NCBI GenBank assembly: GCA_904063045.1
Contig: CAJFCJ010000007.1
Coordinates: 1,141,448-1,205,447, forward strand
DNA: 64,000 nucleotides
Source of the DNA: Dimorphilus gyrociliatus
Lineage: Eukaryota; Animalia; Annelida
Reading direction: 5' to 3'
Shown here: one piece after another, positions 1 through 64,000 of the stretch
How the letters are laid out: every line of letters starts with the position of its first letter
Numbering within the stretch: the first letter of the stretch is position 1
Made by a program: the position numbers and the translations under genes
The notes under the pieces: model-generated
What the model was told of the DNA's origin: nothing
Databases searched by the model: none
The model's input: the letters and a program-made list of their open reading frames with translations, nothing else

Positions 1-172
1 CCATAGAAAGAAATAGATCGAATCAAATAGAAAATTGACCGTTTTTCATACGAACACTAAAATAGGTTGAATAATTTTTTTGTTTATAAGAAATTGACTT
101 TTTTTCAAAAACACAGACAGAAAATTCTGTTGAACTGAATGCTTAAATATTTTTTTTCGTAGAGATTCATGT

Positions 173-2766
173 TTACTTCTCACTATTTTTGGAATTATCG
201 TCCACTTCTCTTTTAATTTGAATTGGAAGAATCTGGCAGTTTCCGGATGACTGAGTACTTTGTGATGGTTGACTGTCCGCCGTTTTATCAGTAGTTTCTC
301 TTTCGTTACTTTCTTCGTTCTTTTCAATATAACTGTTGAGTAATTCTCTGATGAATTCATCAATTTGACTGGTTTTTGGTGGAATTTGAATTTGAGAAGG
401 TAGCAGATGGACCAAAAGTTTCGAAACATTTTTTCTTAGCGAGTAGAGCTCTTTCAGATAAATGTTCATTTGTTCTCTCGCTTTACTATCTTCAACACGT
501 AGAGTATCTTCGGAAGAAGTTCTTGATTCGGGTAATCGTTCACTTCTAACTAGGGGTCCATCATCAAGTTTTGGTTCATTTTCCTTTTCAGTCGCATCAG
601 ATTTGTGTTCGGAATCGCTCGCTACTGAATGTTCTGATTCTTCAGATTTACTTCTTTTAGCTGCTATAGCCAGAAAAGATTTTTGTCGCTTCCTGGTTGT
701 CCTCAAAATTTCATTAACAGCCCTACTCGCTTTCTGTTCAACATCTCGCCTGTGATCTACATAAGCTTCGTCCATACTAGTATCAGATCTATGACCATTT
801 TTTGTGGAATTGCTGGTTAAAGATTGATTTTTCAACATTTCTATTTCCGCTTCTTTTTCATTAATAATTTTTTGCATGCTGTCTTTTTTCCTACGTTCAC
901 TGTAATAGAAAAAAATTAGCAATTTAAAATATTAAAAACTACACAGTATAACTTAATTATTATTACATTTTCTTGAATTTCTTTTCGTACGTGGCAGCTT
1001 TTATATTCGCGTCATCGTCCACTTCTTCATTAATTGAACAGCGGCTAAAATAAAGTTTTTTATAAAAACTTTTTAAAAGATAAATTCAAATTCTTACTTA
1101 AATTCAACATCTGTGTTCATTTGGCAATTCCATTTAGAAGGGTTGATTTTTTTCATGTTTGTATTTTTAGCTAATCTCCTCCATTTTAAGCAAAATTCAC
1201 ATTGAACCCAATTCCAGTCGGGGACAATCTGTTGGTTTAAGCCTGAATTTTTATCCATTTGTTTTGTATACCAATAATCATTTAATTTTTGGCCGAGAGC
1301 GTTCATAGTAGAGCTGTAGCGTCCATCTTTTTGAAAATCAGTTTTGTTGTGAATTGGTGTTAAAAAGTCTACTTCTATGACTCCAACAACACCCACACCG
1401 TGATCATTGGCCTGTTTCTGAATTCCAACACGTTCGTATGCTTTTATTAATCGATTTCTATGGTACATCATAATGCCATAATCATTTAGATTACTGCTAA
1501 ATCCAAATATAATAGGTACATTTTTCTGTAAAAAAGTAGGTTTATAAACATCCGTTTCCGTCTTAGATAAGCTTTTCGAAATAATCTTTGTAGCAACTTT
1601 TACACCACGTAAAATTATCTTCATCTTTGGTTTATTATATAAAATGGAACAAAAATGCCGTAGGCTTTTATTATAAGTAGATACATGATCCTCTATGTAT
1701 TTTGATATTTCACTCTCCGCATTTCCGATGTCCTGTGGATCAGAATCAAAATCAAGTTCAGGTCGTCCATCAACAGATTTTAGATTATGAATAATTATCC
1801 GAGTTCCTTTTTTTGGAATCTCTTGAAATTGGCGCATAATATCATGAGGAGACTTCATTGGTGAGTATTTAACGATTGCCTGAACTGATTCGCTTGAGTA
1901 GGCGTTAGTTACTTGCTTCCTTGTTGCTGAATACCAAGAAAGCATGGGCACTATAACTGTTTTGGCGTTAATCTTTTTTAAAAACGTTTGAGATAAGAAA
2001 CCCACAGACATTTTATCATCTTTCTTTGTAAACACGACAACGTCTCTTCCAAGTCGCATCGATCCACTTTTGAAACCATTTCCATAAAAACCTATTGGCT
2101 TGTGACCTTTTATTTCAACTTTATCGCAGTATCCAAATGATAACATTCTATGTAGTTGTTCTGGACTCATGCCATTTCCATCGTCAGTGAAACAAAGGCA
2201 CGTTTGCCCATTTAACTCTAATTTAACAATATGTAATTCTTTAGCCTGGACATCAGGGTCATAAGCGTTATCTAAGAAGAAAAGTATGCTTAAATCTTTC
2301 TTTTTTTGTTTAGAAATAAAACAGGTTTATTATACCAATTATTTCAGCAATTGCACTGAAAGGCCCAGTGTGAGAAGTAGAGTTAGCATGTAAGAATGAA
2401 GGTGAAACCTATGGTAGATATAAGGAAGTGAAGTTTAGCACTTAAATGAAGGTAAAGGCTTTTTCTATACTTTATACAATTTCAATATATTAACTAATTT
2501 TATTTTCGGCTACAAAATAACATTTTAAAGCCAAAAACATATCAGAATATATTTGAATAGAAAAAACCGCGCTTCAACTTGGACTTGCGAAATATAAATG
2601 AGAGATTATGAGGGATAAAGAAAACATAGTTCGAATAGAAAAAGCAAAAATGTGATAGATATGAAAATTTTTAATAAATTTCGATGTCTATTCCTACCTT
2701 TGCTTCTTTCATATTTAAGATTGTGCCGCTTTCTTTTTCATTTGAGGCGTTACTTGTATCAGCCAT
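173..2766 (-). CDS. MORC3: MORC family GHKL-ATPase / CW zinc finger protein (MORC3/4-like), 5 exons
   Basis: Exons 2766-2698, 2408-2336, 2271-1098, ~1045-966 and 899-173 joined by GT-AG introns. They encode [30 protein letters not shown]...FTDDGNGM (GHKL), GFYGNGFKSGSMRLG, the CW finger WVQCEFCLKWR...WNCQMNTD and a C-terminal coiled coil (LYSLRKNVSKLL). Family is secure; paralog assignment is less so. Confidence 0.9.
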
Positions 2767-2869
2767 GTTGAATATAGCGGATGCGGAAATTACCTTATCT
2801 TATTCAGTGCGAGCTGAGTATATTTAGCAGGCAGACTGTCAGTGTCGCTTTCTATTTCCGCCGGCAGCC
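2767..2869. promoter_or_regulatory. Ultra-compact bidirectional promoter between MORC and ATP synthase beta
   Basis: Only 103 bp separate the two divergent ATGs (2766 and 2870). GCGGAAAT (2783-2790) and its reverse complement ATTTCCGC (2854-2861) are mirrored, one just upstream of each start codon. Confidence 0.7.
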
Positions 2870-8015
<5,146 letters not shown>

Positions 8016-8801
8016 AAATACTACAATATTCACAACTGTGTTTCCATGTACGTAGTTGATTAATAGACCTTATAGTAATTCTGACAATCTTACTCTTTGT
8101 AAATTTAATGCATACAGAAAATGAAAAATGTCCTAATAATTACCATCAATGTGTCCTTATTTGTCCTTTAAAAATTTACATTGTGTAACATCTGTAAGAA
8201 TGTGAGAATTTCTATTAGGTCCTGCGTGAGTGGGATGTTGGGTTTTTGAATACAAACCAGTTAATACGAAAATCTTTACACTTAAAGTTTTAAGCGTAGG
8301 TTACTGTATATGTAAAGAGTGTCATTAGGTAGATTATTGACGATAAGACTTCAAATATGATTCAATTGGCGGATATTTAAGCCTACATAAATCATATAAT
8401 AGGTTTCGATAACTATTACTCGCCGAATATTACCTTGAACTAGATGTCGCTCCCTGCTAAAGTTGATACGAAGCAGAGGGGACATTTATGTCATACATTT
8501 AACGAAAGTCAGCGATGTTCACTTGAAGATAACATATTCGAGAGATACAATTCATTCTAGGCCTGCATTCTTACGCGAAACCTAATCTCCTCTGAATTTT
8601 AAATACTGTAATCGATTTTTTAATTGAGTTAGATTCCTTATCAAAAATACTCTAATCAAGTACCAAACAGGATATCCTTGGAAAGAAAATACTTTTTGCA
8701 GAATAGGTAGTATACGATTAAAAAAGGAAAAAATCCCTGGAGAAATTACTAAATTGATTTTTAAACAATATTTCAGTATTTGGAAGGAAGATCTAAAAAA
8801 A

Positions 8802-11800
8802 ATGAAAGCAACCGTGGTCGTCATTGTAATTTTGATCGATATTCTAAGTTTTGGTTAGTATAGCTTTTTTTAAATGGTAATACTATATAAAGCCATTTTT
8901 TTGTCGCTAATATTTAACAAGTAAAAAAAGTCTATTTTCTTGTTTCTTTAAAGAAGCTTCATAAAAAAGGCTACTTTAAACAAGGACACAATTTAACTGC
9001 TTTAACTATTGAAATGTTTATACGTGTCCTTTAAGAGTCTTTGTCATAGAAATTTCACCTAATCTTCACATACACTTGCATAATTCACTAAATATGGAAA
9101 TAAGATTCTCCATTAAACACTACTGTCATATAAATTTATAATATAATACTCAACATCTATTATAACAGGACTGTACATAAGAATAATGAAAAATGCCGTA
9201 TATTCACAATAGGCCCATGCCTTTGTTTTACACCCATTTCTGAACAATAATTAAATATAAAGTAGAAAAAAACTATGATATGTCTTTTTCATTAATTTGA
9301 TAGTGAAAGGCATTAGAGAAGATGCCGACTATTGGGGAAAAGTTGCTGATGAAGAACTTAATATAGCTCTAAAAGTTGATCTGAAAAAGGAAAAGGCAAA
9401 GAATGGCATCCTATACCTTGGAGACGGAATGGGATTAACAACAATTGCTGCGGCTAGGTGGTACGATATCCAAGAAAAAAAGCTAGAGGGTTCGAGAGAG
9501 TCTTTACTTTCTTGGGAAAAATGGCCTTTCGCTGCCTTGTCGAGGACGTATAATGTTGACTTGCTTACTCCAGATTCTGCGGGAACAGCAACTGCATTTT
9601 TGACTGGATCAAAAACGGTTGCTTCCGTTGTTGGTGTTGACGCAAATGTTAAAATAAAGAATTGTTCTACAGTTGAAAAAGCAAAAATTAATTCAATTGC
9701 TAAAAGTGCAATTGCGGAAGGAAAAAGCGTAGGCGTTGTCACTACAACAAGAATAACTCATGCTACACCATCGGCCTTATATGCTCATGCAGCTTATCGA
9801 TATTATGAAGGCTCGGCCGATTTACCAACTGATCAAGTTTGCGAGGATATCGCTAGTCAGCTGATTAACGGCGAAGTGGGAAAGAAATTAAAAGTTATGT
9901 TGGGAGGTGGAAGATATAACTTTATTCCAAAGGGCACCTACGATGCAGAATATACAAACAAAGCGAGTAAGAGGAGCGATGATCTGAATTTGATAGAAAA
10001 ATGGAAAAAGATGAAGAAGGAGGACGATAATTTAACAGACGAACAATATAAATATGTGCAAACTTTGGATGAATTTAATGCAATCGACACAGATAAAGTT
10101 GATTATTTACTCGGTCTATTTAATCCGAGTCACATGCAATACGAAGCGCATAGAAGTGAAGATATTTGGAAAGAACCAAGTCTCTCCGAAATGGTTGAAA
10201 AAGCGATTAAAATTTTAAAGAAAAATCCCAAAGGCTATTTTCTATTGGTAGAAGGAGGCAGAATAGACCATGGTCACCACGACAATCAAGCCTTTCTATC
10301 TATAAAGGATGCATCAGCGTTTAACGAAGCCATAGCACACTCTCAACAATTCATATCCCATTCTGATACTCTTCAAGTAGTGACCGCTGATCATTCGCAT
10401 TCATTCACTGTTAGCGGCTATTCAAAAAGAACTGATAACATACTAAAGTTTGCTACGTCATCTAACGAGACAACTCTTGCAGACGATAAGAAACCTTATA
10501 ATATTCTTGCCTACACCACAGGTCCAGGCTATAAAACACATAGGAAAGATGGTCCTAGAAAAGATTTAACAAAAGTTGATACCAGTATGTAAATTTTAAC
10601 TAATCAATTTTTCCCAATAGATAGATTATTAAGCACGTTTAAATCTTTTAGCCGATCCTGATTTCGTATCAGATTCTTTCCTTCCCAGACAATGGGAGAG
10701 TCACGGCGGAGAGGATGTGGCTATTTACGCAAAAGGGCCGTGGGCTCATCTATTCCATTCAGTTCACGAACAAAATTACGTAAATCATGTTTTTGAGTAT
10801 GCAATGTGTATTGGAAAATATAAAAGTTCCTGTAACAAAACTCCAGCTGGAACTAAAATTGGTATGAAACTTTATTTTAATTTTTAAAACTTGCATAAAT
10901 ATCTCTTTTTCAATAGATAAAAATTCTAAGGAACATTCGGAATATTGGAAAAAGATCGGTGAAAATGAATTAAAAATTGCTCTCGAGAAGAAGAAACTAT
11001 CGCAAAAGGCTAAGAATACCGTATTATTCGTTGGAGATGGAATGGGTTTATCTACAGTTACAGCCGCAAGATGGCACCACGCTCAGAAACGACAAATAGT
11101 TGGATCTAAGAGTCAACTGCTTTCGTGGGAGGACTGGCCTGATATTGGTCTATCTAGAACCTATACGGTCGATTCTTTGACAGCTGATTCGGCGGGATCG
11201 GGTACAGCCTTACTTTCTGGTATTAAAACTTATTCGCAGGTATTGGGGGTTGACATGAACACGAAGAAAGAGATTTGCTCAACAACGAATGATGGAAAAA
11301 TTGATTCCATTGCTCAACACGCTCTGAAAGAAGGAAAAAGCGTTGGAGTAATAACGACAAGCAGAATTACAGATGCAACTCCTGCTGCACTTTACGCTCA
11401 CTCAGCCTTCAGGGAATGGGAGGGATGGGCTCCGACACCATGTAAAGATATTGCTACTCAATTAATTGAAGGAAGCGTCGGGAAACAATTGAAAGTTATA
11501 CTCGGAGGCGGTAGGAAGAGCTTTATCCCAAAAGATAAGAGAGACGAGGAAGATATAAGTGAAATGAGTACAAGAAAAGATAACAAAGATCTAAGAGAAA
11601 CTTGGAAATCAATGAGAAAAGACGAGGGTCTAAAAGATGATAAATTCGCTTATGTAGAAAGGATGAACGAATTTAATTCGATCGATCCGAAAAAAGTTGA
11701 TTATCTCTTAGGCCTATTTTCCGGAGCTGAAATGAATTACGAAGCAAACAGACTAAATGATACATGGGGCGAGCCAAGTTTAGGCGATATGGCAAAAAAA

Positions 11801-12531
11801 GCAATTGAAATCTTAAAGAAAAATCCGAAAGGTTATCTTTTGCTGGTAGAGGGTGGTCGCATTGATCACGGACATCACCATAATCTTGCCCATTTAGCTC
11901 TAGACGATACATTAGCTTTACACGACGCCGTCGAGAAAGTTGAAAAAATGACGAAAAACGACGATACTTTAAAAATAGTAACAGCCGATCATTCACATTC
12001 ATTTATCATTAACGGATATTCGGATAGGAGCGAAAGTATTTTCGGTTTTGCAAGGAATCTAGAAGGCGACAGATTAGCCGAAGATAAAAAGACATATACA
12101 ATCTTATCCTACACAAATGGGCCTGGGTACCACTCAAATAGAATTAATGATATAAGAAAGAACTTGACATTAGAAGAAACAAGTAAGTTTCTTACAATCT
12201 TCATGATGTAATTAAAGGGATTCTTAATGATAAATATCTTTTTTATTAAAATCAAGCCAACCCTCATTATGCATTCGACTCTGGCGTCCCACTTGAGGAT
12301 GAAACTCATAGCGGTGAAGACGTTGCAATCTACGCTAAAGGACCATTCTCACATCTGATTCACGGCGTTCATGAACAGAATTATATACCTTACGTAATAA
12401 GTTACTCAATGTGCATCGGAAAGTACAATAAGGCTAAACATTGCTCCACTAATGGGAATGATAAATTAAATTCCATGAATATTTATAAGCTTTTAATTAT
12501 TTCTGTAATTCTTCTTTTTCATGCAAAATAA
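8802..12531 (+). CDS. Alkaline phosphatase with two tandem catalytic domains, a signal peptide and a C-terminal GPI signal (~1027 aa, 5 exons)
   Basis: Exons 8802-8853 (signal MKATVVVIVILIDILSF), 9304-10584, 10652-10861, 10917-12182 and 12257-12531, all phase-1 junctions and in frame. Each domain has GDGMG, DSAG (catalytic Ser), EGGRIDHGHH, TADHSH and E(S/T)H(G/S)GEDV. Hydrophobic tail LLIISVILLF. AP identity is certain; the single-chain fusion is inferred from splice signals. Confidence 0.85.
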
Positions 12532-12600
12532 AAAAGGGCATCAACAAGAAAAAATGATTATCTTTTGAATGCTATTCTCCAATTAATGAAAATTTTCTTC

Positions 12601-12634
12601 TCTGTCTGCCTGCCTGTCTGTCTCTCTTTCTTCT

Positions 12635-12691
<57 letters not shown>

Positions 12692-12695
12692 ATCT
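12601..12695. repeat. (CT)n microsatellite with a degenerate TCTG/CCTG lead-in
   Basis: Direct reading; lies between the convergent 3' ends of the AP gene and AXDND1. Confidence 0.95.
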
Positions 12696-12928
12696 TTTTT
12701 TTTCTCAATTTTTCCTTTAAAAATAGTTCAATTTTATTTGTTTATTTTTAATTATTCATTATGCAAATTGTATATATTCACAAAAAAAATCCACCAGTAA
12801 TTTGACACAGTAGAATTCCAAAGCAGAATAAAGTTTTGTTGGCAAACATCTCATTTTATTGTTTTAGCTTGGCACACTTAAATTTTAAATATATATTATT
12901 ATATTAATAAGAAAATACTGATCATATC

Positions 12929-15900
12929 TTAAACTTCTCCTCCGCCAGCTTCTTTTCTTGGTGTAGATTTCTTCTTAGAGCTTTTACTAATTGTTGATTT
13001 AGACTTTTCTTTCTTTTTCTCTTCTTTTTTCTTCAAACTCTGATTATCAATGGTTGATTGAGTTGATTGTTTTGTTGCTATTTCAGATATAACAGATTCC
13101 GGCGCAATAGTCGTCTCACCGTCTGTTGTTGCTACTGTTGTTGCATCGCTCTTCTTTAATTTTCTATCTAATTCACGGACTATTTCATTTAAATTTCGTA
13201 ACTCCTCTTCCAAATCTATAACTCTCTCTTCGGCCTTTTGAGCTCTTTCCTCTGTGTTTCTGTATAATAAAAAAAAAACAAAACTATGTTGTTTTTATTT
13301 ATCTATTTTTCATTGATATTTACATCAGATCTTCTTGCAATTTTTCAATCGTTTGTAACGTATCATAGGCCTTTTCAGATTGTTCTGTTTCCGGTTTTCG
13401 TAATCCCCTCTCGTCCCTTGTTCCCTGTAGAGATTTAGGCCTTGTTGTTTCGTCAAACCCTATCGCTTCTATTTCTTCCTTCTCCTCTTTTTCATTATCA
13501 GTTAGATCATCACCGCTATCTTCTTGCTCTTCTTGCAGATCTGCTTTTTCCTCCTCGACATCTTTCTCATCCCCTTCTTCGCCGTTTTTAGTTTCTTTAT
13601 TTTGGGTTTCTATTTCGACATTTTCGCTTTGTCCCTCTACAACCCTCTCCTCTTCAGCAGAAATTGTCTCTGAAGCCTTAAGTTCATCCCCTTCATGTTT
13701 CGTTTCGACTACCTGTGGAGGGGTTGACTGCTCCGTATTTTCTTCGTCGACTCTTGCTAAACCTTTTTGACCTTCTTCACATTCTACCACTGAAGCAGAT
13801 AGGGGCTCTTTCTCACCGTCTCTGTCCGATATAGTTTCCTCTTTCTCTTCCAATACTGTTGAATGAGTAGACAATTTAGTTTCTTGCCGCGAGAGTAATT
13901 CTTGGCCCACGGAAGATGGTGTTTCGCTCTTTTTCTCAACAACAATTTCCTCCTGTAATTCTTGTCCTGTTAACGCATAAACGAGAATTTTTGCAGTTGC
14001 TATCCATTCCTCAAATTCCGATTTCATCCTCGCCAAATCTATTTGTTCTTGTTCTGGATTTTCTTCATATTTAGAGAATTTTTGCTGAACAATAGCTTGA
14101 ACTATTCCTGAGCAGCATCTTAATGAATTATTAAAAATTGATCAAACTTCAATAAATAACATAAATAAATAAGACGAAAGGCAAGATGATTATTATTGAT
14201 AACTTACTGGACGAGATAGTTGTTGAAAGTCCGAAGTTTCGTAAATAGTTTTAAGACTGTATTACATAGTTGTTGATTGGTCTGTTTTAGAGTCTCTGCA
14301 TCATTGAGTAACTCGGGAGAATGATTCGATTTGTCAGGAGCAATTTTCAATAGAATTTGTACCATCCATTGTACCATATCGGTATGCAAGGAAGAAACCT
14401 GAATTAATATAATAAATTAGTTTTGACCTATTTCGTTTCTCTTAATCATTAAATTATTCATTAATACCGTTTGAATTAGCCTAGCATTCTCACTTTCTAT
14501 TCCATTCATTGTTGATGATAACCATTTTTGTGTTTTGGTCATCATGTCGTTTATCTCTAAACTATTTAAAAAATGTTAATTATATGTGTCGAATAGAGTG
14601 ATAGTATTCTTTTCATTTATATAAAACTAACTGTTTATGGTCTTCTTTATCAACTTCTTTTTTAGTAGAGCCAATTAAACCGAGAATCTGAGCGCACCAA
14701 CTCGAGTATTCCCCAAGAGTACTATAAAATCGAAGCCAATCCATATCGGGCAATGGGTTATTACCTTGAACGGCAACATGCAATTTCGTTTGCCAATGCT
14801 CAAAGCTGCCAGATAAATTAATGAGAAGTCTCGCGACCCCATTTTCTCCGGTCAAACGAACCTGACACTGTTCATGCATAGCTGTAATATCAAGGTTTAA
14901 TTCCTGCATGGCCTTCTGATCGCTATCTGAGTGACGATCGAATACCTCCAAGGCAATGTCAGCCCAGCCTTCCATATGCGAATGTGCTTCCTTCAATAAA
15001 TCATGATTATTTAATAGTTCATCACCTCCAAACGTCTCTAATTGTTCGGTTACCCTCTGAATATAAATGGAAAATATGTACAATCGTTGGGTAATTAAGT
15101 AATAATTAATAAGATATTAACCTGTCCCCATTTTGTAAGTCCTTCGAGAGCAAATCTTACTTTTTCAGGAGTGGGAGATTTCTCTACAAGTCCGTCAGAG
15201 CCCCTAAATATTTTTCGTATATCATTATTATCTTATTTAATTTTTAGGGAATTAGGGATAAATTGAATAACTTACAGGACAGTCTTATCAAAATCATCTC
15301 TGATAAATCTGACCCCTTCGAATATTCTTTCGACAATTTTCTTCATCCTTTTTTCATTGTTCTTCATATTCCCTTGAAATTCGAACATTAGCTCTCTGAA
15401 CTTATCAATATGCATTTGCAATTCCGCAAGCATGGAAGAGTCGGTTCCACTTAATAATATTGTAAAATGTTTAGCTAATTTAACCCATGCTTTTTCAGCC
15501 ACATGCAAACGTCTGGCATTTGTTAATTCGTGTTCTTCAGTCACCTTGAAGGAAATCAAGATGTTACGTAACACTTTTACAACTAATAGAAAATTTGTTT
15601 ACATAAAATTTATCTACTAACTTTCAACGCCAAACTGAAAGCAGCCTGACTCCACGTTTCCTTTTCATTATTTAACGCTGTCATATCTTTCTCCATTCTT
15701 TTTCTCTGAAGTTCGTACAAGTCGTGATATTCAGACAATAGATCCGTGTTTTTCTTCGAATCTAAAAGGGCCTCTTTTAATTCTTCCTTCGCCTCTGTAG
15801 CGGCTTTAGTAACATTTTCATCGTGTTCTCTAACGGTCAATAATTCGTCTGTTAATTGGGTCACAGTTTTTTTAAATTTTAAAAGCTCATCGGTTAATCT

Positions 15901-17394
15901 CCTATCCAAAGCCCTTTGGGCCATAACTTCCTCATGGAGACCTTTTATCTTTCAAGAACAAAAGAAAAGAAGAAAAACTAAGTTTAGAGGGTGAAGTTGA
16001 TAACTTTACGTAATTTTTTTTACTTGTTTTGGAACTCTGGATAGAATTTCAGCATATCTTCTTCGAATCTCTTGTAACAATTCTCCCCTTTCAGTGCACT
16101 CTAGCGTTGTTTGTCGTATTAATTCGTGAAATATAATATTGTATATATCTTGCTCCTTTTTCATTATTTCAATTAGATTGTGCATCTGAGTCGGACCGAT
16201 TTCTTCGTTCTCTAGATCATTCAAGCCAGCTTTATCTAGCATCTCGCCTAAAGTCTCTTTTAAGCGGAATACCTCGAAACGACTCGTCGGTTGCCTATTA
16301 AAAACATAAAGATAGGGAAAGTGATTATTTGTATGCGAAAGGGGCGACGAAAGAGTGAAAGAGTATGAGGGTAGAGAGGGGTTGAGAGTGAGAGGGGTGA
16401 GGGCGCGATGAGTAATAAAGCAACTTCTTAATAAGACAATTTAATCCCTTTTCCAAATTATGATATTCTAATATACTTACATAGATGGAAACGCTGTCAG
16501 ATGACATTCATGATCTTTGACCTTAGTCGTATATTTCCTGTAAATTAGAAATGATTGTTTAACCTTTATTTTGTTATTAATTAATTACTCTTACTCAGTG
16601 TGATATTCTAATCCCATAGTAGCTCGACTAATAGTATATAAATGATAAAATAATCGTTTATCAAATCATTTGATAATGATAATGCATTAATTTTAAAAAA
16701 AACCTTTTAACAACATGATACTCTTCCGGAATCAAACTATCTGGAAGTCGAACTTCCTTTTCCTCCTTTTCCTTCTTTTCTTCTCTCATCATTGTCAACT
16801 CTCTCTTTCTCTCACCGCTCGGATCGAATTTCGAGGGTTCTTCTTCAGGCATTTCCTCCTTAGGTACGTCATATAGAAAAGATATATCCCTGATTGATAA
16901 CAAAAAACCGCGTGTCTTTCTTATGCAAATTAGTTAACCTAAATTTTAATGTTTGCTCACTCTCCCGCGCCGCAGATGCATGGTGTCTCTAAGAGGTGTT
17001 TAAATTTTTCCCTCCTCCCGGGAAAGTTCCATACAGATGCCGGAGGTCTCTTCGACTGTTAATACCCGCTATTATGCAATAAATTAACTAGATAAAAGAA
17101 AGAAATATCACACCTTTGGCAACTGTTTAATTTTAGAAACAGGCCCTAAATTCTCTTTTGGAGCTGGTGGCTTTGTTAAGGAAAGTAAAAGATCCCTTGG
17201 AATATAGTCGCTACGTAATTCTACTGACTTTCTCTTTGACAATTCTAATCCTAGAATAAAGCAGTAAAGAGTGGTAAATAATTAACTGTCTCTCTTTCTT
17301 TACCCTTGTTCTATTACAAACCTTCCACCGAATTCTCTTTAGTAGAGTCCTTAGGGGACGCTTGAGGGGAGGGTCTTGGCACAACAGTGGTCAT
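12929..17394 (-). CDS. AXDND1: Axonemal dynein light chain domain-containing protein 1, multi-exon
   Basis: ATG at 17394 (MTTVVPRPSPQ). Spliced exons give LRSDYIPRDLLLSLT, VWNFPGRREKFKHLL..GAGRDISFLYD, LPDSLIPEEYHVV and GPTQMHNLIEIMKKEQDIYNIIFHELIRQTTLECTERGELL, matching the remembered AXDND1 pattern, then coiled coil and an acidic C-terminus. Internal exon borders were not all resolved. Confidence 0.88.
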
Positions 17395-17646
17395 TTTCTT
17401 TTTGTTTTGTTTTTAATAAAAAAATCACTGGAAAATATGGTTTATTAAAGGTAAAAATAATGAAATTCGATTATCGCTCTATTTTTAAATTAATAAAATT
17501 ATCGCAAGATCAAACAAATTATTAATTTAATTTTTTTTTAATTTATCGTAATTAACCAATTAAGAAGTATTTAAAAAGCTTTAGTTAAATATTCTAACCA
17601 TTATGTAAAAATTAACTTTTATTCCGTTAGATATTTCGTGCGTCCC

Positions 17647-17661
17647 GTTACTAATAGTAAC
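17647..17661. promoter_or_regulatory. Candidate RFX X-box upstream of AXDND1
   Basis: GTTACT-AAT-AGTAAC fits the X-box pattern GTTRCY-N(1-3)-RGYAAC, within a perfect palindrome (CGTTACTA-A-TAGTAACG), ~250 bp upstream of the ATG of a cilia/flagella gene. Confidence 0.5.
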
Positions 17662-19284
17662 GACTATTTTACTAGAATTTTACCAGTTTTGATAAAGAGT
17701 TTTGATGTCTGTAATAGAAACAGAGGGAGCAATAATCAATTATAGCGTATAGTTACTTTTTCTTCAGATTGTCTATTATCATCTAAAAAGCTTGCTTCTA
17801 TAAAAAGAATGAGTTGATCAATAGTAATAATTAGATTTAACGACTAGTGGAATAATTTGAAATCGACAAAAAACAGATGAGAAGAGTTAGGATTTATCGA
17901 TTCATAGGCAATAATTGAGATACCCAAGCAAGAATTTGCGGGGAAATGTCAAGCGGCATTTAATATAGTGATACTTAAAACTTATAATATCATAAAAATG
18001 TTGGAAAAACTTGACTCTCGAGCTGTCAATAAAGGTCTCTTACTGAAGTGGTATAAGAATACCTTATTCATAAATGAGGTAGAGGGCGTAACGGTCAATT
18101 AAAAAGAGTTTAGATATACTTTTCCAAAAATCTTTTATTGTTATTTGAAAGGCAAGGTACTCCTATTTCTATACAAACAGATCAATAAACCGTCAATCGT
18201 TTCTAAAAGTAACAACTCTCGTAAATATTTACACATAACTGCTTCAGATTTAGAACTCGGATCAAGTTTCATTTTCTTTTTTTCCCTTTTAAGAAGAAAC
18301 TTGTGAAAATATTGTCGAGTAAACAAATCCTATGGACTAAATCAAAGAGAGTTACTTCTTCAAAGAAAACATCACAGCATCTTTACAGATGGCGCTAATC
18401 TGTTTTTGGTATCAAAAATTAACGTAATTACTTTGTCAAAGTAAAGTGTTTCATCATCTCTCCACCGATATCTATAGGCTGATCTTGTAGATTGTTATCA
18501 ACGCTTGAGAAAACACAAAGCCATTCACTATTACAAACAGTTATCAAACTCCATATGGTCATTACGCAATATTACGGTTTGTCAGACGAGAACTCAAGTG
18601 GCGATGTTAAAAAGGCGGAATTTTTTATCTACTTCAATATAAAATCGTCATATTTTTTTATTAAATAGGCAAACGAATGAAAAAAGGTTTTTAATTTATT
18701 GCCGCCATAAATGTCGTAAATATGCGCTTAGACAGTCGGAATTATTGATGCTATAGGCATATTTTAGATTGAAGAGTGGTCGCATTAAAAATTGGAAGAA
18801 AAAAAATCGTTGAGAGTCAACAATATGGTTTTGACCAGACGTCATTAAGTATATAAGAAATCGATATGCAATAAGAATAATTGATAGCCGCATTCATAAC
18901 TTGTAATGATGGATTGCGTGTGGCATTTTTTCGCGATAAGAATAGAAAGGAACGAAGAAGCGAATCTATGAATAACAATGAGTTTTTTGACAGCATTAAA
19001 TGGACGTTTTGGTGGCGGTATTTCATAGCTTTTCATAGCATCTGTCCTGAAGGCTAAAAGTAGAAAATATTCGCATACAATTATATATGCAGCGCGCTGT
19101 CATTTACGTGTATTATGCGAATAAATTAGATTTTTTTCCTCCTCGGCTCGTCGGTGAACAAACTAAAATCAACAATGTATTTAAATATTCTTTTACTCAA
19201 TACGTTTGTCTTTTGTTTTTTACCAATAAAAAGTCAGACATGCAATGTGTCGTAAATACAGAATATAGACATAGTTACACATAC

Positions 19285-19865
19285 ATAGATAATTGTTTTA
19301 AATACACATATACATATATATATAAACATAAAAACTATGAATATATATATATATATATTTATATATTTATATTTATAATTAACAAATGGTAATAATCTCA
19401 TGGAAGAGGCTGGGGAACACTTTTGGGAGACAAAAGCATGCAATTTACGAGCACCGAATCTCTATATATATATATATATATATATATGCATATACATATA
19501 TATACATATGCATATATACATATATATATATATACATATATATATCTATATACATAAAATTATATGCATTTAATACGCAGATTTATATATATATATATAT
19601 ATATATATATCTTCATATGTTCTTACATAAAATATTTATGTATATTAATTTATATATATATATGCATAAATATACATATATAAATATTCATGTTCATTTC
19701 TATATAGATATATATATATATATAAATACATATACATATCTATATACAAAATATATAAGTATATATGTATGAATACACATATACATATATATATATATAT
19801 ATTGTTATACATATATATGTATATACATATATATTGATAAATATATATGCATATATGTATAATTG
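19285..19865. repeat. Degenerate (TA)n / TATACA low-complexity arrays just 3' of spalt
   Basis: Direct reading; the Y/I-rich ORFs in the track here are repeat artefacts. Confidence 0.9.
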
Positions 19866-19978
19866 ATAGGTAATTACATATAACGGATGTAAGTGTTCGT
19901 GTTCTTCGCATAGAAGCGAAAGTATAACAAAACATAAAAAGGGAACGCTACAAAAAAATTAGAAAAAGAACAACACGC

Positions 19979-22900
19979 CTAAGTCATGACAGGTTTCAAT
20001 TCGGAGCCGGCAGAGGGAGTGATATGTCCGCGAATATGAACTTCTAGTTCGTTGACTGATGCACAAGTTTTATTACACAAGTGGCAACGCGGGGTCCACA
20101 TCCACGGAGCAGCCTGAAAACCGGGGAAAAGGACCGGTGGCGGCAAATGAGACGGTAAAGGAACACTGTGAGAAACGGATGCTGGAGGGGAAGAAGTCGG
20201 TGACGCGGCGGAAGTCGGCGTCTTTTCTCGTGAAGGTGGTGATTTTCGTATACTTAAATCCAGTTCTCCGCCTGGTTCCCTTTTCAAATCCCCTCCATTG
20301 TTGTTGTTGTTTGTACTGATACTGTTGTTGTTATTAACGGCGGGAGACATTTTGGTCGTTTGCTGAATAAGACTAGTTGGCGGCATGGATGTAGGCGGCA
20401 AAAAGCCATTGAAAAAAGGTAAAACGCCCGGATGATGAGCGAGAAAAGGCGGATGGGGCGGTGGTAAAGTAGGAGGTCGTATGTCAACACCACCCGCCTG
20501 AGAAGAGATCGGATCCAATGTCATCCTACGACCTCGACGACTAGGTCCACCAGCATACATATGAGTGCCCATGTGAACTTTGAGGTTGCCTTTGGTTGTG
20601 AACGCCTTTGAACAGACTTCGCACTTGAACGGTTTATCGCCCGTATGCGTTCGATAATGTATCTGCAGAGCGCTTCCACTCGAAAACGGTTTCTGACAAA
20701 TTGTACATACGTGTTTCAAATTCGGTTTCTTGACGAAGGGTGAAGAGTCTGATGATTCCTTCTTAGTCTGACTTGAATTGTTTGGGCTTACTCCGACAAC
20801 GGCAGGTGATGGAGATGAATTCGAAACGGAAACCTGCGCAGCAGCAGTTGTAACCACAGGAGAACTGCTTGTTGCCGCGCTTGACGAAGGAGCTATTCCG
20901 CTACTAACGCTAGACGTCACTGGCGTTGGAGATGATGATGATGAGGCGTCGCTAGCATTAGAATTGGGCGGCATATCTCTGATTTTGTGCGTAAGCATGT
21001 GTTGTTTCATGTTGCCCTTAGTTGTGAAAGATCTCTCACAAACATCGCATTGGAAGGGTCTTTCTTTGGTATGTGACCGGTAATGAATGTCTAAGGCGCT
21101 CTTACAGGCGAACGTCTTATAGCAAATGTTGCATGTAGTATTCGTTCGTCCAGAACCTGGCCTGGGTCCCAAATAAGCCAATCCTCCAAGTAGGTCGCCA
21201 CTCGGCCCCCTATCTTCCCGATTGGCTAAGGAGGCGAGCTCCTCTAATGGACGCTGACTACTAAAAGAATTGGAAGCGTCGATACTCTTTACAGACTCCT
21301 CAAGCGCTTGTAGAGAATAAGAGGCAGCATCGTTTTTATCGTTGTTAACGGAAAAATCATCTTCCGGTTCACTGATTGTACCAGCCATATCGTCGTCGGA
21401 TTCTTCATTGTTACTGGGGTGATGGGGCGGCGTATCTACATCGGCGGGCGGCTTAGATAAATCCAATTCACCGTTCTCACCCGTGCGGACGTTAGAAAGA
21501 GGCAAGGCCGGCGGCATGAAAGGCAAAGGGGGTGGTGGAGTTGGTGGATATATTTGCAGTAACTGATGAGTTTTTACGTGCTGTTGTAATACAATCGAGT
21601 TATTGAACTGTTTATGACAAACCGGGCATGAATGAATCGGAGCGACTAGAGGTTTTCCGCGATGGACGCCCATATGAGTTTTTAAATTGCCTTTCGTCGT
21701 AAAGCGCCGACCACAAATCTTGCATCTGTACGGCCGTTCGCCCGTATGCGTTCTGTAATGCATTTGTAAGGCCGATTTGCAGCTTAACACCCGTTCGCAA
21801 ATGGCGCACTGATTCGGGTCGTCGCTCTTCTTATCGATGTTCTTTACCAACTCTTCCAATTTTGAGGTTTCGCTCGATTTATCTATTTCCATGAATTGTT
21901 CGAGCGAATCTTCGTCGTCCTTCGACGTAGACGATCCACCCCCATTTTTCGTTGAAGCCGAATCGAACGGTAAGGAAGCGGGAAGTGGGTGTACACTAAG
22001 TGCTTGCTCGCAGAGGTGCTCGCCGGCCTTGGGCGAATTAGCGCCGCCGTTAGACGCTGTCAAATCGACGTCCCTTAAGAGCGGCGGAGGTCCCGTAAAT
22101 GAATCCGTTGAATGTTCAGCAACAGGGTATGGGTTCATCTTGATATGCGGGTACTTATCACGATGACGTTGGAAGTGTACCTTTAGGTGAGCTCTTGTTG
22201 CAAAACGACTGCCACATACGTTACACTTGAACGGGCGCACAGAGTCGACAGTGATAGCTATAGGAAAAAAAAATCAAAGTAAATCAAAGGTCAAGTAGGA
22301 AATTAAAACAAATGCAAAAAACTGATTTAAAGTTATCTACCGCGCATACATATATCATTTATATATATATTGTATATAAACTAGGCGCACCGGCTCTCAA
22401 ACACACATAACACTGGCAAAAAGATACCCTCTTAGATAGATACAAAAAAAGAATTGTATATATTTGCTTAATTCGAATAAAATATATTCTCGTCTAGTTT
22501 AAAGAGAAGAGCGAAAAAGAGATAGAGAGAGAGAGAGAGAAAAACAAAATTAAAGATTAAAAGTAAAAAACAATATAAAAAAAAACGAAAATATATATAT
22601 TAAACAAATAGATTTTATAAATTTATATCCTATATAAATATTTCAAATTATATAAAGGTATAGACATTTATGGCGGAAAAATCATAATTAATATATGATT
22701 ATGTAACAACTCTCTCTCTTTCTCTCTGTCTCTCTTTCTCTCTCTCTATATATATATATATATATAACTTTGCTGGCCAAAGTGGTGTACAATTACGCAT
22801 TTATCTATAAAAATTTCTCCTATTTATCATCTTTGGCGTCAAAGTAATTTCTCTTCTTGTCCTTTAGAATACATTAATCATAATTACCTTGCAAGAAATC

Positions 22901-23003
22901 TATATATATATATATATATATATAGATAGATTAATATATTTCAATACCTTTACAAATTTATACATTTTATAAGGTTAAGTGCTTTTACTTATATACATAT
23001 ATA

Positions 23004-23045
<42 letters not shown>

Positions 23046-26000
23046 TAACCCGAACGAGTATAATACACATATATATTCGAAATTAGTCTACGCTTTGGGG
23101 TTTCGTCGCAAAAGCTAATGACGTCCACTAAGACGTCTACGCTTCACTTAGCTCACGATAGCCGAGTGACGCCGACGGCATGGCGAACGGCGTGTTTCTA
23201 TTGGCATTCTAACGCGTGCGTGGCCGTCTCATTTTGGCGTCTATTAGTTTAGTCGGGGATGCTTGTTTTGACGAGCAAGACGGTTCTTATCTACCCGGTC
23301 TGCTCGCTGCACAAATGCCAGATCATATGCGCTTCTTATCTGGCCTCGTACTGACAGAAAGCTCTCTAGCTAGTTGTCCATCATCTCTGCATCTGCGGCT
23401 AATCGACGAATATAAATATATATTTATAGTACATATAGATATTTATGCACTATATCGCTCTGGCATATGCATACTTTTCGTGTTAGAACAATTTATATTG
23501 CGTACTCAAACCGGTAACACTTGGCGGTAAAAGTTATTAAATCAAATATATGCGCGCATATATGTAAATATATACTCTCACTCAAACCGAATTATGAGAC
23601 CTTTGATCGGTATACAGTAAATCGAGAAGGGCAGTGGCGCACCTGTTGTTACATCATTGCATATTATCAACATGCCTGACAGATTGTGTATTCGGTTTCA
23701 GGCGAGCATAATTGAGAATAATAATGAGTTGGACCATACCGCCTAGCTGGTGCTCGTTAGCGCGAGCTCTAACGTAAACAGAAACGGCACCGAAATCCGG
23801 CAGGCGCCGAATAAACAACGACATATCTGCCGGCCAGCCGCGCCGCCAATCATAATCTTACCGTTTTCCGTTAGCTTGTTTTCTTCTAACGACGACGGAG
23901 AATCGCCGTTGATATGCGCCTGTAGCTGTTGCAACATTTGCAGTTGGACAATTTGTTGTTGCTGGAGGGAGAATAAAAAGGATTGGACGGTCTGGAAGTT
24001 TTCTTCCGACTCTTCGTCGTCCTCGTCTAAATCGTCGGCGTCTTCTTCCTCGTCGTCTTTTGGGCATGTCCTTTTGTGCTCTATATAAACGTTGAGATCC
24101 TCGAAACCGGACCGACATCTCGTACAGACGCGCACTTGACCGCTTTCGTCGACGCCTGTAGGCGTTTTCAGAAATTACTCAAAAGTAGGAAAAAAAAAAT
24201 GCTTCGAATATAAAACAAATCTAAAATAAGCTTTGAGAACGAGGGAGAAGGGGCGGAAAAAGATAGAGAGGATGAGGGAAATGATAGGTTGAGATAGTAA
24301 AGGGGTAAAGAGAAGAGCGATTTCGAAGGGCTTCGCAAAATTGCCCATCGCGTCATCGCGCCGTCACTTTAGACATCAAGTAAGGACGACAATAACTGTG
24401 CTTGCTGATGAAATAATATGCAGCTCAGGCGGTCAGCGGCGGCTGCAAACTAGTCGCCTCTCGTTACCGTTCTTCAACACGCCAAACCCCGTGCACGTCG
24501 CCATGGAAACGCGCGCTTTCCCTCGGACGTATCGGCTATAAGTCCCGACAGTTCGACTAACGCCACGTACAATTTGATAAGTATGAATAAAACATGGCCG
24601 CTTGGCCGCTTGACGCCAAATTTCATTAGAGAACGAGAGTACGAATAGGTAAAGAAAGGAGAAAGGAGCAGAAAAAAGGGAATAACAAATATAATGATAG
24701 ATAAGGAGTGGAGGAGGGCGGAGTAATATTGAAAAGCAAAAGGGTAAAGGGGTAAAAACCGATATCCAATGTTGTAAAATGAACATGTAATATAAATATA
24801 TATAGCGCAATCAAAGCATTGATTAATAACGTTCCCGGGCGAATTACGGAACACGCACGGCGAGAGATGACCACCTGGTACCGAGAAATAAAAAGTAAAC
24901 TGAAGTCATTAAAGGTAGGTAGATAGCCAGACTGAGGGAAAATCGAATTCGTCCCCCAACCAAAAAAAAAATTCTCGATGCCCGTTTGCGGGCTTAGCGC
25001 CTTGACATAACGGTCGATGCAGCTAGCTCCAAAAAACCGTCGCTAGATCGATGAATGATATATTTTGTTTGGTGTTCAAATCGTTCCATCTCAACCCCTT
25101 TTCGCCGCGCATGAAATATTCATAAACGCCGTATAAACACACACTCAACGTCGGCAGCGTTCGATTCCGAATGGCGACGACCGCGTGTATGCGATAGGAG
25201 ATAGGCCGTCCCACCGGCCCCTGAACGCTCTCCGGACGCCCGTCCTATCTTGGCAGATGAACGCCGCAATTACCTCTGTCAAACATATGACAAACAATAT
25301 TTAACAGCGTTCGACCGCCGCCGCCGCCGCGGGGCTGCCCTTTTTTTTCTTTTCTCTCTATCTCACTCAAATATTCGCCGTTCATTTATTTCATTCTCCG
25401 ACCCTTTTCCTGTTTATACCCCTCCCACTCCTTTTTCGAATACGCTTTTGATTTATGCCCAATGCCATTAAGGCGAGCCGCTTTTTTGATTATGACCGAG
25501 CATGACACAAATCTGCAGGCAATTTGCATGACAAGAGCAAATGGTGCCGATAGTTATCGACCGGTCCATCTTGAAATACGAGTCGGAGTGTTGGAGAGGC
25601 CATCTTGCGGCCGCTTGACCGCCGTCCATCTTTTCCTTTTTTTCCGATTTCTTCGCCCTAAAAATACAACTAACTACGGCGGCGGCAGCGGCGGCGGTTA
25701 ACAACCAATGTCTTTCTCTTTGCTATCACCCTCTCATATATATATTCTCTCTATCGTTTCCTTTTTTAACTATATATATATATATATATCACTTTACTAA
25801 ATCCATTATTCCTCTATGACATAAATCATAAATTTCGACCTACAATATCGTCTATAAATATAAAGACAACAATAGGAACAATGAAGAAAAAGTCGCGGAT
25901 ACAAAAGAATATTCGAAATATTCCTCCACAAACCGAAAATTTTTTTTCATAAAAATTCATAACGCATCCGTTTTCAGCGTTCAAGCACGCTATTCGAACA

Positions 26001-26423
26001 TTTCCTAATCCATAATAGATCGCGTCGGACGAAGGCGGTGGTGTTGAAGATAGAGAGAGGAAATGAGAGGTAGAGAGAAGACAAGATACACAATATATAG
26101 TTTTAAAAAAAGTTAAAAATAAAAATAAGACATATAAAAAAAAAAACAAAAGTAATAATAATAAAAAAAACAACAGATGAACTTGGTCGACAAAAAAATA
26201 GGGACGATAGACAAATTTGACGTTTAACGCAACAAAACTTGACTGTGGGAAACTTACCGTTAGTGAAAGATGAATTCCTTTCTGCGAATAAATATTCTTC
26301 CTCTTCCTCTAACTCCTCCAAATCCTCATTTACTTCTAACCTATTCGAATTGTCCGCACCAACTGCTGCCGAACCGTCGAATTCCTCCAGGTGACGCGGG
26401 TAACGCTGCTTTCGCCTCGACAT
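19979..26423 (-). CDS. SALL: Spalt-like (SALL) C2H2 zinc-finger transcription factor, 3 exons
   Basis: Exon 1 26423-26258 starts with the NuRD-binding motif [12 protein letters not shown]. Exon 2 24155-23862 has the C2HC finger (CTRCRSGF...EHKRTC) and a Q-rich helix. Exon 3 22257-19979 has SAL-box fingers (FTTKGNLK) and [12 protein letters not shown]. Both introns are phase 1 with canonical GT-AG. Confidence 0.96.
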
Positions 26424-27099
26424 GACGAAGAACGGGAATGCAATGCGGCAGGAGAACTCTCTCAAGTTTTAGGCGGCCAGTCGGCAACGAGCCGTAGTGC
26501 GCATGTGCATATTATGTATATCAATAATGCATAATTATCATAATCAGATTGAAGGCGAGGCTCGCTATTGGTCTGAGGCTCTGAGATGCAGGGAGGTGCA
26601 TATGATCTTATCCGCTCTCCGCAATACACTGACAAAAACTGAAGCTGTTGTAGCGCCCTCTAGCCGCATCTTACGTCATACTCAATATGTTGTCACTACT
26701 CGGACATATATAGTATAGTGTATACTGGTTTTATAAGCGTATTAAAACGAACGAGAGTATTAAAAGAAAAAAAAGTAGGGGGAGGGTGTTCGAGAATAAA
26801 AAATGTACTTTCCCGCGCGAAAAAATAGATCATTTTTCTTAAACATCTGTCATCGTTCGATTGTCATAAAAGCTACAAGATGCAGATGCCGAAGCAGTAT
26901 TCAACGCGATTTACGTTTGTTTTACGGCGGACGGTGTAGAACCTGATATTTCAATTATGTACAACATTTTTTTCCTCTACTGTTTACTTGCTGATTTATG
27001 TCTGATATGAGTTCAAGATGGTCGAATTGCGTGCAAAATATGGAATTGTGTTGGAAGTGGTATAAGAAGTACAGGGAAGAGTGTGTTGTTGTATATGTG

Positions 27100-27360
27100 T
27101 GTGGAATAGTAAGGGAGATGAGTAGGGTCAGGATTGGCGGAGGGGGTAGGGAGAGAGGGGGCAGCAAGGGGGGGGTAGGGAGGAGAGGAGGGGGGTTTAA
27201 AGAAAAAAAAAGGGGGGTAGGGGGGCTTGGGATACAATAAAGAAGGGGTAGAAAAAAAGAGGGGGGGAATGAGATAGAGAAAGAGAGAAGGTTTTCTTGG
27301 ATGATGAGGGGGAGTATACAAATGAGATATCTTGAAAGAGAGTTGAGTGAAGAGGTGATG
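27100..27360 (+). repeat. Polypurine tract with multiple G5-G8 runs
   Basis: Direct reading (ggggg-ta-ggg...ggggg...gggggggg-ta-ggg...), about 0.7-0.9 kb upstream of the spalt ATG. Confidence 0.85.
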
Positions 27361-30300
27361 GAATTAGGTGGTAGGATTAAATTAATAAACTATAAACTTA
27401 TAAATTAATTATTTACTTAAATTAAAAAAAAAAAAGAAAAAAAAACATTGGAATTATTAACTATATAGGTTATTTTCTTTGGCGCGGTTGGCGCGCTTTT
27501 CGGTCGAAAATTTAATTAGCTAGAGCTAGTACTATGCGCTAGCGGCGGTATGTATAACTAATACTAATAGTAAGAAATCGAAGGAATTGAAATAAGAGGG
27601 ATCTGGACTAAGCGATGGGAGGAGGGAATCAATGGTAGTCGAGTCGCAGGTGCGTTTATAGAAGGGCAGCATAATTCTGAGATTTGTGACTCTCCTGAGA
27701 AAATGATGCGCGATTCTATAGCGAGAACAAACTGAAATCGTAGCTTGTTTACATTGGCAGTCGGCGTAGGCTTTAACGGCATTTTATTGGAGGCGGCTTT
27801 CGTAAAAATGCAAACAATAACGACTTGAGGAACGAGTTCATATTCGAAAGTTTTTCTTTTCTCCTTTTCCAATATAATGTATAAATAAAAAAAATACCTA
27901 AAATATACATAAATACTTTCATACGATGGCTGGCTTTTATAATGGTGAAAGTTTGGAAAATATTTAATTCGAATGGAATTTCGCCTCTTACGTAATCGTG
28001 CCGTAGCTCGGTCATATTGGCGTCATATTTAACAATCAGCCTAAATTACGCCGCTTACCGTCCGTTCTTTGTATGGCGAAAAAAATCGCGTAATATTACG
28101 CAATATTCGAAATGCGCGTGTTTTTTTCGCTTTAAAATAAAAAAAAAAAAGAAAAGAATAAAGAATAAAACAAAAGAATAAAAGAATAAAAGAACGAAAG
28201 AAAAGAATGTCGAAGGAGGAGGAAAAAAAAAAAAAAACAAAAAAAAAAAAATTTAATGAGTAAAAAGAAAAAAAAATAGAAAGAAGAAGGACGACGTTTG
28301 GCATTTTATCTATCTGTATGACCTTTCTACTTTTATATATATATATATAATAAATAAATATATATTTATATAAAATTTTACATATTTGCGAATAATATAT
28401 CTATATATATTTAGTATATATCTTTTATAAATTTGTATTTATATATAAATAATATAGACTTGACTTTTTTTCTCTTTTTAGATTGTAGTATTGTAATATT
28501 GAAAGTAAATAGTTTGTGGAGATTTATATATATATATATATCTATATACAAAGTAATTTACTTTGAAAAGTGCATCTATATATATTGAAATTTACGTTTT
28601 GTATAATTATTTAAATAAGGACATATGTACATGAATATACATATATATATATATATGTTTCGATCACTTGTATATATGTATATATTGCAATATATATACA
28701 TTTACGACGCATCTGTCAACTAAAAGGCGACAAGTTTATGCGAGCATTACCCCAAATACGCGCGTATATATGCACGCTGTCGGTCGTCTTTGTTCTGGAC
28801 AGCGGTCACGTCGCAGGTGGCGCTGCCTAAATATAAAAAACATGCCTTTTACCCGTAATATTACGTCATATATTGGGTCGGCTTGTATACGTATATTAGA
28901 TAGTCATCTTAAAAAATTCGGCGTTTAACCGCCTCGAAAAGTCGGAAGGAATCAGCGCTTTTGCCTATCGAACGCTTTATCTCTGATGCATAGCCCCGAA
29001 TATATGTTAAAGTATATGCAGACGGTCTGCAGGGGATAGGGAATGGAATTTTTATGATTCGCCATTACTTATCATGCAAGGCCATCTGTTTCATATCAGC
29101 CATAGTCTGAGATCTGTACTCAATCAAAACACCAATATTTCTGCTTTTATATATTTACGTATAGATTACGCAATTTCTGTCCGAAAATCCGGTTAGCGAG
29201 AGTCGGCTGCGGCATGCTTTGAACATTACTTTTCGAACGCAACTATTACGCAACCCTCCATTCTTTTTCCACCCTCATTAACATGCAAATTCTTTTCCTA
29301 TAATTGGCGCCGCAGACCTCTCTAGCCGACGGCGAAAAGTAGGAAGATGTTGTAAATCAAAACTGAAAAGGCAGGCCGTAAGTTTTGCAGATGTTTGCAG
29401 TTGGTGGAAAATTTTGCAGTGACGCGCTACCGTCAGCAGAAGACGTCAATCATACGCTGCGCTTTATAAAACATGCGTACTAGACGACTATTGGCGGGCG
29501 CCAACTAGTTCATATTCATAATCATATTCATACAGCATAGCGTGGGTGAGGCCTATTCTACTTTATCATCCAATCAAAAAACGCCTTTCGCCGTCCTATT
29601 TCTTTCGTCTTTGTTACGTAATATAGATTAGAATAAATGTATAGGTTTTTCCAAAAGGTTTATACAGAACCGTTAAAACATGCATAGGCCTACAAATTAA
29701 AATAAAAATAAATTTTAAGAATATGTATTAAATAAAAAAAACAGTAATAAAAAGAAGAAAAAACAAGTCTATTAGAAGTTAAAAACATATGTATATTTCG
29801 TAAAAAGCATTTTTTAACCTAAAAATTGTTTTATATATAAATGGCTTCTTCTCCATTCGTCAATCAATCCATATTTCGTTTACCTTCTTTCTTTTATCAC
29901 TTACATTTCTTTTCTTTCTATCTCTTTTGTTGCTTTTCGAAAAAGTACAAATATACACTTTAAATATATATCTATATAAATACATGTATACATCTGTCAG
30001 GAAATATTTATTTAAATATGTATAATGTCTTATTTACTTTACTTTAATATTCCAAAAATACACCTACGTGTGTATGTTTAATTCTATTATACGTGTACAG
30101 TGTATTTATAAGACATAATCAAAGTAAAAATAGAGTATATAGATTGATTTAACAGGATTCAATGAATGACAGGAAAGACAGAAACAATAGTGGGAAGAGT
30201 GAGCGGGAAAATAGGTGGAAAAGGGAGAGAGAATGAAGAGGAAACGAGGCAGAAAAATATGTTCTTGAAACATTATATAAAGATGGTATATATACAAATT

Positions 30301-33300
30301 AGCGTAATCCAGTTCGATTAAACAGGCGACTATTCTAGCTTTGTTTATTTTCAATATATGCAGCGCGTATGAGGTCAACTTTTGACATTTAAAAAAGCGT
30401 GCTGCCCAACGAATAGCAGCTGCGTATTAAACAGTCCCGCCGCCATCTTTTTAGGGTATATAGACTACTTTTGCAGTACATATATCCATATCCGTAAACC
30501 TAATTAGACGTACATTCTACACCTATAAATAGTTATTTTAAAAGTCTTATATGACTCAAGTAAATGGAAATCGTATAAATTTATGCATTGTTTGTAGGTT
30601 GTAAAATTTTTTTTTCCTTCTTTTTCAAAGTAATAAGCATAAACATATATATATTTAGAACGCAAAGAAGGAACTGTATTCCTCGAGCAAATTCCTACTG
30701 TACGATATTAGTTTTATTATGTTACGCGTGTGGTTTATATTGAGAACAAATTAATATTTAATGTATAAAAGTATATGTTGTATGTTTTCTTTAAGTGACG
30801 AATAAGTAAAATTAGGATAAAAGAATTCGTAAGTATTTTACTAGAAAATGGTAAATAGGAATGAGGAAGAGAATTTAGCGAAAAGGGAGAGGATGGGTTG
30901 GAATATATATATATATAAATATGTGTGGAGAGAAAAAGAGACAGTGAGAGAGAGAGAGAGAGAAAAAAAAAGCTAGGAGCGTAAAGAGTGTAGAGAAGAA
31001 AATCTTCTTCATATCGATTACAAAACGCGCGAATGGTTCGGACGACAACGCCCGACGCTCTCTCTGCCTATAGAGGAAATCATCATGCACCTCACGACGC
31101 TACGACACTGATGCAGAACGTAATTACTGCAGAAATAATTGCAGTCCGCCTCACTCTACATTGCAGTGTCTACTGCGCGCGTCGTCTAATTGATGCCGTC
31201 GCACGCCTTTCCTTTATCGGCCGACGTCTTTATCGCGACAGGTGTAAGGTGCATGTTGTACATGCTAGCTTATGTAGCTCAGCGTGATTAAACAAATTTA
31301 TTCAGTTTTATTGTTTATTTATAACAAAATCTATACTCAAGTAATTAGTCGTACCTTTGCAGTACATTTTAATAAAATATCATTTTTTTTCAATCTTATT
31401 AATCTATGTATATACATAATAAGTCCTCTGCACGACATCATAAAAAACCAAATAATATACATATAAGAGAACATATAAGAGAAAAAAAAAGAGAAAAAAA
31501 CGCGCACCGATTGACGAGTCTTTTGTCTGCCTCATTGCAGTTTCTACCATTAATCAAAATTTCCTGCAGACATCTCATTGCTGATATTGATTGGCGGCTA
31601 ATAGATGGTGCCGAGGTGCTTGTTTGCGCCACCAATGCACGCACCTTGCCCATTTCAGAACGGGTCGTCATCTTGATAGATGTTCATTTCGATTTCAAAT
31701 GTACTTTTTTTTTTCTTCCTAGTTGTTTTTCTCTCCTCATTTTTTTCATTTCTCTTCTTTTCTTCTTTCTCTCCTTCCTCTGTCCCCCCTCCCTCCCTTT
31801 CTTTCTCTCTCTCTCTCTCTCTCTCACTCTACTCTTTTACTCAACCTCTCTCCCTCTATCTAACTATCTATCTGGCTCGCTACGTTTTCTTTTTCTTTAT
31901 ATCCCCCCGTCCCCCCCTTAAAACTTAGTCATTATTCCTATCATAGATTTTTTTTTTTTTAATTTTCGCCGATCTCCTTCCAACCTTTCCCGCCCCTTTG
32001 CTACTACTCCATATACATACATAATGCATAGCGTATCTTTTACAATGAAACGTATATATACAGTATATAATAAGCGTTAGTCTGTTACCTGTATATCATT
32101 TGTACTGTTTATGTACAGTATAATGGAAGTAATAGAGAAAAAAAATTAGATGTTTATGTTTATGCCATATGTATGGAGTTTTTACAATATTAATATTGTT
32201 AATATTATTAATATTACTATTAGTGCTATTTAAATAATTATGTGTAGTGTATCTTGATTCTTTACGCTTATCCTTTCCACTATACATAAACCGATATCTC
32301 TCATCATGGCCGCCCGGCTAAACTCGTTAGCGACCATACTCGCTCCGACTAGACAAACTCGGCATCGCTCTTCTCTTTACATTTGCAGATCAATGATGAC
32401 GTCAACGAAGTCTTAGAAGGCGCATTATAGATTATATTTGCAATTTATCTGACAATTTTCTACTCGGTCGTTTCCTTATCAGCATAATGTTTGCTTTTGC
32501 GATTTTTTTTCCTTCTCTTTTTTCCCCCATTCCACCTTACTAACCCTCTGATTTTTTTTGGCGCTATTTTCTTGTTTATTTTTTTTTACCATTGTCTTCC
32601 ATTCTATCGATGTAGTCAATTCTAGAGCACAAACAATACAATAATTGTACAGCAATAATCGGTGTTGTATAAACAGCACTTGACCCGTTACAACGGCGTT
32701 GACAGGTTAGTTGATAGACTAAATACAATTAGCGAGTTGGCGTCGATGACGTGTATACAGCTGTATATATACTTGAATGTGTATAAGCGCGTCTGTGTAC
32801 ATACAAATGTATACATTTATGCTATGTACCAAATAATTATACCTGTGTAGTCTTTTGTTTCGCCGTAATAGACACGTATTCAATCTAAATGATCTCTAAA
32901 TATTTCTTTTGAGTTTACTTTTTCGCTTCTTTCTTAATTTTCTTTCTTCGTTCTCCCCATTTTCTATCGTTCTTTCTTCATTTTCTGATAGGCGATTCCC
33001 TGTACCTTTTCTCCTTTTATTCTTGCTCTCTTTTTCCTTCGGCTTTCACCCCCCCTCGTTTACCTATAGAAATGGGAAGGAAGAAAGAATTGAGCTGAGA
33101 ATAAAAAGGTGAGAAAGACGTCAATCTAGATAATTAGAGATTATTATAGGCTTTATCGGTATGGAGAAGCCGACTAAAAAGTAACAATTAAATGGAAATA
33201 TGATGCATTTCTACGTATAATCAGCCAGCCGTGATATAAAAGCAAATATGACAAGCGTCAAGTCTACTGCAAACACGATCGACGGCCCTTTGATGCGTTG

Positions 33301-33453
33301 CGTTCGGGCGCGAATTTCTTTGCAGTCGCCGCCCGCTGATAAATGCGTTTGGCATTTGAACGTTAGCAATATGAATTTTCCGCAAATTACACACTACATC
33401 GAGCTCGACATAACAAACGCATAAAGGGAATGCATGAAAGAGCGAAAAGCTTA

Positions 33454-33455
<2 letters not shown>

Positions 33456-33487
<32 letters not shown>
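33456..33487. repeat. (CT)n microsatellite
   Basis: Direct reading. Confidence 0.9.
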
Positions 33488-33490
<3 letters not shown>

Positions 33491-35650
33491 CGCTCATTCT
33501 ATATCTGACCGTCATTCTCTCAATTTTTATTCTCTAGTTTATTTTCTATTTATATATAGATCTTTCCGCTCTCTCCCCTCTCTCTCTCTCTCTCTTCGCT
33601 CCCTTCCTCTGTTTCTTATCCTATATATTTGTATGTCTCTCTCTCATTCTATTTGTCTCTGCGCGTTTCGCTTACTTCTTGTTTTTCTCCTATTTAGTTG
33701 ATGTCCTTTTATAACTGACTCTTTCGAATAAACTCGAAGAAGCCGTCAACGAAAAAACGAAGATTTATAATCTAATACCCCAAGCGCTGCAGAGCAAGAA
33801 GTCGTTCCCCCTTCTATTCCACCCTTACCCTCTCCCTCTAGTCGATATATGAAAATTAAATCCCACTATTAGATTGCTGTCAGGAAGAGGGTGTTCGCTG
33901 TCGGAACTCGAATGAACAAGTTGACCTCGCATGACCCGCCACTGTAAATACGCGTCGCTTTGAGTGATGGATGCGTAAGGCGTCTAAAGTGACGCGGCTT
34001 TGTCGTCGACGGCAACCCGTCCGCAGCTTCCTATGTATGACAATGAAATATGGTTCTCGACTGATTTGTATGGTAATCTATATATGTTTTGTGTTTTGAT
34101 AAAAAGAAAGAAAACGTATCATTTATAAATTATATATAATTGTATCAATCCGATTGGCGTTAGCAAGTGCGTCGGAGGCTGTTGAATATTTGAAAGGGGC
34201 GGCAACTGGGCGGAAGCGAAACGTCCCCGGTGACAGTTGGATTGGCGATGAAATTAATGCTCATAGAATGTACGTGCATGTGTACATGTCCTAGAATCCG
34301 TAATATTAATAAATATAAAGATATATAATATACACGCACCTTTATGAAATCGCATAACTGATAGAACAATAATTATAAAAGCGCCACTGAAGCCTTTTAA
34401 GGCTGATGAAATGTCAGCTCTATTTGATTTACACTTGCAAACTGCGTAACCCTGCCGCCCCGATGCGGAACGTACGCACGCACTGATGTATATTTTGTAC
34501 ATGCAACTATATAGTAATAAATCATAGAAGGCCTATAATTCAATCCATGCATCTTGCACATTACATAAACAGATATATTTCATTTATGTTGCGCATATAC
34601 AAGTATATATATACATTGTTTTTAATTTATAACTCCCAATACATTAATATATCTATAAGCAATTATAACTGCCAAAGATATATATATATATGTATACAGT
34701 ATATAAGTCGGTCGCAACAAATCTATTCATGTTAAGATTTGTCACTGATTCTATCTCATATAAGAATTTGTTAATATATGCATATATATGCAGATATGTA
34801 TATATTAATTTATGTATATAGGCATATATTATATATAATAAGACGAATATGTACACGCCTCATTTCCACTCCCGCCTTATACAATCGGAATGTCATATTA
34901 TGTAAATAGATACGATGGCGGTACAAAGAGAAAAATGATTTATGTATATACAAAAGCAGTTACACAATCGCGGAATGCCAAAATCCCCAAACTCTTCCAT
35001 CATCTATAAAACATACAGACAAACTTTTCCAAACATCCTGATGTATAGTTGTGCGTATTTTGTAAAAATTTACAATTAAACTTATTCATTAATTGTCAAA
35101 TATATCATTTCTTTTGTTCTTTTCCTCATATATTTAGATGTATACATATATTGTAAATATATATATATATATACACCTATATATACATAGTCATATGTTT
35201 TTTATATAATTAATCTTTTAAATGGAACAATACGAACTGTATATTTAAATAAATTTATATGTTTTCGATATTCTATATAAAGGACATAAAAAAAAAGAAA
35301 TACACAGTAGGCCTATAATCAAGAAAATTAATTGAAAAGATCGAGTATGAAACGCGGCTTTTAATTAATTTCAATCACGTTCGCTTTCAATTATAGTCGC
35401 CGTGTCAGTAGTTCAAATTCGTCAGATGATTAAAACAATTACATAATGAAATAACTTTCACCCAAACGACCGCCGCCGCCACCACCTTTTAAACGCTCTT
35501 GCTTTGTTTTGGAAATAAATAAATAAAGCGGGTCGATTATAATTGGAGAAGTTGGTAATAGTATAAAAGGAGAAAAGAAAGAGGTTTAAAGAAAATCCAA
35601 GCAGTAAAGAAAAATTAGAAATTATACAATCGTTTGATATGGGGAAAGGA

Positions 35651-35700
35651 TGAAGAAGAAGAAGGAGGAGAAGAAGAAGAAGAAGAAGAAGAAGAAGAAA
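35651..35700. repeat. (GAA)n trinucleotide repeat interrupted by GGA
   Basis: Direct reading. Confidence 0.9.
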
Positions 35701-36100
35701 GAGAGTTATAACTAGGCATTTAAGACATAATAATATAGTAGGAATTGTAGAAGGGAGGGAGAAAGGATGAAATAGGGTGGGTGAAGGGTGGATAAAAAAG
35801 AGGCAAACTTAATTGTTGGCCCCGACGGAGCGAATATATATATATATATGAAAGTGGGCTGCGTTATAAATGAAATTACAAGTCAATCCGTCCGGAGTAT
35901 CATTCCATTAAAAAATGAAACACCTCGCCTCTTCTATACTTAACAAAACTAAGCAATATAGTATTATTATTCATCTACTTTCCTCGCTCTCTCTTTCTAC
36001 TTTCACATCTTTATGAATCATTTGATAATATATTCCATTCTTAATCTTAATATTTTACATACAAAGATAGACGCAGGAAGAAATAAGATGAGAAAGAGAC

Positions 36101-36148
<48 letters not shown>

Positions 36149-39100
36149 GTATGTGTGTGTGTGCCAAGAGAGAGAGTATGAGAGAGAGAGAGATAGATAA
36201 AGGGAAAAATCACGAAAATATTTATCATTTAAAAGAAAAGATAAATAGATAGTTTTGGCAGGAAAAAAACGAAAAAAAAGTGTATATGAATACAATTGCC
36301 ATACAACACGTAAATTTACTTATTAATCGTTAAATAAAGGCTGCATAAAAAGGAGAAAATAATAATAAAAAAAAAGAAAAAAAAGAGGAATCTGTCTGTC
36401 TATGCGCGCATAATACTTCTTCATAATATATTGTATATGTTATACCATATGCCTAAAATTTATTGCGTCATCTTACATAAAAATGTATATATAAAAAATC
36501 TAATTATATGGCAAAGAGCCAAAAATTAAATAATTTTAACCTGTCCAAGTCAATTAAATACAAAATGTTAATTATGGTTAATTGCTTTGTATTATTCATG
36601 TATACAATATAAGATATTTAAAGAGTGATTATAAGCCGATAAGAATAGAAATAATGACTGTAAGTAATAACCCGATTGCGACTCATTACCGGCAGGCATA
36701 ATAAAAAATTGTATAAACTTGGTGAAGGCATAAATCAAACATGAACATCAAAGTCAATAAAAGATAAAAGTAGCAAGATAAGGAGAGCGAAATGACACAA
36801 TTATATACAAATGAACGGCCGGCGGGCGAGGAAAAAAACAAAAGAATGCTGCGTTGTGATTACTGTTGCCGCGAGGGGTAAAAGTCGGTCATACATTTAT
36901 AAATGTATATACTCACGATAGTAGGAAAAAAAAAACAACATCAGTAAGGGGGGAGGAGAAGAAGGAGGAGGGAAATGTTGTACAAGGGAGGAGAAGGAGG
37001 AAAGGAGGATGGTAGTTAGTAGGAGGAGGAGGAGGAGGGAATGGGAGGAAAAGAACGAGAGGGTGGAAAACTTGCATACGTTTAATACGAAGCACATGTA
37101 CATGCATAAGCACACACACACATGCAGACACATACAGAAGCATTTACACGAAATACATAATAGAAAACATATCTCATGCAGATATAAACATACACGTCCA
37201 TTGTTATTATATATATATATTTATGTATATATAAACACATGTATGTTTATATATATTAATATTCATATATACAAAGATATATATATATATATATATACGT
37301 TGATAAAGCATGCCTTCTCTCTATAAAGAAAGTCTGAAATACTGATTCATATAAAAATTTATACACACAACACACACGCATATGCACACATAAGTCTATA
37401 GCAATATCGCATTGCGCCGGCCAATAACACGCTAAAACATTTCCTTTTGGACGTCCATCTCTCCTCAAATATTGGCATAAGACGCTGCTGGCCGGCTGAC
37501 CAAACGAATACATATAACACCCCCCTTCTCTTTTTCCCTTTTTTTCTTTTTCTTCCCCTATTCTTTCCATCTTTCTCTCTCTCTCTGTCTATCTATCTTT
37601 CTTTCTTCTTTTCTTTCTCTTTCTCAATTTAAACCTTCCTTTTTATCCATTTTCTCCCACCTTCTATAATATTATTCCTCTCCTTTATGTTGCTTGTTTT
37701 ATCCCTTTTTTTTATCCCTTTTCACATAGCTCTCTTCCTCTGTCCCGTTTTATTTTAATACTATATACTGAAAATAGTCTTATAAAGTTGGCTGAGAGAA
37801 TTTTTGGCTTGACCATATTTACATAAATAAGATAAAAATATATACTCGAAAAAGACATACTTTAATATTATTTTTAAGCGTATTTCGATCTAAAAAACTG
37901 ATTTGTTGAGAGAATATAAGCTACTTCTAGGCCTACTATTAAAAGATTATAGTGGAAAAAGAGAAACGTTTGCCGCGTCAGACATCACGCATTCTCGTCA
38001 GGCGCAAGTCAAATTGTGCTCGCTCTAAAAGATTGCTCGGGCGCATTTTTGTCAATGTCCAGCCGCCGCGTCCACTCAATTCGATTATGAGTCTTGCACG
38101 CATCCACTCGGGTCGTCCATATAGACTGTTAGAAATTTTACAAAGAGAGACAGAGAAAGGGAGAGACAGAAAAGAAGCAATAGATAGATAGTTAACTAAG
38201 AGGAAAGTTTGATTGAAATATAATAAAATTCATGCATTTGAATAATAATAAGAGGAGGAAGAAAGAGGGGAGATGATAAAAAAAGCAAAATAAAAGAAGA
38301 GAATGAGAGAGGGTCGCAAGAGAGAAAGGGAGAGGAGAGATAAGGGGGAGAAAAATGAAAAATGATAAAATATTTAATATTATGTGAGTGAGGTGGTGCT
38401 CTGAGAATGAAGAAAATAAGATACACTGCCAGCCGTATAATGTTAAGATCACTTAATACTAGTAGTCTAGTAAAATTATACATTACTGTCATACTCTTAT
38501 TGTATTCTAAGAGTGTACGAATTGTACTGTATTATTACATTACATATACTAATAAACACGCGTACGCCGAATATGTACAATATGTTTTAAGTATATATAA
38601 ATGCATGTATGTTTAAGCTTGTACATAGAAAAGGCCAAAATAAAAAGGCGTCCGGACGTTTGATAATTGAGTGCGGTAGGGTAGGCACTTAGTTTCATTG
38701 CTTGCCGCCGCAAAGCAGAGTTTAACAAGACGTACGATGGCAACTTAAGTCGAGCATATGCATTGGGAAGCCGCCGTTGAAAAGATCGGCCGACCCGCGT
38801 ATTGACCCGGCGCTGACCCGTGGCGTCGCTAGCACGTGCCGGATCGGCGTCTATCGGCTTTTTTTTTACCATCCGGCCCTCCCATTCTTTTCGCCTCGGC
38901 AGATACTAGTGTGAGATGATGAATGATGAACGCGGCCCAAGAGTGCCAGATAAGACGCGTGGGGCGTCGAGGGCGACGCCTACTACGACGCTTTATCGAC
39001 CCGCAGGAATTGAAATAAAAAAAAATAAAATTTTTTCAATGAAGAAAAAACATTTAGTTACTTTTATGAAAAGAAAAATGATTATGCATATTATATCAGT

Positions 39101-40757
39101 CCATTCCCGAATCTTTTATGTCCAATGCGGTTAGATAGGCCGGGGGCGGACAGGCGACTTGACAAGGTCAAGAAGGAGTGCAACGAAAACGGATATATAT
39201 GCTTATTTCCCCCTTTTTTTCGTCCTATTTTCCCTGTTTTTCCAATGTAACCTTCCAACTGTTAAAACTTACCAAAGAAAAAAGCGGCCGTCAGCGACGC
39301 CGTCAACGTCGTTGAAAATAAAAAGAAAACGAAAAAAAGAAAAGAGAAAAAAAACGTTGCTATGGTAATAGGACATCGATTGTGTATATTGCTGACCAGT
39401 AGTTTAATGGAAGGCACCTGCAGCTAAGACGTTCCAGCCTTCGGGCGCCAAACTAGCAACGCCAGCTTAAACTGCCAACAGGCACAGACCGCCGAAAATA
39501 TAATAGAGGCGCGTTTCGCAAATAAGCGGCAAATAGACGTCAATCTGCAGCAAAGTTATGGCCATCAATTCGTTTAGTACGTGACTGTCAGCGGTCAGTT
39601 GGAGAAAAAAGCTAGCACATACTGCAGATTAACGCAGATATGAGGCGTTTAATTGGATGAAGACAAAGTCAACACGTCCCATGCAACCGAATAGCGCGCC
39701 GACGGTTCATCATTACATTTGCCAATCATGAATTATTCCACCCCGTCCACACCCTCTTACAACTTCTTCGTTTCTCGCACTGAATATGAATGAAAAACGA
39801 GCGTTCAATGCAAATGACTTTGCGCGTCTCTTTTTTTTCCAATCGACGACAGTCACGTCACTCGCGCATTCGTCATGGTGCAGGCCGCCGTCAATTAGGT
39901 GGCTTGTGACGCCGGCGTCTTCCTTTCTAACTCGCCGTCTCTTCATTTCCGTTTGGCGACGTGACAGGAACGCCGGTAGAGGGCGAAAAACAAGGGCGGG
40001 CTGCACAATTTGATAGTCGCCCTAAGCCGACAGCTGTCCATTCATTGCATTCACAGAACCGTTCAAAAAAACCTTTAGCCTCTGTACAACGTTTATCAGA
40101 AGAAACGCAATATGTAATGCTAGTCGGCTCAATAGAACATTCATAAGGCTGACGGTTACGTAATAAACGACCGCCCGATTACGCCAGCGCTCATCTCCGC
40201 TCCGAGCATCTATATAATATAATCGTGAGCGCGACACGACCGGAAGTTCAAAGGCGTCGCGAACCGGAAGGAACATTGAAAACGTCGCTCCCGACCCGTC
40301 AAATGACAGAGCGAGTATTGCTGGGGCAAAGATCAACTGTATCGCGAAGAGAATAGAAATAGAAAATCCGCAAATCGGGCATGAAAGGCGTCGGAGAGAG
40401 ACGGGATAAGACAGTAGATTTCCCTGCGGACAGTTTTCATCCTCTAGCCACATGCTGCCGCCGCTACTATCTCTTTCTCGAATTTCTCTTTTCCTTCTAC
40501 GTGGGAAGGCGAGCACATGGCGTACACTTTATGACGTAATGCGACTGCACAAAGACTGCAATTAAACGCTTCCGGACAAGACATTACTTCGTTTCGTCTT
40601 TGTCTTAAAAATCTCTTCGATATGTATTATTGTAGTAGCAAAAGCTCAACGAAACAGAAGAAAAAAAACGAATAAGTTCCAATTACACACCTTGCATACT
40701 TTTTAATTAATAATTATCTTTATATAAACGTGGGGCCGAACTAATACACCGACCTTC

Positions 40758-42607
40758 TTAAGCGTTTTCCATTAATTGATCAGGCAGGTAGCTAGACAAA
40801 TCGCTGCAATCTAAGTCGAGCGGTTGAACGCGAACGCTACTGGCATCGTTCGTACGTATCGAACGGCTTTCGTTTCGCCGTTCATGCAATCTGCAATGAA
40901 TCCGAAGAGAATCGCTCTTAACGAAGACTGCACTGCATAAATGACATTTATGAGAGGCGTTGTATTTTCCGATTTGTAACCCTCTCCTCTTCTTTCCACC
41001 TCTCGACACGTTCCGCCGACATTTCGGTGATCCGTGTTTCCTACTTATGTGCACTTTTAGGGAATCCTTATTAGCACACGTGTAGCCACAATGATCACAC
41101 TTAACTCTCGAGGTGGTCGTCTTCTCCTCAAGCTTTTCTTGAGTTTCTCCGTGGTCTTTATCATAATGTTCTTTCAATAATTTTTTACTATCTCCTCTAA
41201 AGTCACATAATTCGCAAGAAAAATACGAATCGTTGTTATGTAAACTTTTTATATGTGTTAATAAATTTGATTTGACCCTCGCCCTATAAGTACAGTAATT
41301 GCAGGCGAACGGCTTATCTCCCGAATGTATTCGACTGTGCCGCCGTAAATCCGAGCTGATCGCGAAGCGGGCATCACATTCGTTGCAGAAAAACGGCTTA
41401 TCACCCGTATGGGTTCTCAAGTGGACGGTCAAGGCGGATGATGTACGGAGTTCAAGAGAACAAATCTGACAGACGTGTGGTCTTTCACCCGTATGAATCA
41501 GCATATGTTTCTTTAGCGTTGCATTATCGACGGTTGAATATGAGCAGTCCTTACACTTGAATGGCTTATTACCGTCGTGAAATCGAATATGCTGCTGTAA
41601 TTTATCGTTCCTGTTGAACGCTCGCGGGCAGCGGTTGCATTTGAACGGTTTCTCCCGCGTGTGCGTTAATCTGTGACGCTCGACGTCCTGCAGACGGAAA
41701 AATATAATAAACACATGAGTAATTCTATGCGCTTTAATAAACCGAAATATTAAAGGATATCTCAAAACACCAGTTTGGGACTAGCATGACGACACATTTA
41801 TGCATAATAGAGCGTAAAAAAGTCGTCTTCTTTCGTAAAGACTCTTTATGCGAACATATAGTAAATATCTAAACAAAATCTAGTAGTAGTTAATAAATGC
41901 GGTATATGGGGCAACTGGGGAAAAAATTCGGTGATGGAACGTAATAAAGAACACATCAAAAGCAAAACAAACGTTCATCAATTGCAATAAGAAAAGTGCC
42001 GACTGCAGATTGCAGACGGACGTCGTCGGGCACCACGAGGGAAATATTGCTTTTCTTTATAAAAGATCACCCACAGCACAAAGCTCCTACGCTACACATT
42101 AATATTATCGTTTGACATTTACTCAATTTGCGACTATCACTTTTTTAAGAGATTACTCCTTGCGTAATGTAACTTTATATACTGTTACTGTACAATCTCT
42201 ACAGCAGTTGTAAAGTGCGGTATGCACTTATAGCATGCGTATAAATATACATTTATATACACATATAAAGCATTCCATATGTAGTAAATAAATTACGATA
42301 CACACATACATACTGATAGGCGAAGGAGAACCAATTTATAGATATATATAAATATCTTTTATGGATAAAACACATACACACACACACACACATGCACACA
42401 CATATACAGTTGTATATACATTATATATATATATATATATAAATTTATATATATTATAGGTGAAATCTACTTTTATGGACATTTTAAAGTGCATATAAAA
42501 TATAAAAAAAAGTAAAAATATTGATAGGATAAAGATGGATTTATCTATCTATATTATATATATATATATTTGATATTTATTTATAAATCTATGTAAATAT
42601 ATGATAT

Positions 42608-42652
<45 letters not shown>

Positions 42653-43875
42653 ATTAGGTTATTATAAATCAAATATGTTTGAACAATTTTATGCTATCAC
42701 TCTATACTTATCATCGTTAAATTTACTTACATATATGGAATATACACATAAAAACTCATATTGTCAATAGATTTGATATTTTGGTGAATTACACCTGTTG
42801 AACGGAATGACCTGGAGCAAAGTCAATAAATCATAATACGGAATGTATATATACGCAACAAATACGCGGTAATATATATACACATTCCTCATATTCAATT
42901 TACTTTCGCCCGCCCAATTTCCCATCATCAATTTTAAGCCGATAAACCAGCATAGAACATATAACAGCTGCATGCTTATAAATGTGAGAATATGCAGTAA
43001 ACGATTGAAAGAAGAAACCTGCTTTCTAGCGCATCTGTCTTTTTTGCGTATGTACACAATTATATATTATAGAAAAAAACAGATAAGGTTCGAAAAGCTA
43101 AAAACGATATTTACACTTTATTGTTGAACGAAAAACACGAGAAAAAAAATATCCCAGCATTAATTGCTCGAGATTTGATTAATTTGCTACTTCATTCGAT
43201 CGACATGCAAACGTCTATAGCGAGCTATATTTTCGTCGATACATAAGCAAGAATTGCGCGCTTTTTACAATATTAATGATCAATTAAGGATAGAAATAAA
43301 ATCGTTTAACAAATCAACCTACCTTTAAATACCTACTACTGTAATCGCAATTATCAAATTTGCATTTGTGCTTTTTTTCATTGGTCTTTTTTGTGCTGCT
43401 AGCGCCATCTCTTGACTGGTTGGTGATGAATAGGTGAGGCAATGTTTTCGAGTCGCCGTAATCTAGACATTGGGTAGCAAGTTGGGAATGGATAGGGAAT
43501 TAGACAAAGGTTCGCCTTACATTGATTAGATCAGGAAAAGAGTATACCTTGTATAGTTTGAACGCTAGATGGCGTATATTCGTCATAATTACTAACAGAT
43601 TGGCTTGTAATCCGAGTCGAGATCGTAGGATGGTCAGCGTTTGCCTGATTAGAAACAGTTGCGGTCAAATTATAAGGCTCGCTGCTTTGCTCGTCGGACA
43701 AGGAGTTCAAAGAGTCGGGAGCTTCGGTATCGACAAACACTTCGAGCAATTCGTTAGCCAAACCACCGGGAAACGCATGAGTTTGCTTATGTTCAATGAA
43801 GAGGTTAATATTGCTAAATTCTGCCCGGCACGTTCCACAGACGAGTAGATCCGACGACGTTGATTGCGACGTCAT
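40758..43875 (-). CDS. ZFP64: Zinc finger protein 64-like (ZFP64), 3 coding exons, ~465 aa
   Basis: Exons 43875-43548 (N-terminal LVCGTCRAEFSNINLFIEHKQ, like ZFP64 HICGICKQQFNNLDAFVAHKQ), 43462-43323 (..CKFDNCDYSSRYLK|) and 41687-40758 (|DVERHRLTHTREKPF plus a tandem C2H2 array). The intron splits finger 1 at K|D, as recalled for vertebrate ZFP64 (GMK|DMERH). Confidence 0.82.
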
Positions 43876-44093
43876 CTGTTCAAGCGTGAAGAGAAAAATA
43901 ACAGGAGAAGATAATAAAAAACATAAATCTTTTTCTTTATTCAAAATGATTACTGTCCAACCAAAAAAAGTTTAGAAAATAGAGATAGAGAGAAAAAAAG
44001 CAAAAAAGTAAACAAAAACAGTGAGTCCTCCTTATGTTTTCATCTTTTTCAATATGTAATAAGATATATAAACAATCGGTGATGCTCTGTCTA

Positions 44094-44981
44094 CTACAGA
44101 TTATAAAACGAATTTCCATACACAGTCGGAGACGTTAAAGGAAACAGCAGTAACGACCACATAACGAGACCGATAAGGAAACACGAGACGGCAATCAGTT
44201 GCTGGCGTCTGGGCAGCGTTCCCACTTGTTGGAACTCCGGAAATCCCATATGATTACAGAATGAATGTGCGATAACGGCTGATAGAAAATGACCCGTTCG
44301 GAGGAAGAGGAACGCAGAGTAAGTGCCGAAAAGGGTTGTATAACAGAATTGGAAGAAAGACTGGCAGAGAGCAGATAAAATCCCCATGCCGTGATTATTA
44401 ACTTTATCGACTATATGGTGAAAGTGGGCGACGCCGAAGAAAAGTGGACAAATAAAAACTGTTTTCCATTCTCCAAAGGCAGGAACCAATAACGGTGCCA
44501 TACAAGCTCGAAAGACCATTTCTTCTGACAGTGGCGCCACAATGTGATTTCGCAACCAAATCAGATTCTTAAAGTTTGCATTCCAATAGTTTTTTTCAAC
44601 ATATAAGGAGAATATCCCATCAACGTAGTGCAGATACAATGGCCCGAGGAACAATATCATTGTTAATACTAAAGGTAAAATAGTTCCTAAAATTATCCCC
44701 TCAAATCGTAAACCGATCCAAATGAATATATTTTTCGATCGTATCCGATCGTGAGAAGTTGTACTTATCATCCATAAGAATGGAATGAGGACGATAAGAA
44801 TGATGCTAACTCTAAAGAATCTAGCTTTTATTATTTCAGGATCATCTCGAGGTTTTCCTCTTGTCGCGTACAAGTGCAGACTACCGACATATATTGTAGA
44901 CATGAAAAGGCACAAAAGGACTGCTGATATGGGAGAATAGTCGAAAACAACAGAGTCTAAATGCCACAAAAGCGGTGCCAT
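44094..44981 (-). CDS. RCE1: CAAX prenyl protease 2 (Ras-converting enzyme), intronless CDS
   Basis: 295-aa multi-TM ORF with RNHIVAPLSEEMVFRACM, FFGVAHFHH and HSFCNHMGFP. Confidence 0.96.
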   Translation of the reverse strand: MAPLLWHLDSVVFDYSPISAVLLCLFMSTIYVGSLHLYATRGKPRDDPEIIKARFFRVSIILIVLIPFLWMISTTSHDRIRSKNIFIWIGLRFEGIILGTILPLVLTMILFLGPLYLHYVDGIFSLYVEKNYWNANFKNLIWLRNHIVAPLSEEMVFRACMAPLLVPAFGEWKTVFICPLFFGVAHFHHIVDKVNNHGMGILSALCQSFFQFCYTTLFGTYSAFLFLRTGHFLSAVIAHSFCNHMGFPEFQQVGTLPRRQQLIAVSCFLIGLVMWSLLLFPLTSPTVYGNSFYNL

Positions 44982-46878
44982 GTTGCTGCCTCAGACTTTT
45001 GACGAAAGCTGTTCGAATTAGTTGCCAGAGAAAGGTGGTGTCCAAGAGTGTCTGACAAACCCTAACTATCTGTTATCTGAATATGCCAGAATTTATATCT
45101 TTGTACCAGACGGGCTCTCATCAATAGTGTTAGCTTACACGTTATTGTTCAATGTAACGCAAATTGCTTTTAACCGAAATTTACCCCCAAAACGTATTTA
45201 TATAAAGGATAACTTATGAACAGACAATGCTAAGAAACGTCAACACAATAATTTTTTAAACGTACCGTTTAAGAACTGAACACAACTTCCCAAAAATTGG
45301 TGAAAATTGGCAAATCGATGTTAAACTTCTAGTCTTAGGGTTGACCGGTTATTTACGGTAATAAATATAACTGACCGGTCGGCGGTACAAATTCATCGGT
45401 CAAAAGCAAAAGCGGCAAATTTGAATAATTCCTATTAATTATATTATTCAATAGCCCAAGAATCAGTAGATAATTTTATTTATGACCTCAAGAGAAGAAG
45501 ACTAAACTTGTTAATAATAACAACATCAATATTTATATACTTCCCTTACGAGTTCAGATTTGTTTTTACTCCGGTAAATTCTCTCTATATATCTTCATAA
45601 TCTTACATTAATAACAATAACAGAGCAGCATGCAATGTAATAAGATATCTCTAGAGTATGATGAAAAACAACAAAAAGAATTTATCATAGAATTCATAGG
45701 GGACCCATAATTCGCCTCATATCGCTTGTTTTCGTTTCAATAACGTATAACTTATATAATAAATTATATTGATTTTTGTTTCTTTTCAGGAGGAGAATTT
45801 TTATTCTCGTTTAAAGGTGAAATCAATTATGGATAAATGGGGCATTTTATTTTTAAAAAGTCTATATAAATTTTAAAAGGAAATATCTATCAGACTATCT
45901 TATCTAAAGTATATTATAAATTCACCTATATCCGATATATTAATAGCTTTCTTACTAAACCAATTAATTTAACTGTGCAGTATATCACCTTTTCTGTTAT
46001 CAATCTATCATCTGAGACATCTGTAGTCCTTTTAATTGATAATCGTGATAAGAATGAAACTAGTATAAAGAGACTTATTAACTGGAAGAAAGGAAAACAA
46101 AACAAAAAAATTAAATTAAATTCTCTATATTCCCTTATTTAAATTGATTTAGGGGTATATATTCGTTATTTTAACAATGCAACGTTTGTTTTGGCAGGGC
46201 TGTTTTCGAGATAAAATTATAGGCTGAGTAAACATGAGTGTTTTTAATCTGTAAGAGAAAAAAAATAATGAAGGTAATTTAAACAATAAGTTTCAAATTT
46301 AAGCTTTTCTATAGAAAGAGAGAGAGAGAGAAAGAAAAGAGATCTTAACCAATAATATGACATTTTGTATTGATTAATTTTTCATTATTTGTCACACGTG
46401 CGTGTGAATTGAACTTGTCAAGTCGGATAGACTCTCAACTGAAACAGAAAGGGAAAAGAAAGAATGAATCATTTAATACCAAACAATAACATTTACTTTT
46501 CAAACATTTCATCTAGGTGGATTTCCCGCTTCGTTTCTTCGATTCTACTCTTATACATTGACTCACATAGTTCTATATTGCTCTTTCAATCAGTAGCAAA
46601 GGGAAAATTTGTTAATTTTCAAAGGAGAAAAGGGGTGGCAGAATAGATTAACCCTTCTCTAATCCCAAACTCTAAACCCTTTAATGAAACTCGAGGAAGA
46701 GTAAATTCTCTTTATATTAGACAAAAAGTAATTTTACAGTTGACTGCAGCATAATAAAATACATACATTCTAAGCGTTTCTAATTTACGAAATGATAAAT
46801 AAACCCTCTTCTATTTTTTTATCAATTAACTGATTGTAATTTAAAAGTTATTCTCTCTTGTGTTTTCTTTATGAGAAA

Positions 46879-47772
46879 TTAATCCGCCTTCTGCTTTTCA
46901 GCCTCTTCGTAATCAATGAAATAGAATACAACTGAAATAATTACTGCAAAGACTATCTGACCAATTAAAAAAGCCAATAATCTATCGAAACCCCAACTGT
47001 TAGGTACCATTTTTAAATTTATATAGAGTACATAGATAAAAGATACAGCGACAGTAAATATTATCCATACAATGTAACTCATCATAACCATTTCTCTCTT
47101 TAAAGTTTTTGTAAATCCGCATTCTTTCGGCCATGTTGTTTGACAGTAAATTAGCGGGGAAAGTACAATGGGTGCCATTATTAATAGGGTAATAAAAACC
47201 TGTCAAGTCAGATGATTAAGAGGTTTTTTATAGTTTAAAAAACAATTCAATAACTTACATCACATCGGAAGAAATCAATTAAACTATATTCCACGTCAGA
47301 ATACCAATCATCCGTACTTCCGGCGTATAAAAACCTGTCATATCCGAAAGTTAAAATTCCAAACATACAACCATAACTAACAACCCAAAAGCAAGGAATA
47401 ATCCATTCATTGTTAGTCTTAATAAAATAGACGGCAGTTATGAATCCAATTATACCTAAGATGACGTTAGTAGACGCAAAAATAGTGGGTAGCATAGCTG
47501 GCATATTTTTATCAAGGAAAAACATAGTTTCCCAACCTATTAATAGACACCTTTTAGAATTCGCTTGATAAAAAAAATATAGAAAGTAAAAATTTACCAG
47601 TATATTCCCATAGTAAATAAACTCCTGAAGGTGAAAAAATCGTAGCCAAATAAATAACCGTAGTAATAAAGTATTTGTTATAAAACACATGTGAAGTTTT
47701 TAATACTGGAGCAGCTGATTGAGCAAGACAACAGCCCATTGAGAACGACCAGAAGACATCCACTTGAATCAT
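46879..47772 (-). CDS. Uncharacterised multi-pass membrane protein (257 aa, 3 exons)
   Basis: Exons 47772-47598, 47536-47259 and 47199-46879 join in frame through ~60-nt GT-AG introns: MIQVDVFWSF...FSPSGVYLLWEYTGWETMFF...STNVILGIIGF...GYDRF..., with about 6-7 hydrophobic segments. Confidence 0.8.
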
Positions 47773-48237
47773 TTTAATTCTAATGCTTGAATAGCTTTGA
47801 ATGAATGAAAAACAACATGAAGATAAATTATAATTCAAATTTTATAATAAATGTTATGTACAGGGTATCTTATCTTGTTTTTAGACTCAAAGGTTCCGTT
47901 TTAACGATAGAGTTATCATTTAATACTTTTTTTTTAACTTAATTAATAAGATTATAATATCAAATATTTATATTGAAAACAAAAAAGAGATATAGGTTAA
48001 GAGAGAAAGAAAGACAGAGAGAGAGAGAGAGAGAGATTTGAGGTTTAAGTGTTTGTTCAATTATTAGCTAGACGCTTATATTTCATACTAATGAAATATC
48101 ATATCATTTAAGCTTATTGCATTACAAAAACTATAAGAATATACTAACATAATAAACTATTTATTAATATTATCGTGAGAAATTACTACTTAAAAACTAT
48201 TGATAGTAAAAGAAGATCAAGAGAATAAAATTAACTG

Positions 48238-50594
48238 CTAATTAATTTTAGAATATTCATAAGTCTCTTTGGAACGTTTCCAGAATTTGCAAGCAGTGCA
48301 TTTAAGAAGGAGTATACCAATACAAGAAAAAATTGCTGTCATTGCTGACCAAAATTTTTCTCTTATTTCTGTTTTAGGATCATTCCAATCTGCCCTTTCA
48401 CCTATGATACTTTTAGCGTATTCTTCGTAGTTAATCTCTAATCTCCGTCCCTTCTTAAAAGTCAAGTTTCCGCCATGGTTAACAACGCAAGTTGCATTCT
48501 TATCACAGTACTTAAGTCGCTCGGACTGTCGACTGCAAATGTTATTAGTTCTAGTCATAAGTCGTTTCATCTGACCGTCAGCAAAAAGCTTTTGGAATTT
48601 TCCATCAACAGAACTTATACATTGCCCCTTTAATTCGCAATATCTCATGCAAGACGTAATTGGAGTCTTACAAGATTTAAAATCCCGAAAATTACAATAC
48701 TTAATGCATTTCCCTCTTAAACAGACTCCGTCTTCGCATTCGAATCCGTTCGTTTTATGGCTTATTAATTGTCTAGATCTACAACAAGCGTGCGAACGTC
48801 CATTACACAACTGGACCCTTTCACAATTTCCCATAAAATTACATGGTTTGTAAATAAGACTCGTTTTACAATCAAACGTACAACAAGGCTGATAAGGGTC
48901 GCAACCCACTAAGGGCATCAGATGGCAAGTTTCAGTGCAACAAGGGGAGTTCCCATCGCATTCCTCGCCCTCTTCTAATATTCCGTTCTGACATTTTCCA
49001 ACACGGTTTGGATCTCTTTGAAAGCATTTGGCATGGAATAAGTTTCCGTATTTACTGTGCTCGAATAAATACTTTCCAATAGACTTAAGAGATTTGTTAT
49101 GAAAGTATAAACTCTCCGAATGTGACTTGGTTACGGATACTTTCTTATTCATAATGGTGCCGTATTTTTCCTCCTCTTTACTTAAATGCTTAGCACCAAA
49201 GGCATGAGCCGCCTCATGGACAAATGTAAATTGTAATCCGTATATTGGCGCTAACTTGTCTACTGAATATCCTGCCCTTCTTGTATTGATCATAACAGTA
49301 TTCGATGAACAATTGAATTCGTCGTAGAAGGGACGTCGAGGAGCGCAAGCTCCAATCTTATTTAGTGAGGCTTCAAAGGTTACACCCATAACGTCACCAA
49401 AATTTCTAAAGTCTAAAACGAGCTGCAGACAGCTCCTAGATGCGTCGATAAGGCAATTGTAGTGCTTTAGAACCGTTTCCACTTTAAACTTTAACACTTA
49501 AGTATACCTTATACAATCAAGACAAGATTTTATATTTAGTACATTAAGGACGGTAAAAAGATAATCTGTTACGTTTAAAGTGGTCTCGAAAGTCCAGATG
49601 ATGGCAAATAGCGGATAATTGAATATCCTTGCTGGCGCTCTTGCACGTCTCTTCGTCCATTATCGTTAATCTTCGTATTTGATATTTTAAGCCTCTAAAT
49701 TTGTATTTATCGTGCTCAAAAACTGTATTACTATAAATAGTTGAAGAAAAACTTAGAATCAATGCTATTGTGTCTCGGAAATATCTTAGAAGATATTCCT
49801 TTGATTCAGTTCTCATTAAGAGTTTATGGTGCACGTACGTCATTCTGTTGATAAGTACCTCTACCGTACACGTTCGATCGGTTCCTTCAAAGCCATCAAC
49901 GTTATTGTCCTTCAAATTATAACGTCTAAGAGCCCACTTTCCGTAAAGTATTAAATTCGTTGTTATAATTAATAAACACGTTATTATTAAAAGATCTTTA
50001 CAAATATAATAATAATTATGAATAAAAACCGAAAATAGGCCCTGAAATATTTGCAAACTTTCTTTTAGCACGAAAATTTGAGTGTAATCTCTCATGGAAT
50101 TCCATAAATCCATCTATTGTTTCCTTTGTTCTATTATTTAATTTTCGTTCGACTCCTATTACATCACCGACTTCGTAAATTGCCGACGCATTATCAGTTT
50201 TCTCAAATATAAAGCAATTACCAAGTTTACATGCATACCCCTCGAAAAATCCATGCCTTAATAAACCACCAGCTTCTAAATTATACTTATCGGTCGATTT
50301 ACCCCAAAGGAAACGGGATAAGCTTTTACTGTAAACCTGATTAATTTTCCCATTGTAAGCTTCAACATAATTCGGCGAAAATACATTACTATTTTCATAC
50401 ATTGCTAATGTAAAGTTTGTCTGTTGAACTGAAAACTTTACGATTAGAGGCTTTTCTTTCATTTCCTCTCTGTTGTACCTTTTTATCCAACCTATGAATC
50501 TTTTATTAGGCATGTGTTTATTGTCTGTAATTCGAAGGCAATAAGATATCTGTAGAATGTTATTAATATAAAAAAACAATAGTAGCATTCTCAC
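48238..50594 (-). CDS. Divergent ADAM10/17-like metalloprotease-disintegrin (~715 aa, 3 exons)
   Basis: Signal peptide and prodomain ending in furin-type RAKR (50594-50059); catalytic start RTCTVEVL (49925-49573); last exon 49496-48238 with the zinc motif HEAAHAFGAKH, Met-turn GTIM, disintegrin CQNGILEEGEECD..CC, TM segment and short tail. The intron 1 acceptor is tentative. Confidence 0.8.
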
Positions 50595-52401
50595 TTAGGA
50601 AACTCTATTGGAACATTTAAATTGTCCTAATGAAATCATGATTTTTTTAAATAAGGCAATCTGAGAGCTCTTTTTCATTTAAATCTCTTTAAAGTTTCTT
50701 AATAAGACCCAATTCGTCAAATACGCTTGGGAAATGAAACGCTTCAAATTCGAAGAGAAGAAGAGAGATCGCTCAAACTAAGACGAGTTTGTTTGTCAAC
50801 GGCTAACTGTAGTCTATGTATTTTGAGCACGAATAAGGATTCTACGATAGACGAATATAGATTGTAAAGCTAACATCATGCAATCAGTCTTTTCTATTAT
50901 ATATATATATATATATAAAATCTACTAAGGTGACCTTTAACAGTCTTTTTACTTCATCGCAGAGCTATACAGAAAAAAAAATTCTAGGACGCCTCATTAA
51001 ATGTATTCATGATATTTGAGAATGATAAGTAAACGGTTCGTTGCCCCTTAATAAGCTTAGATAAATCGAATGAGAGAGGGTTAAGAAATTTTAATGCGAA
51101 ACACTAGTTCCTTTTAGGGCTTTAAAGGAGAGGATATTAATCACGCCATCTTGTGGATAAAAAACACGGGGAGGGCCTCTCCCTCCCCCTTTATCGAATA
51201 TTTTATAAAAATCCCTTTTACTTTTTGGGTGGTATATAATTCGTATATATACTTATATATATATATATTTTTATTAAAAAAAAAACTTTGAAGCTTTCTT
51301 ATTAAAATAAAAAAAAGTTGTTGAAGTGGCAATGTTTATCAAAGGGATTTATTATGATTATGTTCTAGAATAGTGCCTTATTTCGATTGTTAAAGAATTT
51401 CCATAAATCGGAATACATCGCCCCAAAAGAAACCGCAGTGTCGAGCTGTTTGAATGTAAATATCGATTTGCTTTATTCTATACGATATCGATCTAATTTT
51501 CAAGTCGTTTATCAACTTTAATGAAATAACTATTGAACGTCATCTGGAGGACGTCAATTGATAATCCTTACGAGAGTTTCACCTTCGAATGAACCTTTGA
51601 TTCCAATTTTAATTATCTCTACCGTCCGCTCAAATTGCCTAATTAACAAACGGCGGCACATCTTAGAAACCTTAGAATCCGTTTGATAATCTAATTATCT
51701 AACAAATTACACAACTATTTCCTCAACGACTAATTATTACGTGGCTTAATCATGCGTAGTGTTTAATGAAAGATTGTATATCTTTAAATAATATTCTTCA
51801 GTCAGTTTTGTTTTTTTAGCAAATAACTTGTAAGGGCCGGTCCGTAGTTTGTTCCTTCTAAACAACTTTATACAGATTAATGCCATAGCTGAAGCAAAGA
51901 CAATTTAATATATAACATGATTTTCGCAAATGTTACTTTTAGTCAAATTGGAGTAAAGAGAATGCTTTTACTTACTTGTATTACTTCCTAAACGCTTTTT
52001 GATTATTTCCTTAACAATAAACCTTAATATTATTCCATAATTCGTGTTATAAAATATTTAAAAGAAAAATATAATAAATCCATTAACAAAAAAGCTAAAA
52101 AAAATTTTTTCAGATTAATTCCATATCGATTTATTAACTGGTTTCAATAAAAACCAATTGAAAAAATGTATAAAGTAAATTAAAGTCGAGCTATCTATGT
52201 TAACGACCAGTTAATATCGATATAGGGATTGTTCAACTAAATAAAAAGAATTACAAAACTAATCACTGTTTCTCACTAACAAAGGGAAACTATCATAAAA
52301 CTATTGATTTAGAATGATAACAATACATGATAATAAAAAATGTTTATGGTACGTACATCTCTAAAAGAATTATTCATTTGTACAATAAATTGTTAATAAC
52401 T

Positions 52402-55400
52402 TTACTTTAATGTTTTACGAAATTTTATAGCTCTTTCCAATAGAGTACCCCCGTTATCCTGAGTTGGTGTAACTTCGTCCAAATCGAGAGCCTCTATAGA
52501 CGATTGCTTTAAAGCCAGACTAGTAGGATGCATTTGGGAAGGGGATTTTTGTTGATACAACAATTGAGAATTTAAGGCATGCATAACTGATGCATGTGTC
52601 TCAGCTATGCTATGGTGTCTTCGTAAAACTTTATTGTTATTAACTTGTTTTGCATTTCTTTCATCCTTTTGGGAAATGGTAGATGGCGCTTTGTAAGTTT
52701 GAGAAACTAATGGTTCAGGAGGAGGCGGCATTAATAGCTCAGGAGGAGGAGGAGGAAGGTCATCACAAGAAGGTAATGACATATCGATTGGCTCTTGAAA
52801 TGATGGCGGCGGTGGAGGCAGCGATGAGAAATCAGCCATTGTAATAGTAGATGATCTGCGCAAAGGAGGTGGAGGTTTGGCTACCTTTTGGCTATTATCG
52901 TTTGACGATATTCGTGATGAAGATTCTGCCAATAAATAAAAAATTAACGAAAAATTCAACACGAGAAAATATCGATAAAATTTAAAAAAAAAATTACTTA
53001 CCGGATGCTTGCAGTTGTGCCGTGCAATTTTCCAGCTGTTTTATTGCTTCAGAGAGCGAATCGGCGTTTGATGCCTGCTGCAACAACATTTTATGTATAT
53101 AAGTACTCTTGTAGTTTACAGTTTGGAAATACTTACTTGCAAACAGTCTACTTGGTCTTCTTCGGTTGGTGTTTTACTATCATCGTGTAAAATTGGTCGA
53201 CCAAAGGCTCCAGGCGGCCTGTAGGGTAGAGGGGGTGCTTCAGGATCATTCACCTTAGGAGGTTCAAATGTTTGAGCAGTAATAGCTGGTCTCGTATGTA
53301 GTCTCTCATACGCAGCAGATATTGTATGAGGCCTCTCGGCACCTGAATCATGCCTTGCATCCAAACCCAAAGGTGCTTCCGGCCAATTTGTCCAAGTAGA
53401 CTGTGTATCGTTTTCATTTGAAGAGGATACTGCTGGAGGGGAAGGAGGTCGAGGAAAAAGTGTATCTTGAGACATAAATCCAGAATCGTGAGAAGAAACG
53501 GATGAAAGCCTAGCAACAGCTCCAGCTTTACTAGAACGCCGAATAGTTGCGTAGAGTGGCTGAAATTAAATTTAAAATGTACTGATGAATTTATAGATTT
53601 TAAAAAGAGTTGGGACAATTACCTGGTTAATATTTAAATCACTACCGGCAGAAGAAGCAATGCTATTACGCTTTGAGCGTGGAGCATTGGAAACCGGAGG
53701 TGGACAAAGTGGATTCGACGAATTAGTGGAATCGCTTGAAGACGATGCAATACTGCTTATTGAACACATAGAGCTCTTTCTCGATCCAAGACTGGATGGC
53801 GATGAAGGCGGTGTTCGCCTTATAGCATGTTGAGTCAGCGAATCTTTTAAGTCATCCAATACTTGCTCAGATGTTGGGGGAAGTGCAAAGGGATCTGTTG
53901 CCTGTTCGCAGAGGTTTTCTACCACTTCTTGTAAATGATTTATTTCCCCAAAGAGATTTATTTCTTGGTCTAAAACAGGACGGAGCTGACCAACAAATGT
54001 GCAAAATCTCCCCCTTTCTTCAATCATAGCTCTTCTGACATAGCTTTTTTCCATCTCCTCCCATGTTACTTTTCTACTATATTCATCTGAGACAGCTTTT
54101 TCCACAAAATGTGTCAATTCTTGAGGTCTACCCGCTGAATAAACAATACGTCGCTACGTTAGTATACAGCCGATTGCCGATAAAATAAACAAATAAAAAC
54201 AAGGCATTGCAGCGATAAATTAGCCTGCTAGATACAACTCCAGGGTTTGTTTCTAGGCAATATTACACTCGTCAGACTAAAGAGTAAATAAATAAAATAT
54301 TTTAACAAGAAACGTTTACCTTTCTTTGCCTTCTTCTTTAGACGCACAGTCTCTGATGATGCCTTTTTGACTTCATTTCTTATACGTTTGCTGTCTGTAA
54401 GAAAAGAATATGATTTTTTTATAACAGCCCAACATGAAATATGGGTCGAGGCACGTTGGCTTTTCAGAGCAATGTAAATGGAAACGTACGAAAGCGATTT
54501 ATAATTTTTACAGGTCGGCTGAGCCGAATAAATATTAAGCTGTTAAAAAAGAAAGAACTACACTGCTTTACAATGCGTCAAGTTGTTCACAAGGCTTAAG
54601 GCACGTACGAAGGCTAGAACAGAATTCACTTTACCTTTTGCATGATCTTTATCTAGTTGATTGACCGACTTTTTCCAATCCTCTAATTTGTTCTCAATGG
54701 GGGCAGCCACACTCTCAACAAGGCAAGTCGATAAGGATTTTAGCCGATTTTCTATATTTTTGTGTCGTAATTGCAGTCGGGTTAACGCCGTACCAATATC
54801 TTTTGTGGCTCCTATAATAGACGAAACCAATCTTTTGTTATTATAAGAGTAACACCGTCAATAATTACGTTTGGTTCGAATAAACACCTTACTCTCTACA
54901 ATATGCTGATAAAGGATACTCGTTATGAATACCGTAGGAGTTTAAATAAACATTCAAGCACGTCCGGCTAATACTAAATATATACGTTTTACGCGAAGGC
55001 GGCCAAGCAGATAACGCGTAAAACAGTAAATTATACTAAGACAGGTCAATAGGTCAGTAAAATACCTTTAGCATGAGTAGCAATATCTGCGACTTTCTGA
55101 AAGGATTCTAAAAAACAATTCATGGCTGTTTGCGTGTTCCTGTAAGAAATCGTTTGATAAATTCGTTTCATTATTATGTAAATTTCCTTACTTTATGGCG
55201 CTTGCGAAACGTATGGAGCGACCAGCAAATTCTTCCCAGATAGGATAGCTACCCTGTAAAGTGAAATCACGTTAAATGTTAATCATAAAATCTATCAAAG
55301 TGTACATTGACGATAAAACATGAGACATATTTTCCTGTTGTTAATGTGTAAATTGTCGTATTATGGGCAATTTTTTCCGATCATTAAAAAATTACACACT

Positions 55401-55609
55401 GTATGCTGCTAATCTTTATAGTAATTGTAGTGAATAGATTTAGAATGAGCGACAGCCGGTTGTGTTTTTAATAGAAATAAAGTTAAAACCTTCATATCCA
55501 AAATAATGGAAGCAAATAACGAACTGAGAGCATTGCAGTCTCGCTCCAGTTTGAAATCTTTCTCCCAATGATTATTTAGATTAATCGTAGTTCCTGAGCT
55601 TATTTCCAT
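52402..55609 (-). CDS. MTSS1: Missing-in-metastasis / MTSS I-BAR domain protein, multi-exon
   Basis: ERDCNALSSLFASIILDMK|GSYPIWEEF, FLESFQKVADIA, LEDWKKSVNQLDKDHAK, RAMIEERGRFCTF and RLSSVSSHDSGFMSQD; proline-rich tail ending in a WH2-like segment (LLERAIKFRKT). Confidence 0.93.
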
Positions 55610-55868
55610 TTTACAAAATCGCACTTTAAATCATCATTGAGAGGAAGACGTCAGGTTCGATAAGATTTCATCAATAATATATCCTTGGCCGATTCAGGTT
55701 AATCAGTAACGCTCCTTTCTCTTATATTTTCTATACTTAATATTGCGTAATGAGATCCTCTGATAACGAATTAGTACAAATTACAATTAATTCGTTTATC
55801 AGAATTCCAGAGAAGCCTAGGAAAATATTAGTATCTTTTCCTTTGCTAACAGAGGGAGAAATGAGGTA

Positions 55869-55975
55869 GTCACGTGACGAGATAAGGAGGCGTTGATTGG
55901 ATATGACTGCAAAATCTGGTAAAAAAAACCAGTAAAAGAATCCGAACCCGTAACCATATTAAACTTAATGGCGGC
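55869..55975. promoter_or_regulatory. Motif cluster in the MTSS1/LIN37 divergent promoter: E-box, CCAAT box, YY1-like
   Basis: GTCACGTGAC (55869-55878), ATTGG (55896-55900) and ATGGCGGC (55968-55975) within the 421-bp head-to-head gap. Confidence 0.5.
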
Positions 55976-56030
55976 GCGTTTAACAAGCTAGATATTCATA
56001 TTCTTTTCTTTTAAACTGAACTTCGGCTCA

Positions 56031-56720
56031 ATGGAGGCAAATCAAAGAAAGTCAAAACTTATGCGCGATGTTTCAACTGCTCGTATGGGTTTAGAAACAG
56101 CTTTGAACACAATTATTCTAAAGGCAGAGGAAGAAGATGAGAAAGCTTTGGCCGCTGATCAAGCATCTAATGAATCCGATGGTCAGGGAAAGCGTTTCAA
56201 GTCTAAAAAGTCTCGAAAGTCAAAGAAATACGACGAATATGAAGATCAACCATTTGTTATGAGAATGTTTGAAAGGACTGTTGATTTGACCCACTTCGAT
56301 GGAAATTCTCCTCTATATGCCATCGCTCGAGCTTGGATTCTCAATCAATCGGTTCCAACAGAAGAAATAAAGACGGAGACAAAATCAGAAAATCTTAAAA
56401 ATTTACAATTACCGACTGTGACAATTCCTATTGAGGATGGTGAAAAAAACTATCGAGTTCCGGAACCAATAGAACATCCAGAAACAAATTTCATAGAAGA
56501 GATAAACAGAGATCCTGATGATCAACCCGGATCCGAAGCTCTCCTCTTGGATCATATGCAACATTGGAAGAAAGTTAAAGAAAGTTGGCGAGAACACAGT
56601 CGACTTCTACATAAGAAACACGGTAAAGAGTGCTATCAAGTTCTTCGTAAAATGTTCGACTCTGTGAACAGAACGCAGGAAACGGAAAAAGAGCAAACGA
56701 GCATTCCAACTCTCGTTTAA
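56031..56720 (+). CDS. LIN37: LIN37 (MuvB/DREAM complex subunit), intronless
   Basis: FVMRMFERTVDLTHF...PLYAIARAWI and LLLDHMQHWKKVKESW match the LIN37 conserved blocks. Confidence 0.9.
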   Translation: MEANQRKSKLMRDVSTARMGLETALNTIILKAEEEDEKALAADQASNESDGQGKRFKSKKSRKSKKYDEYEDQPFVMRMFERTVDLTHFDGNSPLYAIARAWILNQSVPTEEIKTETKSENLKNLQLPTVTIPIEDGEKNYRVPEPIEHPETNFIEEINRDPDDQPGSEALLLDHMQHWKKVKESWREHSRLLHKKHGKECYQVLRKMFDSVNRTQETEKEQTSIPTLV

Positions 56721-56925
56721 AAACTTTTTGAACAGTTTTTTCTTTTTATTTTTTAATTGTATGGGCATGTTTGCATTTTAGTACTATGAAGAATTCTCTG
56801 CATGTAAAAACGTGTACTAATACGGACGATACAGTTTCTCGACAATAACAAACGTTGTGTACGTTGACCTTTTTTCTGCCTTCTATATTTTTCTGTTTAA
56901 AAACACGATAGAACACAAAGAGATA

Positions 56926-59268
56926 TCAAACGGACATAGGTCCAGTTCTTGGTTCAAAACCTTTCCTCTTAGTATCTGGACCATACGGCTGCCTGATAGC
57001 CACAACTTTCGGTCCATCTTCACAATTTGACTTGAGTCGAGAAATAAGCCTTAATGGTCTTGCTCTTGTGTTACTCGACATGGTTGAGGTTGCCGTTCTT
57101 CTCAAGTTACTAGCAGCAAAACGTCCGGTTTTGTTCTGAACAATTACGAAATCAAGCGTGTCGCCAGGGCGAATAACACCTTCGCTAACAACATCCGATA
57201 AATGAAAAAACAGCTTTTTTCCCGTTTCATTTTCGTAGTTTAAGAATCCAAACTGACCCTTAAGACAATCAACAGTTGCGGTATATCGCTCCCGAATGGC
57301 ACGAACTTTATACGCCATTAAACTTTTACCATTTTCCTCAAGATTTGGATCAGTAGCTAACCGAAAGGATACCTTGTCGTTAGGTTGCAAGATGTCACGC
57401 TTATCAACAAGACTCATTACGCAGAATGAATAGCGTTTTCCATCTTCTGTGTCCTCAATTTCTCCTTTGTATTCGTTCTGATCAGGGTTGCAAATGCGTA
57501 CACTCCTAATAATAACACCATCACGAGCTTTTTCTTCTACCATCATTGGCTTTGATGTTACTTTGGATCGTCTAACAACACCAGCAGCTGGTTTACCACC
57601 TTTCCTTGAAACAGTAAATTCAACATCGTCACCTAACTCTAAGTCCTCAATATTCCCTTCATAAGTTGAAAAATGAAAGAAAATCTCCTTGTCATGTGAA
57701 TAATACTCAATGAAACCAAATTCGGCTTTGAGTGCTGCTACATAACCTCGAATGAACTTTTGACAGCGTTTAACTAACAAAGCAGCTCCATCGTTGGCCA
57801 AAAATTCGACACGATCTCCTGAGCTGAAATTTTCGGTGCAAGAGTCTGAATTGAATGAAATTGATCTAGCGACTGAATTTTGATTGTACGTAATAGCACC
57901 AGGTTGATCTGGAGTGGATTCTACGTCGATGATTCCTTGAATAAGATCATCTTCAGAAAGTAAGTCTCTAAGTTTACTAGCCTCTGGTGAATTAAAGGGC
58001 TTTATCAATAAGCGCTGGGCAGTTGGCCGATTTGGTGAATCGGTTGAGGCTAAGGTAAATTCAACAATATCACCGACATGGAGTTCAGTAGCCTCTTCGT
58101 CATTTTCTTCTAAAAGCACTTCTGAAAGATGAGCGAAAAGTCTAGGTGTTTGAGCAGTTCGAAGGAAGCAATATCTCTCTTTAACGGCAGTCACGAGTCC
58201 TTTTTCCCTTTTCTCATTGTTTAATCGAAAGGTGTCACTTGTTACTAAAGTTATATTAGTTGCTCTTTGTAGCTGATCTCGACGGTCAGTAGCAATATTA
58301 AAATGCACGATATCGTTCTCAAGAAGTGTGAAGGCTCCTTTCTGATCTTTATCCCCATATGGAATTTCTATTGAACCAGTCACCGTTTCATAGACAATTC
58401 TACCTCCAAGAGGATCGCAAACTGATTGTCTTAGCTTTTCATTTTGTTGATCATGCAAAGTAGAAAGTGGTTTCAAAATTCTACCCCGTCTTTTGTCTTT
58501 ATCAACATCTTCAAAAATAACTGTCCCTGATTCCAAAGCTTCAACAGAGGTTGCCACTTCTTTCCCATTCCTGAGAGAAATGTTAAATTCAACATCTGCA
58601 CCAAGTTGTAGCTGTCTCATTTGCCCACGCCATTCGCTAAAGTGAAAGAAGATCTCTCGAACAACGTCGGAACGTTCAATGAAACCGAAATTATCTCTTT
58701 TTGTGCAGATAACTCCCTGGTAACGATCAGGTTTAGGTCCTCGTTTTAACAATTTCACTTTTTTTGCCATAAATACATTATCAACTTCGGCAAGAACAAA
58801 TTCAACAGTATCTCCAGTTGACAGAATATTTTTATTTGGAGTATCTGCTAGGGCATACGGAACGAAAAAAGTTTCTCCTCCTCTCTGATAGCATACAGAG
58901 CCCATACTATCTGCTGCTGCTGTTGCATCGCCTCGTCCAAATGAATCAGCATGGGTTGCTGGTGTTGCGACTGTTCCCGACATTCTTGATTCTACATTGT
59001 TTTCTTGATTTTGGAAACTACGTTCAACATTTACTGCAATTGGTTTACTTGTTTTCTTATCAAAGGCCACGTCGAATTCTACCGTATCCCCTACTTCCAT
59101 ATCAGATCCGTAAAATTCACTAAAGTGAAAGAAAAGACGGCAATCCTTATTCATGCATTGTATAAAGCCGTAAGAATGAAGAATCTTCTCGATAATGCCC
59201 AGTTGTTTACCATCCGAAAAACGAGTCTTTGGCGGGATTGATCTGTTGTTACTTTTCCAATCGGCCAT
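56926..59268 (-). CDS. CSDE1: Cold shock domain-containing protein E1 (UNR), intronless
   Basis: Repeated CSD motifs (YGFI..RLFFHFSE, FGFIE..EIFFHFS, FGFL..KLFFHLS) and a C-terminal RQPYGPD..GF (SUZ-C-like). Confidence 0.95.
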   Translation of the reverse strand: MADWKSNNRSIPPKTRFSDGKQLGIIEKILHSYGFIQCMNKDCRLFFHFSEFYGSDMEVGDTVEFDVAFDKKTSKPIAVNVERSFQNQENNVESRMSGTVATPATHADSFGRGDATAAADSMGSVCYQRGGETFFVPYALADTPNKNILSTGDTVEFVLAEVDNVFMAKKVKLLKRGPKPDRYQGVICTKRDNFGFIERSDVVREIFFHFSEWRGQMRQLQLGADVEFNISLRNGKEVATSVEALESGTVIFEDVDKDKRRGRILKPLSTLHDQQNEKLRQSVCDPLGGRIVYETVTGSIEIPYGDKDQKGAFTLLENDIVHFNIATDRRDQLQRATNITLVTSDTFRLNNEKREKGLVTAVKERYCFLRTAQTPRLFAHLSEVLLEENDEEATELHVGDIVEFTLASTDSPNRPTAQRLLIKPFNSPEASKLRDLLSEDDLIQGIIDVESTPDQPGAITYNQNSVARSISFNSDSCTENFSSGDRVEFLANDGAALLVKRCQKFIRGYVAALKAEFGFIEYYSHDKEIFFHFSTYEGNIEDLELGDDVEFTVSRKGGKPAAGVVRRSKVTSKPMMVEEKARDGVIIRSVRICNPDQNEYKGEIEDTEDGKRYSFCVMSLVDKRDILQPNDKVSFRLATDPNLEENGKSLMAYKVRAIRERYTATVDCLKGQFGFLNYENETGKKLFFHLSDVVSEGVIRPGDTLDFVIVQNKTGRFAASNLRRTATSTMSSNTRARPLRLISRLKSNCEDGPKVVAIRQPYGPDTKRKGFEPRTGPMSV

Positions 59269-59977
59269 TGCTTTTTTGTCTTCTGTTTAATGCTTTGGTC
59301 TTGGTAATTACAGTGCTTGTTCAGTGAGTCTCCAGTTGTTTTTTAATGCTCGCAATTTGTTCTACGTTATTAACTTTTTTCAGTGGAGCTGTTACGAAAT
59401 ACATATGATTATAAGTATTTTGATATATATTTTTTTCTCGAAGTTTTTAGCAGCTGACGTTAAGGGCTTAAATAGAGAGTACGTGTGGTATTTTTTCAAT
59501 TTCAAAAATCGTCTTACGCCACGTCAGATACATACTGATTACATAATTGACTCGTATCTACTCAACCGGGTAGTTCACATTATATGAATTATTATTATCA
59601 ATCAACAAATATGCTAATTAAAAGCGAAAAAGACAAAAAACGTGTCTACCTCATTGCTGCACTGCACCGATGGACCGCCATCGACTGCTTCTGCAGTGCT
59701 GCCGCCGCTAGCAGCTCATGCATATTCATGACTACTATAGCATCCTGGGTACGACACCATTTTTTTTCCATTTCCAATCAACACAACGGAGATTTCTCAG
59801 TTTCGAACATCAGCTTGTCCTGAAACTTAACGGATAACAAGAAAAGATAGATTCTGCATTGATTTTGGTGAATAGCGTTGTCACACGCCGTTATCGACGT
59901 TCTATAATGAACGAATTATTTTTTTCGTAAAATGACTCGATTATCGCTCTCTGTTTAATTAACAATGGAACTGTAAC

Positions 59978-62900
59978 ATGTCGGTAAAACTTGGTGCTGT
60001 CAGCGGTACGTATCACGTACAAGCGTCTGAGTTGCAGAGAGATCGCCCTGTTGCCTCGGTGACTGCAAAAACTTTCGATAGTATTGTCATATTTTTGGAT
60101 GATAAAAATTATCCTTTTACTCTTGATAAAAGATCGAAGGGAAGCGCTTTATTAGATGCTGTGTACAATCACTTGGAATTATCAGAGCGTGATTATTTTG
60201 GGTTACAATTTGCGGATCAGTCTCAAGATTACGAAAACGCGGTAAGTTATATCTATGATTTATATGTATATATAAAAAAGATTAATGAGTCACTCTCTAC
60301 TCAGCAAAACGGATCCTGTCACTTCAGATGGTTGGACGGAAATAAACCAATCCGTAAACAAGTATCCATTCTTCACAATCCTACCTTTTTTTTCCGCGTC
60401 AAATTCTACGTAACGGATCCATCAAAGCTTCGAGAAGAATATACACGTTATCATTATTTCATGCAGATTCGAACAGATATTGCTAACGGCAAATTGCATG
60501 CTCCTGTTGACACTGCCATTGTTTTGGCCGCATTAACTGTACAATCTGACTTAGGTGATTACAGCCCGGAGGAACATGGACCAGAATATTTAAGAGATGT
60601 GAAGCTCATTCCAAATCAAACACATGCTTTTGAGCAAGCAGTTATGCGGGCGCATCAACAACAAAGGTGAGTTAGAATTATTATTTTAAAGTAAACCTTA
60701 GAAACTTATAAAAGTATACGCAAAATGCATATCATTGTATACTTTATACTTATTTATAATATACTAATTGTATATACAGTAATTTGTATATAAATGGACA
60801 AATAAAAGTATATCTATCATATACATTGTATGTACTTAGATAAAAGGGTATAAGCCTATCAAGTATATACAAATAAAACTTATTTAAATAACACTTTGGA
60901 ATGAACACATTTTCCAAAATGATAAAGGGAATTGAGTGCCGCTGAAGCTGAACTTCAATATCTGGCAACTGCGGGCACACTAGAGATGTACGGTGCTCAT
61001 ATACACCGTGCGACATGGGTGAGAAAAGTAATATTTTCTGTTTTATACGTTGACGTATACTTTGGTTTTTAAATTATACGTTTTATGATATCGTTGGTGG
61101 TGCCAATTTTTAAAGCATGTTTATTTTTGCATGACGGTGTTTTTATGTGTGTGACATTGTACAGAGGTAAGAATCCTGCTGATGCTGAGTTTGCATACTT
61201 GGAAAAGGCTGCGCGTTTAGATCAATATGGAGTGGAACTCTACACAGCTAGAGTAAAGGTATTTTAACATCTCTATCCTCTTATTCTTTCATCTCGAAGT
61301 TGCACGCAATTTTCGTGTTTTTGCTGTGTTTCTTATAATATTTGATAAAGTTTCTATTGTTTTTTGAGATATTATTTCTTATTTTACAGGATGCTAGCCA
61401 ATTAGAAATTCAATTAGGAGTAACTGCCGCTGGTCTTGTTGTCTTTCAGAATAACATCAAGATTAATACATTTGCATGGTAAATTACATTTCCTAAAGAC
61501 CCTTTTAGACTAATATCACTTAATTTGTCACATAGGTCGAAAATTGTGAAGATATCTTTTAAACGGAAGCAATTTTTTGTCAAATTGCGACGAGATGACG
61601 TTGGTTTTCTTTTTATTTTTTTACTCCATACCATTTTGTTATTTTACTATCGGCTTACTTTTCGATTCACAGGCAGCCGACGATGGGCAAAACGCCAGTT
61701 CTAGTAGTAATGCTGCCACAGGTGATTTGATCGGATTCAATCTCGAATCATATAGATCTTGTAAGGATTTATGGAAGTCCTGTGTGGAACATCACACTTT
61801 CTTTCGCATGCATAACTCTCAAACAACGACCAAACGGAGCTTCTTTTCTTCCAAATATAGATATAGGTAAGTGAATGGTTAAATTCTGCATATATTACGT
61901 TCGCAATAAAGAGAAATATGTTTGCGCTCGCCGCTAAATGAGATAGCTGTTATTTTCTTTGGCTATATCTTGGATATTTCGCAATTGTATACAGCGGCCG
62001 AACACAATGGGAAGCACAGAATGAGTTAAGGAGGCGTAGAACTCTTAGACCGAATTTTTTAAGGTATTTAGTCGCATATAGTTCTTGAAGCTGCATAATT
62101 TGGCAAACTAAAGGAAGCTACTTTTTAAAAATAATCGCTGAATATTTTAGACGCTTTTTGACTGAAATTTTTTTTTCTTTTAAAACACCTTCGATTCCTT
62201 TTTTGATTCTCTGCTTCGTATGAAAAGACCAGTGATGCGCGCTATATTAACTAATCAATGTAGGAAAGCTAAGGTTCGAGTTTCAGCTTGTATTACCTTG
62301 ATTATTAGGCATATTCACCATGCTTATATTCGTGCCAGCCATTATTATTTTGCATGTATATAGATCGCCGAGTGGTCAATTCGTACGACGACCTGCTGGC
62401 GGTAGCACCCGAAATAACCTGATGGAAGAGCGACGACCCCCACCTCCGCTGAATGTTCCTAATTCAAGAAGTCTGAATAATATGCCAAATCCTACAAGTA
62501 CACCAGCCAACGGTGGTCCGCAGAAAAAAGCTTGGTCAGCTGATAAATTACAGTATGTCTTAAAGATGTGAATAACAAAGGCTTACAGCTTTTTATTATT
62601 TTTTTTTGCAGTGAGAAGAATCACCAGGATGCCAAACGTCAAGCATCACCAACATCCAACGCAATACAAGTTAATGGAAATAATCAATTTGAAAAATTAG
62701 TATGCGTTAGAATAAAGCCCGACTCTGAGGGTCGTTTTGGATTTAATGTTAAGGTACATATTAAACGATCATCTTTTTTATGACTTAATTTTGTAAAAAT
62801 CTCTCCTGTTATAAATAGGGCGGAGCTGACCAGTCAACACCAATTATCGTTTCTAGAGTAGCAAAAAATTCACCAGCCGATTTGAGCCTTCCTCGTTTAA

Positions 62901-63958
62901 ACGAAGGTGATCAAGTTCTGTATATAAATGGCAGAGACGTATCTCAACATACACATGAACAAGTAGTCATGTTTATACGAGCATCCCGTGAGACACACTC
63001 TGGTGAATTAGAATTACTTGTGAAGCCAAATATGTATAATATAGGGCAGGATACGCCTGGATTTTGTGATGAGGCTGACTACACATTGGAAAATGGACAA
63101 TTAAGCATTCCTTATGCGGATACTTTACGTGGTTCCATGACTGTACTATCTCAAGCCGTCGAGAGCGGCCTTGCGTCTCTACAATTTGAAAAACTTTACC
63201 GTACAAAGGCCAGCGGAATGTTCAGCGAGGCGAGGAAAGATTGTAATATGGCAAAGAATCGTTATAGAGATATCTCTCCTTATGATGATTCGAGAGTTGT
63301 TCTTTTTCCTACTAATCAAGGCACTGACTACATAAACGCAAACCACGTAAATATGAACATACCCGGATCAGGCATCCGAAATTGTTATATTGCTGCTCAG
63401 GGACCTCTGCAGAACACAGTAAATGATTTTTGGAGTATGCTCTGGCAGCAGCGAACTTCTTTAGTCGTCATGCTTACTTTAAGTATGGAGCGGGGTAGAG
63501 ATAAATGTTTTCAGTATTGGCCGCCAGTCTATGAAAAAAAGCAGTACGGTTTGCTGTCGGTGACTTGTATTCATCAGAATACCAATGATAAATTAGCCAT
63601 ACGAGATTTAAACGTTGTTGAAGGCAACGATGAAAGACATATCAAACACGTTCAGTATTTGGCGTGGCCGGACCACGGCGTACCGGACGACGCTGCTCAC
63701 TTTTTACAGTTTGTTCGCCGTGTTCGCGAGTGGAGAGCTGGAATGGTTGAGCCAACGGTTGTACATTGCAGTGCTGGCATTGGTAGAACTGGTGTTTTAA
63801 TTGGTATTGAAACGGCCATGTGCTTAATAGAGGCCAATCAACCCGTTAATCCGGCAAAAATTGTTCAAGAAATGAGAGAGCAACGAGCAATGATGGTTCA
63901 AACTGTTGACCAGTATAGGTTTATCTGTGATGCAATTCTTAAGCTCTATAATGGTTAG
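59978..63958 (+). CDS. PTPN4: FERM-PDZ protein tyrosine phosphatase (PTPN4/PTPN3, PTP-MEG-like), multi-exon
   Basis: N-terminus [13 protein letters not shown]; FERM ([43 protein letters not shown]); PDZ (GRFGFNVK|[13 protein letters not shown]); PTP ([29 protein letters not shown]); stop at 63958. Confidence 0.95.
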
Positions 63959-64000
63959 TTAATTATTAATATAAACTTCTTTATTTATCTTAATACTTTT

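Follow-up and report, generated by a model that had tools for sequence, protein, structure and literature searches.

The question raised by this locus of the annelid Dimorphilus gyrociliatus is whether two adjacent alkaline phosphatase (AP) reading frames are two genes or the halves of one, and, if one, what form the encoded enzyme would take. We refer to the whole stretch of DNA analysed, 64,000 nucleotides in length, as the window.

Gene structure and transcript

The coding region, the coordinates of which were checked by hand, comprises five exons of 3084 nt in total (1027 codons), and the exon translations are stop-free throughout. The features are as follows.

8675..8706, + strand: 3' end of a 5'UTR exon; the loose-end consensus TCCTTGGAAAGAAAATACTTTTTGCAGAAT equals window positions 8675-8704
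8707..8776, + strand: 5'UTR intron, 70 nt, GTAGTA..TTTCAG, placed from the loose end at 8775 and the splice sites
8777..8853, + strand: start-codon exon (ATG at 8802) with the signal peptide MKATVVVIVILIDILSF; ends in phase 1
8802-8853, + strand: coding exon 1, the coding part of the start-codon exon
8854-9303, + strand: intron 1, 450 nt, GTTAGT..TGATAG, phase 1, skipped in the X1 contig
9304..10584, + strand: domain 1 main exon, 426 whole codons, PF00245 positions 1-362
10585..10651, + strand: intron 2, 67 nt, GTATGT..TTTTAG, phase 1, at T/DPDF (slash, intron), from the X1 contig
10652..10861, + strand: domain 1 C-terminal exon, with the Zn1 His (ESHGGEDV) and the last disulfide pair
10862..10916, + strand: junction intron, 55 nt, GTATGA..CAATAG, phase 1, skipped in the X1 contig
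10917..12182, + strand: domain 2 main exon, 421 whole codons, no signal peptide, Asp153-equivalent (ITDATP)
12183..12256, + strand: intron 4, 74 nt, GTAAGT..ATCAAG, phase 1, at T/NPHY, homologous to intron 2
12257..12531, + strand: domain 2 C-terminal exon, with the hydrophobic tail ...STNGNDKLNSMNIYKLLIISVILLFHAK before the stop (12529-12531), a putative GPI signal
12532..12660, + strand: 3'UTR, from X1 contig coverage, 60 nt beyond 12600 into a (CT)n tract
Junction-spanning peptide of the predicted product: AGTKIDKNSKEH

The domain 1 C-terminal exon ends in ...CNKTPAGTKI, with no hydrophobic tail, and the frame is kept across the junction, an Asp codon split as G/AT leading into KNSKEHSEYW; retention of the junction intron would stop the frame at ...KIGMKLYFNF. 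An Rfam scan of positions 8000-13200 gave zero matches.

The transcript evidence consists of assembled contigs of one public run (X1), in which rare variants are lost; from the exact skips at GT..AG borders we infer that this is an RNA run. The X1 contig, 3522 nt long and assembled at a depth of ~207, is 100% identical to the locus and skips 450, 67, 55 and 74 nt exactly at GT..AG borders with zero mismatches, with 209 nt on the shorter side of the 55-nt junction skip. It also supports the 5'UTR intron at ~8707-8776 and reaches ~255 nt beyond the first coding exon on the 5' side; of this upstream part, the last 30 nt were placed in the window. Because all four introns are skipped in this contig, a single spliced mRNA spans, and joins, both AP copies. 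The preliminary description had proposed that the two AP genes of the open reading frame track are joined by an in-frame 55-nt GT-AG intron (10862-10916), and had named transcripts across 10861-10917 as the check; both the sequence and the spliced contig agree with this, and copy 2 lacks both a start codon and a signal exon of its own.

Internal duplication and the limits of the two domains

The translations of all four domain exons matched PF00245 above its gathering score (cut-off 24.4 bits), with 359.9 and 39.8 bits for domain 1 and 354.1 and 48.9 bits for domain 2, and the exon pairs of both domains together span profile positions 1-423. The large exons of the two copies are 54% identical (E = 2e-169) and the small exons 58% identical. 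The T/DPDF and T/NPHY introns lie at identical positions and in the same phase in the two domains, which bears out the earlier proposal that a phase-1/phase-1 two-exon module was duplicated internally. The acceptor of the junction intron is homologous to that of intron 1, both being phase 1 and followed after 10 residues by a conserved Trp.

Kyte-Doolittle hydropathy is high only at the two ends of the protein (2.35 for the N-terminal exon and 1.63 for the C-terminal tail), in line with domain 2 lacking a signal peptide and domain 1 a tail, and the linker between the domains, of ~19 residues, is hydrophilic (-1.77). The first in-frame Met of copy 2 is the M of GDGMG. As judged from these features, the locus is a single fused two-domain gene that lacks a start, a signal peptide and an anchor signal in its interior.

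Catalytic and metal sites

In alignments to tissue-nonspecific AP (TNAP) chains, both domains keep the motifs GDGMG, DSAG, A(Y/F)R, VEGGRIDHGHH, TADHSH and E(S/T)H(G/S)GEDV, and with them the nucleophile Ser92, Arg166 and the ligands of Zn1, Zn2 and Mg, together with the trans-acting Tyr (GY) and both disulfide pairs. In PLAP numbering we take the ligands to be D316, H320 and H432 for Zn1, D42, D357 and H358 for Zn2, and D42, S/T155 and E311 for Mg. Domain 2, on the other hand, has Asp at position 153, where animal APs almost always have His; among the proteins fetched, 353 of 393 motif hits carried His at this position and nine carried Asp. At the Ca (M4) site, E274 of TNAP is replaced by Asn in domain 1 and by Ser in domain 2, and D289 by Glu in both. 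The claim that all catalytic and metal ligands are retained is thus correct for Ser92, Arg166 and the Zn1, Zn2 and Mg sites, but not for position 153 of domain 2 or for two Ca-site ligands of either domain. His153 and the Ca-site features vary within the AP family and do not define membership of it. Both active sites look competent, and, because domain 2 has Asp at position 153, which adjoins the Mg site, the two probably differ in metal handling or kinetics.

Conservation in related species

At the syntenic locus of a related species (L001), the junction is likewise in phase 1, with a 61-nt GT..AG intron and a linker of equal length; copy 2 again has no signal peptide and no in-frame Met ahead of GDGMG, and the pattern of the hydrophobic C-terminal tail is conserved. 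Intron 4 is 75% identical in nucleotides between the two species. The dN/dS values for this pair, between which synonymous sites are close to saturation, were 0.08 for the domain 1 main exon and 0.12 for the domain 2 main exon (0.08-0.17 overall), and point to strong purifying selection on both domains across the two species. Synteny with ATP synthase beta was also visible in a third species (P0268; ERR14224704/5), in which the contigs stop short of domain 2. The window genome's own protein was absent from the protein collections, where reading frames from the genomes of relatives matched best, at 72-74% identity.

We also considered whether the junction intron is a relic of the anchor-tail coding sequence of copy 1. 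Such an origin is conceivable but was not supported, as nucleotide similarity did not exceed that of shuffled sequences (p = 0.55-0.99). The junction introns of the two species did not align above chance (p = 0.37).

Alternative readings of the locus

The best surviving alternative, which we nevertheless consider unlikely, is that the locus serves as two functional genes or yields several products, the fused mRNA being one isoform and single-domain proteins pairing as ordinary dimers. Retention of the 55-nt intron would give a soluble domain 1, and splicing of the signal exon to exon 4 a GPI-anchored domain 2; all introns are in phase 1, and the module of exons 2 and 3, at 1491 nt, is a multiple of three, so that skipping it stays in frame. 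In L001, read-through at the junction donor adds a hydrophobic tail of 19 residues (hydropathy 2.19), with a stop right at the acceptor, which could anchor a form consisting of domain 1 only, whereas the corresponding tail in the window species has eight residues and is not hydrophobic (0.27). The absence of similarity between the junction intron and anchor-tail coding sequence also speaks against this reading, as does copy 2, which has neither a start codon of its own nor space for a promoter. The assembly yielded no form other than the fully spliced one, in a single contig free of branches and with zero alternative joints, although contigs cannot reveal the absence of rare forms.

A fused transcript in which one domain is a decaying passenger, the other doing the work and the chain pairing with other chains, seems to us very unlikely. 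Decay after fusion does happen, as the first domain of another tandem AP (P0004) has lost several metal ligands (GGGMD, LIGHGHQ, TANHGH), but in the window protein every catalytic ligand is kept in both domains and the selection described above acts on both. Finally, the very short gap between the copies might suggest an operon-like pair, with copy 2 a separate cistron receiving a trans-spliced leader at the acceptor 10916/10917, but we reject this as extremely improbable, because the X1 contig shows cis-splicing from 10861 to 10917, the first in-frame ATG after the acceptor lies within the catalytic GDGMG, so that a signal peptide would be absent, and the paper on the D. gyrociliatus genome reports no operons, trans-splicing or spliced leaders (PMC7854359).

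Proposed origin and working form

The preferred reading is a single fused gene. A two-exon AP module would have been duplicated in tandem, after which the membrane-anchor signal at the C terminus of copy 1 and the signal-peptide exon of copy 2 would have been lost, the copies thereby becoming joined through a short phase-1 intron. The predicted product is one secreted chain of 1027 residues (~115 kDa before glycosylation), in the order signal peptide, AP domain 1, linker, AP domain 2 and hydrophobic C-terminal tail. The tail probably directs GPI anchoring; as a putative GPI signal it shows the pattern of small omega-site residues, polar spacer and hydrophobic stretch (STNGND-KLNSMN-IYKLLIISVILLFHAK), although with a short hydrophobic core that includes a Lys.

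APs are obligate dimers, and for this reason the working form is most likely an intramolecular pseudo-heterodimer, in which the two domains would pack through the usual dimer interface on a single membrane anchor. Alternatively, the chain could pair with a second chain (D1:D1', D2:D2'). Taken as a whole, the explanation, from duplication and signal loss through a single spliced mRNA to a secreted chain paired within itself, is in our view probable.

A second fusion

A protein of 1044 residues with two AP domains (P0002) is encoded on a full-length cDNA contig (Logan SRR19644540, locus L003) that begins with a cap-switch adaptor. It is only ~42% identical to the window protein but built alike: a single signal peptide is followed by two complete domains, joined by a hydrophilic linker of ~20 residues, and the chain closes with a single hydrophobic tail. 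Asp is again found at position 153 in domain 2 only. In the tree, the two domains of P0002 pair with each other (100/100), and the pair falls with the annelid Capitella and two further sequences (93/88). A shared origin of the second domains of P0002 and the window protein was rejected by the tree and by an AU test (p = 5e-75), for which the group was defined after inspection of the tree and in which concerted evolution within a chain could mimic independent origin. Because the tree and the AU test both reject a shared origin, P0002 appears to be a separate, independent fusion event.

An AlphaFold model of P0002 has a pTM of 0.89 over the 1044 residues, with only the linker (520-535) disordered, which suggests that the two domains are packed in a fixed manner and, as far as the pTM alone can indicate, one like that of a dimer; for the window chain, this lends indirect support to pairing of its own two domains. 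In a Foldseek search with this model, each half matched single AP chains (target TM ~0.9), a result that is uninformative on the packing of one domain against the other.

Significance

The end state of a single-chain, two-domain AP appears to have been reached at least twice. Since Asp153 occurs only in domain 2 in two independent fusions, we put forward, tentatively and as a reading that is for now doubtful, that natural single-chain AP heterodimers arose repeatedly and that fusion frees the second site to specialise, giving an obligately asymmetric enzyme. If this is true, one site may be adapted to another substrate or metal regime, or serve as an allosteric partner, a division that a homodimer cannot reach.

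Communication between AP subunits has long been debated. Tests of it have so far needed artificially mixed dimers, such as the wild-type/T155V mixed dimer (PDB 3bdg), whereas a natural chain would fix two different active sites at 1:1 and make each separately mutable in one construct. The locus would also offer a clear case of a quaternary interface becoming a domain interface, by an evolutionary path that can be read at the level of exons, in which one anchor signal and one signal-peptide exon were lost.

Comparison with known systems

A full-text literature search for tandem or two-domain alkaline phosphatases found no paper describing such an architecture, in keeping with the preliminary suggestion that it is undescribed in animals; however, P0002 is a clean animal fusion on a full-length cDNA, and the architecture is not unique to the window species. 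A literature search on the run accessions likewise came back empty. Two PF00245 domains also occur in predicted proteins of Watersipora (P0153), Culicoides (P0154), Branchiostoma (P0151) and Leptosia (P0156), but in these the inter-domain region carries a second signal peptide, a hydrophobic anchor tail or the two together (13-residue hydropathy 2.5-3.0), which gives them the appearance of adjacent genes that gene prediction has merged rather than of true fusions. The lack of a hydrophobic segment between the domains may therefore serve as a rule for telling a true fusion from a merged gene model.

The fused AP is a variant of a well-known enzyme. Vertebrate TNAP, PLAP and IAP (PDB 7yiv, 1ew2 and 4kjd) align end to end with each domain (E = 1e-96 to 1e-98, ~45% identity), and share with the window protein the nucleophile Ser, Arg166, the Zn1, Zn2 and Mg ligands, the crown-domain Tyr and two disulfides, as well as a signal peptide at the N terminus and a hydrophobic tail at the C terminus. 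Each of their chains, however, has a single domain and pairs non-covalently with an identical partner to give a homodimer with two anchors, whereas the window protein has two diverged domains per chain, one signal peptide and one tail.

Somatic angiotensin-converting enzyme has two homologous catalytic domains that arose by tandem duplication. A dual-domain carbonic anhydrase is found in the giant clam (PMC5879104). In both, as in the window protein, a duplication within the gene has yielded a secreted or membrane-bound chain with two active catalytic domains, but these families are unrelated to AP, their single domains are not obligate dimers and the fusion replaces no quaternary interface.

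A parallel to the second site comes from Escherichia coli AP, with which domain 2 shares Asp153, while its His at the 328-equivalent position (DHGHH) makes it a K328H configuration. The E. coli mutants K328H (PDB 1anj), D153H (2anh) and D153G (1ajb, the entry title of which links position 153 to Mg binding) are engineered bacterial homodimers; in the window chain, by contrast, a configuration of the K328H type occurs naturally, paired in cis with a His153 domain.

Gene structure and transcript

Base-by-base re-derivation of the alkaline phosphatase (AP) gene at 8802–12531 of the window gave five coding exons, none of which contains a stop codon within its translation:

8802–8853, + strand, coding exon 1 (signal exon)
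9304–10584, + strand, coding exon 2 (domain 1, large)
10652–10861, + strand, coding exon 3 (domain 1, small)
10917–12182, + strand, coding exon 4 (domain 2, large)
12257–12531, + strand, coding exon 5 (domain 2, small)
Introns, + strand, 450, 67, 55 and 74 nt in order, GT..AG, phase 1 in four of four

The coding sum, re-derived from the sequence, is 3084 nt (1027 codons plus stop). The introns of 55–74 nt fit the 66-bp median of the Dimorphilus gyrociliatus genome (PMC7854359), and intron 1 is 6–8 times the length of the others. Between the two copies, the large exons share 54% protein identity (E = 2e-169) and the small exons 58%, and each large and small pair covers the whole Pfam profile PF00245. 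The junction reads as the preliminary description had written it: ...CNKTPAGTKI, a codon split as G/AT (Asp), then KNSKEHSEYW. The acceptors of intron 1 and the junction intron, each in phase 1, both lie exactly 10 residues ahead of the N-terminal helix's conserved Trp, and the junction acceptor is the counterpart of the intron 1 acceptor; domain 2 thus begins where the mature single-domain enzyme begins after its signal-peptide exon.

The sole public run with this AP stretch is X1 (2017; contigs totalling 60 Mb). Over the 3851 nt compared, one X1 contig of 3522 nt and mean depth ~207 has zero mismatches to the window and omits exactly 450, 67, 55 and 74 nt at the GT..AG borders. Because every intron is removed exactly, X1 is cDNA. 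The contig skips the junction intron (10862–10916; shorter flank, 209 nt), so cis-splicing unites both copies in one mRNA; it spans the very joint, 10861–10917, that the preliminary description had named as the place to check, confirms its observation and supports at transcript level its reading of two AP copies spliced together. An operon, a rival account, is opposed by the genome paper, which reported neither operons nor trans-splicing (PMC7854359). The evidence for a single product consists of assembled contigs of one run, in which rare isoforms would be hidden. The only other X1 piece, a 167-nt contig of depth 2.4 at 8963–9129 inside intron 1, may derive from precursor RNA not yet spliced, from carried-over DNA or from a small transcript of its own.

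The contig also carries ~255 nt of 5′UTR, joined across an additional intron at ~8707–8776, and extends 60 nt beyond 12600, ending in a (CT)n microsatellite of ~80 nt (12600–12695, within the 3′UTR) that is absent from the relative described below. Upstream of the 5′UTR lies a block conserved in that relative (window 8470–8560; L001 ~4250–4400), only ~450 nt past the ATP synthase beta stop (8015) and near the expected start of the contig, provided that no further intron interrupts the UTR exon; this block is likely to be a promoter or start region.

Two segments alone show high hydropathy, the first exon (2.35) and the C-terminal 15 residues (1.63); the linker between the domains is hydrophilic (−1.77). 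The C-terminal order of small residues, polar spacer and hydrophobic tail, kept in the relative, fits a putative GPI signal.

Conservation in a second species

At 72% identity, P0001 is the nearest protein in the database; it is an unprocessed genomic reading frame of a Logan assembly. Its locus, L001, is syntenic with the window: ATP synthase beta, with a nucleoside transporter inside it, precedes two AP copies. The nesting, within an ATP synthase beta intron, is itself conserved (L001 673–3766; window ~4489–8015). L001 has the same exon layout (signal exon, two domain-1 exons, junction intron, two domain-2 exons), a junction intron of 61 nt (GT..AG, phase 1), a linker of equal length and, as in the window, an earliest in-frame Met in domain 2 that is the M of GDGMG. 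Protein identity is 72–87% per exon, and dN/dS, with synonymous sites near saturation, is 0.08 for the main exon of domain 1 and 0.12 for that of domain 2. The two junction introns gave no alignment above chance. The layout is thus old and both domains are under purifying selection, which excludes an assembly error and a decaying copy.

The final 130 nt of coding sequence and the initial 70 nt of 3′UTR (12400–12600) are ~93% identical between the species, and pS is 0.31 in exon 5 vs 0.61–0.92 in the other exons. Further conserved 3′UTR blocks extend to ~12890 (TTAATTATTCATTATGCAAATT, ATATTCACAAAAAAA, GTAATTTGACAC and CTTGGCACACTTAAAT); the region in L001 is 8447–8800. This conservation points to an RNA element under constraint or to an overlap with the convergent minus-strand gene whose 3′ end lies at 12929; an Rfam scan over the region gave no match.

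Origin of the fusion

The simplest origin would be a path of three steps: tandem duplication of a three-exon gene (signal, main and C-terminal exons), splicing of a phase-1 donor just 5′ of the anchor signal of copy 1 to the normal acceptor of the copy 2 main exon, and loss of the intervening sequence. Reading through the junction intron of the relative (L001 6902–6962) gives GIYFALFSLLLLINFLVYF, a 19-residue hydrophobic tail with a stop directly at the acceptor; in the window, read-through gives only GMKLYFNF and a stop. The tail of the relative may be what is left of the lost anchor signal, or the anchor-like tail of a domain-1-only isoform. However, T-rich intron sequence yields such peptides by chance, and the junction intron shows no nucleotide similarity to the domain-2 tail that would support a relic.

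Other tandem alkaline phosphatases

In an exhaustive profile search with domain 1 as query, several long proteins matched in two separate stretches. One of them, P0002 (1044 aa), is a clean fusion: it has a single signal peptide, a hydrophilic linker of 20 residues between the domains and a single hydrophobic tail. Its contig has a cap-switch cDNA adaptor at the start and an uninterrupted 3135-nt reading frame, and so represents a real mRNA. P0004 (1015 aa, from a 3188-nt Logan contig) is a tandem AP that begins with a signal peptide and has a transmembrane segment at its C-terminus. Its domain 1 has lost several metal ligands (GGGMD, LIGHGHQ, TANHGH) and its domain 2 is intact, a fused pair of which one half is dead. 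P0036 is a bacterial-looking tandem AP. The annotated animal 'tandems' of Watersipora, Culicoides, Branchiostoma and Leptosia differ in what separates their domains, which is an anchor tail, another signal peptide or the two together, and are probably merged gene models.

In the maximum-likelihood tree, the first domains of the window and its relative pair, as do their second domains, and the two pairs are sisters (100/99); the two domains of P0002 are likewise sisters (100/100). Forcing the second domains of window, relative and P0002 together, a grouping picked only after inspection of the tree, was 147 log-likelihood units worse (AU p = 5e-75). The window and P0002 fusions are thus most likely independent. 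No account of tandem AP domains emerged from literature searches, in keeping with the preliminary view that the architecture is not known to have been described in animals, although P0002 shows that at least one clean fusion is already present in sequence collections. In its architecture the window gene is a new version of a very well-known enzyme; it is conserved, and a similar fusion most likely arose convergently in one or more other animal lineages.

Probable pairing of the domains, and the two active sites

AP activity requires dimerisation. The window chain has both domains complete, joined by a flexible linker, and its interface residues are intact; it would most likely pair with itself. 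The AlphaFold model of P0002 (52-row alignment) has a mean pLDDT of 87 and a pTM of 0.89 over 1044 residues, with disorder confined to the linker (520–535) and the termini. Such a pTM requires a fixed two-domain arrangement, so packing of this kind is possible with a linker this long; the packing may be dimer-like, and Foldseek confirmed the AP fold per half only. For the window AP, translation as one chain, GPI anchoring and pairing within the chain are inferred.

Alignment to solved chains of TNAP, a vertebrate AP, showed that each domain keeps the Asp of GDGMG, the Ser of DSAG, an Arg166 equivalent, VEGGRIDHGHH, TADHSH and the E(S/T)H(G/S)GEDV His, as well as two disulfide pairs and the Tyr that extends to the site of the partner. 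The preliminary claim that both domains keep all catalytic and metal ligands holds for these motifs, with two qualifications: His153 in domain 2, and the Ca site in both domains, where two ligands are replaced (N or S at the TNAP E274 equivalent, E for D289). Position 153, His in animal enzymes, is Asp (ITDATP) in domain 2 of the window (codon 11369–11371), of L001 and of P0002 (residue 681, motif 676–684). Among 393 motif hits in the fetched proteins it is His in 353 and Asp in nine. In both of the independent fusions, Asp takes the place of the near-invariant His solely in domain 2. Against a background of ~2% Asp this restriction looks non-random, though the test is post hoc and on a small sample. 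It is plausible that the two active sites of the window AP would differ functionally. The Escherichia coli AP mutant K328H combines Asp153 with His at the 328-equivalent, the same configuration as in window domain 2, and the entry title of the E. coli D153G structure links residue 153 to Mg binding.
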